NCBI GenBank assembly: GCA_965203055.1
Contig: OZ241863.1
Location: forward strand, 2,720,001 to 2,784,000
Source of the DNA: Spirochaetia bacterium
Lineage (GTDB): Bacteria > Spirochaetota > Spirochaetia > SZUA-6 > Bin103
Reading direction: 5' to 3'
Length of the DNA: 64,000 nt
Position 1 is the stretch's first letter. The number at the start of each line of letters is the position of its first letter. Positions 1-64,000 of this stretch are shown piece after piece. The position numbers and the translations under genes are program-made. The notes under the pieces were generated by a model. The model ran no database searches. It was not told the DNA's origin and was given only the letters and a program-made list of their open reading frames with translations.

Positions 1-788
1 TCCTTGACCGAAGGCACCGAACCGATGAGGAGCTGGGTATAGGGATGAAGGGGATCTTTGTAGATGTCCTCCGCCGGACTCACTTCGGCCACCTTGCCGG
101 CGTACATCACCGCCAGGCGGTCCACCAATTGAGCGAGGAGCCCCATGTCGTGTCCGATGATTACCAGAGACGCGCCCAGGCGTTCCTGCACCTTGATGAG
201 AGTCTGGGTAACGACGCGCTGGACCACGACGTCGAGAGCGCTGGTCGGCTCGTCGGCGATTATGACCTGGGGCTGGAGGACGATCGCCATGGCAATGCAG
301 ACCCGCTGCTTCATACCGCCCGAAAGCTCATGCGGGTACATGTTGTAGACGCGGGCCGGCAAGCCGACCATGCCCAGCAGTTCGACGATCCTCTCCTTCG
401 ACTCAGCGCGTCCCCCGGATCCGCCATGGGCGGTAACCGCGTCCGTAATCTGACTGCCTATCTTCACAACCGGGTTCAGGGAGTTCATCGACCCCTGGGG
501 AATCAACGAGATACGGCTCCAGCGCACCGCCCGCATCTCCTCGTCATCCAGTTGGAGCAGGTCGGCGCCGTCCAGGACGATGCGTCCCTGCTCGATCGAG
601 CCTGGCGGCTTGATCAGCCGCAACAGCGACATCGCCGTAGTCGACTTGCCGCAGCCCGACTCGCCGACGATGCCGAAACGCTCCCCCTTTCCTACTTCCA
701 GGTTGATGCCGTCCACCGCCTTGATCGGTCCAAGACCGGTCCAGTAATAGACCTTGAGATCCTCGATGCGGAGCGCATGCCCGTTCAT
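1..788 (-). CDS. Peptide/nickel-type ABC transporter ATP-binding subunit (DppD/OppD family), runs off the window start
   Basis: Manual minus-strand translation MNGHALRIEDLKVYY...GIVGESGCGKST (Walker A)...YPHELSGGMKQRV...IIADEPTSALD...HPYT; ATG overlaps the stop of the upstream permease (ATGA). Not in the ORF track because it has no stop in the window. Confidence 0.93.
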   Translation of the reverse strand, partial: MNGHALRIEDLKVYYWTGLGPIKAVDGINLEVGKGERFGIVGESGCGKSTTAMSLLRLIKPPGSIEQGRIVLDGADLLQLDDEEMRAVRWSRISLIPQGSMNSLNPVVKIGSQITDAVTAHGGSGGRAESKERIVELLGMVGLPARVYNMYPHELSGGMKQRVCIAMAIVLQPQVIIADEPTSALDVVVQRVVTQTLIKVQERLGASLVIIGHDMGLLAQLVDRLAVMYAGKVAEVSPAEDIYKDPLHPYTQLLIGSVPSVK

Positions 789-1666
789 GACTGCGTCCCC
801 CCCTTTCTGACCCTGGGGTTGTAGACCTCGTCGAGGCCGATGTTGATGAGCTGCAGGCCAACGAACACGAGAACGATGGCGATCATGGGCGGCAGCACCC
901 ACCAGAGTATGCCGCGGATCAACGCCCCCCGCCACATGGCCCAGTAGATCATGACGCCCAAGGTGGTGGTGTTCTGCGGCCCCAATCCGAGGATTTCGAG
1001 GAACACCTCGGCCAGGATGGCGCCGGACACCGCGTTGGCGAAGGTGGTTCCGACGTATGGCAGCATGTTGGGAAGGATCTCTCTGAAGACGATCTTCAGG
1101 TCGCTCATCCCGGACAGCTTGGCCATGTTGATGAACTCCCGCTTTCTCAGGCTGAGGACCTGGGAGCGGAAGGTCCGGGCCGGAAACGGCCAGGCGAATA
1201 CCGCCAGGATCAGGACCAGGGCCGGGATCGTCAGGAATCGCACGTAGGAAGAAAGCACGACGAGCAGCGGTATCGTCGGGATTACCAGAAATACGTCGGT
1301 GATGCTGCGCAGGGAATCATCGACGAATCCGCCTCGGTAGCCGCTGATGATGCCCACCGCCGAGCCGACGACGAGGCCGACCAGACCGGTAAAGAAACCG
1401 ATGATGAGCGACTGCCTTACGGAGTGGACCAGTTGGTCGAATATGTCCCTTCCAAGGGTATCGGTGCCCAGCAGGTTTTCGAAGGAGGGGGGAAGATCGG
1501 GCGCGTTCAATCCTATCGTCGCAACGTCGTACGGAGCCAGGAAGTCAGCGCTGGCGGCGATGATCACGAGCACGATTATGATGATGAAGCCGGACGACAG
1601 CTTGGAGTTGCGGAGGAAGACGAAGCCGACGGCGCGCTTGAGGGAAGAAGAGAGGGAGCCTGTCAA
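785..1666 (-). CDS. Peptide ABC transporter permease (DppC/OppC family)
   Basis: LLGTDTLGRDIF motif, EFINMAKLSG EAA-like loop, multiple TM segments. Confidence 0.93.
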   Translation of the reverse strand: MTGSLSSSLKRAVGFVFLRNSKLSSGFIIIIVLVIIAASADFLAPYDVATIGLNAPDLPPSFENLLGTDTLGRDIFDQLVHSVRQSLIIGFFTGLVGLVVGSAVGIISGYRGGFVDDSLRSITDVFLVIPTIPLLVVLSSYVRFLTIPALVLILAVFAWPFPARTFRSQVLSLRKREFINMAKLSGMSDLKIVFREILPNMLPYVGTTFANAVSGAILAEVFLEILGLGPQNTTTLGVMIYWAMWRGALIRGILWWVLPPMIAIVLVFVGLQLINIGLDEVYNPRVRKGGTQS

Positions 1667-1669
1667 CGG

Positions 1670-2677
1670 TCAATCGCCTCCATGGCTGATTCGTGGATCT
1701 ATGATCGGATACAACAGCTCGAGGATCAGGTTTGCGGTAAGGACGGCAAGGATGGTCAGCAGCAATATCCCCTGCAACAGGTTGTAGTCGAGGTTGCCGA
1801 TCGCCGACAGCAGCAGCGCCCCGATGCCGGGATAATTGAAGATGGTCTCCGTCAGGATCGAGCCGTTCATGACGAACCCGAGATATATCCCGAACGCCGC
1901 TGCCTGCGGCAGGAGGGCATTCCTCAGGGCGTACTTGAGCAGCACGACTTGTCGCTTCAGCCCTTTGGCCTCGGCCAGAAGGATGTAGTCTTCGCCGAGC
2001 GTGGTCAGGATCATCGACCTCATGGTGATGACCCAGAACCCTATTGACGCAATCACGATCGAGAGCGCGGGCAGCGTAGCGTGGTAGATGATGTCCCACA
2101 CCAGCCTGATGCCTTCGGGACGGCCGCCGATCAGCCTGAACCCGCCGGAGGAAGGGAAGATCGGTATGTTGTAGGCAAAGAAGAATACCAGGAGCATGGC
2201 CACGAAGTAGTAGGGAATCTGATTCAGACCCAGGCTCAACACGACGATTGCCGAGTTGGTCTTCGACTCCCGTCTCCAGCCTACCACCGCTCCGAGAAGG
2301 TTGCCGAGAATCCAGCTGATGACGGTCGCAACCAGGAGCAGCCCCATCGTCCAGGGGATGGCGGTAAACAACAGCTCCTGCACGGTGGTGGGAAACGCCA
2401 TGATCGAAGGTCCCAGGTCGCCCCGGAACAGACTCCAGAGGTACCGGACGTATTGTTCGAACCAGCTCCCGTTCAGGCCGAACTGCTCCTTGTATGCCTC
2501 GATGATCTCGGTTCCGCCGGAAACGATCTCGCCGTGCTGCGCCATCTGCGCCAGGAGCGCGGAGATCGGGTCACCGGGGATCAGTCGGGGAATGAAGAAA
2601 TTCGCGCTGATGGCGATGAAGACCGTCAACAGATACGCGACCAACCTCCTCCCGATATATCTCACGAGAACGGGCAT
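1670..2677 (-). CDS. Peptide ABC transporter permease (DppB/OppB family)
   Basis: PRLIPGDP, GDLGPS, EDYILLAEAKGL, ETIFNYPGIG, IDPRI motifs. Confidence 0.93.
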   Translation of the reverse strand: MPVLVRYIGRRLVAYLLTVFIAISANFFIPRLIPGDPISALLAQMAQHGEIVSGGTEIIEAYKEQFGLNGSWFEQYVRYLWSLFRGDLGPSIMAFPTTVQELLFTAIPWTMGLLLVATVISWILGNLLGAVVGWRRESKTNSAIVVLSLGLNQIPYYFVAMLLVFFFAYNIPIFPSSGGFRLIGGRPEGIRLVWDIIYHATLPALSIVIASIGFWVITMRSMILTTLGEDYILLAEAKGLKRQVVLLKYALRNALLPQAAAFGIYLGFVMNGSILTETIFNYPGIGALLLSAIGNLDYNLLQGILLLTILAVLTANLILELLYPIIDPRISHGGD

Positions 2678-2703
2678 TTCTCAGAGCGCTCCTTCTAGGG
2701 AAT

Positions 2704-2738
2704 CCTCTGCTCCAGGGAGGGTGTCCCTGGAGCAGAGG
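2704..2738. terminator. Perfect 15-bp stem-loop between the SBP and permease genes (mRNA-stabilising or partial terminator)
   Basis: cctctgctccaggga-gggtg-tccctggagcagagg, directly downstream of the SBP stop. Confidence 0.7.
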
Positions 2739-2765
2739 GGAATGAGACTGGCCAAACTACCGAGC

Positions 2766-4478
2766 TTATTGAGGCTCGACCTCCAGCAGCACGAAGAGGA
2801 AGTGAGGCCACCAATGGTTCGGGGTCATGTAGGGGTCGTCGGCGCTTGGGAAGCCCTTCCAATGGAGGGTATCGAAGGTGCTCGAGAAGTAGGTTTGCAG
2901 GGTGCCGATGACGGGCAGGTCGCGCAAGTAGATCTCCTGCGCCTGCTTGAGAATCACCTGCGCCCTGGGATCGTCCGGCAACAGCCCGGTCAGCTCGTCG
3001 ATCAACCGGTCGTACTCAGGGTCCGAGTAGCGGATCTGGTTCTGGTCGGCCGACTCGCCTTCCGGCATCGCATACTTGCTGTGGAAGCCTTCCAGCCAGG
3101 CGTAGGGATCCCAGGCATGACCCAGGCCCTGAGCGCAGGCCCAGGCAACGTTCATGTCGTAATTGTTGCGCCGCCAGGCTTCGCCATGCGGGGCCGGTTC
3201 CAGGACTTTCCACGATGCGTCTACCCCAATGGCCTTGAGATCTTCGCTGATGCTCTGCGCCATCTCGCGGTGACCGGACCACGGCGGAGAGATGATGACC
3301 CAGGAGAGACGGTCTCCTTCCGGGGTCACGTAGATTCCGTCCCGGCCCTTCTCGAATCCCAGCTTCTCGAACATCGCCACCGATCTCTTGGGGTCGTGCA
3401 ACTCGGTGTCGTACTTCTCCAGGATATCCTTCCACTCTTCGAGGTAGGGCGTGATCGTGCCGTAGTAGGGATACGGCAGCTTGGTACCCGTGGTGGTCCC
3501 TTCGAAGGCGGCGAAGTTCAGCTTGTTCTTGTTGATGGCATACGATATCGCCCAGCGCACTTCAGGGTTGTCGAGCGGCGGCCGCTGGATGTTGAACCAC
3601 AGCGCCCTGGTGCAGGGGTCGAGAGCGTTCCACAATACCACGTCCTCGTTGCGGCGCATGATGGTCTCGTACTGGGACTTGGTGAAGCCGGACCAGACGT
3701 CCATGCGGTGCTCGATCTGTTCGATCATCATCTTCTCGGCCGGCCCCGGACCGGTGACCAGCAGGAACTTCGCACCGGGGGATTTGCCCATCACGTCCTT
3801 GGCCCAATAGTCTTCCCGGCGTTCCCAGGTGACCGCCTCGGCGCTGGACTCCAGCAGCCGGTAGGGACCGGTCCACACCGGGTCGGGGAAGTTCTTGTAG
3901 GTGGTTGGATCCTCCTTCGACCAAATGTGTTCGGGGACGATCGGCGGCACCCACAGTCCGATCAGGAAGGTGTAGTGAGCTCTGGTATTGGGCTCCTTGA
4001 GGCGAATGAACACGGTGTGGGAATCTTCCGCCCGGATCTCACTCATCCACTCCCTTATCCACACCGACCAGCGCAGCGTGGGAGCATTCTCCTTCAACAT
4101 GTTGTAGGTGAAGACCACGTCGTCGGCGTTGAAGTCTTCGCCGTCGTTCCACTTGACACCCTCCCGCAACTTGATGGTGATGGTGTCGTGGTTGGGTCCA
4201 TACTCGAATTCGGTGCCGAGCCAGGGCACTATCTCTCCCTGGTAGAGGTTCATGTAGAACAGATTCTCCGCCGCCCACCAGTTTCCATTTTCGCCGCGGT
4301 GTCCGGCCAGGTATGGGTTGTAGAGCTCGGGTGCGCCAAACTTCCGTCCGGCTCTGACGATCAAGGTATCTTCCCGGGGCATCGTCTGGGCAAGTACCGG
4401 CTCCGCCGCGAGGATCAGAGTAAATACCGCCGCCAGAGATGACGCGAAAAGCCTCATTGACTTCGAGGTCAAGTTCAT
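2766..4478 (-). CDS. ABC substrate-binding protein, family 5 (DppA/OppA-like, possibly oligosaccharide-binding)
   Basis: Signal peptide; LREGVKWNDGEDFNADDVVFT family-5 signature; TGPY; NPEVRWAISYAIN; SD aaaggag upstream. Confidence 0.93.
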   Translation of the reverse strand: MNLTSKSMRLFASSLAAVFTLILAAEPVLAQTMPREDTLIVRAGRKFGAPELYNPYLAGHRGENGNWWAAENLFYMNLYQGEIVPWLGTEFEYGPNHDTITIKLREGVKWNDGEDFNADDVVFTYNMLKENAPTLRWSVWIREWMSEIRAEDSHTVFIRLKEPNTRAHYTFLIGLWVPPIVPEHIWSKEDPTTYKNFPDPVWTGPYRLLESSAEAVTWERREDYWAKDVMGKSPGAKFLLVTGPGPAEKMMIEQIEHRMDVWSGFTKSQYETIMRRNEDVVLWNALDPCTRALWFNIQRPPLDNPEVRWAISYAINKNKLNFAAFEGTTTGTKLPYPYYGTITPYLEEWKDILEKYDTELHDPKRSVAMFEKLGFEKGRDGIYVTPEGDRLSWVIISPPWSGHREMAQSISEDLKAIGVDASWKVLEPAPHGEAWRRNNYDMNVAWACAQGLGHAWDPYAWLEGFHSKYAMPEGESADQNQIRYSDPEYDRLIDELTGLLPDDPRAQVILKQAQEIYLRDLPVIGTLQTYFSSTFDTLHWKGFPSADDPYMTPNHWWPHFLFVLLEVEPQ

Positions 4479-4619
4479 TTCTCTCCTTTATTTCCTTTGA
4501 AGAGGTCGTACGAATCGATATCCGAGATAACGGATCCCTCCTGCAGTTGTCCTGTTCCTCCTGTCTAAGCCACTACCTCCCTTGTTTCAGATACCGACCG
4601 CAAGGTCAAACAGGACCCG

Positions 4620-4648
4620 TGTATAGCGTGTCGTTTCACCTCTGTCAA
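4620..4648 (-). promoter_or_regulatory. Sigma70-type promoter of the dpp-like operon
   Basis: TTGACA-N17-TATACA on the minus strand, about 140 nt upstream of the SBP start. Confidence 0.7.
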
Positions 4649-4964
4649 GACGCGGCGCGGCCGGCAACGGCCGGCAACCGGGCCGCCGGTCGAGGCGGCA
4701 TACGGGTATGAGGGGGCCGACCGTTGCCGCGGCCCCGGCGCAGCGCGTCTGCCGGGGCCGCGGATCGGCAGTCCGCGTCACCGGGCGGTCGCCGCCAGGC
4801 GCCGGCGCGCCGGGCCGGGCAACCCGGCGCGGCGCCAGGGTCGCGCCGCACGCGCTCCGTCACCACCGACGGATCCACGATCGCCCGCAGCTCGCCGCCG
4901 GCGCACCGATTCCGGAATGGTCTGCCGCCGAGCGGCGTTGGTCACGGCCGGGGCCGACAGGCCG

Positions 4965-5026
4965 CATTCACGCGATTACGTCAAGATGGCGTGAATGGAG
5001 GGCTTTTATTGAGGGTCATTCACGCC
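4965..5026. promoter_or_regulatory. Three CATTCACGC half-sites (operator-like)
   Basis: cattcacgc 4965-4973, gcgtgaatg 4989-4997, cattcacgc 5017-5025, in an AT-rich patch containing a minus-strand TTGACG (4979-4984). Confidence 0.5.
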
Positions 5027-5167
5027 CTTTCGCCGGTCCACTGCGGACCGGGGCCGCCGCCGGGGCGGGCCTCCCTTGTCGGCGCGGCAGGGAGGCGCGA
5101 GCCAATGCGGGCCGCGTCCCGGGCGCCGCCTGCGCCGCGGCGGTTGTGGGGTATGGTAGGGGCAGCG

Positions 5168-6058
5168 ATGGGAGACCCGGTGGCGTTGCGTGATTCTCGT
5201 GCCTTGCCGTTCCGGCAATCGACGATCCCGGCGGTCAACGTAGCCGCCGTTCCCCAACGCAGCCCGCTGCGGTATCCCGGCGGGAAGACGTGGCTGGTTC
5301 CTCATGTTCGCCACTGGCTGCGTGACCGCAGCACGGCGCTTCTGGTCGAGCCGTTCGCCGGCGGGGGCATCGTATCCTTGACCGCGGTGATGGAAGAACT
5401 GGCGGAACGGGCGCACATGGTGGATCTGGATCGCGACGTGGCCGCGTTCTGGCGCGCTGCCTTGGAGCGCAACGCCGAGCTGATCACGAAGATACGTCGT
5501 TTCGTTCCTGACCGGGAGAGCGTCGAGAAGCTGTCACGGCGCGCTCCGGGAGACTTGCTGGAACATGGGTTCCGTACGCTGGTGCTGAACCGCACGCGGC
5601 GCGGCGGCGTACTTGCGCCCGGGGCATCGCTGATCAGGCATGGAGAAAACGAGCAAGGGGTTTCTTCGCGCTGGTATCCGGCCACGCTGGAGAACCGCCT
5701 GCGCGCAATTGCGGCGTATGCGGGCCGATTGACCTTCCACGAAGGTGACGGCGTTCGCGTGTTGCAGGAGACCCTCGCCGAGCGCCGCGGGAAAGCGCGC
5801 TTCTTCGTCGATCCGCCATACACCGGGGCTGGCGGCAAGCGCGCCGGCTCACGCCTGTATGCGCACAACGAGGTAGATCATCAGCGCATCTTCAGCCTGT
5901 TGGCGGATAGCGGAGCCGATTTTCTGATGACCTACGATTGCAGCGACGAAATCGTCGATCTGGTAGGCAGGTTCGATTTCCACGCCGCGCTGGTCGAGAT
6001 GAAGACCGGTCATCACGCTCGCCTTGCCGAGCTGATCATCACCCGGGACCGGCTGTGA
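5168..6058 (+). CDS. DNA adenine methyltransferase (Dam/D12 family), orphan
   Basis: SPLRYPGGKTW, EPFAGGG (motif I), FVDPPY (motif IV). Start uncertain (5153 or 5168); the long N-terminal extension in the ORF track is probably spurious. Confidence 0.9.
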   Translation: MGDPVALRDSRALPFRQSTIPAVNVAAVPQRSPLRYPGGKTWLVPHVRHWLRDRSTALLVEPFAGGGIVSLTAVMEELAERAHMVDLDRDVAAFWRAALERNAELITKIRRFVPDRESVEKLSRRAPGDLLEHGFRTLVLNRTRRGGVLAPGASLIRHGENEQGVSSRWYPATLENRLRAIAAYAGRLTFHEGDGVRVLQETLAERRGKARFFVDPPYTGAGGKRAGSRLYAHNEVDHQRIFSLLADSGADFLMTYDCSDEIVDLVGRFDFHAALVEMKTGHHARLAELIITRDRL

Positions 6059-6093
6059 CTTCAGTGCGGGCCTAACACCGGCGCCCGCGCCGG

Positions 6094-6612
6094 TCAGCCG
6101 CCGAGGTGCTCCACCCGCACTTCTTCGAGCAGGATTCCCCAGGTCTTGCCGGGGTGATCGCGCAGGTCGTGCACCACCAGGTCGAAGGTCACCTGCGTGA
6201 CCCGGTCGGCGCGCACCCGGATGTCGGTCCGCGCCGGGGACAGCTCCAGCGGCACCTCCACGTGCCGGCCGCGCACCACGCCGCGCGCGGCCGAAGCCAG
6301 TACCTCGGCCGCGTCGTAGCGCCCGGCGGGCACCCACTGCCGGGTCAGCTCGACGGTCGCGCCGTCCTGGTAGCGCGTCAGATCGATCTCCTGCGGGTCC
6401 ACGGCGACCGCCAGCCAGCCGGCGTCGTTCCCGGCACCGCGGCGGTGCAGGCGCGCGCCGTCCACGGTGACGACCAGCGCGGTGAAGTCGTCGATCGCCT
6501 CGCGATGGTCGGTGATCAGCACGACCACCTCGCCGCTTTCCTCCTCGCCGGAGGCGGACGCCGGCGCCGGGGCGGCGCTCAGCAGACCCAGCAGCAAGGC
6601 GCCGGCCGCCAT
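6094..6612 (-). CDS. Secreted protein, DUF4382-like
   Basis: Signal peptide MAAGALLLGLLSAAPAPASA, then VVVLITDH...DFTALVVTVDGARLH...IDLTRY...PAGRYD, a pattern typical of DUF4382. Start may be 6660. Confidence 0.65.
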   Translation of the reverse strand: MAAGALLLGLLSAAPAPASASGEEESGEVVVLITDHREAIDDFTALVVTVDGARLHRRGAGNDAGWLAVAVDPQEIDLTRYQDGATVELTRQWVPAGRYDAAEVLASAARGVVRGRHVEVPLELSPARTDIRVRADRVTQVTFDLVVHDLRDHPGKTWGILLEEVRVEHLGG

Positions 6613-6641
6613 GGCGCACCGCCCGCGCCGGGCGCCCGCCC

Positions 6642-7844
6642 TCAGACGCACGCGTGCCATGGCCGCGTCGTGTGGCCGCGGCGGCGCTGCCACCGGTCGC
6701 CGCCGTATACCAGTACGCCATGCCGGGCAGCCGGGCTGCCGCGGGCGCAGAACCAGTCCAGCCCATCGTAGAGCGCGCCGCTGAGCGTGAGTCCCGCCTT
6801 CATCTCCACCGGCAGCAGGCGCGCGCCGTCGTCGATCACCAGATCGACTTCGTGACCGCTGCGGTCGCGCCAGAAATAGAGCGGCGAGCGGACGCCCCGG
6901 TGGGTGAACGCCTTGAGGTATTCGCCCACCACGAAGGTCTCGAATATCGCTCCGCGATTGGCGTGCAGCGCGAGCTGCTCGGGTTCCCGGATGCGCAGCA
7001 GGTTGCACAACAGGCCGGTGTCCAGAAAGTAGAGCTTGGGACTCTTGATCACGCGCTTGGCGAAGTTGCGGTGATGCGGCGGCAGCAGGTGCACCACGAA
7101 CAGCGCCTGCAGCACGGAGAGCCAGGCGCCGGCCGTGGTGTGCGAGACGCCGCAGTCGGAACCGAGCGATGACAGATTCAGAAGCTGCCCGCTGCGGCCC
7201 GCGCAGAGCAGCGCGAAGCGGCGGAAGGTGTCCAGGTCGCCCACGCCGCCAAGCTCGCGCACGTCGCGTTCCACGTAGGTAGTGTAGTAGGAACCGAGCC
7301 AGTCCGCGGCGTCGAGCCGGCGGTCGTGGATGCGCGGGAACAGCCCCTGGTAGAGGACGCCATGCAGATCGAGTCCGGCCGGCGCCGGCGGGTCGCCGGC
7401 AACCGGTTCATGCGGGCGCCATGGGTCGCCGCCCGGCGCCCCGGTCAGCTCCGACAAGCCGAGCGGCAGCAGCACGCACACCGCGGCCCGCCCGGCCAGC
7501 GTCTGGCTTACCGAGCGGGTGAGGGGGAGCTGCTGCGAGCCGGTAAGAACGTAACGGCCGGGTGTCGGGTCCTCGTCCACCAGTGCCTGGACGTAGGACA
7601 GGAGCTCCGGCGCCCGCTGCACTTCGTCCAGAATCACCCCCGAACGGTGCGCCGCCAGCAATCCGCGCGGGTCGTCCAGCGCATGATCCCTGGTGTCCGG
7701 CTCCTCCAGGTTCAGATAGGCATGGGCGGCGAACACCGACTTGGCGAGCGTCGTCTTGCCCGATTGACGCGGCCCGGTCAGAAACAGCGCCGGGAACTGG
7801 CCGGCCAACCGCCGCAGCCGGGCCTCGAGGGTGCGCCGAAACAT
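6642..7844 (-). CDS. AAA_14 ATPase with C-terminal DUF4143 (COG1373-type)
   Basis: LTGPRQSGKTT, ILDEVQRAP, VLTGS, KSPKLYFLDTGL, YFWRDRSGHEVD, PVEMK. Confidence 0.92.
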   Translation of the reverse strand: MFRRTLEARLRRLAGQFPALFLTGPRQSGKTTLAKSVFAAHAYLNLEEPDTRDHALDDPRGLLAAHRSGVILDEVQRAPELLSYVQALVDEDPTPGRYVLTGSQQLPLTRSVSQTLAGRAAVCVLLPLGLSELTGAPGGDPWRPHEPVAGDPPAPAGLDLHGVLYQGLFPRIHDRRLDAADWLGSYYTTYVERDVRELGGVGDLDTFRRFALLCAGRSGQLLNLSSLGSDCGVSHTTAGAWLSVLQALFVVHLLPPHHRNFAKRVIKSPKLYFLDTGLLCNLLRIREPEQLALHANRGAIFETFVVGEYLKAFTHRGVRSPLYFWRDRSGHEVDLVIDDGARLLPVEMKAGLTLSGALYDGLDWFCARGSPAARHGVLVYGGDRWQRRRGHTTRPWHACV

Positions 7845-7850
7845 GCGCTC

Positions 7851-7900
7851 AAGGTACCGCAGCGCAGCCTGAACGGCAAATTGAAAGCACCCCTTTCAAT
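7851..7900 (-). promoter_or_regulatory. Leaderless promoter with abutting palindrome for the ATPase at 6642-7844
   Basis: TTGCCG(7874-79)-N17-TACCTT(7851-56), 6 nt before the ATG; ATTGAAAG-N5-CTTTCAAT at 7880-7900. Confidence 0.6.
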
Positions 7901-8012
7901 CAGCCAACCGACTCCGGGCCGGTGGACGGCTGCGGCGCGCAGGGCGTGGATCCGGTTCGCCAAGCGACCGGTCCCGGCGAGCAGCGCTGCCGGCGTCCCG
8001 GACAGGTCGATT

Positions 8013-8288
8013 TCAAGCGCGCCGACGGAGCATGAAGACTACCGACTGCGCTTCGAGGAGGTTGCGCGGCCATTCGAGTCCACGCGCCCGAGCTTCCTCT
8101 ATCAACTGGTCGAGAAACCCCAACGCGTGCTCATACAGAGTCGCCTCGTCCGCATTATCGTGCGGCTTGGGGTGGTGCGTAAAATCGTATGCCGTCGCGA
8201 ACATTCTCACCCCGAACGGAGGGTAATGTTCGATCGAAATCCTTATGAGCAGGGCGGCGATCAGCCCCATGCGCCCTCCTGCTCCCAT
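8013..8288 (-). pseudogene. Protein fragment, possibly an N-terminal piece of an McrB-like GTPase
   Basis: Protein-like, lower-GC stretch (HYPPF...ADEATLYEHALGFLDQLIEEA...LEAQSVV) bounded by unrelated GC-rich DNA; family assignment from recollection only. Confidence 0.35.
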
Positions 8289-8349
8289 GAGATTCCTTAT
8301 TCACGCGGATTCGCAGATTCACCAGGGAATTGCCGTTCTCCTCGCCTGC

Positions 8350-9302
8350 CACTGCGGAAGCCGGCGCCGGTGCTGGACCCGGAGGCGCGGCGGGAGCTGG
8401 TGGAGCAGGCGTCCGGCAAGAGCAGCCGGGAGGTGATGCAGTTGCTGGCCGAGGTAGACCCGGAGCTGGCGGCGGCGGCGGATCGGGTGCGGCCTCTGGG
8501 CGGCGGGCGTTGGGAACTCAAGGCGGTGATCGACGATGAGTGCCGGCGCGGCTTGGAGCGGCTGAAGGGCCTCCTGTCCCACGTCGATCCGCACCTGACG
8601 ATGGGGCAGCTCATGGGGCGGCTGGTGCGGGAAGGGCTCGACCGTCACGACCCGGCCCGGCCGCCGCGCGGGCGGCGCGCGGCGCCGGCCAAAGGGGCCG
8701 AGCAAACTTCGGCGCCGAAGACGCAGGCGGCCTCGGCTCGCGGCGCCGCCTCGGCAGCGAAGCAAGAGGCCGGCGCGGACAGCGCCGCTCCTTCGGCGGC
8801 GAAGGTATCGGCTCAGGCGGCGGCGCAGCCGGGAGACGAAGCCGCTTCGCCGCTGCAGGCGAACCGCGGCCCGGACCGCCCGGACACTTCGGCGGTGAAA
8901 CCGGCAGTGAAACCGGCGGGCGACACCACTTCGGCGCCGAAGACGCGGCGCCCCGGCCGGCAGGCTGCACCGGCGGGCGCGGCGCGGGCTGCGCGGCCGG
9001 CGCGGACCGAAACTTCGGCAGCGAAGGCCGGCGGCGTGACCGGCCGCGCCATCCCGGCGGCGGTCAAGCGCGAGGTCTGGCGGCGCGACCGGGGCCGCTG
9101 CCGCTACGTGGACCGCACCAGCGGGCGCCGTTGCGGCTCCCAACACCTGCTGCAGATCGATCACGTCGTGCCGTATGCCCGCGGCGGCGCCGCCGAGCCG
9201 AACAATCTCCGCCTGCTGTGCGCCGCCCATCACCGCTACCGCCACGCCGGCGCCCGATTCGGGCGCCCCGGCGAGGATCGTCAGGCGCCCGTAGACCGGT
9301 GA
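8350..9302 (+). pseudogene. HNH endonuclease gene (DUF222-like long-N-terminus type), 5'-truncated
   Basis: C-terminal RAIPAAVKREVWRRDRGRC...C...LQIDHVVPYARGG..EPNNLRLLCAAHH. The upstream helical region begins abruptly at about 8350 with no clear start. Confidence 0.8.
8706..9026 (+). repeat. Array of seven 15-bp repeats (consensus ACTTCGGCGSCGAAG) inside the HNH gene
   Basis: Copies start at 8706, 8748, 8790, 8844, 8886, 8928, 9012; spacers 27, 27, 39, 27, 27, 69 nt. Confidence 0.75.
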
Positions 9303-9497
9303 TCAAGATCGCCGAGAAACGTCATCCTGCGCTAGGACTTGGGCTTGGCCGCCAAGCGGTCTGACGCTCACCTACATTTTGGGAAATGCGCCGTGAGTGA
9401 GTGCGGGCTGGCTGATGGGGTCGATGGTCAGCTTGGCGGGCGCATGGTACCATGCGCCCGGCGCGAGGCCAGCAGCCGGCCGGCGCGGAGGGAATCT

Positions 9498-11494
9498 TAT
9501 TGTTGTTGAGTAAAGCGTTGAAGTTATCGCTGTTGATGGCCGCCGGCATCGCCGCGCTGATGGCGTGCGAGCCGGCGGCGCGGCCGCCCGCCATGGCCGC
9601 CGCCCCAGCCCAAGGGGGAGGGGAGCCTCCGAGCGAGCCGACGCCAACTCCGCAGCCGGCAGAGAAGAGGGAGAAGAGCTGGACGATCGGGACGGCTGAC
9701 TTTGGCAATGATGAACTGAACCTGGTGGGCGAAGTGTCCAACCGTGCATCGTTTGACTGGGAGCCGATCACCGCCGGCGCCGAAGTGAGCGTTTCGATTG
9801 GCGGGCATGACCTGCCGTTCACCAGCACGGCGGCAAAGCCGGTCTTCGCGTCCGATATCTCCGGCGCCGAGTGGAAGGTTGCCGCGGAAGTCCGTGCGGG
9901 AGCGATCGTGCTCGTGCTCACGGCCCCGGATCAGTCGGGCGGCGGCGCTGTCGAGTTGGTCACGATCACGAACCCGGGCAGCGGCTACACCTCGCCCCCG
10001 ACCGTCAGCTTTTCCGCCCCGCCGCCCGGCGGCGCCGCGGCAACCGGCACCGCGGTGGGGCCCGATCGCGTCGCCTCCGTGACGGTCGACACCGCCGGCA
10101 GCGGCTACACGTCCCTCCCGACCGTCAGCTTTTCCGCCCCGCCATCCGGCGGCGCCACGGCAACCGGCACCGCGGCGGCAGGGCCCGGCAGCGTCGCTTC
10201 CGTGGACGTTGTCACCCCCGGCAGCGGCTACACCTCGGTCCCAACCGTCACCTTCTCGGCAGCGCCTGCAGGCGGCACCACGGCAACCGGCACCGCGGTG
10301 GCAGGGCCCGGCAGCGTCGCTTCCGTGGACGTTGTCACCCCCGGCAGCGGCTACACGTCCCTCCCGACCGTCAGCTTTTCCGCCCCGCCGTCCGGCGGCG
10401 CCACGGCAACCGGCACCGCGGTGGCAGGGCCCGGCAGCGTCGCTTCCGTGGACGTTGTCACCGCCGGCAGCGGCTACACCTCGGTCCCAACCGTCACCTT
10501 CTCGGCAGCGCCTGCAGGCGGCACCACGGCAACCGGCACCGTGGTGGGGAACGGTCGAGTCCATTCGGTGACGGTCACGAACGGGGGTACCGGCTACGTC
10601 CCTAGCACGGCTACCGTTACGATTTCGGCGCCGCCCTCCGGCGGCACCAGGGCAATGGCCCAAGTGATAGCCCTAGGCGTCGGTGTCATCCAGGGAGTGG
10701 AGGTCAGGAACCGGGGGAGCGGCTACACCTCGGTCCCGACCGTTACGTTTGGCGCACCGTCCAGCGGCACCACGGCCACCGGCACCGCGGCGTTGCGCTA
10801 CGGTGTCGGGTTGGTAACGATCGCCACCGCCGGCGGCGGCTACACCTCGGTCCCAACCGTCACCTTTTCGGCAGCGCCGAGCGGCGGCACCACGGCCGCC
10901 GGCACCGCGGTGCTGCAATACGGTGTCGGGTCGGTAGACGTCACCGGCGGCGGGAGCGGCTACACGTCGGCCCCGACCGTTACCTTTTCGGCCCCGCCAA
11001 GCGGCACCACGGCGACCGGCACCGCGGCGTTGCGCTACGGCGTCGGGTCGGTAACGATCGCCACCGCCGGCGGCGGCTACACCTCGGTCCCAACCGTCAC
11101 CTTTTCGGCAGCGCCGAGCGGCGGCACCACGGCCGCCGGCACCGCGGTGTTGCAATACGGTGTCGGGTCGGTAGACGTCACCGGCGGCGGGAGCGGCTAC
11201 ACGTCGGCCCCGACCGTTACCTTTTCGGCCCCGCCAAGCGGCGGCGGCGCCACCACCGCAGCCGGCACCGCGGTGTTGCACTCCACCGTCACGGCAGTGC
11301 GGATCACGAACCAGGGGAGCGGCTACGCGTCGGCCCCAACCGTTACGCTTTCCGCGCCGACCGGCGGGAGCGGCACCACGGCGACCGCCGAGGCAACGCT
11401 GCGTCCACCCGGCAACGACCAGTACCAAAACCTGTATTGGGCGCGCCATACGCTGAACGGCAAGAAGCTTCTGGTTAAGATCGTGAGCAACTGA
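9498..11494 (+). CDS. Putative surface lipoprotein with 12 GSGYTSxPTV repeats
   Basis: KALKLSLLMAAGIAALMA-C lipobox; 12 repeats of about 40 aa; near-identical DNA units offset by 246 bp (first half) and 237 bp (second half). Start uncertain (TTG near 9498). Confidence 0.8.
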
Positions 11495-11508
11495 ACTCGC
11501 GCGGCTGG

Positions 11509-12741
11509 CTACGGTCCCAGCGCGCCGATGGGAATGACGCCGATGCCGTCGCCGCGCACGTAGCCGTAGCCGCCCGCGACGATGACCGCCAGGGCCGCGG
11601 GAGCCCGGCTGCGGGCCGGGTCCACCCGCCTGGCGAAGCGCAGCAGAGTAGCCGCCGCGGCGTCGATCATTCCCGCTCCCAGCTTGACCTCGAATGCGGC
11701 CCAGGTTCCGTCCGCGGCCTGCACGATGGCGTCCACCTCCAGGCCGGTGTTGTCACGGTACTGCAGCACTTCGGCGTCACGATGCTGGGCGTAGACGCGC
11801 AGGTCGCGGACGACCAGCGACTCGAACAGGAACCCGAACCAGGCAAGGTCCCGCAGCAGCCGATCAGGGTCGGCGCGGAGCGCCGCGACCGCGAGAGAGG
11901 GGTCGACGAAGTGCCGCTTGGGGGCGCCCCTGAGCCGCGACCGCGAGCGCAGGTGCGGCGCCCAGGCCGGTTGATCCTCGACGATCATGAGCCGTTCGAG
12001 CGCCGTCAGGTAGGCATCCGCGGTGTGGTTGTTCAAGTCGGCGGCCATGGTCGAAGCCGCGGCGTAGGTAGCGACGTTGCGGGCGAACGAGCGGAGCAGG
12101 TCGCCGACCTTGGCGGGGTCGCGCCGCGTCTCGTCGACGCGGCCGACGTCGACGCGGCGGATCTCGTCGAGGTAGGCGCGATTGGCCTGCAGCGCCTGGT
12201 TGACGGAGCGTTGCAGATTCCCCGGCCAACCGCCGCGGCAGACCTGCCCGGCAAGTGCCTCGATGGAGAGGGCCGACTCCGCGCTGCGCGGCGCCGCTCC
12301 GGCCAGGAGTGCGCGCAGGGAAACCGCGCCGGAGGAGCGGCCGGTTTCGAACAGGGACATGGGGCGCAGCCGGAGCCGCGTCAGGCGTCCCGCGCCGGTA
12401 TGCCGGGTGACGTCGTCGGCCGGCACCGCGGAGCCGGTGAGGATGAACTGGCCGGGCCGGGCGCGGTCGTCGACGGCGCGGCGCACGTGATTCCAGATCG
12501 CCGGTTCGGTCTGCCACTCGTCGATCAGGCGCGGCGCGGCTCCCGCCAGCACCAGGGCCGGATCGATCGCTACGGCGCGCCGGGCGTTGGCGTCGACGTC
12601 GAGCAGCACTTCGCTGGCCGCCGCCCGCCGGGCGGTGGCCGTCTTGCCGCACGCCTTGGGGCCTTCGATGACCACCGCCCCGGCAGCGCCGAGCCGCTGC
12701 CGCAGCTCGTGGTCCGCAAGGCGCGCCCGGTAGCGCGCCAT
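11509..12741 (-). CDS. AAA_14 ATPase with DUF4143
   Basis: IEGPKACGKT, LIDEWQ, FILTGSA, HTGAGR, PKRHFVDPS, YRDNTGLEVDAI, FEVKLG. Confidence 0.92.
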   Translation of the reverse strand: MARYRARLADHELRQRLGAAGAVVIEGPKACGKTATARRAAASEVLLDVDANARRAVAIDPALVLAGAAPRLIDEWQTEPAIWNHVRRAVDDRARPGQFILTGSAVPADDVTRHTGAGRLTRLRLRPMSLFETGRSSGAVSLRALLAGAAPRSAESALSIEALAGQVCRGGWPGNLQRSVNQALQANRAYLDEIRRVDVGRVDETRRDPAKVGDLLRSFARNVATYAAASTMAADLNNHTADAYLTALERLMIVEDQPAWAPHLRSRSRLRGAPKRHFVDPSLAVAALRADPDRLLRDLAWFGFLFESLVVRDLRVYAQHRDAEVLQYRDNTGLEVDAIVQAADGTWAAFEVKLGAGMIDAAAATLLRFARRVDPARSRAPAALAVIVAGGYGYVRGDGIGVIPIGALGP

Positions 12742-12752
12742 CACCGCTCCAG

Positions 12753-12837
12753 TAACATCATTGCAATGTCTCCGGTATCATCATCGCAACGATGATGATA
12801 ACAACATTGCAATGTATTCAATAGCAGAATTGCAACG
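12753..12837. repeat. 4 x 23-bp iteron/operator-like array with palindromic TTGCAA cores
   Basis: Units start at 12753, 12776, 12799, 12822; cores ttgcaa/tcgcaa/ttgcaa/ttgcaa at 12761, 12784, 12807, 12830. Confidence 0.8.
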
Positions 12838-12867
12838 CTCGTCGCGCTGCCGCTGCCGCCGGTTACG

Positions 12868-13656
12868 TTACCAGCGCGGAATCCCGCCGAGCAGCAGCTT
12901 CCGTTGCGGCGTGCCGTGGTCCCGCATGGCGGTCATCTTCGGCCCGTCGAAGGTCTCGCGGGACTTCATCCAGGCGTTCTGGTAGCACATCAGGCAGACG
13001 CGGCGGTTGGCGGGCGAGTGGTTGGCTGCCCCGCGGTGATAGATCCAGCCGTTGAACAGCACCGCCTGGCCCGGCTTGGCGAACACGTACAACTCGTCGG
13101 GGAACACCGCGGCGCTGTCCTTGGGCGGCCGGAAGAGCGCCCGGTGGCTGCCGGGGACGATGACGATCGGGCCGTTGTCGATGGTCAGCTCATCCAGGTA
13201 GTAGCCGCAGTTGATCTGCCCCGGGATCGAACCGAACGGGGTGCCGTCAGGGTCTTGCGGCCACGGCCCGTCGCGGTGCCAGTTCTGTTCCGGCGTACCG
13301 GGCCGGGTCACGCGGCCGGTGGCGCTGTGAAGCTGCACCGCGTTGCCGAGGATGGCCGTCACGCGGGTGAGGACCGGCGGGGTGTCGAGCAGGAACGCGA
13401 AGCGGTCGTCCTCCTCCAGGAGCCGGCTGAAGAAGCTCCCGTACGGCCCCGGGTTGGGCTCTCCTCCCCAGCCCACGGTGGCGCGGGAATGGGCGTCGTC
13501 CATGGCATCGCGGAGCGTCTCGACCTGCTCCGCGGTGAGCGCATCGTCGATGACGAGGTATCCCCATTTCTGGAAGAAACGAACCTCCCGCTCCAGCTCG
13601 GGCGTGAGATCGGGGTTCAGGCGCTGCGGAACGATCGAGAAGTCGGCTGCGGCCAT
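12868..13656 (-). CDS. Phytanoyl-CoA dioxygenase (PhyH) family 2OG-Fe(II) oxygenase
   Basis: FFQKWGYLVI, WHRDG (HxD), NGPIVIVPGSH, IYHRGAAN..R. Confidence 0.9.
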   Translation of the reverse strand: MAAADFSIVPQRLNPDLTPELEREVRFFQKWGYLVIDDALTAEQVETLRDAMDDAHSRATVGWGGEPNPGPYGSFFSRLLEEDDRFAFLLDTPPVLTRVTAILGNAVQLHSATGRVTRPGTPEQNWHRDGPWPQDPDGTPFGSIPGQINCGYYLDELTIDNGPIVIVPGSHRALFRPPKDSAAVFPDELYVFAKPGQAVLFNGWIYHRGAANHSPANRRVCLMCYQNAWMKSRETFDGPKMTAMRDHGTPQRKLLLGGIPRW

Positions 13657-13750
13657 CGCATTCTCCGGGTCGTGGTTTCAATGATTAGGGCGCTTGCCCG
13701 GCCCGGTGGTCAAGCCTCGGGGAGTCCGCCATCATGGCGCTGAAGACGCG

Positions 13751-15316
13751 ATGATCGACCAACCGATGATCGAACGGCGCTTCAGCGACCTCTGGGGGCA
13801 GTTGCAGGGCAAGAAGCCGCATCTGCCGCACTTCCTGGCGGAGATACACCTGCAGGGGATACGCGGGATCGACGACCTGCGCGTGGTGCTGGACTATCCG
13901 GTCAGCGTGATCGCCGGCGGCAACGCCAGCGGCAAGTCGACCGTGCTGTTCGCGGCGGCGTGCGCCTATCGGGTGCCGGGCGCCGGGGTCAGGGACTTCG
14001 TGCCGTCCACGCTGTTTCCCGACTACCGCCCGCGGCACGGCGGACGCGAGGACGAGAAGCGCGCGGTCACCATCGAGTTCGACTACGCCACCCCGGACGG
14101 CCGCCGTTCCATGCGCTGGCGGCGCGCCAAAGGCTGGAACCGCAGCTTCCTGGGGCGCAAGAACGCCAGCCAGCCGGAGCGTCCGGTCTACCTGCGGACG
14201 CTCAGCAACCTCAGCAACCCGTCGGAGGCGCGCGGCGTGCTCAGCATGTCGCAGCGGAGCTCGCCGGCGCAGGAGAGGCCGCTGACCGCCTCGCAGATCG
14301 AGTTCGCGCAACAGCTTCTGCCGTTCCGCTACGCCGAGGTGGTCGATCTGTCCAGCGGCAACAAGAACCTGCTGTTTGCCGCCCAGGAGCGCGGCCCGGC
14401 CTACTCGGAGCTGCACATGGCGGCCGGCGAGCGCGCCATCCTGCGGTTGGCGCAGGAGATCGCGCAGCGCAGCGGGGTGCTGGTGTTGATCGACGAAGTG
14501 GAGGCCGGGCTGCACCCCTGGGTCCAGCAACTGCTGATGCTGCAGTTGCAACAGCTCGCGCTGCGCAACGACCTGCAGATCATCGTCACCACCCACAGCC
14601 CGGTGGTGCTGGACTCGGTGCCGGCCAACGGGCGCATCTTCCTGGACCGCGGCGAGAGCGGGCGGGTAACGGTGCAGCAGGCGCACGTCGACGTGGTGCA
14701 GGACGCGCTGTACGGCCGCTCGCGGGAGGTGCTCAACCTGCTGTGCGAGGACGACGCGGCGCAGGCGGTGGTGCAGGGGGTGCTGGATCACGTGGTGCCG
14801 AAGCGGCGCATCAGAGGGGATTCGGTGCGCATTGGCCGCGATACCGGCGCCGACGAGTTTCCCGCGCACGCCGCGGCGTTCCGCAAGTTCGGGCAGATCG
14901 CCAACTTCGTCTTCATCCTCGACGGCGATCAGCGCGGCAGCGGCATCGACGAGCGCATCCGGGAGCAGGCCGGACGCGCGGTGCCGACCCTGTTCCTGCC
15001 CGGCCGCGAGGCGCCGGAGGCGTGGGTATGGGAACGGCTGCGGCAGGCCGCCGGGCCGATGGCCGTCGGGCTGAGCGTCGATCCGGGGGAGCTGGCCAGC
15101 CGGCTGCACCGGCTCGACGCGGTGTACGACACCGCCTCCGACCGGCCCGCGGCGATCGCCAAGGCGAAGCTGCGCGGCCTGGGCGAGGCCCTGCGCCGGG
15201 AGGCGGCGGACATCTGCCGCACCGTCGCCCGGCTGGAAGCGGAACGTCCCGAAAGCGATCTGCAGCCGTTCGCGGAGGGGCTCGAGACCGTGCTGCTGCA
15301 ATGGCGCGCCGGATGA
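13751..15316 (+). CDS. ABC-type ATPase with C-terminal TOPRIM-like region (OLD-like)
   Basis: IAGGNASGKST, MAAGE signature-like motif, LIDEVEAGLHP, VTTHSP; C-terminal LLCEDD and ILDGD. Confidence 0.75.
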   Translation: MIDQPMIERRFSDLWGQLQGKKPHLPHFLAEIHLQGIRGIDDLRVVLDYPVSVIAGGNASGKSTVLFAAACAYRVPGAGVRDFVPSTLFPDYRPRHGGREDEKRAVTIEFDYATPDGRRSMRWRRAKGWNRSFLGRKNASQPERPVYLRTLSNLSNPSEARGVLSMSQRSSPAQERPLTASQIEFAQQLLPFRYAEVVDLSSGNKNLLFAAQERGPAYSELHMAAGERAILRLAQEIAQRSGVLVLIDEVEAGLHPWVQQLLMLQLQQLALRNDLQIIVTTHSPVVLDSVPANGRIFLDRGESGRVTVQQAHVDVVQDALYGRSREVLNLLCEDDAAQAVVQGVLDHVVPKRRIRGDSVRIGRDTGADEFPAHAAAFRKFGQIANFVFILDGDQRGSGIDERIREQAGRAVPTLFLPGREAPEAWVWERLRQAAGPMAVGLSVDPGELASRLHRLDAVYDTASDRPAAIAKAKLRGLGEALRREAADICRTVARLEAERPESDLQPFAEGLETVLLQWRAG

Positions 15317-16665
15317 TGGATGCGAACGCGGCGGCGGACGGCCTGATCGGGCGCGTGCTGCGCTCACCCGTAGCGCGGCTGCTGGGCCTCGGCGTCCTGG
15401 CGCTGGCGCTGCAGGCCCCGGTGCTCTACGTCGGCGAGCTGGTGCGCGAACGGCAGGGTACGCGCGACGCCGCGGTGGCGGAGATGGCGGCGGCCTGGGG
15501 CGGCGCGCAACGGCTTGCCGGACCGTTCCTGCTGGTGCCCTACCGCACGCCGGCGGAGCGGGACGGCGCCCGGCAGGGGGAGGCGGCGGCCACCTTCCTG
15601 CCGGTCGAGCTGCGGGTGACCGCCGACCTGAAGACCGAGCGCCTGCGGCGCGGGTTGTTCCAGGCGCCGGTCTACCGGTCGATCATCGAGCTGTCCGGGA
15701 GGTTCGAGCCGCCGGACTTCCGGCAGTGGGCGGTGGCCGCCGATCAGGTGCTCGGCGAGCGCGCCGAACTGGTATTCGAGGTATCCGACGTGCGGACGAT
15801 TCAGACCGGCGCGCGCCTGCGGTGGGAGGGCAGCGATCTGGAATGGCGGCCGGGTACCGGGCTGCGCGGCGACGGCCGGCCCGGCATACACGCGCGGCTG
15901 CCCGAGCTGGCGGCGGGCGCGCCGGCCGAAGGCGCGCCGGCGGATGGCGCCGGCGGCTGGACGTTCCAGGCAACGCTGGAGCTGGCGGGCAGCGCCGGCC
16001 TGCGGATGGCGCCGGCGGCCGCGGCGACCGCCGTGGAGATCACCGGCGACTGGCCCGCTCCGAGCTTTCAGGGGGCTTGGCTGCCGGCGGAGCGCGAGCT
16101 CCGCGACGGCGGCTTCAGCGCCTCGTGGCGCATCTCCCATCTCGGCCGCGGCTTCCCGCAAAGCTGGCGGGCCGGCGCCTACGGCGAGCAGATCGACGCG
16201 GCCATGGTCGGCGTCGACCTGCTGACGCCGGTCGATCCCTACCGGCAGGCGGTGCGCAGCCTCAAGTACTCGCTGCTGTTCCTGGCGCTGACCTTCGGCA
16301 CCGCGTGGCTGTTCGAGGTGCTGGGCGGCGCCCGGCTGCACCTGATCCACTACGCGCTGATCGGCGCCGCCATGTGCCTGTTCTACCTGCTGGAGTTGGC
16401 GCTCAGCGAGCACCTGGGGTTTCCCGCGGCCTATGCGATCGCCGCCGCTCTGGTAGTCGTCACCAACGGGGCGTACGCCCGGTCGCTACTGTCCACGGGC
16501 CGGGCGGCGCTCCTGGCGGGCGTGCTCGGCGCGCTGTACGCCGGCATGTACGCGCTGCTGCAGCTCGACGACTACGCCCTGCTGGCCGGCGTGGGCGCGC
16601 TGTTTCTCATCCTGGCCGCGGTCATGTACGCCACGCGCCGCGTCGATTGGCACGCCGCCGGCTGA
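15313..16665 (+). CDS. creD: Inner membrane protein CreD
   Basis: LVRERQ, WGGAQRLAGP, RRGLFQAPVY, DWPAPSFQG, GFSASW, VDPYRQAVRSLKY, YLLELALSEHLGF, MYATRRVDW; ATGA overlap with the upstream gene. Confidence 0.9.
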   Translation: MMDANAAADGLIGRVLRSPVARLLGLGVLALALQAPVLYVGELVRERQGTRDAAVAEMAAAWGGAQRLAGPFLLVPYRTPAERDGARQGEAAATFLPVELRVTADLKTERLRRGLFQAPVYRSIIELSGRFEPPDFRQWAVAADQVLGERAELVFEVSDVRTIQTGARLRWEGSDLEWRPGTGLRGDGRPGIHARLPELAAGAPAEGAPADGAGGWTFQATLELAGSAGLRMAPAAAATAVEITGDWPAPSFQGAWLPAERELRDGGFSASWRISHLGRGFPQSWRAGAYGEQIDAAMVGVDLLTPVDPYRQAVRSLKYSLLFLALTFGTAWLFEVLGGARLHLIHYALIGAAMCLFYLLELALSEHLGFPAAYAIAAALVVVTNGAYARSLLSTGRAALLAGVLGALYAGMYALLQLDDYALLAGVGALFLILAAVMYATRRVDWHAAG

Positions 16666-16701
16666 CCCACGCCGCTCGCCGCGCCATGCCGGCGCCATGT
16701 T

Positions 16702-17883
16702 TCAGATTCCGGTCTTCAGCCGCGATTCCATCCAGAAATACAAGGCATGCAGGCGGTTGGGAAACCGGTAGCCGCCGCGCGCTTCGGGATCGAGCTGCAC
16801 CGCGCCCAGCTTTCTCATCCGCCGCAGGAAGTTGTCCAGAACCTGCCGCTCGGCCGGCGCAAGGCGGGCCGCCAGTTCGCCGCGCTGAAACGTCATCCGC
16901 GCTGGCTGATCGGCCATCTTGCACAGGATCGATCGATAGCGGTCGCTCTGTATCGCTTGAAAGATCTGAGGCTCCAGGAGCTTTCTCCCGACGATCCCGG
17001 CTGCCCTGACGATGCCTGCGACCAGTTCCTTGCGCGCTATGGTCTGCGCCGTTGCGGTGCGCCACACGGCGTCGCCGATTTCGTGCGCCAGCACCGGCAG
17101 TCCGCCGGTATACCGAACCATAAAATCGAGATCGGCTGCGGACACCACGGCGTTGCCTGCGGCGAACGACGCCCGATAGAACTGCTCCACCTCGGCATTC
17201 CGCCAAGGGACGATGTCAACCAGATCGAAGATCCGAGCCAGGGACGGTTGATTGCCGATCAGGTCCTGGCGTCGTTCTTCGAGCCCGACCAGCAGGATGC
17301 ACAGCCGCATCGGTTCCGAGGTCGCCACGTCATCGACGATGCTCTTCAGCCAGTGGGCGAAGTCCGCGGAGCTCGCCAAGCCGTTCACGTCGTCCAGAAT
17401 GAGGAGCAGCGAGGCGCGAGGTGTCAGCCGCTTCAGGAGTTCGCGCACGGAGCGGGTGAAGTTGCCCGCAATCGCGCGCAGGTCGTCGCCGCTCAGTGCC
17501 AGCTCTACCGAGACGCCGAACAGGCCGATCTTGCGGACGCGATCCCCGAAGAACTCCAGTACCTGCCGGTGCCACGGCCGGTCGATGCTGTCCTTGAGCA
17601 GCCGGTCGAAGATGCGGCCCGCCATCTCGTGCAGGTCGCGCACGCCTCCCAGGTAGACGTGACAGCCGGTAACGTCGCTGTCCCGCTCGCACAGGCGGCG
17701 CACGAACGAAGCCAGCGAACTCTTGCCGATGCCCCGTTCGCCGCTGATGAACCCGATCTTGAACACGCCGCGGCCGGCGGCGCGCACCAAGCCGCGCAAG
17801 CGTTCGATTGCGTCGCGCCGCCCGACGAACAGCTCGGCCGGGACCGGTTGGCCGGGCCGGAACGGACTGGATTCTGGCGTCAC
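16702..17883 (-). CDS. AAA_16/archaeal-type (STAND-like) ATPase with C-terminal wHTH
   Basis: SPFRPG..P..FVGR, GERGIGKSS, LILDDVN, TGGLP; promoter TCGACA-N17-TAATCT 8 nt before the GTG. Confidence 0.82.
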   Translation of the reverse strand: MTPESSPFRPGQPVPAELFVGRRDAIERLRGLVRAAGRGVFKIGFISGERGIGKSSLASFVRRLCERDSDVTGCHVYLGGVRDLHEMAGRIFDRLLKDSIDRPWHRQVLEFFGDRVRKIGLFGVSVELALSGDDLRAIAGNFTRSVRELLKRLTPRASLLLILDDVNGLASSADFAHWLKSIVDDVATSEPMRLCILLVGLEERRQDLIGNQPSLARIFDLVDIVPWRNAEVEQFYRASFAAGNAVVSAADLDFMVRYTGGLPVLAHEIGDAVWRTATAQTIARKELVAGIVRAAGIVGRKLLEPQIFQAIQSDRYRSILCKMADQPARMTFQRGELAARLAPAERQVLDNFLRRMRKLGAVQLDPEARGGYRFPNRLHALYFWMESRLKTGI

Positions 17884-17947
17884 TCGCGGGCAGATTAGCC
17901 GAGCGGGCGGCCGGTGTCGAATGGTACCGGTGGTACCGGCGACGCGG

Positions 17948-18735
17948 TCAGCCGCCGCCCGCGCCGGCGGCCAGAATCGAGGGCAGGCAGCGCAGCGCCT
18001 CGGCCAGCGGCCACACTTCGATGCCGCCCTGATACTCGCGCCGGTCGCCCCCGTACAGCAGGAAGCACTTCGCCGGCGGATAGTCGCGGGCGAACTGGCG
18101 CAGTCCCGCCCCGTCCTCGCGGCGCAGGCGCCCGGTCCGCTTTACCTCGAAGGCCAGCAGGCCGCGTTCGCCGTACGCCACCAGGTCCACCTCGGCGCCG
18201 GCGGTCGTGCGCCAGTAGGAGAGGGCGTAGCCCAGGCCCTCGTAGTCGTTGACCGCGCGCACCTCCTGCTGGAGCAGCGTCTCCCACCCCGCTCCCTCGG
18301 CCTCTTCCGGGCGGTCGAGCGGTCCGCGCGGGCGGATCCGGCGGTAGACGCCGGCGTCGAACAGGAAGAACTTGGGATGGCCGGTCACGCGGCGCGCGGC
18401 CCGCCGCGTGAAGGCCGGCAGGCGCCACGCCAGGAGCAGGTCTTCGAGCACCTGGAAATAGTTGGCGACCGTGCGCCGCTCCATCCCCGCGTCGCGCGCC
18501 ACCGCCGCTACGTTGAGCGGCGCCGCCTGCGAAAAGCTGGCGGCTTCCAGGAAGCGGCCGAACGCCGCCAAGTTGCGGGTCAGCCCCTCCTGCATCACCT
18601 CCTCGCGCAGATAGGTCTCCACAGGGCATCGGGCAGGCGCTGCTTCAGCCACGTGGTCTTGCCGGTTCCGCGCGGTCCGAACAGGAAGAAGCTGTGGCCC
18701 AACTCCAGCGGCCTGCGCAGCGCTCTGGCATACAT
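17948..18735 (-). pseudogene. AAA_14/DUF4143 ATPase pseudogene with internal deletion and frameshift
   Basis: ATG 18735 reads MYARALRRPLELGHSFFLFGPRGTGKTTWLKQRLPDAL, then jumps at about 18622 into another frame ETYLREEV...HPKFFLFDAG...YWRT..GAEVD..FEVK; Walker B region absent. Confidence 0.85.
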
Positions 18736-18876
18736 GGTTCCAATATACATCGATTTCTGGAACTGACGATTCCGTTATGACGTCCGGCGTACACCGGCAG
18801 TCCGACGCCGCCCTCCGAAGGGGCGGCGCGGAACGGCCGGCAGCGCGGCGCTCGCGGTGGTACACTTGGCCAACCC

Positions 18877-20448
18877 ATGCGTTCGTTCAACACTGCCGGT
18901 CCGGTCGATCCGGCCGACCATTACCTGATCCCGCCGCTGTCGCGGATCGACCTGGACGAAGTGCTCGGCCTGGTGCGGGACAAGAAGTACTTCGTGCTGC
19001 ATGCGCCGCGGCAGACCGGCAAGACCTCGGCGCTGCTGGCGCTGGCCGACTTGCTGAATGAACGCGGCTACCACTGCGTGTACGTCACCGTGGAAACTGC
19101 CCGCACCGCCCGCGACGACGTGCAGCAGGCGGTGCAGGTGGTGCTCGCCTCGCTGGCGGAGGCGGCGGACGACGCGTTGGACGATCGCTTCCTGGCGGGT
19201 GTCCGGGCCGAGATTCTCGCCGATTTCGGGCCGAACATGGCGTTGCGCACCGCCTTGCGGCGCTGGGCGCAGGCGGCGCCGCGCCCGCTGGTGCTGCTGA
19301 TCGACGAGATCGATACGCTGGTCGGCGACTCGCTGCTGTCGGTGCTGCAGCAACTCCGCGCCGGCTACCCCGGCCGCCCGGAGCGCTTCCCGCAGAGCGT
19401 CGTGCTGTGCGGCCTGCGCGACGTGCGCGACTACCGCATGGGCGCCACCGGCAGCCCGTTCAACATCGCCGCGGCGTCGTTGCGGCTGGGCGACTTCTCG
19501 CGCGCGGAGACGCTGGCCCTGCTCGGCCAGCATACCGAGGCGACCGGCCAGGAGTTCGCGCCGGAGGCGCTGGAGGCGGTGTGGACGCAGACCTGCGGCC
19601 AGCCATGGCTGGTCAACGCGCTGGCCTACGGCGCCTGCTTCAAGAACAAGGCGCTGCGCGACGACCGCTCGCGCCCGGTCACCGCCGCCGCGGTCGCCGC
19701 GGTCCGCGAGGAGCTGATCGTCGAACGGGTGACCCACCTCGACTACCTGGCCGACAAGCTGCGCGAGGAGCGCGTGCGGCGGGTGATCGAGCCGATGCTG
19801 ACCGGCGCCGACCGCTACGCCATCAGCGACCGCGACCTGGGCTACGCGCGCGACCTGGGGCTGCTCGCCCGCGATCAGCCGGTGCGCATCGCCAACCCGA
19901 TCTACGCCGAGGTGCTGCCGCGCGAACTGTCGTGGGCAGCGCAGGAGACGCTCGACCTGTCGCCGCCGCGTTACGTGCGCGCGGACGGCAGCCTGAACGT
20001 GGACTTGCTGCTGGAGGAGTTCCAGAGCTTCTTCCGGCGCCACTCCGAGCACTGGCGCGACCGCTTCGCCTACGCGGAGGCGTGGCCGCAGTTGCTGCTG
20101 CAGGCCTACCTGCAGCGGGTGGTGAACGGGGGCGGGCGCATCGAGCGGGAGTACGCGCTGGGCCGCGGGCGGGTCGACCTGCTGATCGTGTGGCCGGTGG
20201 GGGAGCGGTCGCTGGCGCAGCGGGCGCAGGAGGTGGTGGTGGAGTGCAAGGTGGTGCGGGAGCGGGACGGGCTGGAGCGGACCATTGCCGAAGGAGTGGA
20301 GCAGACGGCGGGGTACGCGGCGCGCTGCGCGGCGGAGGCGGCGCACCTGGTGGTGATCGACTGCCGGGAGGACCGCACCTGGGAGGAGAAGATATTCCAC
20401 CACCGGCGCGGCGCCGCGGCGGCCTCGGTGGAGGTGTGGGGCATGTGA
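18877..20448 (+). CDS. AAA-like (AAA_35-type) ATPase with C-terminal PD-(D/E)XK nuclease-like domain
   Basis: MRSFNTAGP, HAPRQTGKTS, LLIDEID, SPFNI, GQPWLVN, REYALGRGRVDL..VVECK; extended -10 TGgTACACT at 18858-18866. Confidence 0.85.
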   Translation: MRSFNTAGPVDPADHYLIPPLSRIDLDEVLGLVRDKKYFVLHAPRQTGKTSALLALADLLNERGYHCVYVTVETARTARDDVQQAVQVVLASLAEAADDALDDRFLAGVRAEILADFGPNMALRTALRRWAQAAPRPLVLLIDEIDTLVGDSLLSVLQQLRAGYPGRPERFPQSVVLCGLRDVRDYRMGATGSPFNIAAASLRLGDFSRAETLALLGQHTEATGQEFAPEALEAVWTQTCGQPWLVNALAYGACFKNKALRDDRSRPVTAAAVAAVREELIVERVTHLDYLADKLREERVRRVIEPMLTGADRYAISDRDLGYARDLGLLARDQPVRIANPIYAEVLPRELSWAAQETLDLSPPRYVRADGSLNVDLLLEEFQSFFRRHSEHWRDRFAYAEAWPQLLLQAYLQRVVNGGGRIEREYALGRGRVDLLIVWPVGERSLAQRAQEVVVECKVVRERDGLERTIAEGVEQTAGYAARCAAEAAHLVVIDCREDRTWEEKIFHHRRGAAAASVEVWGM

Positions 20449-20487
20449 CGAGGGCGGCGCGTCTCTTGCTCGGCGATACTCCGGGTG

Positions 20488-21348
20488 CTATGCGGGGCCG
20501 GGGGTGGTGTTGGCGGCGAGCCAGCGCGCGGCATTGGCGATGATGCGCAAGGGGATCGGCTGCCGGTAGATCGGGTAGGTCTCGTGGCCGGGACGGAAGT
20601 AGAACAGCCGGCCGCGGCCAATCTGCCACACCATGCCGCTGCGGAACCACTCGCCGGTGGGCCAGCGATCCTCGAAGATCACCTCGTCCGGGGCAGGGAC
20701 GTGGAGCGGTTCGTCATACATCTCGGACTGCGGGAGCGAGAACTGGTCGGGGATGCCCTCGGCGATCGGGTGTTCGGGCAGCAAGGTGCGGGAGAAGCTC
20801 GGCTTGCCGTCGGCGCGCCATGCCGGGAAGCAGCAGATCGGAAGCCGGACGCGGACGCGAGTGATGCCGTCCGGGAACTTGCGCACCTGATGGGAGGGCG
20901 TGACCGCGGCGTCCCTGGCGGGAGCCTGGTAGCGGTTCTCGGGCGGGACGAACTCCAGCTCGACCCGTTCGCCGCGGCCGTCCGGGAACAGACGTTGCGC
21001 GTCTTCGCGGGCGCGATGGTCCATCGCCGCGACGAACGGCGTGGCCCAGTGAGCCGAGTGCAGCACGATGAGCGACAGCCGCCCCGCGATGACCCGGTCC
21101 AGGATCCTCCGGCCGGTCTCGGCGGATACTTCGCGGTGCCGCACGTGACCCCACCAGACGAGCACCTGACTGGCCTCGAGGGCGGCGTCGGAAAGACCCT
21201 GGTCGGGATCGTCCAACCCGACTGACTGCACTGCCATGCCGCCCTGGGCGCGCAGATGGGAGGCGATTGCGTTGCCGAGAAAGTTGGCGTACGCCTCCTG
21301 CTGGCGCGGCTGGCGCTCGTCCCATACCAGGACCCCAAGGTCACTCAT
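20488..21348 (-). CDS. ThuA (trehalose utilisation) domain protein
   Basis: VLVWDE, VLVWWGH, LIVLHSAH, EMYDEP, GEWFRSG, FYFRPGHETYP. Confidence 0.88.
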   Translation of the reverse strand: MSDLGVLVWDERQPRQQEAYANFLGNAIASHLRAQGGMAVQSVGLDDPDQGLSDAALEASQVLVWWGHVRHREVSAETGRRILDRVIAGRLSLIVLHSAHWATPFVAAMDHRAREDAQRLFPDGRGERVELEFVPPENRYQAPARDAAVTPSHQVRKFPDGITRVRVRLPICCFPAWRADGKPSFSRTLLPEHPIAEGIPDQFSLPQSEMYDEPLHVPAPDEVIFEDRWPTGEWFRSGMVWQIGRGRLFYFRPGHETYPIYRQPIPLRIIANAARWLAANTTPGPA

Positions 21349-21436
21349 GCGGGACAGTAAAGACGATCCGCCGGCCCGCGGCAAGCCCGGATCGCCGCCG
21401 GAGCGCGGCGCAGGGCGGGCGGAGCAGTCTCGGTGG

Positions 21437-22948
21437 TCAGCCGCCGGGCGGCGGGAAGCGGGCGCTCCGGTCGAGCGGATAGAGGCCGGGGCGCAGGCGC
21501 CGGTAGCGGTAGCCGGCGAAGTCGGGGCGGTGCACGCCCGGCGTGTCCAGGTCGAAGATGCGCTCGGCGATCGACTGGTAGGTGCTGCGGAAGTGCACCG
21601 CCGACTTGAGCGCCACCAGCCGCTGCGCCCGCGGCTCGATGCCGACGCTGCGCAGCAGCTCGGCGTCGAGCGGCTGCACGCGGCGCTCGGTCACCACCAC
21701 TCGGACGCCGCGGCACTGCAGCACCGCAGTGCGGCCCATTTCGGTGGTGCCGCCCTCCCCCATGCGGCTGCGCGTCACGAAGCGGCCATCCGCCAGCAGC
21801 CGGACCACCGCCCGCAGCGCCACCGGATCGCCGTGGCGGCGGTCGGTCTTGCCGCCGAGGCGCACGGCGATCGTCTCCCCCACCCCGGCCGCGGCGGCCG
21901 CGGCCACCACTTCGGGATCGGCGATCACCGCCACGACCGCGTCCTCCACGCCGCCCGCCAGCAGCTCGCGCAACACGACCGTGCCGTCGCACGGGGCGCC
22001 CCCGCCGGGGTTGTCGGAACCGTCGGCCAGCACCACCAGGCCGGCCGCTTCCTCGCGCGCGTATCGGACCGCCTCCCGCACCGGAGTCAGGGTCACGTCG
22101 AAGTCGCGCCGCCGCCGCCAGACGGCGCGGGCCAACTCGCCGGCCCGCGCCGCGGCCAATTCCGCCGAGCCGTCCGCGGTGACCAGCACCGAAGCGCCGG
22201 CGTCGCGGACGTCGGCAAACGGAAAGCCGTAGGCGATGGTGGCGTCCAGCACCGCCGGCTCCCGCTCCATGGCCTGCGCCCGGCGCAACAGGGCGCGGGC
22301 CGGCGAGATCAGCGTGCACTGCCGCGGCGGCATGGTGACGAGCGGCAACTGCACGTACGCCAGCCGCGGGCGTACCTCGCCTGCCGCCGCGGCATGGACC
22401 AGCCGCCCCGCCTGCAGGCCGCGCTCGAAGGCATCCACGTGGGGATACTCCTCGAACCCGATGATGGCGTCGGCGTGCGCCGCCATGCGCGCGGTGACGT
22501 TGGCATGCAGGTCCAGGGTCACCACCAGCGGCGTCGCCTCCCCCACTACCGCCCGCGTTCGTTCGATCAGATCGCCCTCCGCGTCCTCCAGGTGTTCGCT
22601 CACCATGGCTCCGTGCAGGTCGAGCAGCACCCCGCGGCAGCCGGCCGCGCGCCGGGCGAGACGCTCCAGCAGCACTCCGGCGAGCTCTTCGTAGGCGTAC
22701 CGCGTCACCACTCCCGAGGGCGTGGCGAACGCCCACAGCAGCGGCTCCAGCTCGAAGCCCAGCTCCTCAGCGGCCGCCAGATACCCGCCGTGCACGGTGC
22801 GGGTGCCGCGGAAGTAGCGCCGGATCTGCTCCGCCGCGGCGGCCGCCGCCGGCCGCCCGCCAAAGTCGAAGTCGGGCAGCCGGGTCGGCGTGACGGCGAA
22901 GGTGTTGGTTTCGTGGCCGAGGGCGGCGCTGAAGAAGATGGCGGCCAT
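21437..22948 (-). CDS. M81 family metallopeptidase (MlrC-like)
   Basis: HETNTF, LDLHGAM, TLDLHAN, YPHVD, DNPGGGAPCDGT, KSAVHFR. Confidence 0.92.
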   Translation of the reverse strand: MAAIFFSAALGHETNTFAVTPTRLPDFDFGGRPAAAAAAEQIRRYFRGTRTVHGGYLAAAEELGFELEPLLWAFATPSGVVTRYAYEELAGVLLERLARRAAGCRGVLLDLHGAMVSEHLEDAEGDLIERTRAVVGEATPLVVTLDLHANVTARMAAHADAIIGFEEYPHVDAFERGLQAGRLVHAAAAGEVRPRLAYVQLPLVTMPPRQCTLISPARALLRRAQAMEREPAVLDATIAYGFPFADVRDAGASVLVTADGSAELAAARAGELARAVWRRRRDFDVTLTPVREAVRYAREEAAGLVVLADGSDNPGGGAPCDGTVVLRELLAGGVEDAVVAVIADPEVVAAAAAAGVGETIAVRLGGKTDRRHGDPVALRAVVRLLADGRFVTRSRMGEGGTTEMGRTAVLQCRGVRVVVTERRVQPLDAELLRSVGIEPRAQRLVALKSAVHFRSTYQSIAERIFDLDTPGVHRPDFAGYRYRRLRPGLYPLDRSARFPPPGG

Positions 22949-22962
22949 CCGGGCGCCCGCGT

Positions 22963-24444
22963 CTACGCCGCAACGACCCGCAGCTCGAGGCCGGCGATAG
23001 CGGCGAATTTCTCGATCCGCGGGAGAACGTGACCCACGCCCAGGGCGAAGTGGTGGGTCGGCCCCTCATGGCACCAGGCGTCCATGAACTCCGCCGGGCC
23101 CAGGCTGAACTGCAGGCGGCTGTCGGTGTTGCCGATCTGCAGTCCCGGGCCGGGGATGCTCTCGCCCTGCGCCGCCACCAGCCGGAGGTTGCCGGCGCGG
23201 GTCTGGGTCATCGACAACAAGGTCACCGGACCGTGCCGGACCTGCGTTTCGACGCCGATGCCCGCGCCGCGCTTGCCGTGAAACATCTCCAGGCCGCGCA
23301 GCAGCGGCCGCGCCGACGAGATGGCGAGATGGAACGGCCCGTCGTGGCCGGCCAGGATGAACTTCTCGCGGAAGTCCATCGCCGTCACTTCGGAGTAGCT
23401 GCCGCCGGCGCCGAAGCTGTCGACGATCTTCATCGCCTGGCAGTTCTTCAGATCACCCTCTCCGCTGCACGGCACCCCGCGTGAGGTCAGCAGCGAGCAG
23501 CCGAGGGCGAAGCCGGCGGCAATGCGCTCGTATTCGTTGTGGTCCAGCCCGCGGTAGTAGTAGGTCAGCCCGTCGAGGGCATGGTCCGCCGCCAGCTTGT
23601 CCAGCCCCACGGCTACCCGGCAGGCCCAGGCGAGCGCCTCGGGCGTCGGCCTGACGGCCAGCGGGTCCGACGGCGAATCCTCGGCCAACTCGAAGATCGC
23701 GAGCGCTTCCTCCTCCTTGGCCTTGACTTCAGGTTCGGTTGCGGCGCGCACCAGCGCCGCCAGATCGCACATCTCCAGGATCTCGACGTGGGTTCCGAGC
23801 TGTCCCTGGTGCTGGGTGAAGTCGCTGTACATGTCGAGCATGCCGGGGTATACGTGGCCGAGTACGCCGATGCGGCTGCCGCGCACGGTACGCAGCACGC
23901 CGGCCGCCTCGGTCCACTCCCGAATCTCCGCCCAGGCGCGCCGCGCGGGCTCACGGCAACCCGGCTCCTCCCGCAGCATGCCCGACACCAGGTGGAAGTC
24001 GACGTCGCAGCGGCGAAACGCGCAGGCGATTTCCGGCACGCAGCAGGCGCAGCAGTTGGCCAGCCACTCCCTGGTGCCGGTACGGGCGTAGTCCAGGGCG
24101 GCGCTCGGCTGCAGATTGAGGACCAGCACCGGCGCCTGCGGAATCCGCACCGCCGGCAGCACCTGGGAACTGGTGGCGTAGGTGCCGACGTAGCAGTAGA
24201 CCATGTCGACCTGGCGGCGCTGGAACAGGTTGCCCGCCTCGACCGCGCGCGGCGCCGAATCCACCAGCCCGGCGGATACCACCTCGGCCCACCGTCCGAC
24301 GCGCTCCTCGACCAAGCGCTGATAGCCCTCGAGCTGCTCCTTCAGGCCGGGAAACTGCGGCCAGTAGGCGGCCAGCCCAATGCCGAAGATGCCGATGCGC
24401 GGCCTCACCCCGCGCTGCCGGTCCGTCACGGTCGTCACGATCAT
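22963..24444 (-). CDS. L-fucose/L-arabinose isomerase family protein
   Basis: YWPQFPGL, YPGMLDMYSD, GEGDLK, GHDGPFH, HGKRG, GPTHHFA. Confidence 0.85.
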   Translation of the reverse strand: MIVTTVTDRQRGVRPRIGIFGIGLAAYWPQFPGLKEQLEGYQRLVEERVGRWAEVVSAGLVDSAPRAVEAGNLFQRRQVDMVYCYVGTYATSSQVLPAVRIPQAPVLVLNLQPSAALDYARTGTREWLANCCACCVPEIACAFRRCDVDFHLVSGMLREEPGCREPARRAWAEIREWTEAAGVLRTVRGSRIGVLGHVYPGMLDMYSDFTQHQGQLGTHVEILEMCDLAALVRAATEPEVKAKEEEALAIFELAEDSPSDPLAVRPTPEALAWACRVAVGLDKLAADHALDGLTYYYRGLDHNEYERIAAGFALGCSLLTSRGVPCSGEGDLKNCQAMKIVDSFGAGGSYSEVTAMDFREKFILAGHDGPFHLAISSARPLLRGLEMFHGKRGAGIGVETQVRHGPVTLLSMTQTRAGNLRLVAAQGESIPGPGLQIGNTDSRLQFSLGPAEFMDAWCHEGPTHHFALGVGHVLPRIEKFAAIAGLELRVVAA

Positions 24445-24481
24445 GCCTCCTCGATGCTGCGTGCGCGGCGAGGAAAGCGAA

Positions 24482-24509
24482 TTGACGCAGCGTTTCTTCT
24501 CAGTACAAT
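24482..24509 (+). promoter_or_regulatory. Sigma70-type promoter
   Basis: TTGACG-N16-TACAAT, 10 nt before ATG 24520. Confidence 0.65.
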
Positions 24510-24519
24510 AGTATGAACA

Positions 24520-25062
24520 ATGCGCGCATTGACAGAGGGCCTGTTGCCCAACTGGGATCCTCCGGGAGAAACGTGGCCGTTGCTGTTCACCTACGCGTAC
24601 TTGGTCGATGCCGAATCGTTCCGGGCAACGGTCAAGATCAACGGTGCCCTCCTCGCCACCATCAATCCCGCCGACGGACGCTGCTGGCTCGACGGTGTGT
24701 ACCCGGGAGGTACCGCCGCCGGCGGCACCGGCGTCGATGATGCTTACGCCAACTTCACGAAGTTCGTCGCCGGGATAATCGATGACATGGCCGACGACTG
24801 CGGCACACTCGCGGCATTCGAGGAATGGCTGCGCGCATTCGTGACGAGCACCGACGATCTCACGCTCGGTAGTTGGCAGGAAGGCGTGTTGAAGGTCCGC
24901 AGCAACGCGCCGGGGTCACCCCCGAAGCTTGAGCGGCGTGACTCCGAGGGATGGACTCCTGACGCTTCGATTGAGATGACTACTCCGCCGGTTGCGCGCG
25001 CCACAGGTGCCGCATCTCGGCGCTGCCGGCCAGCAGCTCGTCCAGGCCGCCGCGCGCGCTGA
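24520..25062 (+). CDS. Hypothetical protein (weak HicB-like motif), probably 3'-truncated
   Basis: Protein-like up to about 24980, then reads antisense through the convergent ABC gene; [24 protein letters not shown]. Confidence 0.5.
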
Positions 25063-26818
25063 CCCGGCCATCCTGCAGCACCACGATGCTGTCGGCGCGC
25101 TGCAGCAGGGCGCGGCTGTGGGACACCGCCACCACCGACGCTTCCGGGTTGTGGGTGAACAGATTGCTCCACAGCAGCGCTTCGGTCTCCACGTCGAGCG
25201 CGCTCGACAGGTCGTCCACTACCAGCAGCTCGGCGTTGCGGACGAACATCCGGGCGGCGGCGATGCGCTGCGCCTGACCGCCCGAGACGCGCACCCCGCG
25301 CGGTCCGACGATGGTCTGCAGCCCCTGCTCCAGGGTGGCGACGTCGGTCTCCAGCATGGCGGCGCGCACCGCCCCGGCCAGGTCCACCTGCTCTTCCGGC
25401 AGCCCGACCAGCACGTTGTCGATCAGCGGCGCGCTGAGCAGCGCCGGCACCTGCGGCGTATAGGCGACCCGCGGCGGCACCAGCAGCGCGCCGGGATCGG
25501 TCACCGGCGCGCCGTTCCACAACACGCGCCCGGAGTCCGCGCTGAGCAGCCCCAACAACACCCGCAGCAAGGTCGACTTGCCGGCTCCGATGCGTCCCAC
25601 CACGGCCACGCGCTGGCCGCGCCGCACCGTCAGATCGACGTTGCGAATGCCATGCGCCGAGCCGGCGTAGGTAAAGGAAATGTCTTCGAGGGAAATGCTC
25701 ACGAACCGGTCGGCCGCGGTCTTGGGGCGGTAGGGAAGCTCGGGCAACGGACCGCGCAGGTGCATGCTGCTCGGGGCGGTCAAGGTATCGGGCGGCGCCC
25801 CTCCCAGCATCGTCAACAGCCGTTGCAGCGACACCGAAACCTGCCGCAGGCGGGTCAGGAAGTTGCCGAACCCGCCGGCCGCCTGCTGCGACAGAAAGGT
25901 AAGGTTGTACACGAACAGGGAGAAGTCGCCGACGCTGAAGCTGCCGTCGACCAGGGCGCCGGCGGCCACTATCAGAATCACGCCGGCGCCGATCTGGGCC
26001 ACGTTGTCGAAGCCGGAAGTGAGAATCTTCGTCAGGAGCTGGTCGCGCACCGCGCCCTGCAGGCGGGCGGCGTTGAGCTGTTCGAAGCGCCGCACCGCGC
26101 GCTGCTCCGCGGACAGCGCCTGCACCGCGCCGATGGCGCCGTACAGCTCGGCGATGAAGCTGGTCACCGCGCCGGTGTCGCGGCGAAACCGTTCGTGGTA
26201 GCGGCTGATGCGCTGCCGCAGTACGCGCACCGCGACCACGATCACTACCAGCGGGGCGAACACCAGCGCCGTCAACGGAGCGTCGATGCGCGCCATGGCC
26301 ACGCCGCCGATCACGGCGAACGCCAGCGTGCCGAGTTGGAAGTTGAGGTCCATCAGCAGGCGAACCACGGCATCCACGTCGTCGCGCAGGCGGCTGATCG
26401 CCTCGCCCGGGGTGTGCGGCAGGGCGTGGCCGGCGGCCTGCCCCAGGGTGCGCTCGATCACGTTCTTCCGCAACAGCGAGGTAAGCGCGAACTCGGTGCG
26501 GAAGAACAGCGGGAGATCGATGAACACTATCACCGCGCGCGCCAAGGCGATGCCGATCAGCGCGGCGCACAGCAGCCAGGGACCGAATACCAGCGGCCGG
26601 TCGCCGCTCAACTCATCCAGCAGCACGCGCGCCACCAGCCCGATCATCTGAAACGACACGCCGAATACCAGCAGGTGGGCGACGCCCAGAAACAGGTAGT
26701 TCCACTTGCGAAACCAGAGCAGCCGGAGCAGGGCCCTGACCGCGGTGGCGGGACGGCCGCGCCGCGCCGCCCCGCCGCCGTCGGCCGCCCGCCGGCGCGC
26801 GCGGCGCGGGCGGATCAC
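24980..26818 (-). CDS. Fused TMD-NBD ABC half-transporter (non-canonical Walker B, VDD)
   Basis: TM helices, [28 protein letters not shown] start overlaps the upstream stop (GTGA). Confidence 0.9.
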
Positions 26819-28668
26819 TGCAGCACCTCCGCCGAACCGTGCCGCAGCAGCCGCGCCAGGCGCGAGCGCGGATCCGCCATCAGGGCGGCGCGGCGCCCGA
26901 ACTCCGCCAGTCGGCCGTTGTCCAACAGGGCGATCCAGTCGGCGCGCAGCACGGTGCTCAGGCGATGGGCGATGATGATCGCGGTGCGCCCGGCGACCAG
27001 CCGGTCGACCGCGTGCTCGATGGAACGCTCGGTGCCGGGGTCCAGACGGGACGACGCCTCGTCCAGCACCACCACCGCCGGATCGCTGAGCAGGAACACG
27101 CGCCCGAAGGCGAGCAGCTGCGCCTGGCCGGCTGACAGCTCGGCGTTCTGGCCGGCCAACTCGGTGCGCACGCCGTGCGGCAGCGCGCGCCACCAGCGCC
27201 CCAGTCCCAGCTCGTCCAGCACCTCGATGATCCGTTCGTCGGGCAGCGTGGTGTCGAACAGCGTGAGATTGTCGCGCACCGATCCATGGACCAGGTCCAC
27301 CCGCTGATTCACCATCGCCAGCCGCGACCGCAGCGCCGCGAGGTCGAGGCCGCGCACGTCGTGGCCGCCGAGCCGGACGCTGCCGCGGTCCACGTCGTAG
27401 AAGCGGAACAGCAACCGGGACAAGGTGGTCTTGCCGCTGCCGGTGCGCCCGATCAGACCGAGCACGTCACCGGCGGGCAGCTCCAGCGAGAGGTCATGCA
27501 GCACCGGCAGGGCGGGGTCGTAGCCAAAGGTGACGCCGTCGAAGCGTACCGCCAATGCGCCGGGCGGCAGCGCCTCGGGCGGCCCGTCGGGCGCCGCGCC
27601 GCCGCCGCCCGGCGCGGCGCCCGCCACCCGCGGGCCGGGCCGGATCAGCGCGGAGCGCTCGGCCAGCAGCCGCAGCGCGCGCCGTGCGGCCGCCGCGGCG
27701 CGCTGGAAGTCCTCCATCTGAAATACCACCATGCGCAACGGGCGTGAGATCATGCCGGCATAGTGGAACACCAGGTAGGCCATCCCCAGCGTCGCCAGGT
27801 CGTTCAGGTAGAGCCACGCGCCGAGCCCCAGCCCCACCGCGTAGCCGGCGGTGTCCACCAGCAGCCAGGCGTTGACCATCACGTTGGTGCGCATGGCGGC
27901 CTTGATCTGATGCCGCAGGTAGCGCCGCGTCAGCCCGTAGAAGCGGCGGATCACGTAGGGCTTGCCGGCGCTGGTGTGGATGTCCTCGATCCCGGTCAGC
28001 GTCTCCTCCAGGAACCCGAACAGTTCGCCGCTCGCCTGCCGGGTCCGCTGCCACGGCTCCACGCCGATCCGGCGCAGGCTCAGCAGCACCGCCCATGACA
28101 CCGCGACGAACCCGCCGAACACGGCCGCCACCCGCCAGTCCTGCAGCAGGATCACCACCAGCACCCCGGCGATCACCAGCACGCTGCCGGCGATCTGGAC
28201 TACGAACTCCGAGAAGTAGTTGCTCAACAGGGTAACGTCGCCGTCCACGCGCTCGATCATCTCGCCCGGGGTATGGGCGTTGTGGTACCGCTGATCCAAC
28301 CCCACCGAGTGGCGCAGCAGGTCCACGCGCAAGGCGTTGGTGGCCTGCCAGCCGAGCTGCACGCTCAGGTAGGTCGCCAGCACCGCTACCGCCTGGGCGC
28401 CGATCGCGGCGCCGACGAAGGCCAGCGCCCACAGCACCAGGGTGTTCAGCGGCGCCCCGGCCAGGGCCGCGTCCAGCACGTGGCGCACGATGAGCGGGTT
28501 GAACGACTGCGCGCCGCTGCCGGCCAGCAGCAGCACCCCCAGCAGCGCGACCTGCCGGCGCTGGTGGCGCAGGTAGTGGCGCAGCATCCCGAACAGGGTG
28601 CCGGGAATCGCGGCGGGCGGAGCGGAAGCCGGGGCGGATGGGGCGGCGGATGGGGCGGAGGAAGTCAC
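26815..28668 (-). CDS. Fused TMD-NBD ABC half-transporter (LSAGQ signature)
   Basis: [31 protein letters not shown]; start uncertain (28668 or 28680). Confidence 0.9.
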
Positions 28669-28766
28669 GGGCGGCCGCAAGGTAAGCGGCCGCCCGCGGC
28701 GCCGGCAACCAAAACCGGCAACCGAAACGGATGCGGAACGGATGCCGGGAGCCGGCTACCGCCGGA

Positions 28767-30086
28767 TCACGCGAAGTCGGGAGGCCGTTCGGTATACGCC
28801 CACAGCGCCTTGGGGTCGACGTCGTCGGGCCGGCTGACGGTGGCGCCTTCCGGCTCGGGGATGGGACCGTTCAGGATCGGGTCGTCGGTCTCCTCCATCC
28901 ACCGCGTCAGCCGCTCCCGCATCTCCGCCAGGGTATCGGCATGACGCGCGTCGCCCGCCAGATTGGCCGCCTCGTTGGGATCGAACACCAGATCGTAGAG
29001 CTGCTCCTCGGCCATCGGCAGATCGGCCCAGCCGCGGCGCAGCAGCAGCTCCTTGCTCAGGCTGTTGTCGCAATTGGCGAGCGACGGGACGCGCCGGTCG
29101 AGGTAGCGGCGGATGTACTTCCAACGCCGCGTGCGGATCATCCGCTGCGGCTCGTACTGGCCGTGGTAGTTGACTTCGGCGAATACCGCGTCGTTGATCT
29201 CCTCCGTTTCGCCGCGTACCAGGGGCAGCAGCGAGCGGCCCTGCAGCCATGCCGGCGGCGCGATCGCCAGCAGTTCGCAGAGGGTCGGGAACAGGTCGAT
29301 CTGCGACACCAGCGCGTCGCTTACCCGGCCGCCGCCGAAGCCCCCCGGACCGCGCAGGATCAGCATCACCCCGGTGCCGTGGTCGGTCAGATTGCACTTC
29401 ATGCGGGGAAAGGGCAGGCCATGGTCGGTAGTGCAGATCACCAGGGTGTCGTCGGCCAGTCCGGCCTCCTGCAGCGCGCCGAGCACCAAGCCGATGCCCT
29501 GGTCCAAGGCGGTGACGCTGGCCTGGTAGGCGGCCATGTCGGCGCGCGTCTGCGGGGTGTCGGGCAGCGGCGCCGGCGGGCGCAGGTAGCGGGCGTCGTC
29601 GGCCGGGGCCGGCGGGGGGAACTCGCGGTGGGTTTCGCTGAAGCCGACCGTCAGGAAGAAGGGCTGCGCCGGCGCCGCGCCAAGGAACTCTGCCGCCGCC
29701 GGCGCCACCTCGCGCGCCTTGCGCCCGCCGGTCTCCAGAATCTGATGATAGCCGATGGTACGCGGGTCACGGCGCACGTGCTGCACGCCGGCCAGCGCGG
29801 TGTGATAGCCCGCCGCCCGCAGCGTGCGCACCAGATGACGGCTTGGGTCGGCCAGGTCGAAGCCGCGGTTCACCAGCCCGAACTGGCCCGCGCTGTGCGG
29901 GCACATGCCGGTGAGCAGCGCGGCCCGGCTCGGCGAACAGGTGGGCGCCGCGTTGTGGGCCTGGCGAAACAGCATGCCCTGCTCCGCCAGCCGCTGCAGG
30001 TTGGGCGTGCGAATGGCATAGCCGTAGGGCTCGACGTAACGGCCGGTATCATGCGAATGCAGATAGATGATGTTGGGTCGGCTCAT
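28767..30086 (-). CDS. Cys-type sulfatase (sulfamidase-like)
   Basis: PNIIYLHSHD, CSPSRAALLTG formylglycine motif, TTDHG, EQLYDL..DPNE..NL. Confidence 0.93.
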   Translation of the reverse strand: MSRPNIIYLHSHDTGRYVEPYGYAIRTPNLQRLAEQGMLFRQAHNAAPTCSPSRAALLTGMCPHSAGQFGLVNRGFDLADPSRHLVRTLRAAGYHTALAGVQHVRRDPRTIGYHQILETGGRKAREVAPAAAEFLGAAPAQPFFLTVGFSETHREFPPPAPADDARYLRPPAPLPDTPQTRADMAAYQASVTALDQGIGLVLGALQEAGLADDTLVICTTDHGLPFPRMKCNLTDHGTGVMLILRGPGGFGGGRVSDALVSQIDLFPTLCELLAIAPPAWLQGRSLLPLVRGETEEINDAVFAEVNYHGQYEPQRMIRTRRWKYIRRYLDRRVPSLANCDNSLSKELLLRRGWADLPMAEEQLYDLVFDPNEAANLAGDARHADTLAEMRERLTRWMEETDDPILNGPIPEPEGATVSRPDDVDPKALWAYTERPPDFA

Positions 30087-30157
30087 GGCCCGCTACTGTG
30101 CAGCGTATCGGAGCCACCTTCAACTCGCGGCCGCCATCGTCGGACCGAGGCCGGCGG

Positions 30158-31951
30158 TCAGGAGGCGCCGAGGGCGAGCAATTCGTTCAGGCGCGAGGCG
30201 GGATCGTCCAGCAGCGCCTGGCGGGGTCCGTACTCCGCCATTCCGCCGCGCTCCAGGATCAGTACGTCATCCACCTTCTCGACCGACCGCAGGCGGTGGG
30301 CGATCACCACCCCGGTACGGCCTGCCAGCAGTGTCTTGAGAGCGTGTTCCACGTCGCGCTCGGTGGCCGGATCGAGGCGCGCCGCGGCCTCGTCCAGAAC
30401 CACGATCGCCGGGTCGCGCAGGAATGCCCGCGCCACCGCCAAGCGCTGCGCTTCGCCCGCGGACAGGGCGAGTTGCGCGCTGCTGATGACCGTATCCAGG
30501 CCCTCCGGTTGCCGCGCCAGCCACGGCGCCATGCCGAGCCGGTCGCAGGCCTGCAGCAGGCGGCCGTCGCCGACCGCGGGGTCGAACAGACTCAGGTTGT
30601 CGCGGATGGTGCCGCGGAAGAACTGGACGTCCTGGGTCACCACGGCGATGCCCGCGCGCAGGGCCGACAGCCGGAATTCGCGCAGATCGACCCCGTTCAG
30701 CGTCACGCGGCCGGCGGTGGGATCGTACAGCCGCGCCAGCAGCCGGGTCACGGTGGTCTTGCCGCTGCCGGTGCGGCCGAGGATGCCCAGGACGCGGCCC
30801 GCCTCGATGCTGAACGAAAGATCGCGCAGCGCTTCCGCGGCTGCTTCCGCCGCGCCGTTCCCGGCCGCGGCCTCCCGCCCGCCGGCCCCGGCCGACGCGC
30901 CGGCAGGATAGCGGAAGCTCACCTGGTGGAAGGCGACTCCCACCGGGCGCGCGGGAAGCCGGCCGCGGGCGCCGTCCGCCAGCGAGCTGCGGTGGGCGAA
31001 CAGGCGCTGGATGCGCACCAGGTTGCCGCCCGCCTTCTGCAGCTCCTCCATCTGATGCGCCAGATCCTCGAACGGCCAGAACATCAGGTTGAGGTAGCTG
31101 AACAGCAGATACACGGTGCCGATGGTCATCTCCCCGCGCAGCGCCAGCGCGCCGCCCCAGGCCAGCATCAGTCCGGTGCCGATCCCCATCGCCACGTTCA
31201 CCGCCGGCCACACCAGGGCGCCCAGGCTGAAGGCGCGCTTGGCGCGCTCCACCTGAACGGCCACCAGCTCAGTCATCCGGCGCAGCGCGGGCACCAGGCC
31301 GCCGAGCGCCTTGAGGTCTTCGAGCCCGGCCAGACGCTCCTCCACGAAGCCGTGCAGGTGCGCCGCCGCGGCGCGCAACCGCTCGTGGTAGGGCACGCCG
31401 AAGCTGCGCAGCTTGACCAGGATCAAGGTCACCGCGGCCGCGAACCCCAGCAGCGCCAGGCACAGCCGCCAATCCTCGAGCAGCAGCGCGATCAAGATGC
31501 CCGCCAGCAGCAGAATCCCGCGCAGCAGACGCAGCGAGAGCTGGGAGAAGAAGGTGGCGAGCTGATTGCTGTCGCCGTCGATCCGCTCCAGCATCACCCC
31601 CGGCGTATGGCGATTGACGAAGCTCAGATCGAGCCCGACGGTGTGGCGCAGCAGGTCGGTGCGCAGCCGATTGGTGGCGCTCCAGGCGACGCTCTCGCCG
31701 AAGTACGCGATGAGGCCGCGGCTGAGCTGCCGCCCCGCGGCCACCGCCAGGAACAGCGCCGCCGCCCGCGCCAACGCCGGCGCCGCGCTGCCGGCCGCTA
31801 CCCCGTCGATGAAGCCGCGCAGCACTTGCGGCGCGTACACGCTGGTCACGGTATGCGCCAGCAGCATCGTCCCGAGCAGCGCGACCTGCGCCCGGCAGTG
31901 CGCCAGGTAACGGGTAAGAAATCGCCGGTAGAGGGCAAACGTCGGCTTCAC
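30158..31951 (-). CDS. Fused TMD-NBD ABC half-transporter (LSAGE signature)
   Basis: [35 protein letters not shown] start inferred at 31951. Confidence 0.9.
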   Translation of the reverse strand: MKPTFALYRRFLTRYLAHCRAQVALLGTMLLAHTVTSVYAPQVLRGFIDGVAAGSAAPALARAAALFLAVAAGRQLSRGLIAYFGESVAWSATNRLRTDLLRHTVGLDLSFVNRHTPGVMLERIDGDSNQLATFFSQLSLRLLRGILLLAGILIALLLEDWRLCLALLGFAAAVTLILVKLRSFGVPYHERLRAAAAHLHGFVEERLAGLEDLKALGGLVPALRRMTELVAVQVERAKRAFSLGALVWPAVNVAMGIGTGLMLAWGGALALRGEMTIGTVYLLFSYLNLMFWPFEDLAHQMEELQKAGGNLVRIQRLFAHRSSLADGARGRLPARPVGVAFHQVSFRYPAGASAGAGGREAAAGNGAAEAAAEALRDLSFSIEAGRVLGILGRTGSGKTTVTRLLARLYDPTAGRVTLNGVDLREFRLSALRAGIAVVTQDVQFFRGTIRDNLSLFDPAVGDGRLLQACDRLGMAPWLARQPEGLDTVISSAQLALSAGEAQRLAVARAFLRDPAIVVLDEAAARLDPATERDVEHALKTLLAGRTGVVIAHRLRSVEKVDDVLILERGGMAEYGPRQALLDDPASRLNELLALGAS

Positions 31952-31962
31952 GCCGTGCGTCG

Positions 31963-33729
31963 TCAGCGACGGTCGCCGTCCGGGCCGCCGTCCCAGATGC
32001 GGCGCAGCTCCGCGGACTCGGCCAGCAACTCGTCCAACGCGCCAACCGCGGCTACGCGGCCGCGGCTCAGCAGCACGACCCGGTCGGCGTGGCGCAACAC
32101 GCGCCGGCGATGCGACACCACCAGGCAGGTGGGGCGAACGGCGCGCACCCGGCCCAGCACCCGATCCCACAGCAGCCGCTCGGTCTTCACGTCCAGCGCG
32201 CTCGACAGGTCGTCGATCACCAGGAGCTCTGCCCCCTGCGCCAGCATGCGCGCGGCCGCCACCCGCTGCGCCTGACCGCCGGAGAGGCGCAGCCCGCGCG
32301 CGCCGACCCGGGTCCGCAGCCCCTCCGCCATGGCCGCCAGATCCGGCTCCAGCACCGCGTCGCGCACCGCCGCGGCCAGCGCCGCGTCAGCCAGCGGGGC
32401 GCCCAGCGAGATGTTGTCTTCCACCGTGGTGCTGAACAGCTTGGGCGTCTGCGGGGTATAGGATGCGCGCGGCGGCACCATGAACCGGTCGGGATGGGCG
32501 ACCGCGGCGCCGTTCCAGCGCAACTCTCCGGCCTGGCGCGGCAGCAACCCCAGCAGCACCTTGAGCAGCGTGGTCTTGCCGGCGCCGATGCGGCCCGTGA
32601 TCACGGTGAACGACCCGCGCTCCACGGTCAGATCGATATCCCTGATGCCGGCGCCGCCGGCCGGATGCAGATAGGTGACCCCGCGCAGCTCCAGGCGTTG
32701 CAACGGGCCGGCGCGGCCCGCCTCGCTCTCCCGCTCGGCGGCCGCTACGGCGTCGCGGCAGGTCAGCTCGGCGGCGGCGCCGCCGCCGGCGGCGGCCGGC
32801 ATGGCGTCGCGCAGGCGGGCGAGCGACACTTTGGCGCGCCGGACGTTGACCAGCATGCCCATCATCCACTGCGCGTAGTCCGCCACCTGGTCCAGGTAGG
32901 TCACGAACAGCACGAACTCGCCCACCGTGAAGCCGCGGTCTCCCGTGAAGCTCAGGTAGAACAGCAGCAGCGAGGTGCACGCCACCGCGGTGCCGTCGGA
33001 CACTCCTTCCAACACCTGCGCCAGCACCTTCTCGCGCAGCGCCGCGCGCCGGCGCCGCCGATTCAACCGCTCCAGCCGGCGCGCGGCGCCGTCGATGCTC
33101 GGCGCCAGCTTGAAGGTCGCGAACGCGCCGAACACCTCGCCGATGAATTCCGCCACCTCGGCGCCGGCGTTGCGCGCGGCGCGGCGCAGCGCGGTGACGC
33201 GCGTCTTGACCGCCTGCGCCGCCAGCGCCGACAGGACGATCGGCACGGTCACGATGCAGGTGAGCAACCAGTCGATGGCCGCCATGATGGCTATCGCGCC
33301 AACCGCGAAGCCGACCACGCCCACGCCGTCGATCGCCTCTTCCAGCGGGAGGCAACCCTCCTCCACGTCGTCGCGCACCCGGCTGACCGTCTCGCTGGAG
33401 CTGCGCGGCGTCGCCAGCGCGGCCGGGCCGGCGGCGATCAGGCGCAGCAGATTGAGCCGCACCAGCCCGGTCGCGCGCGTCCAGAGGCCGCCCCACAACC
33501 ACTCCGCGCCCACCCCGACCAGCGCCCGCGTGACGCCGATCGCGGCCAGCAGCGCCAGGATCGACCACGGCGTGATCGCCAGCGGCGCGTCGCCGGCCAG
33601 TCCGTCGTAGTACACCTTGGTCACGTAGCCGGGCAGCAGCGGCGCCATGTGGGACAGGCTCCACAGGCACAGGTTGGCCAGGAACAGGCCGGGCCGATAG
33701 CTCACCAGTCCGCGCGTAAACCGCCCCAT
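31963..33729 (-). CDS. Fused TMD-NBD ABC half-transporter (non-canonical Walker B, IDD)
   Basis: GRIGAGKTT, LSGGQAQR, LVIDDLSS; start 33729 or 33783. Confidence 0.9.
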   Translation of the reverse strand: MGRFTRGLVSYRPGLFLANLCLWSLSHMAPLLPGYVTKVYYDGLAGDAPLAITPWSILALLAAIGVTRALVGVGAEWLWGGLWTRATGLVRLNLLRLIAAGPAALATPRSSSETVSRVRDDVEEGCLPLEEAIDGVGVVGFAVGAIAIMAAIDWLLTCIVTVPIVLSALAAQAVKTRVTALRRAARNAGAEVAEFIGEVFGAFATFKLAPSIDGAARRLERLNRRRRRAALREKVLAQVLEGVSDGTAVACTSLLLFYLSFTGDRGFTVGEFVLFVTYLDQVADYAQWMMGMLVNVRRAKVSLARLRDAMPAAAGGGAAAELTCRDAVAAAERESEAGRAGPLQRLELRGVTYLHPAGGAGIRDIDLTVERGSFTVITGRIGAGKTTLLKVLLGLLPRQAGELRWNGAAVAHPDRFMVPPRASYTPQTPKLFSTTVEDNISLGAPLADAALAAAVRDAVLEPDLAAMAEGLRTRVGARGLRLSGGQAQRVAAARMLAQGAELLVIDDLSSALDVKTERLLWDRVLGRVRAVRPTCLVVSHRRRVLRHADRVVLLSRGRVAAVGALDELLAESAELRRIWDGGPDGDRR

Positions 33730-33954
33730 GCCGCCGCGCTTCCGGGCCGTTCCGGTCGCACGTGGTTGCCGAAGTTGCGTCACGTCGATTGCTCAGCCCG
33801 CCGGGGAGGGGCGGCAAAGCGGCCAAGCCGCCGGGCGCGCCGCCCACCCCGCCGGGCGAAAGCGGAAGCTATAGCACGCGCACCTTGCCTTGCATACCCC
33901 TGTTGGCGCGGGCAATTGACAACCGGGCGCGGCGGCGCCACCCTCGCGTTCGGG

Positions 33955-35817
33955 ATGACGATGGCACGACACGGGGGCCGCGCCGGCGCGGCGCGGCGCT
34001 GGCTGCGGCGGGCGGCGGCCGGCGGCCTGCTGGCCGTTGCGGCCGCGGGCGCCAGCGCGGAGCCTCACTCGGTGGCGCGGCGCTGGAACGAGGCGCTGCT
34101 GGAGGCGACCCGCAACGACTTTGCGCGGCCTCCGATTCACGCGCGCAACCTGTTCCACGTGTCCGCGGCGATGTGGGACGCGTGGGCGGTCTACGACGAC
34201 ACCGCCGAGCCGCTCTTCCTCGACGAGCGCCTGCAGGCCGATGACGTGCAGGCGGCGCGCCGTGAGGCGATCAGCTACGCCGCCTACCGCGTGCTCTACC
34301 GCCGCTACCAGATCTCGCCCGGCGCCTACGTCTCGCTGCCGAGCTTCGACGACCTCCTGACCGAGCTCGGCTACGACTACCGGGTCACCGAGCGGGAGGG
34401 GAACAGTCCGGCGGCGGTCGGCAACCGCATCGCCAAGCTGATCCTCGACCGCGGCTACGACGACGGCGCCGACGAGCTGGGTTCCTACGCCTTCGAGTTC
34501 GACTACCGGGCGGCCAACCCGCCGCTGGTGGTGGCCCACTCCGGCGCCGGCGAGCTGGCCGACCCCAACCGCTGGCAGCCGCTGTCGCTGCGCCTGTTCG
34601 TGGACCAGGCGGGGCGGGTGCAGCCGGGCCGCGTGCAACGCTTCATCGGCTCCCACTGGGGATCGGTAACGTCGTTCGCCCTGCCCGGCAGCGGCATGGC
34701 GGCCGGCGACGGCGTGTTCCACGATCCCGGGCCGCCGCCCTTCCTCGGCGGGGAACGCGCCGCGGAATACCGCACCGGCTTCGCCGAAGTGCTGCGCTAC
34801 GCCGCCGTCCTGGATCCCGACGACGGGGTGTCGATCGACATTTCGCCGCGCTCGCGCGGCGGCAACAGCCTGGGCGCCAACGACGGCCGCGGCTACGCCG
34901 TGAACCCCGTTACCGGGCAGCCCTACGAGCCCAACGTCGTGAAGCGCGGCGACTGGGCGCGGGTGATCGCGGAGTTCTGGGCCGACGGCCCCGACTCGGA
35001 GACGCCGCCGGGCCACTGGAACAGCCTGGCCAACTACGTGACCGACCACCCGCTGCTGGAGCGGCGCCTGCTCGGCGAGGGGCCGCTGCTCGATCCGCTG
35101 GAGTGGGACGTCAAGCTCTACCTGGCGCTCAACGGCGCCGTGCATGACGCCGCGGTCTGCGCCTGGGGTCTGAAGGGACACTACGACTACGTGCGGCCGA
35201 TCACCGCCATCCGCCACATGGCGGGACTGGGACAATCTTCCGACCCGGAGCTGCCCTCCTGGCATCCCGACGGCCTGCCGCTGGAACCGGGGTTGGCGGA
35301 ACTGATCACCGCGGCCAGCGCCGCGCCCGGCGCGCGCCACGCCCATCTGGCCGAGCACGTGGGACAGATCGCCGTCTACTCCTGGCTGGGCAAGCCGGAG
35401 GAACTCACCGACTACAGCGGCGTCGGCTGGCTGCTGGGCGTCGACTGGGTGCCCTATCAGCGCGACACCTTCGTCACCCCGCCATTCGCCGGCTACGTCT
35501 CCGGCCACAGCACCTTCAGCCGCGCCGCGGCGGAGGTGCTGGCGCTGTTCACCGGCAGCGAGTACTTTCCCGGCGGCCTGGGGGAGTTCGCGGCCCCGGC
35601 GCACGACTTCCTGGCGTTCGAGTCCGGGCCCAGCGAGACCCTCACGCTGCAGTGGGCGACCTACTACGACGCCTCCGACGAGGCCGGCATCTCGCGCCTC
35701 TACGGCGGCATCCACCCGCGCATGGACGACCTGCCGGGCCGCCGCATCGGCTCCCGGATCGGGCGCGACGCGTTCGCGCGCGCGCTCACCTACTTCGACG
35801 GCAGCGCCGGAAGCTGA
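33955..35817 (+). CDS. Secreted vanadium-dependent haloperoxidase-like protein (PAP2 superfamily)
   Basis: Signal peptide ending AGASA; WGLKGHYDYVRP, TPPFAGYVSGHSTF, SRLYGGIH vanadate/phosphate-binding motifs; TTGACA at 33916. Confidence 0.85.
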   Translation: MTMARHGGRAGAARRWLRRAAAGGLLAVAAAGASAEPHSVARRWNEALLEATRNDFARPPIHARNLFHVSAAMWDAWAVYDDTAEPLFLDERLQADDVQAARREAISYAAYRVLYRRYQISPGAYVSLPSFDDLLTELGYDYRVTEREGNSPAAVGNRIAKLILDRGYDDGADELGSYAFEFDYRAANPPLVVAHSGAGELADPNRWQPLSLRLFVDQAGRVQPGRVQRFIGSHWGSVTSFALPGSGMAAGDGVFHDPGPPPFLGGERAAEYRTGFAEVLRYAAVLDPDDGVSIDISPRSRGGNSLGANDGRGYAVNPVTGQPYEPNVVKRGDWARVIAEFWADGPDSETPPGHWNSLANYVTDHPLLERRLLGEGPLLDPLEWDVKLYLALNGAVHDAAVCAWGLKGHYDYVRPITAIRHMAGLGQSSDPELPSWHPDGLPLEPGLAELITAASAAPGARHAHLAEHVGQIAVYSWLGKPEELTDYSGVGWLLGVDWVPYQRDTFVTPPFAGYVSGHSTFSRAAAEVLALFTGSEYFPGGLGEFAAPAHDFLAFESGPSETLTLQWATYYDASDEAGISRLYGGIHPRMDDLPGRRIGSRIGRDAFARALTYFDGSAGS

Positions 35818-35858
35818 CCCCCGCGCCGGCCGCTGCCGGCCTGCCTGACTACTCCTGA

Positions 35859-36686
35859 CTACTCCGGATGAACCTTGAACTCGGTGTAGTCCCGCTCCAA
35901 CTGTTCGGCGTTGGGATCGATGACCGGACCGGCGTCGTCCTGCGGCTCGTAGCCCAGCACCGCGCGCGCCTTGTCGAGCGAGAAGATCTTCCAGTAGTTG
36001 TCCGAGGTGGCGAATACCACCGTGTAGCCCACCGCCGCGGGAGCGTCGATGGCGCGGAGATGGATCTGGGCGGTGTCGCGGTGGCTCAGCCACAGGGCCA
36101 GCGCGGAGCCGCCGAAGGCGGGCCGGTCGTTGGACAGGGTGAACCCGATCCGCACCGCTATCGTCGAGAGGCCGCGGGTGTCGTAGTAGTAGCGGCCCAT
36201 CGCTTCGCCGTAGGCCTTCGACATGCCGTAGTAGCCGGACGGGCGGATCGGCGCGGTCTCGTCCAGCAGCGGATAGGGGCGCCGCACGCGCTCGAACTCG
36301 CCGGCGAAGATGTGGCAGTAGGGCGGATCGCGGTAGAAACCGCCCACGGTGTGCTGCGAGCTGCCGAATACGATGCGCCGCACGCCGCAGCGCAACGCCG
36401 CCTGATACACGTGGTAGAGGCCCCGGATGTTGTAGCTGACGGTGGAGTCGAACGGCGCCTTCATGCTGCGGTCGGCGGCCAGGTGCACCACCACGTCCTG
36501 ATTCGCGAACGCCGGCAGCAGCGAATCGAAGTCGGCGATGTTGCCGCGAAAGTCGTGCGCCGCGTCGAGTCCCGGCGTGCCGTAGCGCGACAACGCCGAC
36601 AACTCGTAGCGCTCCGCCAGTTGGCGCTGCATCGCCTGCCCCACCACCCCGCTCAGTCCGGTTACCAATACCCGCGTCTTCGCCAC
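35859..36686 (-). CDS. NAD(P)-dependent epimerase/dehydrogenase (uronate dehydrogenase-like SDR)
   Basis: VLVTGLSGVVG, VVHLAA, YGMSK (YxxxK), WLSHRD, LGYEPQD; start 36686 or 36722. Confidence 0.85.
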   Translation of the reverse strand: MAKTRVLVTGLSGVVGQAMQRQLAERYELSALSRYGTPGLDAAHDFRGNIADFDSLLPAFANQDVVVHLAADRSMKAPFDSTVSYNIRGLYHVYQAALRCGVRRIVFGSSQHTVGGFYRDPPYCHIFAGEFERVRRPYPLLDETAPIRPSGYYGMSKAYGEAMGRYYYDTRGLSTIAVRIGFTLSNDRPAFGGSALALWLSHRDTAQIHLRAIDAPAAVGYTVVFATSDNYWKIFSLDKARAVLGYEPQDDAGPVIDPNAEQLERDYTEFKVHPE

Positions 36687-36825
36687 CGCCGCCTCCTGAA
36701 CCACGCTATATTTCAGGTCCATACCAAGTATTGCCTGCCAACCAGTCCACCTGCTCGGCCTCTGACCGCTCGGTATCGGTCGCAAACAAGGACAAGTAGA
36801 GATTAGCACCCAACCCCAGTTAGCG

Positions 36826-37671
36826 TCAGTCGGACTTGCGGCGCAGCAAGGCCTCGAGTTCGGCCAGACGCGCTTCTGCGGCTTGGCGGGCGGCCGCCTC
36901 CCGGCGGCGGGCGGCGGCTTCCCGTTGGGCGCGGGTTTCGGCGGCCTGGCGGGCGGCGGCCTCCTGTTGGACGCGGGTCTCTGCGGCCTGGCGGGCGGCC
37001 GCTTCCCGGCGGCGGGCGACCGCTTCCTGCTCTGCGCGAGACTCCGCCTCCCGGCGTTGTTCGTCGGTCTCCGCCAAGTCCGGCAGCTCCTTCCCCGTCT
37101 GCGGATCGTAGAACCTCAGCCGGCGCCCTGCCACCCGCAACTCCAGTCCCAGCACCTCGCTCCGCGCCGCCAACGTCCCGTCCGCCAACCTCCACCCCGA
37201 CAGCGGCTCGTACTCTCCCTCCACCAACTCCAACCCCTGCAGCGGCGGCTCCAGGTAGTTCCGCGTCGGATCGTACTGCCAGTACTCCCCCACCCCCAGC
37301 CGGCGATACAACTCCCGCTTCCTGTCCCGATCGTCCCGCCACGTCGCCGGCGACGTGATCTCCAGCACGAAGTCCGGCGCCTTCTCCTCCTCCCACAGCC
37401 GGTACGACGCGCGTTCTTCTTTGCGATTGCGCGCCCCGAACACCACGAACACGTCCGGCGCCACCCTTGCCCGCGTCCCTTCCTCGTAGTAGATCAGCAG
37501 GTTGCCGGAGGCGAACGCCTCCGGGCGGTTGCGGAAGTAGTGCCGGAGGCAGCTCACGGCGTACGTGAGAGGTATCAGTTGCGACTCGCTTTCCGCCATC
37601 GGCTTGCCGTCCGAGCTGGGGTAGTCTATCGCTGCCGCCGGCGCCGGCGGAGCGCTGAGTGAACTTGCCAT
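36826..37671 (-). CDS. Uma2 (DUF820) family endonuclease with repetitive coiled-coil tail
   Basis: YPSSDGKPMAES, VAPDVFVV, PDFVLEITS, GVGEYWQYDP; EAAARQAAE repeats; TGcTAAGCT extended -10 and GGAGG SD upstream. Confidence 0.92.
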   Translation of the reverse strand: MASSLSAPPAPAAAIDYPSSDGKPMAESESQLIPLTYAVSCLRHYFRNRPEAFASGNLLIYYEEGTRARVAPDVFVVFGARNRKEERASYRLWEEEKAPDFVLEITSPATWRDDRDRKRELYRRLGVGEYWQYDPTRNYLEPPLQGLELVEGEYEPLSGWRLADGTLAARSEVLGLELRVAGRRLRFYDPQTGKELPDLAETDEQRREAESRAEQEAVARRREAAARQAAETRVQQEAAARQAAETRAQREAAARRREAAARQAAEARLAELEALLRRKSD

Positions 37672-37777
37672 ACGACCACGCCTCCAGACGCCGGCCAGCT
37701 TAGCACGCCGCGCGCCGGCTCGACAGCCTCGCAGTCGTTCAGGGGCGCACTTCCAATGTGTTGGTACCGGTCCCGCG

Positions 37778-37900
37778 CGTCGGCGCCGAAGCCGGCGACC
37801 GACACCGCCATCACCGCTACCGCCACGCCGGCGCCGGATTCGGCCGCCCGGCGAGGATCGTCAGGCGCCGAGCGGGCGCCTCATCCCCCCTACGCCATGA
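37778..37900 (+). pseudogene. Short remnant of the HNH gene (one linker repeat plus 3' end)
   Basis: tcggcgccgaagccggcgaccgacacc fused to ccatcaccgctaccgccacgccggcgc...aggatcgtcaggcgcc; matches 39149-39175, 39464-39557 and 9227-9289. Confidence 0.85.
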
Positions 37901-37992
37901 ACGTGACCGATAGTTGCGCAGCGCCCGAAATCTCCGGCAAGCAACGCAGACGCCGCGCCGTTGCATGGGGGCAGAGGAGAGAATGACACCGA

Positions 37993-38955
37993 ATGTCACC
38001 GCCCCTGCATCAGCCGCACGATCACCTGTTCCGCCTGGTGTTCGCCGACCCACGGGAGACCGCTGCCTTCCTCCGCGCGCGCCTGCCGGAGTCCCACCAG
38101 CGCGGCTTGCTCTGGTCCTCCCTGCGCCGCGCCCCAGGCTCCTTCATCGACCAGGAACTGCGCGACTCCGTCTCCGATCTGCTGTTCGAAGTGCGCACCG
38201 CCGCCGCCGCGCCGCGGCAGTGGCTCTACCTGCTGTTCGAACATCAGTCCCGCCCCGACCGCTGGATCACGCTCCGCCTGCTGCGCTACTGCTGCCGCAT
38301 CTGGGAGAACGACCGCCGCGCCCGCCCCAAAGCGCGGTACCTGCGCCCCGTGCTGCCGCTGGTGTTCTACCAGGGCAAGCGCCACTGGACCTACGCCATC
38401 GAACTGGCCGAGTCCTTCCCCCCGGCGCTACGCGGCCAGCCATGGGTGCCCCGCTTCCACCCCCTGCTGCTCGATCAGACCCGGATGGCGCCAGCGGCCG
38501 TGGCCGGGGAACTGCTCGGACAGTTGCTGCAACTCGCGATGATGCACACCTTCAAGCAGGCCCTGGAGGAAGCGCGGGAGCGGATCGCACCGCTGCTGGA
38601 GGCATTGCAGCGGGAGCCGGTGCGCGGCGGGGTGGATTACTACCAGGCGTTCATGTCGTATATTCTGAAGACCGGGCCGGCGGACACGCTGCAAGCGCTG
38701 GGTGAGGTGCTGCGGCGCCGGGCGCCGAAACTGAGAGGTGATCTGATGACCTGTGGCGAGATTCTGCGCCGGGAAGGCGAGTTGAAAGGCCGGCAGGAGG
38801 GCCGCCAGGAAGGCCGTCTGGAGACCATCGACGGGCTCCTGCGGGCCGGGGTCAAGTGGCCGGTGATTCAATCCGCCACCGGCATCGACGAGCACACCTA
38901 CCGCACCCTCAAACGCGACGCCGCCAACGGCACCGAGCAGACCACGCCGCGTTAA
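37993..38955 (+). CDS. Rpn family recombination-promoting nuclease (YhgA/Transposase_31), copy 1
   Basis: HQPHDHLF, SFIDQELR..SDLLF, YLLFEHQSRPD, PLVFYQG, EGRQEG repeats. Confidence 0.92.
   Translation: MSPPLHQPHDHLFRLVFADPRETAAFLRARLPESHQRGLLWSSLRRAPGSFIDQELRDSVSDLLFEVRTAAAAPRQWLYLLFEHQSRPDRWITLRLLRYCCRIWENDRRARPKARYLRPVLPLVFYQGKRHWTYAIELAESFPPALRGQPWVPRFHPLLLDQTRMAPAAVAGELLGQLLQLAMMHTFKQALEEARERIAPLLEALQREPVRGGVDYYQAFMSYILKTGPADTLQALGEVLRRRAPKLRGDLMTCGEILRREGELKGRQEGRQEGRLETIDGLLRAGVKWPVIQSATGIDEHTYRTLKRDAANGTEQTTPR
38746..38955 (+). CDS. Putative intragenic RpnS antitoxin (69 aa), copy 1
   Basis: In-frame ATG (MTCGEILRREG) preceded by SD GAGGTGAT. Confidence 0.65.
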   Translation: MTCGEILRREGELKGRQEGRQEGRLETIDGLLRAGVKWPVIQSATGIDEHTYRTLKRDAANGTEQTTPR

Positions 38956-38970
38956 CCTTCCGCCGCATGC

Positions 38971-39042
38971 GCGTCAGTCGGACATGCGGCGCAGCAACGC
39001 CTCGAGTTCGGCCAGACGCGCTTCTGCGGCTTGGCGGGCGGC
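38971..39042 (-). repeat. 72-bp copy of the Uma2 3' end
   Basis: Matches 36823-36894 with 2 mismatches. Confidence 0.9.
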
Positions 39043-39059
39043 GGCCCGCGCCGGCTAAG

Positions 39060-39557
39060 CTAAAGGCGCCGAGCAAACTTCAGCGGCGAGGGTATCGGCG
39101 CAGGCGCCGGCGCAGCCGGGAGACGAAGCCGCTGACCGCCCGGACACTTCGGCGGCGAAGCCGGCGACCGACACCACTTCGGAGCTGAAGACGCGGCGCC
39201 TCGGCCGGCAGGCTGCGGCGGGCGCAGCCGGCTGCGCCGCCGCGGACCCGGACTTCGGCAGCGAAGACGGGCGTGACCGGCCGCGCCATCCCGGCGGCGG
39301 TCAAGCGCGAGGTGTGGCGGCGTGACCGCGGCCGCTGCCGCTACGTGGACGGCGCCAGTGGGCGCCGCTGCGGCTCGCAACACCTGCTGCAGATCGATCA
39401 CGTCGTGCCGTATGCCTGCGGCGGCGCCGCCGAGCCGAACAATCTCCGCCTGCTGTGCGCCGCCCATCACCGCTACCGCCACGCCGGCGCCGGATTCGGG
39501 CGCCCCGGCGAGGATCGTCAGGCGCCGAGCGGGCGCCTCACCCCCCCTACGCCATGA
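39060..39557 (+). pseudogene. HNH gene remnant, copy 2 (shortened linker, intact HNH domain)
   Basis: Near-identical to 8690-9289; HNH ORF 39273-39557; linker repeats at 39076, 39146, 39176, 39252. Confidence 0.88.
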
Positions 39558-39648
39558 AACATGACCGATAGTTGCGCAGCGCCCGAAATCTCCGGCAAGC
39601 AACGCGGACGCCGCGCCGTTGTAGGGGCAGAGGAGAGAATGACACCGA

Positions 39649-40623
39649 ATGACACCGCCCCTGCATCAGCCCCACGATCACCTGTTCCGCCTGGTGTTCG
39701 CCGACCCACGGGAGACCGCCGCCTTCCTCCGCGCGCGCCTGCCGGAGTCCCACCAGCGCGGCTTGCTCTGGTCCTCCCTGCGCCGCGCCCCAGGCTCCTT
39801 CATCGACCAGGAACTGCGCGACTCCGTCTCCGATCTGCTGTTCGAAGTGCGCACCGCCGCCGCCGCGCCGCGGCAGTGGCTCTACCTGCTGTTCGAACAT
39901 CAGTCCCGCCCCGACCGCTGGATCACGCTCCGCCTGCTGCGCTACTGCTGCCGCATCTGGGAGAACGACCGCCGCGCCCGCCCCAAAGCGCGGTACCTGC
40001 GCCCCGTGCTGCCGCTGGTGTTCTACCAAGGCAAGCGCCACTGGACCTACGCCATCGAACTGGCCGAGTCCTTCCCCCCGGCGCTACGCGGCCAGCCATG
40101 GGTGCCCCGCTTCCACCCCCTGCTGCTCGATCAGACCCGGATGGCGCCAGCGGCCGTGGCCGGGGAACTGCTCGGGCAGTTGCTGCAACTCGCGATGATG
40201 CACACCTTCAAGCAGGCCCTGGAGGAAGCGCGGGAGCGGATCGCACCGCTGCTGGAGGCGTTGCAGCGAGAGCCGGTGCGCGGCGGGGTAGATTACTACC
40301 AGGCGTTCATGTCGTATATTCTGAAGACCGGGCCGGCGGACACGCTGCAAGCGCTGGGTGAGGTGCTGCGGCGCCGGGCGCCGAAACTGAGAGGTGATCT
40401 GATGACCTGTGGCGAGATTCTGCGCCGGGAAGGCCGGCAGGAAGGTGAGTTGAAGGGCCGGCGTGAAGGCCGGCAGGAAGGCCGGCTGGAGACCATCGAC
40501 GGGCTCCTGCGGGCCGGGGTCAAGTGGCCGGTGATCCGGTCCGCCACCGGCATCGACGAGCACACCTACCGCTCCCTCAAACGCGACGCCGCCAACGGCA
40601 CCGAGCAGACCACGCCGCGCTAA
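39649..40623 (+). CDS. Rpn family nuclease, copy 2
   Basis: Near-identical to copy 1, with one extra 4-aa EGxx repeat. Confidence 0.92.
   Translation: MTPPLHQPHDHLFRLVFADPRETAAFLRARLPESHQRGLLWSSLRRAPGSFIDQELRDSVSDLLFEVRTAAAAPRQWLYLLFEHQSRPDRWITLRLLRYCCRIWENDRRARPKARYLRPVLPLVFYQGKRHWTYAIELAESFPPALRGQPWVPRFHPLLLDQTRMAPAAVAGELLGQLLQLAMMHTFKQALEEARERIAPLLEALQREPVRGGVDYYQAFMSYILKTGPADTLQALGEVLRRRAPKLRGDLMTCGEILRREGRQEGELKGRREGRQEGRLETIDGLLRAGVKWPVIRSATGIDEHTYRSLKRDAANGTEQTTPR
40402..40623 (+). CDS. Putative intragenic RpnS antitoxin (73 aa), copy 2
   Basis: Same GAGGTGAT-ctg-ATG arrangement as copy 1. Confidence 0.65.
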   Translation: MTCGEILRREGRQEGELKGRREGRQEGRLETIDGLLRAGVKWPVIRSATGIDEHTYRSLKRDAANGTEQTTPR

Positions 40624-40735
40624 CCTGTCGGTCTTCGGCTTCCCGGCGGTGCGCGGGTGCGCGGCGCGGGTGCGCCCGGCGGCGCGATTCGCTACGGTAG
40701 GGGGAGCATCGCACCGCTAGGGAGGAGCCGCAATC

Positions 40736-41806
40736 GTGGGAGAATCGAAGATCGACGCGCGGGCGCTGGAGGCGTTCTGCATCGCCGCCATGACGCAGGC
40801 CGGAATCAGCCGCGAGGACGCCGAACTGTCGGCGCGGGTGTTCGTGACCACCGACACCTGGGGGACGTTCACCCACGGCACCCGGCAGCTCCGCGGGCTG
40901 ATGAAGAATGCGCGCCGCGGGCGGCTGGCGGCCGGCGCCCGCGAGGAGGTGGCCGCCGAAGGGCCGTCCTGGGCCATGATCGACGCCCGCCACGGCATGC
41001 CGCCGGCCATCTCCTGCCGCGCCGCGCTGCTGGCGGTGGCCAAGGCGCGGGGCACCGGCATGGCCTACGTCGGCGTGCGCGGCAGCAGCCACTTCGGCGC
41101 CGCCGGCTACTACGCCAATCTGATCGCCGAACAGGGCCTGTTCGGGATGGCGATGTGCAACGTGGAGCCGTGCATGACGGTGCCGGGGGCCCGCAGCCGC
41201 ATCCTGGGAACCAACCCGATCGCCTACGCGGCGCCGACCGGAACTGCCCGCACCATCATGCTCGACATCGCCACCAGCGCGGTCGCCGCCACCAAGATCT
41301 TCGCCGCCAAGACCGAGGGCCGCAGCATCCCCGACACCTGGCTGGTGGACGACGCCGGCGTTCCCACCACCGATCCCGCCATCTACCCTGAGCGCGGCGC
41401 GCAGTTGCCGATGGCCGGCCACAAGGGCTACGGCCTGGCGGTGCTGGTGGAGATCCTGACCGCGGTGCTGACCGGCTCGGCGATGATGGGCGAGGTGCGC
41501 AGTTGGGTGGCGGACGATCCGCAGCCGCCGGACCAGGGGCACGCCTTCCTGGCGCTGGACGTCGGCGCGATGCTGCCGGCGGCCCGCTTCTACGAACGCA
41601 TGGCCGCCCTGAGCGGCGCCATCAAGGGCGCGGAACCCGCGCAGGGAGCGACCATCTACCTGCCGGGTGAGATGGAGTGGGAACGCCGCGAACAGGCGCT
41701 GGCGGAGGGGATTCCGCTGCCGGAAGACGTGCTGGTGAGCCTGCGCGGCCTGGCTGCCGACAGCGGGCTCGCGCCGGCGCGTTACGGCCTCGACCTCGGC
41801 GGATGA
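40736..41806 (+). CDS. Ldh_2 family oxidoreductase (malate/L-lactate/ureidoglycolate dehydrogenase-like)
   Basis: GTFTHG, SSHFGAAGYY, GTNPIA, LDIATS, GHKGYGL, YLPGEME; SD ggagg. Confidence 0.92.
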   Translation: MGESKIDARALEAFCIAAMTQAGISREDAELSARVFVTTDTWGTFTHGTRQLRGLMKNARRGRLAAGAREEVAAEGPSWAMIDARHGMPPAISCRAALLAVAKARGTGMAYVGVRGSSHFGAAGYYANLIAEQGLFGMAMCNVEPCMTVPGARSRILGTNPIAYAAPTGTARTIMLDIATSAVAATKIFAAKTEGRSIPDTWLVDDAGVPTTDPAIYPERGAQLPMAGHKGYGLAVLVEILTAVLTGSAMMGEVRSWVADDPQPPDQGHAFLALDVGAMLPAARFYERMAALSGAIKGAEPAQGATIYLPGEMEWERREQALAEGIPLPEDVLVSLRGLAADSGLAPARYGLDLGG

Positions 41807-41867
41807 GGAGCGCCGCGGCGCGCCGCGGCAGGCGGCCTTTGGCTGACGGCCGAACCGGGGTTCGCTG

Positions 41868-44800
41868 ATGCCGATCGACCGGCGGGAGCTGCTGAGCGAT
41901 CTGCGGAGGCAGCTCCGGCTGCTGGAACGGGACTTGGCCGCACGCGCCGACAGCGTGCCGGAGATGGCCGCGGCGCTGCAGGCGGAGTATCAGGCGGCGC
42001 GCGCCGCCGAGCGCACCGCCGCGACCTTCCGCGTCTGGCGCGCCGGCGAACTCACCCAGGCCGCAGTCGCGTGGCTGCTCGGCGCCGTGTTCGTGCGCTT
42101 CATCGAGGACAACGGGCTGATCGACGAGCCGCTGATCGGCGGCCCGAACCGCGCCATCGATCGGGCGGAGGAGCGCCAGCTACGCTACTTTCGCTCCCAT
42201 CCCACCGCGACCGACCGCGACTACCTGCTACACGGGTTCGCCGCCGTCGCCCGTCTGCCGGCGCTGGCCATGCTCTACGACCGCGCCCGCAACCCGGTGT
42301 GGCGCCTCGGCATCTCCGGCGACGCGGCGCGCGATCTGCTGGAGTTCTGGCGCACCGTGAACCCGGACACCGGGGTGCTGCGCCACGACTTCACCGACCC
42401 CGAATGGGACACCCGCTTCCTGGGCGACCTGTACCAGGACCTGTCCGACGACGCCAAGAAGCGCTACGCCCTGTTGCAGACGCCGGAGTTCGTCGAGGAG
42501 TTCATCCTGGAGCGCACGCTGACGCCGGCGCTGGAACAGTTCGGGCTGGCCGCAGTGCGCCTGATCGACCCGGCCTGCGGCTCCGGTCACTTCCTGCTCG
42601 GCGCGTTCCAGCGGCTGCTGCGCCGGTGGCGCGCCTGCGAGCCCGAAGCGCCGAAACAGGAACTGGCGCAGCGCGCGCTGACCGCCGTGCACGGCGTGGA
42701 CGTCAACCCGTTCGCCGCGGCGATCGCGCGCTTCCGGCTGCTGGTGGCGGCGCTGCGGGCGAGCGGCATCAGGCGCCTGCAAGAGGCGCCGGCGTTCCCG
42801 CTCAACGTGGCCGCCGGCGACAGCCTGCTCCACGGACGCCGCTTCGGGGAGCTGGACCTGGGCAGCGGCGCGGAACAGCACGCGCTCACCGGCCAGGCCG
42901 AGTTCGCGCACGCCTTCCAGTCCGAAGACATCGGCGCCCTGAACCGCATCCTCGGCCGGCAGTATCACGTAGTGGTCGGGAATCCTCCCTACATCACGGT
43001 GAAGGACAAGGCGGTCAACCAGTTGTACCGCGCGCGCTACACGACCTGCCACCGGCAGTATTCGCTCGCGGTGCCGTTCACCGAACGCCTCTTCGATCTC
43101 GCGGTACGGGACGACTCGCGCCGCGCCGGTTACGTGGGGATGATCACGGCGAATTCCTTCATGAAGCGCGAGTTCGGAAAGAAGCTGATCGAATCGTTCC
43201 TGCCGGGCGTTGACCTGACTCACGTACTCGATACCTCCGGCGCGTACATCCCCGGCCACGGAACACCCACGGTGATCCTGCTTGGCCGCCATCGTCCGCC
43301 GCATTGCGACGTAGTTCGAGCCGTCATCGGCATTCGCGGCGAGCCGAAGACACCTGATGATGCCGCATTGGGGCATGTCTGGTCAGACATCGTTGCTCAA
43401 GTAGACGACCGACTGACGAGCAGCGATTGGGTGACCTCCGAAGACCTGCCGCGAACGAAGCTTTCGGTGTACCCATGGAGCATCAGCGGCGGCGGCGCCG
43501 GCCACATTCTCGAACGTATCGACAAGGCGGGTGTGACTACACTCGGCAAAATTGCCATGGCAGCAGGTCGAATGACCCACACCGGCGAGGATAGCGCATT
43601 CTACTTCCCGGCAGACAACGGAACCGCGATAGATAGTAATAGTAGTTTCTCGATTTCCGTCGTCACCGGCGAAGACGTCAGAAACTGGATGCTCGCGCCA
43701 TCGGTCGTTTCACTATTTCCCTATGAAGACGACGGAGAGTCGGTATCCTGGGACAGACTTCCTCAGGCGATCCAACGACATTTCTGGCGCTTGCGAACGA
43801 CCTTGCGGTCGCGGCAGGACTACGGCGAGTTCATCGAACGACGCGGACTGAGATGGTATGAACACTCGATGTTCTTCAAGCGCCGTTACCGTGTTCCGCT
43901 ATCAATAGTATTTGCCTTCGTCGCTACTCACAATCATTTCGTACTCGACCGAGGCGGCAAGGTGTTCAACCGTTCCGCTCCGGTCATCAAGCTGCCGGAT
44001 AACGCTACAGAGACAGACCACTTGGAGCTTGTTGGTTTGCTCAACAGTTCTACGGCGTGTTTCTGGCTGAAACAGGTGCTCCATAACAAGGGAGGCGGGG
44101 GGATTGGTGGCGGATTAGCAAGCGAAGAGTGGGAACAGTTCTACGAGTACACTGCAACAGGACTAAAACTGTTTCCGCTTGCTACAGAGCGGCCTCTTGA
44201 TCTCGCGGTAGCGCTTGATCGTCTTGCTGCGGAGCGACAGTCCCATCTGCCGGCGCAACTGACCGACCGCTTTCCCTTGACGCCGGAGGAACTGGATGCT
44301 CACTGCGACGCCGCGGCGTCTCTGCAGGCGCGCATGATCGCCCTGCAGGAGGAACTCGACTGGGAATGCTACCGCCTCTACGGCCTCATCCACGAAGATT
44401 GCCGGTATTCCGGCGGCAACGGCACCGGCGCCCGCTCCGAACCCCCGCCGCTGGCGCTGGGCGAGCGCGCCTTCGAGATCGTCATGGCGCGGCGGATGGC
44501 GGCCGGCGAACTGCAAACCCGGTGGTTCGAGCGCCACGGTTCCACGCCGATCACCGAGGCGCCGGCCCACTGGCCGGAGGACTACCGCGCCCTGGTCGCG
44601 CGGCGCATCAAGCTGATCGGGTCCGACCGCTTCGTCGGCCTGCTGGAAAAGCCGGAGTACAAGCGCCGCTGGAACACCGAACCGTGGGAGGATCAGGAAC
44701 GGCGCGCCCTCCGCGCCTGGCTGCTCGACCGGCTGGAGTCGCCCGCCTACTGGCCGGAGCCCCGGCTCACCACCGTCGGCGAGCTCGCCGCGCGGGCGGC

Positions 44801-45578
44801 CGCGGATGCCGACTTTCAGGAGGCCGCCGTCCGCTTCTCCTATCGCGCCTACGGCTACCTCGACGCGCTAGTCGCCGAGCTGGTGGAGGCCGAAAGCGTG
44901 CCGGCGCTGCCGGCGCTGCGCTACAAGCCCTCCGGCCTGGCCAAGCGCGCCGACTGGGAGGCGGTCTGGGCCGCGCAGCGGCGCGAAGACGAAATCGACG
45001 CCGAGGCTGCCGCGGCGACGCCGCCCCTGCCTGACGAGACCGAAGATCAGCATGCCGCCCGCCTCAAGGCTGAACAGGACCGCCGCAAGCGGGACGAGCT
45101 CGGCGACCTGGCGCCGCCGCCCAAGTACCGCGCGGCCGACTTTCTGAAAGCCGGCTACTGGCGCCTGCGCGGAGCCCTCGACGTGCCCAAGGAGCGCTTC
45201 TTCAGCTTGCCGGGCGTGAGCGGCGACGACGATCCCACGCTCCTGGTGGGCTGCGCCGGGTGGGATCACTTGACTCTCTGCCAGGCGCTGGCCGCCTACT
45301 ACAACGAGGCCGACGAGCGCGACGGCTGGAACGCGGCCCGGGCCGCCCCGCTGCTGGCGGCGATCCGGGAGCACGTGCCGTGGCTCAAGCAGTGGCACAA
45401 CGACCTCGACGAGGAATACCAGGAGCGCCTGGGCGACGTCTACGACAGCTTCGTTCGCTCGCAACTCGCGCGGTTCCGTCTGACCGAACACGATCTGCGG
45501 CAACAGGCGCCGCATGGAAGCGCGGCCCGCCCGCCCCGCCCGCGGCGAACAGTTGCGCCTGGTTGGCGGCTCCCTTAG
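41868..45578 (+). CDS. pglX: BREX type 2 adenine-specific DNA methyltransferase PglX
   Basis: [38 protein letters not shown] (motif I), VVGNPPY (motif IV), [54 protein letters not shown]. Confidence 0.9.
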
Positions 45579-45619
45579 GATGGCCGTTGACCGCATACCA
45601 TCCACAGGAGCACGCCGCC

Positions 45620-46612
45620 ATGAGCGCCCTCAGTCAGCAGCAGGTCGATCAGTTTCGGGAGCAGGGCTTCCTGAAGGTCGACGCCGTGTTGGACCCGGCC
45701 ACCTGCCTCGATCCGGTGATCGAAGAGTACGAGGGAGTGCTGGACGCGCTGGCCCGCGAACTGTTCGCCGGCGGCGACATTTCCTCGACCTGGGAGGAGC
45801 TGCCGTTCGGCGACCGGGTGACCCGCATCTACGCCGAAAGCGGCCGCGCGCACGCGCAGTACTTCGATTTTTCGCTGCCGTTCTCGGACGTGCGCGAAGA
45901 CACGCCGTTCTGGTGCGGGCCGGCGGTGCTGAACGCCTTTACCGCGGAACCATTGCTGGACGTCGTCGAGTCGCTCATCGGCCCCGAGATCTACTCCAAC
46001 CCGGTGCAGCACGTGCGCATCAAGCCCCCCGAGCACAAGCTGCCGAAGGACCGCAACGGCAAGCCGGTAATCGGCGCCACCCAGTGGCATCAGGACCATG
46101 GCGTGGTCACGCCGGAGGCCGACGCCACCGACATGCTGACGGTGTGGTTTTCGCTGTACGACACCCCGGTCGCGGCGGGACCGTTGAAGGTCGTCCCCGG
46201 CAGCCACCGGGACGGCTTGCGCACCCATTGCGACAACTACCGCGGCCACGGCGGCCGGGAGATTCCCGAGCGGCTGTTCGCCGCCGCCGCCGCCACGCCG
46301 CTCCCCACCGCGCGCGGCGACGTGGTGTGCCTGCACCGTCAGACCGTGCACGGCTCGCTGCCCAACGTCAGCGACGCGATCCGCTGGAGCTTCGACCTGC
46401 GCTACAACCCCATCGGCCAGCATACCGGGCGCGAGGCGTTCCCCGGCTTCGTGGCCCGCAGCCGCCGGGCGCCGCACCTGGAGTTGCGCGACGCCGGCGC
46501 GTGGCGCCGGAGCTGGGAGGAAACCCGCAGCCGGATGGCGCGCCTCAACCAGGGCGGACAGACCGACGTGCCGTTCGGGCGCTGGGCGGACGGCCACCCC
46601 GACTGCGCCTGA
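45620..46612 (+). CDS. PhyH family dioxygenase
   Basis: QFREQGFL, WHQDH (HxD), LKVVPGSH, VHGSLPN..RWSFDLRY; SD aggag. Confidence 0.9.
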   Translation: MSALSQQQVDQFREQGFLKVDAVLDPATCLDPVIEEYEGVLDALARELFAGGDISSTWEELPFGDRVTRIYAESGRAHAQYFDFSLPFSDVREDTPFWCGPAVLNAFTAEPLLDVVESLIGPEIYSNPVQHVRIKPPEHKLPKDRNGKPVIGATQWHQDHGVVTPEADATDMLTVWFSLYDTPVAAGPLKVVPGSHRDGLRTHCDNYRGHGGREIPERLFAAAAATPLPTARGDVVCLHRQTVHGSLPNVSDAIRWSFDLRYNPIGQHTGREAFPGFVARSRRAPHLELRDAGAWRRSWEETRSRMARLNQGGQTDVPFGRWADGHPDCA

Positions 46613-46758
46613 CGCCGCCCGCCGGCGCGCGCCGCGCCGGCCGCGCCGTTGACAGGGGGCAACCGGCCTGCGATGATTCGAGGCTGCCGCCGGGCGCGCA
46701 GCCGCCCGGCCGCTCCCGGCCGCGGCCCGCGAGCTCCGGCATCCGGTGAGGAGAGAGG

Positions 46759-47718
46759 TTGGCATCATCCGCAGACGCCGCGCAGCGCGAGTTGAAGCTG
46801 GCGCTGCGCCGCAAGGCGTGGAAGGAATACACGATCAACTGGGAGCTGTACCTGATGGGGCTGCTGCCGGTGGTGTGGCTGATCGTGTTCATGTACCTCC
46901 CGATGTACGGCAACGTGATCGCGTTCAAGCGGTTCGTGGCTTCCCAAGGCATCTGGGGCAGTCCCTGGGTCGGGTTCGACAACTTCGAACGCTTCTTCAG
47001 TTCGTTCAAGTTCGGGAACATCATGTGGAACACGTTCTTCCTGAACGCGTACGACCTGGTTCTCGGCTTTCCGATTCCGATCGTCCTCGCCCTGCTGCTC
47101 CACTACGCGCCGTTTCGGGGCTACAAGAAGACGGTGCAGATGGTCACCTACGCCCCCCACTTCATTTCCACCGTGGTGATGGTGGGCATCATCTTCAAGC
47201 TGTTCTCGCAGCGCATCGGCATCGTCAACGTCGCGCTCACCGCGCTGGGGATGCCGGAGCAAAACTTCCTCGGCAGTCCGGCCTGGTTCCCGCACATCTA
47301 CGTGTGGACCAACGTGTGGCAGAACATGGGCTACGCCACGATCATCTTCCTGGCGGCGCTGTCGGCGGTCGATCCCGAGTTGCACGAAGCGGCGCGCGTC
47401 GACGGCGCCACCATCTGGCAGCGCATCTGGCACATCGATCTGCCCGGCATCGCCGCGGTGGTGATCATCCTGCTGATCTTGCGGCTCGGCCAGATTCTCA
47501 ACATCGGCTTCGAAAAGGTGTTCCTGATGCAGAACACGGTCAACATCGCCGCCTCCGAGGTGGTGGACACCTACGTCTACAAGATCGGGCTCGCCTCCCG
47601 CAACCCCAACTTCTCCTACGCCTCCGCCATCGGCCTGTTCAAGAACGTGATCGCGTTCGTGCTGCTGATCGCGGTGAACCGCCTCGCGCGGCGCACCAGC
47701 GGAACCAGCCTGTGGTAG
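46759..47718 (+). CDS. Carbohydrate ABC transporter permease (LplB-like)
   Basis: YLPMYG..IAFK, SPWVGFDNF, YAPHFIS, ELHEAARVDGA; promoter TTGACA(46649)-N17-GATGAT upstream. Confidence 0.92.
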   Translation: MASSADAAQRELKLALRRKAWKEYTINWELYLMGLLPVVWLIVFMYLPMYGNVIAFKRFVASQGIWGSPWVGFDNFERFFSSFKFGNIMWNTFFLNAYDLVLGFPIPIVLALLLHYAPFRGYKKTVQMVTYAPHFISTVVMVGIIFKLFSQRIGIVNVALTALGMPEQNFLGSPAWFPHIYVWTNVWQNMGYATIIFLAALSAVDPELHEAARVDGATIWQRIWHIDLPGIAAVVIILLILRLGQILNIGFEKVFLMQNTVNIAASEVVDTYVYKIGLASRNPNFSYASAIGLFKNVIAFVLLIAVNRLARRTSGTSLW

Positions 47719-47737
47719 GCGTGGCAGGCGGGCGCTG

Positions 47738-48721
47738 ATGGCGGCGGTACGGGCGGCGGGCGCGGCCGGCGCCGGCGCCGCGGCGCTGCCGGGCGGCGGC
47801 CGGCGCCGCGCCTCCGGCATCCGCCACGCGCGGGAGGATCGGCTGTTCTACGTGCTCGACGTGGGACTGCTCGGCCTCACCTTCCTGCTGGTCGTCTATC
47901 CGTTGATCTACGTGGTCAGCTCGTCGTTCAGCGACGCCCTGGAAGTGGTGGCCGGAAGGGTCTGGCTGCTGCCGGTGAAACCCTCGCTGGAAGGCTACAA
48001 GGCGGTATTCGAGTACAGCGAGCTGTGGCTCGGCTACGGCAACACCATCTTCTATACCGTGTTCGGCACCATCTACAACGTGGTGATGACCATGCTGATC
48101 GCCTACCCGTTGTCGCGGCGCGACTTCCGGGGCCGCGGCGTGCTGATGTTCCTGTTCACCTTCACGCTGTTCTTTCAGGGCGGCCTCATCCCCACCTACC
48201 TGTTGATTCGCAGCGTCGGCATCATCGACACGCGCGCGGTGATGATCATCCCGTTCGCCATCGGGGTGTGGAACGTGATCATTACCCGCACCTTCCTGCA
48301 ATCCAACATTCCCGCCGAGCTGTACGAGGCGGCGCGCGTCGACGGCGCGACCAACTCGCGCATGCTGTGGAGCGTGGTGCTGCCGCTGTCCGGGCCGATC
48401 ATCGCGGTGATCACCCTGTTCTACGCGGTAAATCACTGGAACCAGTTCTTCAACGCGCTGGTCTACCTGCGGCGCCAGGAGCTGCGCCCGCTGCAGATCA
48501 TTCTGCGCGAAATCCTGGTGCTCAACTCGCCGGGCGTGATCGATCAGTTGATGGCCTCGGCCTCGCCGGAGCAGGTGGAGGCGCTGCAATCGCGGATGTA
48601 TCTGCAGGGATTGATCCAGTTCGCGCTGATCGTGATCGCCACCGCGCCGATCCTGGCGGTGTATCCGTTCGTGCAGAAATACTTCGTGCGCGGGGTGATG
48701 ATCGGCGCCCTCAAGGGATGA
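47738..48721 (+). CDS. Carbohydrate ABC transporter permease (LplC-like)
   Basis: FQGGLIPTYL, ELYEAARVDGA, YAVNHWNQFF, YPFVQKYFVRGVMIGALKG. Confidence 0.92.
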   Translation: MAAVRAAGAAGAGAAALPGGGRRRASGIRHAREDRLFYVLDVGLLGLTFLLVVYPLIYVVSSSFSDALEVVAGRVWLLPVKPSLEGYKAVFEYSELWLGYGNTIFYTVFGTIYNVVMTMLIAYPLSRRDFRGRGVLMFLFTFTLFFQGGLIPTYLLIRSVGIIDTRAVMIIPFAIGVWNVIITRTFLQSNIPAELYEAARVDGATNSRMLWSVVLPLSGPIIAVITLFYAVNHWNQFFNALVYLRRQELRPLQIILREILVLNSPGVIDQLMASASPEQVEALQSRMYLQGLIQFALIVIATAPILAVYPFVQKYFVRGVMIGALKG

Positions 48722-48827
48722 CGGGGATGACGGCGCGCGCACTTGACTGATGAATTGCGGAGTCCGGGTGTTACCCGGAACTGAAAGGAGACCGCGGCGC
48801 CAAGCCGCGACAACAGGAGCAGCATAC

Positions 48828-50552
48828 ATGCTCAGAATCACGGGCCTCGCCTTGGCGGCGCTGCTGGCGTTCGGCGGAGCCGCCTTCGCCGCCGGCGCCG
48901 AAGACACCGCGGCGAGCGCGTATCAACTGAACCCGCCGGGAACCTACCCGGTGGTGGACGAGAAGGTGACGATCAGCGCGATTGCCTACTACTCGTCGAG
49001 CACCTCGTCAGGCACCCCCGGAGACGCGGCGTTCGCCACCTATCTGGAGGACCTCACCAACGTGCGCGTCGACTTCGTCGAGATGATCGAGTCGAACGGC
49101 GCGCAGGAGAAGTTCAACCTGATCCTGGCCTCCGGCGATCTGCCGGACATTCTCATTCCGCACGGCTCGATAACCGCGCAGCAGGTGTTTCTGCACGGCA
49201 GCAACGGCACCTTCCTGCCGCTCAACGACCTGATCGAGCAGCGCATGCCGTCGCTCAAGCAGCGCCTCGGCGAGGCGCCGGAGATCAGGGCGCGGCTGAC
49301 GATGCCGGACGGCAACATCTACGCCTTCCCCGACGTCGAAGCCAACTGCTTTCACTGCCAGTTCTCGGCCAAGCTGTGGGTATACCAGCCGTGGGTGGAG
49401 AAGCTGGGGCTGAAGTGGCCGCCGGAGACCACCGAGGAGCTGTACCAGACCTTCAAGGCGTTCAAGACCCAGGACCCGAACGGCAACGGCCAGGCGGACG
49501 AGATTCCGATTCTGGGCGCCGTGGACGGCTGGCGGCAGGACCCGTTCACCTTCCTGATGAACCCGTTCATCTTCACCAGCCACCCGTACGGCGCCAACTA
49601 CGGCGCGTTCCTGGAGCGCAGCCCCTCCGACGTGCGCTTCGTGGCCAACACGCCGGAGTGGCGCGAGGGTCTGAAGTTCATGCGCCGGCTGTACGCCGAA
49701 GGGCTGCTCGGCGACGAGAGCTTCGTGTGGAAGCGGCAGGAAGGGATGGCGGCGGTCGAGAACCCGGACAAGGAGCTGGTGGGGTCGTTCCCCGCCGGCT
49801 GGTTCGGAATGATGACGCTGAACGGCGCCGGCACCGGGCGCTTCGCGCACTTCCAGCCGATCGCCCCGGTGTCGGGGCCGACCGGCCTGCGCCAGACCAC
49901 CTTCTTCCCGCCCACCATGCGCTATCAGACGCAGATCACGCCGAGCGGCGCCGACCGCCAGGAGGTGATCGCGCAGTGGGCGGACTGGTTCTTCGAAGAT
50001 CCGATCGTGCACGGCAATCTGGCCTGGGGCTGGCGCCGCGAGGGCATCGACTGGCGCTGGCTCACCGACGAGGAGAAGGCCAAGGGCTGGGTGGCGCGCG
50101 ACGGCAACCCGGCGCAGACGCTGAGCATCAACGTCCACGCCTACTCCCGCGACCTGTACGACGACGGCTGGCCGCGCACCGCGCCGGGGCGGTTCGACAT
50201 GATCGCCCACGGCGCGCTGCCGCCGGAGTGGGCCGAGGATCCCTCCAAGCAGGAGTACCGGCTGATGGTGGCGACGCGCGACCTGTACGCGCCCTACAAG
50301 ACCGAAAGCTACATCCCGCCCGACCTGGTGTTCGACGAGACCACGCAGGATGAACTGATCGACCTGGCGGAGACCCTGACCAGCAGCACCGGCCTGGTGC
50401 TGCAGCGGGCCACCGAGTTCATCAACGGCACCCGCGACATCAGCAGCGACGCGGCGTGGAACGACTACGTGCAGGAGCTCGAGCGGGCGGGCATCGACCG
50501 CTACGTCGAGCTGTGGCGCGACACCCTCGCCAACGGAGGCTACTTCAGCTAG
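48828..50552 (+). CDS. Carbohydrate ABC substrate-binding protein (family 1, LplA-like)
   Basis: SD aggag; signal peptide ending AFA-AGAE; LILASGDLPD, PDGNIYAFP, QDPNGNGQADEIP. Confidence 0.92.
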   Translation: MLRITGLALAALLAFGGAAFAAGAEDTAASAYQLNPPGTYPVVDEKVTISAIAYYSSSTSSGTPGDAAFATYLEDLTNVRVDFVEMIESNGAQEKFNLILASGDLPDILIPHGSITAQQVFLHGSNGTFLPLNDLIEQRMPSLKQRLGEAPEIRARLTMPDGNIYAFPDVEANCFHCQFSAKLWVYQPWVEKLGLKWPPETTEELYQTFKAFKTQDPNGNGQADEIPILGAVDGWRQDPFTFLMNPFIFTSHPYGANYGAFLERSPSDVRFVANTPEWREGLKFMRRLYAEGLLGDESFVWKRQEGMAAVENPDKELVGSFPAGWFGMMTLNGAGTGRFAHFQPIAPVSGPTGLRQTTFFPPTMRYQTQITPSGADRQEVIAQWADWFFEDPIVHGNLAWGWRREGIDWRWLTDEEKAKGWVARDGNPAQTLSINVHAYSRDLYDDGWPRTAPGRFDMIAHGALPPEWAEDPSKQEYRLMVATRDLYAPYKTESYIPPDLVFDETTQDELIDLAETLTSSTGLVLQRATEFINGTRDISSDAAWNDYVQELERAGIDRYVELWRDTLANGGYFS

Positions 50553-50587
50553 CTAAGCTAGACCCCGCTCAGGCGCGGAGTTTCACG

Positions 50588-50620
50588 GCGGCCGGCTCGC
50601 TCCCCGAGCCGGCCGCTTTT
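50588..50620 (+). terminator. Rho-independent terminator
   Basis: 12-bp stem gcggccggctcg/cgagccggccgc followed by tttt, between convergent genes. Confidence 0.85.
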
Positions 50621-50627
50621 CATTGAT

Positions 50628-51737
50628 TCATTGATAGGGATCGGCGGCGTCGCGCAGCCCGTCGCCGACGAAGTTGAACGCCAGCACGCTGGCCACCACG
50701 AACCCGCCAGGAATCAGCAGCCACGGGTGCAGCGCCACCGACTGCACGTTCTGCGCCTCGTGCAACAGCACGCCCCAGCTCACTACCGGCGGGCGCAGCC
50801 CCAGGCCGAGGAAGCTCAGCGCGGTCTCGCCGAGGATCATGTAGGGAATCGCGAGCGTCAGATCGACGATCAGGTAGCTCATGAACGAGGGCAGCAGGTG
50901 GCGGGTGATGATCGCCAGATCGCGGGCGCCGGCCAGCCGCGCCGCCATGGTGAAGTCCTGCTCGCGCAACTCCAGCAGCTTGCCGCGCACCACCCTCGCC
51001 AACCGCGTCCAGCCGACGGTGGAGAGGATGATGGTGATGAAGAAATAGACCCGCAGCGCCGGCCAATCCAGCGGCAGCGCCGCACTCAGCCCCATCCACA
51101 GCGGGATGGTGGGCAGGGCGATGAGGAACTCGATGACGCGCTGGATGGCGGTGTCGACCGCTCCCCCGTAGTAACCCGACAGGCCGCCCAACAGGCAGCC
51201 GAGCGCGAAGCTGAACGCCACGCCGAGCAGCCCCACGGTCAGCGACACGCGGATGGCGTGCAGGTTGCGCGAAAACAGGTCGCGGCCGAGCTTGTCGGTG
51301 CCGAACAGGAACACCCGCCCCGGTTCGGCAACGCCGAACAAGTGGCGCCGGGTCTCGAACAGGCCCCAGAAGCGATAGCCGTCGCCGCGCACGAAGAACT
51401 GCAGGTCGAACTTCCGGGCCGGATCCGGCTGATAATCCCACTCCCAGGCGGCGTCGTCGAAGTGGCGCGCGTAGCCGTATACGAACGGGCGCAGCTGGAA
51501 GCGGCCCTCGTGCACGAAGCGCAGCCGCTGCGGCGGGGCGTAGGCGAATTCGGCCGCCACGGTGCGGGTGCCGTAGGGGGCCAGGAACCCGGCGCCCAGC
51601 CCGCCGAGATAGATTACCGCGAGCGCCGCCAGGGCCGCCCGCGCCAGCCGGTGGCGGCCGAACCGGGCGCGCACCAGCCGCCAGTGGCCGGCCGTGTAGT
51701 AGCGCTCGCGCTCCGCCGCGGCCGCGCCGGCGCTCAC
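50628..51737 (-). CDS. Peptide-family ABC permease (DppC-like)
   Basis: FGTDKLGRDLFSR, ETALSFLGLG, NFVGDGLRDAADPY. Confidence 0.92.
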   Translation of the reverse strand: MSAGAAAAERERYYTAGHWRLVRARFGRHRLARAALAALAVIYLGGLGAGFLAPYGTRTVAAEFAYAPPQRLRFVHEGRFQLRPFVYGYARHFDDAAWEWDYQPDPARKFDLQFFVRGDGYRFWGLFETRRHLFGVAEPGRVFLFGTDKLGRDLFSRNLHAIRVSLTVGLLGVAFSFALGCLLGGLSGYYGGAVDTAIQRVIEFLIALPTIPLWMGLSAALPLDWPALRVYFFITIILSTVGWTRLARVVRGKLLELREQDFTMAARLAGARDLAIITRHLLPSFMSYLIVDLTLAIPYMILGETALSFLGLGLRPPVVSWGVLLHEAQNVQSVALHPWLLIPGGFVVASVLAFNFVGDGLRDAADPYQ

Positions 51738-52729
51738 CGGTTGCTGCGCTCCATGCGAATGCGCGGGTCGACTCCGGCCAGCACCAGATCGGAGATCAGC
51801 GTCCCCACCACGGTGAGCGCGCCGATGATCATCACCACGCTGCCGGCCAGGCTCATGTCCTGGGTGAGCAGCGCGCTGAAGAAGATCTGCCCGGTCGTGG
51901 GCAGGGACAACACGATTGCGGTCACCGTCTCACCGGAGAAGATTGCCGGCAGGACCCAGGCCGCCGAGCTGATCACCGGATTCAACGCCACCCGCACCGG
52001 ATACTTGAACAGCAGCCGCGCTTCCTCCATGCCCTTGGCGCGGGCGGTGATCACGTACTGCTTGCGCAGCTCGTCCAGCAGGCTGGCGCGCACGATGCGG
52101 ATCAGTTCCGCGGTACCGGCGGTGCCGATTACGACAATCGGAATCGGCAGGTGCGTGAGCAGATCCCAGACCCGGGCGAGGCTCCACGGCGCCGCCACGT
52201 AGGCGGCGGAGAACAGCCCCGTGAGGCTGACCCCGAACCCCTTCAGAAACAGCCACATCAGCACCAGCGCCAACAGGAAGTTGGGCGTCGCCAGGCCGAA
52301 GAAGCCCGACACCGTGAACAGGTAGTCGGCGGCCGAGTACTGGCGGGTAGCGGATACGATGCCGATCGGAATCGAGACCGCGTAGATGAACAGCATGGTG
52401 GCGGCGGACAGCAGCAGGGTGGCCGGCAGGCGCTCGGCGATCAGGTCCAGCACCGCGCGGTTGTGCTGGAACGAGAGGCCCATGTTGCCGCGCGCGAACT
52501 TGCCGATCCACTTGAAGTAGCGTACGACGACCGGCGCATCGAGATCGTACAGGCGCAGCAGCCGGTCCACTTCCGCCTGGTCGACGCGCACCCCGGTGTT
52601 GCGCAGGCGCGCGAGGTGGACGTCCAGATAGGTGCCGGGCGGCAGCTCGATGATGAGGAATCCCACCAGCGAGAGGGCGAACAGAAACAGCACCATGTAG
52701 CACGCGCGCCGCGCGAGGAACGGGAGCAC
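51734..52729 (-). CDS. Peptide-family ABC permease (DppB-like)
   Basis: GTG start inferred (VLPFLARR); IIELPPG, ATRQYS, LATPNF, YVITARAKG, VDPRIR. Confidence 0.9.
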   Translation of the reverse strand: MLPFLARRACYMVLFLFALSLVGFLIIELPPGTYLDVHLARLRNTGVRVDQAEVDRLLRLYDLDAPVVVRYFKWIGKFARGNMGLSFQHNRAVLDLIAERLPATLLLSAATMLFIYAVSIPIGIVSATRQYSAADYLFTVSGFFGLATPNFLLALVLMWLFLKGFGVSLTGLFSAAYVAAPWSLARVWDLLTHLPIPIVVIGTAGTAELIRIVRASLLDELRKQYVITARAKGMEEARLLFKYPVRVALNPVISSAAWVLPAIFSGETVTAIVLSLPTTGQIFFSALLTQDMSLAGSVVMIIGALTVVGTLISDLVLAGVDPRIRMERSNR

Positions 52730-52826
52730 TTCTTCGGGCCTGCGGAACCGGATCGTAGCACACCTCCGACCCGGCGGTGGCGGCGGGCGCAATACGCCGC
52801 TACACTGCCCGCGGCAGTGGCTGGCC

Positions 52827-54382
52827 GTGCCGGGAAACGCGGAAACCGTACTTGAGCTTGACTGCCGGCGCCGGGATCGCGCCGGCGCGTGCGCAGCACC
52901 CCGACCGCGGTGGCCGCGCAGCGCCTCGGCGTCGTCGTGATCGACATGTGGAACGGGTACCCGTGCTGCACCGGACGCGGACTGTTCGCGGCGCTGGTGC
53001 CGCGTATGAACCGCGCGCTGGCCGCAATGCGCGCGTTGGGCGCCGCGGTCATCCACGCCCCCAGCGACGTCAGCGACCAGTACGTCGGCTGGCCGCAGGC
53101 GGAACGGGTGGCCGCCCTGCCCCGTTACGAGTTGCCGGCCACGCGCGAAGTCGCCGCGCCGCGGTTTCCGTTCGCCGGGCAGACCTGCCTGTGCGGACCG
53201 GGCATCGCCTGCCCTTACATGCACCACTGGCACGCCATCCATCCCGATCTCGCGATCGCCGAGCAGGACTACCTGCTGGTGGGACCGGTCTACGGCAGCG
53301 CCGGCACCCAGCGGCTGCATGCCGTGTGCCGGCAGCGCGGCCTGACGCACCTGCTCTACCTGGGCATCGCCGCCAACAACTGCGTGGTGAGCAAGGCGGC
53401 CGGCATGCTGTATCTGGCCCGCGCCGGCCTGGAGGTGATCCTGGCCCGCGATCTGACGGCGGCCTACGACCGGTACGATCCGGCCGCCGGCTACACCAAC
53501 GACGACGCTACCAGGCGGGCGGTGGAGGTTCTGGAACAACAGTTCTGCGCCACCGTGGATCTCGGCGCCGAGCTGGCCGGGATCGGGCGCTGGCCCGCCG
53601 CGCCGCCGGTGGACGCGGTCCGCATCATGCCCTGGGGTCACCGCGATCAGCCCTACCTGTTCGAGGAGCGGTTCGCGGCCACCCTCACCTTCCCCGTCGC
53701 TCCTCCCGGCGGACCGCGGCCCGGCACCGCCATCCACTACACCCTGGACGGCAGCGCCCCGTCTCCGGCCGCGGCGCGCTACACCGCGCCGCTGGCGATC
53801 CGCGCCTCCGGCGTGCTGCGCGCGCAGCCCTTCGCCGCCGGGCGCGCGCAGGGCATTGAGAGCGCCAGCCACTTCTTTCGCCTGGCCGCCGCGCCGCCGC
53901 CGCCCGAGGCGCATCTCGCCGACCTGCGCCCGCGGCGCGCCACCTCGCCGCGGCTGCTGGACGGCCACACCTACGACGCGGTGGCCCCCGACGTCGGCTT
54001 CGACGGCGCGGCCGGCGGCGGGCCGCTGCGCCTCGGCGGGCGCTGCCATCCGCGCGGCGTCGGCACCCTGACGCCGGCGCAACTGGTGTATGACCTGGAA
54101 CCGCGCTGGCGCCGCTTCGTGGCGTTGGCGGGCCTGGACGACGCGCTGCTCGACGAGGACCACGGCATGCTGCAGGCGAGCCGCGCCGCGGCGCGCTTTC
54201 TGGTGTACCTGGACGGCGCCCGGGCGGCCGCCAGCCCGACGCTGCGGGCGGGACAGGTGTGGCGCTTCGACCTGCCGCTCCGGCCCGGCGCCGAGGTGAT
54301 CAGTCTGGTGGCGATGAACGCCCTGGCCGGCGGGCGCCCGGCCGCGGCCGACTGGGCCGCGGCCGGGTTCCTGGCGGCGTGA
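52827..54382 (+). CDS. Isochorismatase/cysteine hydrolase-like domain + Fn3/CHB_HEX_C-like domain + NPCBM-like domain; probable frameshift near 52887
   Basis: VVVIDMW, IHAPSD, GIAANNCV; IHYTLDGSAP; PLRLGG..HPRGVG..LVYDL..F.ALAGLDD. Main frame starts at 52889. Confidence 0.7.
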
Positions 54383-57300
54383 GGGCGCGCGCGGCGTTCC
54401 GCCACGGCGCGCAGCGCCCGCGCGACGCGCCGCGGCTGCCGGGACTCAACGTCGGGCGCAGCTACTACGACCATGACAGCTACGGGGGCGCCGCCAAACG
54501 CTACCGCAGCGCCGGACCCGACAGCATTGCCATCAGCGCGGGGCCCGACCTGTTCAACCAGGTGCTGATGGGTGACGGCGTCTGGTACCTGCACGCCGGC
54601 GACCGCCCGGCGCTGCGCCTGGCGCACCGCCCCTACTGGCCCAACTCCTACATCAAGCCCGACCTGATTCCGGGGTTGGGGGTCTCCGGCGAGCTGTACT
54701 TCACGGCGCTTGCCGGCGGCGCGAACCTGCCGCTGCACCGCCACGCCGCGGTGGAGGCGCGCTTCAGCCCGGGTGAGGCGGAGTGGCGCTGCAGCGTGCC
54801 GCGCCCGGCTGCCGCCGGCGGCGCGGGCGGCGCCGAGCTGCGGCTGCGCGCGCGCCCGCTGGTGTCCACCAACGGCTGCGTCATTCTTCTGGAAGGCGAT
54901 TGCGCGCTGGCGGTGCGCCTCGACCTGGCGGGCGGTTCCCTGGACCCGCCGCCGCGGCGCGCGCCGCCCCCGCCCCGGCTGGAAGCCGGATACGTAGTGC
55001 TGGACCATCCCGGCTTCCCTTGCACCAGGCTGGTGGCCGGCACCAGCGACGGCGCCGCGGCCGCCATCGAGGTGGGGAGCAACACCTGTGTGGAGTTGAC
55101 CCTGCGGCCCGGCGCCGGCCTGCTGCTGGTCTGGGGCTACTCCGACTACGACCGCGCCGGGGTCGCCGCGGCCGACCGCCGGCTGCGGGAGCGGCCGTTC
55201 GCCGCGCCCGAGTGGGCGGCGCGGATGCGCGAGCGTTGGTTCAAGCACTGGGTGGGACGCTGCCTGCAGCCCGAGCGCCGCTTCCGGGGCCTCATGGAGC
55301 GGTTTTCGGAGACCGCCGCGCAGGCGCCCGCCTTCTGGCATCCGGCGCGGCGCCTGCGCGTCACCACGCCGGAAGCGGAGTTCGACACCGTGGTCAACCG
55401 CGCGGCGGTCGATCATCGCTGCCAGTTCGAGTACCCGGCGTTCATGCACGGCATCCTGGGCTGGAACAAGTACGGCAAGATCAACTTCGGCTACTACGCC
55501 GCGGACGACGCCGGCCTGCACCGCGAGGTGGCGGACTCGCTGCACTTCATCTCCGGCAGCCAGGACGCGGGCGGCCGCCAGCGCTACCTCTCGGCGGCGT
55601 TTCACACCATCGATTGGGCCGAGGAGGTGGACTTCTACTTCGTCGAACAGGTCTGGCATCACTACCGATGGACCGCGGACCGCGCGTTCCTGGAGGCGCT
55701 GTACCCCGCCGCCCGGCGTTCCCTGGAGCACGCGCTGGCGGCCGGCGACCCGCACGGCACCGGTATCATGACCGGCTACTACGAGTTCTGGCAGAACGAC
55801 GCCCACTCGCGCGGCGGCAAGTGCGTGGTCCACGGCGCGCTGGCCTGGGGCGCGCTGACCGCGGCCGCGGGCATGGCGCAGGCGCTCGACCGGACAGACG
55901 ACGCCGTTCGCTACCGCGCGTATGCCGCGCTGGTGCGGCAGCGGCTGGAGCGCGAGCTGTGGCACGAAGCGAGCGGCGCCTTCGGTTCGGCCGAGTGGAA
56001 CGGCGACGTGCGCCCGCGGCCGGAGACGCAGGAGCAGTTCCTGCCGGCGCTGCGCGGCCTGGGCTCGGCGCGGCAGCGGCGGCGCGCGACCCGCTATCTG
56101 CGCGACCAGTTCCTGTTGCACCCGCGCCCGGGCGTCACGCTGGAGTTGATCAACGACTGGTGGCCGATCTTCTGGAGCCACCACTACGTCGCCAACGGCG
56201 ACGCCCTGCTGAGCGTGCTGGCCGCGGCGCGCAACGGCGACGTCGACCGCTACTGGCCGCTGGTGCGCTCCATCGTGCAGGGCGCGCTGACCAGCAGTGA
56301 CGGCAGCCTGCGCTCCACCCAGGACAACGCCGGGCGCGGCTCCGGCCTGCGCCACACCGCGGAGGTGCAGGCGCCGCTGCTGCAGATGGTGGTGGAGGGG
56401 TTGTTCGGGATCCACCCGGCGGCGCCGGAGAACCGCTTCCTGATCCGCCCCAATTTCCCCCGCCACTGGCGCCGCGCGCGCCTGCAGCGCCCCGGCCTGA
56501 CGCTCCGTTACCGGCGCGACGACTCGCCTGCTCCCGCCATTACGCTGGAGGTACGGTGCGATCCGGCGCGGCGGGTCACCGTCGAGCTGCCGGTGCGCGG
56601 CGCGGTACGGTCGGCCGCGGTGAACGGCGCCGGGGTTGCGCCGCGCTGCACCGCGGCCGCGGGCGCAGCGCGCCTGGTGCTGGACAGCGCGCCGGCCGGC
56701 GGCGCGCGGCGTCACACCTTCGTGGTGCGGACCGCTCCCGAGGCGCAGGTCAGCGCACCGCACCGGGTGGTGGTCGGCGCTGCGGCGCAGTGCCGGGTGC
56801 GCGGCGCGCGAATACTGGGCTGGGATGACGCCTGCGGCCGCTTCGCCGCCACTGCCGGTCAGCCGGGCGCGGTGACCCTGCGAGCGGCCGCGGCGGGGCC
56901 GGCCACCGGCTTTCTGCGGCTGCGCGCGGGGGAAGCGGAATGGGACGAGCCGGTCGATCTGGAGGCCGTGCCGCCCTGGGAAGTGGTGGAGCGGCTGGCC
57001 CCGGCCCTGGTCAACGAGCGGGCGCAGGTGGTCAGTCCGCGGCTGGATCTGCCCTCGCGCAGCCTGCTGCTGGAGGTGCGCAACAACACGCCGCGCCGGC
57101 TGCGCGGCGAAGCGCTGGCGCTCGGCCGCCGCGTTGCCGTGGAGGTTGGGCCGAGCGCCACCGAGCAGGTACGCCTGGACCTGAGCCCGGTCTGGCACGC
57201 GCTGTCACCGGGCACGCTGCCGGTCAACGTCACCCTGGACGGCGCCGCCGCCCGCTGCGACGCGGTGACCTGGCTCCTCTCCGACCCGCCGCAGCGCTGG

Positions 57301-58131
57301 AGCGGAGCCGAGCGGATCGTGCCGGTCGATCTGGCCGCCGCCTGCAACGCCGACGCCGGCCACCTCTACGGTCCCGGCTTTCGCTGGCGGCTGGACTACA
57401 CCGGCTGCGCCGTCGGCGTGGACCGGCGCCGGCCGGCGCCCGCCCGCGACGGGCGTGGTTACGTGCTGTTGCACTCCCCCATGGGACAACTCGCCTGGGG
57501 GTGCCTGCCGGAGCACGCCTACGGCCTGGACCAGGAAATTCTTCCCGAGTTCGACCTGCAATGGGACCTGCCGCCGCTGCCGAGCGACTACGAGCCCTTG
57601 CCCGGGTTGCCGTTCCGCACCCGCGGCCGCCGCCTGCTGGCGCTGGCCGCCACGGAGCCCTACGATCAGTTGCCGAGCAGCGCGCGCCTCGACCTGACCG
57701 CCGGCGCCGCGCCCCGCCGCCTGGAGAAACTCTACCTGCTGACCGCCAACCTGACCAAGACGGTCAAGAGCTACTACCCGGCGGGCGAAATCACCATCCA
57801 CTACGCGGCCGGCGACCCGCAGCACTTCTCGCTGGTGCCGCCCCACACCATCAGTTGCATGGCGCAGCCGTTCTGCCCGCGCGCCTATCACGTCCCCTAC
57901 GGGCGCTTGCGCGGCGCAGTATCCGGCTACGGTCCGGTCGAAGCGGAGAAGATCCCCAACCTCGCCGTGCAGGACGTGGTGGTGGACTCGAACCGGGCCG
58001 TTACCGCCGTCGAGCTGCGGTGCGTGGCCAGCGAGACGCTGCTCGGCCTGCTCGCGCTCAGCGTGCTTCCGGCGGCGGCGCCCGCCGCGGGTCAGGTGAG
58101 CAGCGCCTGCTCGGCCAGCGCCGCCTCCTGA
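54379..58131 (+). CDS. Large glycoside hydrolase-like protein ((alpha/alpha)6 barrel)
   Basis: GTGA coupling to the upstream gene; FVEQVWHHYRWTADRAFLEALYPAARRSLE six-hairpin-type motif; VVEGLFGIHP..IRPNFP..W. Confidence 0.65.
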   Translation: MRARAAFRHGAQRPRDAPRLPGLNVGRSYYDHDSYGGAAKRYRSAGPDSIAISAGPDLFNQVLMGDGVWYLHAGDRPALRLAHRPYWPNSYIKPDLIPGLGVSGELYFTALAGGANLPLHRHAAVEARFSPGEAEWRCSVPRPAAAGGAGGAELRLRARPLVSTNGCVILLEGDCALAVRLDLAGGSLDPPPRRAPPPPRLEAGYVVLDHPGFPCTRLVAGTSDGAAAAIEVGSNTCVELTLRPGAGLLLVWGYSDYDRAGVAAADRRLRERPFAAPEWAARMRERWFKHWVGRCLQPERRFRGLMERFSETAAQAPAFWHPARRLRVTTPEAEFDTVVNRAAVDHRCQFEYPAFMHGILGWNKYGKINFGYYAADDAGLHREVADSLHFISGSQDAGGRQRYLSAAFHTIDWAEEVDFYFVEQVWHHYRWTADRAFLEALYPAARRSLEHALAAGDPHGTGIMTGYYEFWQNDAHSRGGKCVVHGALAWGALTAAAGMAQALDRTDDAVRYRAYAALVRQRLERELWHEASGAFGSAEWNGDVRPRPETQEQFLPALRGLGSARQRRRATRYLRDQFLLHPRPGVTLELINDWWPIFWSHHYVANGDALLSVLAAARNGDVDRYWPLVRSIVQGALTSSDGSLRSTQDNAGRGSGLRHTAEVQAPLLQMVVEGLFGIHPAAPENRFLIRPNFPRHWRRARLQRPGLTLRYRRDDSPAPAITLEVRCDPARRVTVELPVRGAVRSAAVNGAGVAPRCTAAAGAARLVLDSAPAGGARRHTFVVRTAPEAQVSAPHRVVVGAAAQCRVRGARILGWDDACGRFAATAGQPGAVTLRAAAAGPATGFLRLRAGEAEWDEPVDLEAVPPWEVVERLAPALVNERAQVVSPRLDLPSRSLLLEVRNNTPRRLRGEALALGRRVAVEVGPSATEQVRLDLSPVWHALSPGTLPVNVTLDGAAARCDAVTWLLSDPPQRWSGAERIVPVDLAAACNADAGHLYGPGFRWRLDYTGCAVGVDRRRPAPARDGRGYVLLHSPMGQLAWGCLPEHAYGLDQEILPEFDLQWDLPPLPSDYEPLPGLPFRTRGRRLLALAATEPYDQLPSSARLDLTAGAAPRRLEKLYLLTANLTKTVKSYYPAGEITIHYAAGDPQHFSLVPPHTISCMAQPFCPRAYHVPYGRLRGAVSGYGPVEAEKIPNLAVQDVVVDSNRAVTAVELRCVASETLLGLLALSVLPAAAPAAGQVSSACSASAAS

Positions 58132-59141
58132 TCCGCGCACTTGGCGCGCGCGGCCTGCACCAGGTCGCGGGCCAGCTCCGGCTGGTCGGTAGCGGTGAGG
58201 CGCTGCGCCTTCTCCACCCAGTCGCCGCGGATGCCGTCCACCCCCTGCAGCGCCCCGGCCAGCGCCCCGCACATCGAGGCGATGGTATCGGCGTCACGGC
58301 CGAAGTTGGCGCCGTAGGTGACGCAGCGTTCGACGTCGCCGCCGGCCAGCTCGAACAGGGCCACGGTGACCGGCACCGTTTCCCGCGAGTCGCAGCCGAT
58401 GCGCCGGAACAGCGTGGCCGCGTCGGCGTAGGCCTGGGCGCGGAACTTCTCGTAGCTGCCGGCCGCCCGCGCCAGCTCCAGGAAGCGGCGGATCAACTCC
58501 CGCATCTCGGCGCCGCTGGTGGCGATGACGTGGGCCTGCGCCGCCTCCACCACCGACTCGACGGTGGCGCTGACCCGAAACGCTTCCGCCACCCCGGCCG
58601 CCATGGCCACCGCGCCATCCTGGCAGAAGCCGACGTCATGGCCGTGGATCAGGGCCGCCAGGTTGTAGCCCTGCAGCGCGGCGCCGCGCGGGTTGCCGGC
58701 GTTGACGATGCCCACCGGCGAAAAGCACATCGCGGTGCTGGAGCTGGGCATGTTGCCCAACGCGGCCATGCGCGGCACCGAGTGGCGGCGCAGCTTGTGG
58801 GCGGTGTGGGTCACCGACGGAAAGAACTTGTTCAGCTTGGCGCCGAAGATGTCCTCCCAGCGGTCCAGCCAGACCTCCGCCCAGTCGTCGATGGTGGCGT
58901 GGCCGCCGGTGCGGATCAGGGCGTCGGCCAGGAGATGCTTCATCACCGTGTCGTCGGTGCCGTCGGCGTCGAAGTCGTCGATCCAGCCGGATGCCTTCAG
59001 CACCTCATACGACTTGCCCTCCGCCGGGGTGCCGATGGCGTCCCCGATGAGGCCGCCCAGCAGACACCCCAAAGTCTTTCGATACAGCGTACCGGCCTCC
59101 GCCGCAGTCGCGGCGCCGGTTGCCATTGCAGTTGCCATCAT
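58092..59141 (-). CDS. ADP-ribosylglycohydrolase family protein
   Basis: GGLIGDAIG.P.EG, GTDDT, ANFGRDADTIASMCGALAGA. Confidence 0.92.
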   Translation of the reverse strand: MMATAMATGAATAAEAGTLYRKTLGCLLGGLIGDAIGTPAEGKSYEVLKASGWIDDFDADGTDDTVMKHLLADALIRTGGHATIDDWAEVWLDRWEDIFGAKLNKFFPSVTHTAHKLRRHSVPRMAALGNMPSSSTAMCFSPVGIVNAGNPRGAALQGYNLAALIHGHDVGFCQDGAVAMAAGVAEAFRVSATVESVVEAAQAHVIATSGAEMRELIRRFLELARAAGSYEKFRAQAYADAATLFRRIGCDSRETVPVTVALFELAGGDVERCVTYGANFGRDADTIASMCGALAGALQGVDGIRGDWVEKAQRLTATDQPELARDLVQAARAKCADQEAALAEQALLT

Positions 59142-59159
59142 TGTCCTCCTTACAAGGTA

Positions 59160-61244
59160 CTATTGCCGGCGGAAGTACTGCGCGGGAAGGTGCGGGATCT
59201 GGTAGAAGGTGAAGTAGGTGGCGAAGCCCTTGGCAGCGACGTTGCCCATGTCCTTCCTGACCAGCGCCGGGTGCGGCAGGTCGCCGCCCACCGTACCCGC
59301 CATCCACAGATTGTCGGCCCATAGTTCGCCGATCCGGTTGGCGATGGCCACCTTCTCGGCGTCGCCGGCGGTCTGCGCGAACTGCTCCGACAGCTCGAAG
59401 TAGCGCAGCAGATCGGGCTCCATGCCGGCGGCGCGCAGTCCGTCGATCCCTTCGGCGAAGTAGATGTTGGCCAGCTCCTCGCTCCACCAGCCGAACGACG
59501 GCGGGCTCCACAGCGAACCCTCGTAGATGCTGTCGGGCAGCATGTCGATCACGTGACTGGCGATCATCACCTCGTCGGCCGAGCGGCGGCCGTCGAACGA
59601 GTTGTCCTCGCGGAAGTCGAAGTCGGTCTTTACGCCGACCGCTTCCCAGTAGTCCTTGACCAGCTCGGCGGTCGAGGTGATCGGCGTCTCCTGCTCGTGG
59701 TAGCCCTCGATCTTGACGAACAGTTCCTTGCCGTCGGGGCGGCGGCGGATGCCGTCCGCGCCCAGCTTCAGACCCAGCTCGTCGAGCAGGCGGTTCGCCG
59801 TCTCCGGATCGTAGGCGGCGTCGCGCTGGAAGTGTTCCGGCACGTGATAGACCGACCCCGGCGGCACCGCCGCCTGCGACGGAGTGCCCCTGCCGAAGTA
59901 GAGCAGATCGTTGATCTCCGCGCGGTTGATGGCCAGCGACAGGGCGCGGCGGAACCGTTTGTCGCGCAGCAACTCCTGCATCACCGGATCGGGCTTGTAG
60001 GTCTGGCGGAAGAAGTAGTTGACCCCGGCGCCGGCGCGCTTCTGCCACAGCCGCACCTCGTAGCCGCCGGCCTCCGCATTCTGCGTCAGCACCGGAAAGT
60101 CCTCGATGGTCAGGATCGACGACACGAAGTCCACCTCACCGCCGAGGGCGGCGATCATGAACGCTTCCTTGGTGGCCGCCGAGCGGTTCTGCACACGGTC
60201 GAAGTAGGGCAACTGATTGCCGGCGACGTCGACCTTCCAGTAGAACGGATTGCGCTCCCACAGCGCGTAGTCGGTGGCGGCCTCCTGCAGCACCCACGCC
60301 TCCAGCACCGGCCGGCCGAGATCGTCGGCGCTCTTGCCGTAGGGTCCCTGGCGGGCGTTGAACAACTGCGTCCAGTCGTCGAACCCGCCCTCCTTGGCGA
60401 GCTCGTTGGCCTGCGGGTTGTAGCTCAGGTGGAACTGCGCCAGGTAATGCTTGGGCTCGGCGATGAATCCCATCGACCACATGTACTGCGGCAGGGTGAG
60501 TTGGCGCAGGGCGAAGTTGGGCCGCGGCGCGGCGAAGCTCAGCTCGAAGGTATGGTCGTCGATACGGCGGCCCCGGGCCGGCGCGCCGCCGACGTTGAGG
60601 CTGGTGGGCACCGACGGGCGCAGCTCCCGGTTCATGTTCATGTCATCGAACCAGAACGCCACGTCGTCGGCGGTGAACGGCGCGCCGTCGGACCACTTCA
60701 TGCCGGGCCGCAGGCGCAGGGTGATGGTGCGGTCGTCGGCCGACTGCTCCACGCCCAGCAGCCAGTTGGGATACCACGTCTTGGCATCGGGGCGCAGCTG
60801 CACCGGCGGCTCCTCCAGCCAGTAGGCGGGGAACCACCAAGTGACCGGGCCGTCCATGACCGTGGTATTCATCTGCCCGCCGTAGCTGCCGATCTCCTCG
60901 ATCGGCACTACGATCAGCGGCTCGTCGGGGACCCTCTCGGCTACCGGCGGCAGGTCGCCGCCGCTCACCTGCTGCGCCAGCATCGGCGCCTCGCCGAGGG
61001 CCGGCAGCGCGCGCCCGGCGGCGGCTCGGAACTCGGCGCGGGAACCGTAGGTCCACGGCCGTTGCGGGGTATCCGGCAATTCGGCGCCGGCCATGTCCGC
61101 GGCGCCGGCCATGTCCGCGGCGCCGGTTGCGGCCGGCTGGCTGCCGTCCGCCTCCTCCTGGCCCCCGGCGGACACCAGCGCCGGCGCCAACCAGATGACC
61201 GCGCAGACCAGCGCGCACGAACGAATACCTGCGGTGCAGTCCAT
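59160..61244 (-). CDS. ABC substrate-binding protein, family 5
   Basis: Signal peptide ending VSA-GGQEE; EAPMLA, LPPVAERVP.EP, LRPGMKWSDGAPFTADD, RNPFYWKVD..GNQLPY, FRRALSLAINR. Confidence 0.92.
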   Translation of the reverse strand: MDCTAGIRSCALVCAVIWLAPALVSAGGQEEADGSQPAATGAADMAGAADMAGAELPDTPQRPWTYGSRAEFRAAAGRALPALGEAPMLAQQVSGGDLPPVAERVPDEPLIVVPIEEIGSYGGQMNTTVMDGPVTWWFPAYWLEEPPVQLRPDAKTWYPNWLLGVEQSADDRTITLRLRPGMKWSDGAPFTADDVAFWFDDMNMNRELRPSVPTSLNVGGAPARGRRIDDHTFELSFAAPRPNFALRQLTLPQYMWSMGFIAEPKHYLAQFHLSYNPQANELAKEGGFDDWTQLFNARQGPYGKSADDLGRPVLEAWVLQEAATDYALWERNPFYWKVDVAGNQLPYFDRVQNRSAATKEAFMIAALGGEVDFVSSILTIEDFPVLTQNAEAGGYEVRLWQKRAGAGVNYFFRQTYKPDPVMQELLRDKRFRRALSLAINRAEINDLLYFGRGTPSQAAVPPGSVYHVPEHFQRDAAYDPETANRLLDELGLKLGADGIRRRPDGKELFVKIEGYHEQETPITSTAELVKDYWEAVGVKTDFDFREDNSFDGRRSADEVMIASHVIDMLPDSIYEGSLWSPPSFGWWSEELANIYFAEGIDGLRAAGMEPDLLRYFELSEQFAQTAGDAEKVAIANRIGELWADNLWMAGTVGGDLPHPALVRKDMGNVAAKGFATYFTFYQIPHLPAQYFRRQ

Positions 61245-61276
61245 TGGGTGCCTCCTTCTCGGAAGTGGCAGGCGTC

Positions 61277-61358
61277 AGACTACCACGCCCCGGCAACCGC
61301 CGCAACGTTGCGCATTGGTATGGGTGCGCTTGACGCCGGGGGAACGTGGGGCTACGGT
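61277..61358. promoter_or_regulatory. Divergent promoters with a LacI-type operator
   Basis: Minus strand TTGCGG(61300-05)-N17-TAGTCT(61277-82); palindrome CGCAACGTTGCG at 61301-61312; plus strand TTGACG(61330)-N17-TACGGT(61353), 6 nt before ATG 61365. Confidence 0.7.
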
Positions 61359-61364
61359 CCGCCC

Positions 61365-62392
61365 ATGCCCCGCGAACTGATAGCGCCCGCACGCGAGCAG
61401 GTTGCGTTTCGCGACTACCCGAGTGAACCGCTTGCGCCCGACCAGATTCGGGTGCGCAGCCAGTTCGGGGCCGCCAAGCACGGCACCGAGATGGCGCTGT
61501 ACAAGGGTTACGGCCTGCCGCGCGGGCGCTACGACCGGGAACTTGGCATCTTCACCGGCGGGGCGGAGCCCCAGCAGGAGTTCCCGCGGTCCTCGGAAAC
61601 ATGTGCGTCGGCGAGGTGATCGAGACCGGCAGCGCCGTGACCGGGCCGCGCCGCGGCGACCGGGTGTTCGCGCACGGCGGATTCCGCCAGGAACAGGTGT
61701 GGCCGGCCGACCGGGTGCGGGTGCTGCCGGAGGGCGTGTCGTGGCAGGCGGCCACCTGCCTCGACCCTGCCGACTTCGCGCTCGGCGCCGTGCGCGACGG
61801 CCACGTGCGCATCGGGGACGCGGTGGCGGTATTTGGCATGGGCGCCATCGGTCTGATGGCGCTGCAGCTCGCGCGGCTGGCGGGGGCGCGCCCGGTCATC
61901 GCCGTGGATCCCATTCCGCTGCGCCGCGCGGTGGCGCGCGAGCTCGGCGCCGACCTCACGCTCGACCCGGGCGCCGGCGACGCCGGCAAGGAGATCCGCC
62001 TGGCGACGGCGCGGCGCGGCGCCGACGTGTGCATCGAATACAGCGGCCACTACCGGGGGCTGCAGGCGGCGCTGCGCGGCGTATGCTATCTGGGCACGGT
62101 GGTGGCCGGCGCCTTTCCCGGCGCCTATCCCGCCGGTCTGGACCTGGGTGCCGAGGCGCACTTCAACCGCCCCAACATCGTGTTCTCGCGCGCCTGTTCC
62201 GAACCCAACCCCGATTACCCCAACTGGGACGAGGCGCGGCTGTTCGAAATCTCCTGGCGCCTGCTCTGCGACGGCAGTCTGAATTGCGATCCGGTGGTGC
62301 AGCCGGTGGTCGCCTTCGACGACCTGGTCGCCGAATACCCCAAGATCGCGGCCGCGCCGGAACGGAACGTCAAGCTCGGCGTGCGCTTCTAA
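61365..62392 (+). pseudogene. Zinc-binding/MDR-family dehydrogenase with a 1-nt frameshift near 61590
   Basis: MPRELIAP...KHGTE...EFPR in one frame; LGNMCVGEV...VFGMGAIG...DVCIEYSG continues in the -1 frame. Confidence 0.8.
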
Positions 62393-62503
62393 GAAAGGCG
62401 GATCTCCTCGCATGCGCAGCAACGCCGGCGGCGGGGGCGCGGCGTAGTGGGCCGGAGTCCGCGCGACGCGCCGTTCGCGGCCAGCGGCGGCGGCGCGGGG
62501 GTG

Positions 62504-64000
62504 ATGAGCAAGCCGCGTTGGCGGCCGGCGGCCGATTTCCTGGCCGCGCGCGGCGCGGCGCTCGCGCTCATCGCGTTCGTGGCGGTGGGCGCCGTGATCC
62601 TCGACGACTACGGCGTGTCATGGGATGAGCAGTGGTTCCGCATCATCGGCCGGGCGGTGGTCGACTACGTGCTGGGAGACGGCGAACTGCGGACCGATCA
62701 CAACCGCTACTACGGAGTCGCGCTCGAAGCGCCGCTGATCCTGCTCGAACGGCTGCTGATCGACAGCCGCGCCATCTACCTCAGCCGCCACGTGGCGTCG
62801 CATCTGTTCTTCCTGACCGGCGGCTTCTTCTGCTGGCTGCTGGCGCGCCGCCTGTTCGGCGACCGCCGGCTGGCGCTGTTCGCCCTGCTGCTGTTCCTGC
62901 TCCATCCCCGCCTGTACGCGCACTCCTTCTTCAACAGCCGCGACATCCCCTTCCTGGCCCTGTTCATGGTCGCGCTCTACCTGCTGCAGCGCGCCTTCCG
63001 CCGCGACACCGCGGGCGCGTTCGCGCTCTGCGGGCTGAGCGTCGGCCTGCTGGTCAGCCTGCGCATCATGGGGGTCATGCTGTTCGCCGCGGCGGCGGCG
63101 CTGCGGGCGCTCGACCTGCTGCAGGCGCGCGCGCCGGCGGAGCGGCGGCGCGCGCTGGCCACCGCCGGCGCGTTCGCGCTGGCCGCCGCGGCCACCCTGT
63201 ACGCGGTCTCCCCCTATCTCTGGCGCGACCCGTTGGCCATCGCCGACGCGGTCGCCACGCTGGTCCGGCATCCGTCCCACATCATCACCCTCTTTCAGGG
63301 AGAACCGGTCCGCTGGCCGTGGATACCGCCCCACTACCTGCCCACCTGGATGGCGATCACCACCCCGCCGGCCACGCTGCTGCTGTGCCTGATCGGAGCC
63401 GCGGCCGTGATCGCTCACGGCGCCGCGCGCCCCGGTGACCTGATCCGCAATACCGAGGCGCGCTTCCTGTTCCTGCTGCTCGCCTGCCTGCTGCTCCCGA
63501 TCGCGGCCGTCATGGCGCTGCGCTCCAACCTCTACAACGGTTGGCGCCACATGTACTTCCTGTACGCCCCGCTGTGCCTGCTGGCCGTCTTCGGCCTGCG
63601 CCGGCTGCTGGCCGCCGCTCCCCGTCCTTGGCTGCGGCGCGGCCTCTACGCACTCGCCGCGGCGGCGCTGGCCGGCATGGCGGTCGACATCGCGCGCCTC
63701 CATCCCCATCAACAGGCCTACTTCAACTTCCTGGTCGACCGCCGCACCCCGGAACGCCTGAACACCCGCTATCAGGTGATGTATTGGGGCACCGAGTACC
63801 GGGAAGGGCTGGAGTATCTGCTCGATCGCTATCCCGATGAGCCGCTCTACGTCGACCGGACCTTCGTCTGGAGCCGCAACGTGCACCGCAATGCCTCGAT
63901 CCTGCCCGCCGCCGAGCGGCGCCGGATCGTCATCGCCGACGAAGCGGGACGGGCGGCCGACTTCTTCTTCGCCACCAATTACCGCCACTTCGGACGCGCC
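62504..64000 (+). CDS. GT-C fold membrane glycosyltransferase (GT39/ArnT/PMT_2-like), runs off the window end
   Basis: Manual translation: ILDDYGVSWDE, YYGVALE, HPRLYAHSFFNSRDIPF, PHYLPTW..ITTP, LYNGWRHMYF, HPHQQAYFNFL; many TM segments. Confidence 0.8.
   Translation, partial: MSKPRWRPAADFLAARGAALALIAFVAVGAVILDDYGVSWDEQWFRIIGRAVVDYVLGDGELRTDHNRYYGVALEAPLILLERLLIDSRAIYLSRHVASHLFFLTGGFFCWLLARRLFGDRRLALFALLLFLLHPRLYAHSFFNSRDIPFLALFMVALYLLQRAFRRDTAGAFALCGLSVGLLVSLRIMGVMLFAAAAALRALDLLQARAPAERRRALATAGAFALAAAATLYAVSPYLWRDPLAIADAVATLVRHPSHIITLFQGEPVRWPWIPPHYLPTWMAITTPPATLLLCLIGAAAVIAHGAARPGDLIRNTEARFLFLLLACLLLPIAAVMALRSNLYNGWRHMYFLYAPLCLLAVFGLRRLLAAAPRPWLRRGLYALAAAALAGMAVDIARLHPHQQAYFNFLVDRRTPERLNTRYQVMYWGTEYREGLEYLLDRYPDEPLYVDRTFVWSRNVHRNASILPAAERRRIVIADEAGRAADFFFATNYRHFGRA

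What the first reader, a model, noticed from the sequence alone, without database searches (positions are those of the whole stretch)
9950..11410. Mirror-ordered 12-repeat lipoprotein: possible nested out-and-back stalk
Seen: 12 GSGYTSxPTV repeats. Repeats 2 and 4 (SLPTVSFSAPPSGG) mirror 11 and 9 (SAPTVTFSAPPSG); repeats 3 and 5 (SVPTVTFSAAPAGG) mirror 10 and 8 (SVPTVTFSAAPSGG); 1 and 12 are both ITNxGSGY; 6 and 7 form a divergent centre. First-half linkers are AGPGSVASV and second-half linkers are LxYGVGSV. Each half expanded as its own dimer unit (246 bp and 237 bp) to an equal count, and a short unique C-terminal tail follows. Inference: repeat i pairs with repeat 13-i, giving domains inserted inside one another, with the tail completing the N-terminal base domain. 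Similar motifs are recalled from tailed-phage structural proteins, so this may be a domesticated module used as a surface stalk.
Basis: partly seen in the sequence, partly recalled or inferred. Interest (0 to 1): 0.78.

Follow-up and report, generated by a model that had tools for sequence, protein, structure and literature searches.

The report
Lipoprotein with a folded-back repeat stalk
A spirochaete-type lipoprotein gene carries twelve 40-residue repeats, of a kind also found in phage particle proteins, that most likely run out and back as a hairpin stalk rooted in one base domain, an unusual repeat architecture that is so far supported only by computation.

Summary
The gene is real: window 9452/9500..11494 (+) has a lipobox, a Pro/Thr tether, a ~90-aa beta domain, 12 repeats of 39-43 aa and a 28-aa tail. 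The repeat strings and the 246-bp and 237-bp dimer duplications are as described. The sequence "mirror order" is not significant: 6.9% of 720 permutations do as well.

The out-and-back idea gains independent support.
- Of 112 family members, 103 have an even repeat count.
- The longest inter-repeat linker sits at junction N/2 in 22.75 of 36 cluster representatives, against 7.48 expected; 0 of 200,000 shuffles reach this.
- Paralogues gain or lose repeats in both arms.
- In the AlphaFold2 model of a 6-repeat paralogue (pLDDT 84) only the central junction is broken; the other junctions are continuous 17-20-residue strands.
- The N-domain and tail dock with weak support: 0.58 against a best control of 0.01.
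- One homologue has no repeats.

I could not read model coordinates, so i:(13-i) contacts are inferred. The repeat matches phage structural PHROGs but no Pfam family and no PDB entry. The family is multi-copy in three Spirochaetia MAG chromosomes. Function is unknown; I favour a length-variable envelope stalk. Verdict: partly supported, new variant of a known kind.

The parts
9452..11494 (+). Longest ORF of the gene (680 aa, P0001). The probable true start is TTG 9500 (or 9503/9506), giving about 664 aa.
   Evidence: ORF and translation. GGAGGG at 9487-9492 lies 7 nt before the in-frame TTG at 9500; the ORF of orthologue L001 begins at the TTG equivalent to window 9506.
9500..9568 (+). Lipoprotein signal peptide: Lys-containing n-region, hydrophobic core, and lipobox L-M-A-C (Cys codon 9566-9568).
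   Evidence: Read from the sequence. A lipobox of this type ([LMA][MTLA][AG]C) is present in most full-length homologues listed. No signal-peptide predictor was available.
9569..9667 (+). Pro/Thr/Ala/Gly-rich tether between the lipidated Cys and the base domain.
   Evidence: Composition seen. AlphaFold2 pLDDT is below 50 for residues 27-64. The region is poorly conserved in alignment A1.
9668..9934 (+). N-terminal beta-rich base domain (aa ~73-161), which defines the family.
   Evidence: AlphaFold2 strands 74-157 with block pLDDT 83-94. Invariant W77, R98, G138-A139, W141 and others in 28 sequences. Only 45 hits at E<=0.001 among 1.84 billion cluster representatives. No Pfam or NCBIfam match.
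9959..10696 (+). Repeats 1-6, the proposed outward arm. Units: 9959-10078, 10079-10201, 10202-10324, 10325-10447, 10448-10567, 10568-10696.
   Evidence: coordinates; identities; PHROG matches over this stretch.
9973..10549 (+). Recent tandem duplication of a two-repeat unit in the first arm (246 bp x 2.4, 90% matches).
   Evidence: In one search, repeats 2 and 4 are 93% identical at DNA level and repeats 3 and 5 are 89%.
10664..10711 (+). Central junction 6|7, the longest inter-repeat linker of the array and the proposed hairpin tip.
   Evidence: Linker lengths are [10,11,11,11,10,12,10,10,10,10,10]. The same position holds the longest linker in 22.75 of 36 family cluster representatives. In the 6-repeat model the central junction is the only broken one. 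In the 12-repeat model this region has pLDDT below 50, so here it is inferred by homology.
10697..11422 (+). Repeats 7-12, the proposed return arm. Units: 10697-10813, 10814-10933, 10934-11050, 11051-11170, 11171-11296, 11297-11422.
10715..11242 (+). Recent tandem duplication of a two-repeat unit in the second arm (237 bp x 2.2, 95% matches).
   Evidence: In one search, repeats 8 and 10 are 99% identical at DNA level and repeats 9 and 11 are 83%.
11408..11494 (+). Conserved C-terminal tail (aa 653-680: helix 657-668 plus strand 672-677) followed by the stop codon. It is proposed to dock back on the base domain.
   Evidence: AlphaFold2 block pLDDT 78-89. Invariant N660, L661, A664, L668, G670 and L673. 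The tail HMM hits all family members. Docking test against the N-domain: weak support, 0.58 against a best control of 0.01.

Best explanation
The gene encodes a lipid-anchored envelope protein of a small, multi-copy family known so far only from high-GC Spirochaetia-type genomes.

Architecture, in order along the chain:
- a signal peptide with lipobox Cys;
- a disordered Pro/Thr tether;
- a beta-rich base domain;
- an array of 12 repeats of about 40 residues;
- a short helix-plus-strand tail.

Proposed fold:
- The array is best read as an insertion into the base unit that runs out for six repeats, turns at the 6|7 junction and runs back for six.
- The third strand of each repeat continues straight into the first strand of the next. 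Neighbouring repeats are therefore collinear, and the packing partner of repeat i is repeat 13-i from the returning arm.
- The result is a rod of six two-repeat rungs. Its tip is the central hairpin, and its two ends are clamped by the base domain plus tail.

How length evolves: repeats are gained or lost in both arms, or in pairs at the tip. In this gene one two-repeat duplication occurred in each arm. Paralogues have 1 to 7 rungs.

Shown: the gene anatomy, family membership, even counts, the central special junction, balanced indels, and likeness of the repeat to phage virion proteins.

Inferred:
- the i:(13-i) contacts;
- the docking of the tail on the base;
- a rise of about 3 nm per rung, estimated from strand lengths;
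- the role. I take it to be a length-variable stalk or spacer on the cell envelope whose variable tip is the exposed, possibly ligand- or phage-facing, end.
For: Anatomy.

Family:
- The N-domain finds only 45 cluster representatives.
- 18 loci lie in three 'Spirochaetia bacterium' MAG chromosomes, 11 of them in one genome, and further tandem copies lie in the flanks.
- L001 is the orthologue: 96.9% DNA identity over window 9411-12835, also with 12 repeats.

Even counts:
- 103 of 112 members.
- 46 of 55 distinct (75%-identity cluster, count) combinations.
- 25 of 26 intact genes in the genome loci.

Symmetry:
- The longest linker is at junction N/2 in 22.75 of 36 cluster representatives (ties weighted), against 7.48 expected. 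0 of 200,000 within-protein shuffles reach this.
- By N, hits/representatives are: 8/11 (N=4), 6/10 (N=6), 3.5/8 (N=8), 2/3 (N=10), 2/2 (N=12), 1.25/2 (N=14).

Balanced change:
- L008 lacks one unit in each arm relative to the 12-repeat L007 gene.
- The 14-repeat L007 gene has one extra unit in each arm.
- L004 has two extra adjacent units at the centre.
- L009 has near-identical runs in both arms (units 1-4 and 7-9).
- This gene has one dimer duplication per arm.

Structure:
- AlphaFold2 of the 6-repeat paralogue L013 gave pLDDT 84.2.
- Junctions 1|2, 2|3, 4|5 and 5|6 are continuous strands: 131-147, 171-190, 247-266 and 285-301.
- Only junction 3|4 is broken (208-215 / 218-226).

Conservation in nine 6-repeat members is lowest at the centre: 0.62, 0.44, 0.38, 0.47, 0.62, 0.59 for repeats 1-6; tail 0.64.

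Base plus tail:
- ESMFold2 docking of residues 70-169 against 645-680 returned the verdict weak support. The score was 0.58 and the best of 3 controls 0.01.
- The mark was reached by 116 of 157 solved complexes and 2 of 215 mismatched pairs. At 0.60 or under it was reached by only 18 of the 157, and by both mismatches that passed.
- Runs agree in at least 88% of contacts, and partner pLDDT is at least 67.
- No like complex is solved.
- P0156 joins the N-domain to the tail with no repeat (tail HMM E=3.6e-15).

Phage likeness:
- 16 PHROG families match, the best being phrog_460 at 3.3e-47.
- 21 BFVD matches at E<=0.001.
- tblastn hits the S-CAM9 neck/Hc2 gene.
Against: - I never saw coordinates or a distance map, so no contact between repeat i and 13-i was observed.
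- The palindromic secondary structure is largely what any repeat array would give. Only the central break is informative, and it could be a bulge.
- pTM is low: 0.35 for the 12-repeat model and 0.48 for the 6-repeat model. That fits a long rod, but it fits loosely joined modules as well.
- In the 12-repeat model of this very protein the centre has pLDDT below 50, and the junctions show 1-3-residue breaks.
- The AlphaFold2 alignments are shallow (28 and 16 rows).
- The docking verdict is only 'weak support' and used my own alignment.
- Nine of 112 members have odd counts, including one intact gene with 11 repeats in a complete chromosome.
- L005 has its special junction at 4|6.
- Fourteen of the 36 cluster representatives score 0 in the central-linker test (22 score above 0; tie-weighted total 22.75), mostly where divergent repeats were mis-parsed.
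- Family members share ancestry, so the shuffle test overstates independence.
- P0156 is a 92-aa fragment of unknown completeness. The two other zero-repeat candidates have no significant tail match: P0153 E=0.2, P0157 not significant.
- No evidence bears on location (surface or periplasm) or on any ligand.
Confidence: 0.55

Rival explanations
1. Ordinary beads-on-a-string. Each repeat, or each adjacent pair of repeats, is an autonomous small beta module, the array is linear, and the tail merely caps the last repeat. Even counts would then arise because the unit of duplication is two repeats.
For: - The recent duplications in this gene are two-repeat units.
- pTM is low in both models.
- BFVD matches align locally with TM 0.1-0.2 and rmsd 30-45 A, as for flexible chains.
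- Odd-count members exist: 9 of 112.
- A rough parse of arrays in 87 non-family proteins gave 92 even and 54 odd arrays.
Against: - Single-repeat gains and losses occur, yet totals stay even. L008 lacks one unit in each arm, the 14-repeat L007 gene has one extra in each arm, and L009 has runs of 4 and 3 near-identical units.
- This model gives no reason for the special linker to sit at N/2 in members with 4, 6, 8, 10 and 12 repeats.
- The 6-repeat model shows no period-2 alternation of junction types.
- The N-domain/tail docking test beat its controls: 0.58 against a best control of 0.01, verdict weak support. The mark was reached by 116 of 157 solved complexes and 2 of 215 mismatched pairs, but at 0.60 or under by only 18 of the 157 and by both mismatches that passed; runs agree in at least 88% of contacts and partner pLDDT is at least 67.
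- The parse demonstrably misses divergent units. For example, P0072 reads 2+11 where its 1128-aa relative P0076 reads 14.
Confidence: 0.22
2. A phage-fibre-like homo-oligomer. Several chains intertwine along the repeat array, and the conserved tail acts as an oligomerisation or registration element, as in phage fibres.
For: - The repeat matches PHROGs annotated as tail fibre and baseplate wedge.
- The tail is short, highly conserved and C-terminal.
- Monomer models have low pTM.
Against: - Monomer pLDDT is high for the 6-repeat member (84.2), which is not typical of obligate intertwined fibres.
- Parity and central symmetry are not predicted by this model.
- The tail docks on the protein's own N-domain in the only test run (0.58 against a best control of 0.01, verdict weak support). 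The mark was reached by 116 of 157 solved complexes and 2 of 215 mismatched pairs, but at 0.60 or under by only 18 of the 157 and by both mismatches that passed; runs agree in at least 88% of contacts and partner pLDDT is at least 67.
Confidence: 0.08
3. A virion or prophage structural gene rather than a cellular lipoprotein.
For: PHROG and BFVD matches to head-closure, tail-fibre and baseplate proteins.
Against: - Of the 22 ORFs of window 45-24444 scanned with Pfam, none matched a phage structural, terminase, portal or integrase family; nor did any of the 11 ORFs scanned in L001.
- The protein has a lipobox and belongs to a family of at least 26 chromosomal paralogues, often in tandem.
- The PHROG matches cover only the repeats, not the N-domain or the tail.
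Confidence: 0.03

Closest known systems
Phage virion proteins carrying the same ~40-aa G-S-G-Y repeat: PHROG 460 'head closure Hc2', 5342 and 17885 'tail fiber', 701 and 19630 'virion structural protein', 708 and 32294 'baseplate wedge'. An example is the Synechococcus phage S-CAM9 neck/Hc2 gene.
   Same: The repeat unit itself. HMM matches reach 3.3e-47 with up to 9 stretches. There are 21 BFVD structural matches at E<=0.001. tblastn gives 37% identity over 141 aa.
   Different: - Those proteins have other terminal domains, for example P22 gp10-like PF11134.
- They carry no lipobox and lack this N-domain and tail.
- Whether their arrays also fold back is unknown. My parse of non-family arrays was unreliable.
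- No member of either group has a solved structure.
Cyanobacterial RNA polymerase Si3 insertion (repeated SBHM domains in the trigger loop).
   Same: A long array of repeated beta modules is inserted in a loop of a host domain. [quoted passage not shown] In both cases the two ends of the array return to the host domain.
   Different: - No fold likeness was shown. The Si3 crystal structure 8emb_B appears only at E=0.17, TM 0.13.
- Si3 is cytoplasmic, irregular (8 SBHMs, some of them contiguous) and functions in transcription.
- The array here is regular, symmetric and variable in copy number.
Streptococcal antigen I/II family adhesins (A-region / P-region stalk).
   Same: An out-and-back stalk. 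[quoted passage not shown] It is a cell-surface anchored protein built from repeats.
   Different: - The arms there are of two different kinds, an alpha-helix and a polyproline helix, and they carry a globular head. Here both arms are the same beta repeat and the tip is only a hairpin.
- Anchoring there is by sortase, here by lipid.
- There is no sequence relation.
Repeat-bearing spirochaetal and other surface lipoproteins with tandem Ig-like (Big) domains. This comparison is recalled, not tested against any named protein.
   Same: A lipobox, a tether, repeated beta modules and multi-gene families.
   Different: No Big or Ig Pfam family matches. The units here are about 40 aa, half an Ig domain, and the counts are even and symmetric.

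Membership tests
Bacterial lipoproteins (signal peptidase II substrates) | N-terminal signal peptide ending in a lipobox with an invariant Cys | tested here: met
   A Lys-containing n-region, a hydrophobic core and L-M-A-C (Cys39 of the long ORF) are seen. Equivalent lipoboxes occur in most full-length homologues. This was judged by eye; no predictor was available.
Bacterial lipoproteins (signal peptidase II substrates) | Acylation of the Cys and membrane anchoring | not testable with these tools
   Needs biochemistry.
This lipoprotein family (N-domain + G-S-G-Y repeats + conserved tail) | N-domain with the S-G-A-E-W motif and a tail with the N-L-Y-W-A-R motif, flanking the array | tested here: met
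   Invariant columns in 28 sequences. N-domain and tail HMMs both hit 86 proteins, including P0001. The orthologue L001 is 98% identical in the N-domain.
Phage G-S-G-Y-repeat structural proteins (PHROG 460, 5342, 701 and others) | Significant match to the family profile | tested here: met
   16 PHROG families at E<=0.1, the best at 3.3e-47. The matches lie within residues 160-652, that is the repeats only.
Phage G-S-G-Y-repeat structural proteins (PHROG 460, 5342, 701 and others) | Encoded in a phage genome among virion genes | tested here: not met
   None of the 22 ORFs scanned with Pfam in window 45-24444, and none of the 11 scanned in L001, matched a phage structural family. The neighbours are DUF4143 ATPases, an HNH protein, a methyltransferase and PhyH.
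Out-and-back stalk adhesins (antigen I/II type) | Two repeat regions that associate lengthwise, so that both chain ends lie at the base | tested here: inconclusive
   Even counts, central symmetry and balanced indels. The central-only break in the 6-repeat model. N-domain/tail docking with weak support: 0.58 against a best control of 0.01; the mark was reached by 116 of 157 solved complexes and 2 of 215 mismatched pairs, but at 0.60 or under by only 18 of the 157 and by both mismatches that passed; runs agree in at least 88% of contacts and partner pLDDT is at least 67. No contacts were seen.
Out-and-back stalk adhesins (antigen I/II type) | Alpha-helical and polyproline arms with a globular head at the tip | tested here: not met
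   Both arms are the same beta repeat, and the tip is a linker of 12 residues.
Nested SBHM arrays (RNA polymerase Si3) | SBHM fold of the repeat | tested here: not met
   Foldseek hit 8emb_B at E=0.17, TM 0.13. No Pfam match.
Ig-like / Big tandem-domain surface proteins | Match to a Big, Ig, FN3, PKD or similar domain profile | tested here: not met
   Pfam returned only a sub-threshold DUF3370 match (E=0.13). NCBIfam returned nothing. The best Ig-like Foldseek hits have E above 5.

The most novel reading that the evidence does not exclude
The 40-residue G-S-G-Y repeat may define a so far undescribed class of repeat architecture: a self-nesting beta rod.
- Every globular rung would be assembled from two repeats that are far apart in sequence.
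- The array would be an insertion clamped at both ends by one host domain.
- Length would evolve by compensating gains and losses in the two arms.

If the same holds for the thousands of phage head, neck, baseplate and fibre proteins that carry this repeat, it would explain a large unannotated part of phage virion proteins.

In these spirochaete-type bacteria the multi-copy family has 1-7 rungs and variable tips, and at least 8 of 19 loci examined place a family gene near a predicted AAA-ATPase/nuclease gene. The family could therefore be a length-graded envelope spike layer that interacts with phages, as a shield or a decoy.
Probability: 0.25. Interest if true: 0.8.

Novelty: new variant of a known kind. 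Interest (0 to 1): 0.62.

Why it matters
Repeat proteins are normally read as tandem strings. A regular array in which repeat i is completed by repeat N+1-i would be a rare and clean case of nested assembly. It also carries a visible evolutionary signature: even counts, a fixed centre, and compensating indels. That signature can be searched for elsewhere.

The repeat has no Pfam family and no solved structure, yet it occurs in more than 3,000 proteins at E<=1e-5 in one capped search, including phage virion proteins. One structure would therefore annotate a great deal.

For the organism, the finding defines a large, length-variable lipoprotein family that is probably a major feature of the cell envelope.

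Tried and rejected
**Searches that found nothing**
- Pfam, NCBIfam and PADLOC gave no family for the protein.
- The PDB was searched by sequence, by a two-repeat profile A4 and by the whole-protein profile A3. Nothing credible came back; the best was E=0.026 to a Mediator subunit, taken as a compositional match.
- Foldseek against the PDB gave 0 matches at E<=0.001 for both models.
- ESM Atlas was asked twice and was unavailable both times.
- A literature search for 'GSGY' + repeat + phage returned 2 papers, both irrelevant. This one search is my only basis for saying I found no description of the repeat. I did not search for the family under other names.

**Tests that failed or were set aside**
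- Sequence mirror similarity is not significant.
- Parity of arrays in 87 non-family proteins gave 92 even and 54 odd. I set this aside because the family-trained HMM skips divergent units.
- Zero-repeat candidates P0153 and P0157: hhalign aligned only the N-domain. The tail HMM was not significant (E=0.2 and 2.2 in a set of 158 proteins). Only P0156 counts.
- Search for a conserved partner gene: clustering 800 flanking ORFs from 19 loci found no non-family gene shared by more than 5 loci.
- Promoter and terminator scans of 9200-11700 found none.

**Readings rejected**
- A prophage structural gene.
- A spurious high-GC ORF, given 112 relatives with conserved ends.

- Reading model coordinates or PAE.
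- Scanning viral contigs or metagenome contigs, which were closed.
Full report
**1. What is at the coordinates**

The finding lies inside one ORF, window 9452..11494 on the + strand (680 aa, P0001).
- Residues 17-39 read as a lipoprotein signal peptide ending in L-M-A-C.
- A GGAGGG at 9487-9492 lies 7 nt before an in-frame TTG at 9500.
- In the orthologous locus L001 the ORF begins at the equivalent TTG. The true start is therefore probably 9500-9506, not the ATG at 9452.

After the Cys come, in order:
- a tether of about 33 residues rich in Pro, Thr, Ala and Gly, which is low-confidence in AlphaFold2;
- a beta-rich domain (aa ~73-161);
- twelve repeats (aa 170-657, nt 9959-11422);
- a conserved tail of about 28 residues.

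**2. The observation**

- Repeats 2/4 and 3/5 alternate, as do 9/11 and 8/10.
- The two halves have different linkers.
- Tandem Repeats Finder reports a 246-bp unit x2.4 at 9973-10549 (90% matches) and a 237-bp unit x2.2 at 10715-11242 (95%).

The claimed mirror order is not more than chance.
- Mean DNA identity of pairs (i, 13-i) is 71.2%, against 70.0% for (i, i+6).
- 6.9% of the 720 pairings of the halves do as well by DNA and 14.7% by protein.
- Repeat 7 belongs with 9 and 11, so each half is a plain alternation produced by two-repeat duplications. Only repeat 6 is truly divergent.

**3. What the repeat and the protein are related to**

- Pfam and NCBIfam find nothing.
- PHROGs gives 16 families of phage head-closure, tail-fibre, baseplate-wedge and 'virion structural' proteins. 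The best is phrog_460 at 3.3e-47, and all matches lie within the repeats.
- Foldseek of the model against BFVD gives 21 matches at E<=0.001 to cyanophage and uncultured-phage proteins. TM is only 0.1-0.2, which means local likeness only.
- tblastn against phage genomes finds the S-CAM9 neck/Hc2 gene.

No solved structure contains the repeat. This holds by sequence, by profile and by fold.

The gene is not in a prophage.
- Its neighbours are two DUF4143 AAA ATPases, an HNH protein, a D12 methyltransferase, an AAA_21 ATPase, STAND-type ATPases and PhyH.
- L001 has a similar but rearranged setting.

**4. The family**

- The N-domain alone finds only 45 cluster representatives among 1.84 billion.
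- A scan of one genome per species found 18 loci, all in three 'Spirochaetia bacterium' MAG chromosomes, with 11 in one of them.
- The flanks hold further copies, often in tandem. One example is three in a row in L007.
- L001 is 96.9% identical to the window over 9411-12835 only (the gene plus the downstream ATPase). It also has 12 repeats.
- All members share the lipobox, the N-domain and the tail. Only the number of repeats differs, from 0 to 14.

**5. Tests of the out-and-back idea**

(a) Parity.
- 103 of 112 members have an even count: 0 (1), 2 (3), 4 (31), 6 (34), 8 (25), 10 (3), 12 (4), 14 (2).
- Odd counts are 1 (2), 3 (1), 5 (2), 7 (3), 11 (1).
- Counting each 75%-identity cluster once per count gives 46 even and 9 odd.
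- In the genome loci, 25 of 26 intact genes are even.
- Four of the nine odd forms sit in a cluster with an even sibling. Both one-repeat forms lack a signal peptide, and one of them (P0215) also has a garbled tail.

(b) A fixed centre.
- I measured the linker between the third strand of each repeat and the first strand of the next.
- The longest one lies at junction N/2 in 22.75 of 36 cluster representatives (ties weighted), against 7.48 expected. No shuffle out of 200,000 reaches this.
- It holds for N = 4, 6, 8, 10 and 12. In this gene it is junction 6|7.
- Most misses are parsing failures at divergent repeats. L005 is a real exception (4|6).
- Relatedness inflates this test, so the independent events matter more than the count.

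(c) Balanced change, from unit-level alignment of close paralogues.
- L008 lacks one unit in each arm relative to the 12-repeat L007 gene.
- The 14-repeat L007 gene has one extra unit in each arm.
- L004 has two extra adjacent units at the centre.
- L009 has runs of near-identical units in both arms.
- This gene has one two-repeat duplication per arm.
- Unbalanced cases are L005 (two lost from one arm) and the 11-repeat L007 gene.

(d) Structure.
- AlphaFold2 of P0001 gave pLDDT 65 and pTM 0.35. The base, repeats 1-2, repeats 11-12 and the tail are confident, but the centre is not.
- A clean alignment of 6-repeat members gave, for L013, pLDDT 84.2 and pTM 0.48.
- In that model junctions 1|2, 2|3, 4|5 and 5|6 are continuous strands of 17-20 residues. 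Only junction 3|4 is broken into two strands.
- If that is right, neighbouring repeats are collinear and cannot pack on each other, the chain reverses only at the centre, and the packing partner of each repeat must come from the other arm.
- I could not read coordinates, so this step is inference.

(e) The ends.
- Docking residues 70-169 against 645-680 returned the verdict weak support: score 0.58, best of 3 controls 0.01.
- The mark was reached by 116 of 157 solved complexes and 2 of 215 mismatched pairs. At 0.60 or under it was reached by only 18 of the 157, and by both mismatches that passed.
- Runs agree in at least 88% of contacts, and partner pLDDT is at least 67.
- P0156 joins the N-domain directly to the tail (tail HMM 3.6e-15). 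It is a 92-aa fragment, and two further candidates are not significant.

(f) Conservation in nine 6-repeat members falls towards the centre: 0.62, 0.44, 0.38, 0.47, 0.62, 0.59. The tail is at 0.64 and the N-domain at 0.54. This is as expected for a conserved base and a free tip.

**6. Best reading and rivals**

I take the protein to be a lipid-anchored, tethered base domain from which a hairpin of repeats projects.
- This gene would have six two-repeat rungs, with the 6|7 junction as the tip.
- The family would span 1-7 rungs.
- Confidence in the topology is about 0.55.

The main rival is a linear string of modules with two-repeat duplication units, at about 0.22. It explains the low pTM and the odd members. 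It does not explain single-unit balanced indels, the fixed centre or the junction pattern.

A fibre-like oligomer (about 0.08) was not tested. A virion gene is unlikely.

Function is not shown by anything here.
- I favour a length-variable envelope stalk or spacer with an exposed, diversifying tip.
- Surface or periplasmic location is open.

**7. Comparison with what is known**

- In mechanism it resembles the antigen I/II stalk, where two repeat regions associate to project a head (PMC3178794, passages).
- It also resembles the cyanobacterial Si3 insertion, where repeated SBHMs are not in simple tandem and the chain folds over itself (PMC10895346, listing and passages).
- It is a member of neither. 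The arms are identical beta repeats, there is no head, and no fold likeness to SBHM was found.
- The repeat is shared with phage virion proteins, but the N-domain, the tail and the lipobox are not.

I rate it a new variant of a known kind, with interest 0.62.

Noticed in passing
window 4724-7844 and 11509-15316: The gene sits among defence-like genes. These are a D12 methyltransferase matching PADLOC PD-Lambda-5_B (1.3e-42), two DUF4143/AAA_14 ATPases matching candidate PDC-S01 (5.3e-104 at 6642-7844 on the - strand; 2.6e-68 at 11509-12744 on the - strand), and an AAA_21 ATPase matching HEC-04 (4.4e-39 at 13694-15316).
   Followed up: partly
L014:9490-11073, L015:10075-11907, L017:9442-11076 and 12640-14619, L008:12657-14792, L001:9851-12498, L006:12709-14148: Family genes recur next to predicted AAA-ATPase plus PD-(D/E)XK genes (PF09820+PF08011, or AAA_14+DUF4143). 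This holds for at least 8 of 19 loci, counting the window. Whether it reflects linkage or just shared variable regions is open.
   Followed up: partly
L007:5652-12521; also L002, L004, L012, L013, L015, L016: Paralogues lie in tandem clusters, for example three consecutive genes with 14, 12 and 11 repeats in L007. The N-domain pattern scan therefore undercounts the family.
   Followed up: partly
L010:7800-9855: One paralogue has its N-domain and its repeat array in different reading frames: ORFs 7800-8639 and 8344-9855, with 11-12 repeats. This is a frameshift, a pseudogene or an assembly error.
   Followed up: no
window 9411-12835 compared with L001 7762-11177: Only the lipoprotein gene and the downstream DUF4143 ATPase gene are shared with the closest genome (96.9% identity). 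Both flanks differ, and PhyH lies on the other side in L001. The block sits in a rearranging region.
   Followed up: partly
window 37065-37718 (- strand) compared with L001 2585-3235: A separate 661-nt stretch is 86% identical between the window and the L001 flank, far from the gene. It may be a repeated or mobile element.
   Followed up: no
window 7326-9302 (+): A long ORF whose only recognisable part is a C-terminal HNH nuclease motif (aa 602-640, 6.4e-08). The rest is low-complexity and rich in Ala, Arg and Pro, so the real gene is probably much shorter.
   Followed up: no
L002/L003-type paralogues (repeat 2) and L014-L018-type paralogues (repeats 2, 4-6): Some subfamilies carry Cys-containing insertions inside particular repeats: a Cys-Cys pair in repeat 2 of the 6-repeat group, and several Cys in the central repeats of the 8-repeat group. 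This hints at disulfides or decorated rungs.
   Followed up: no
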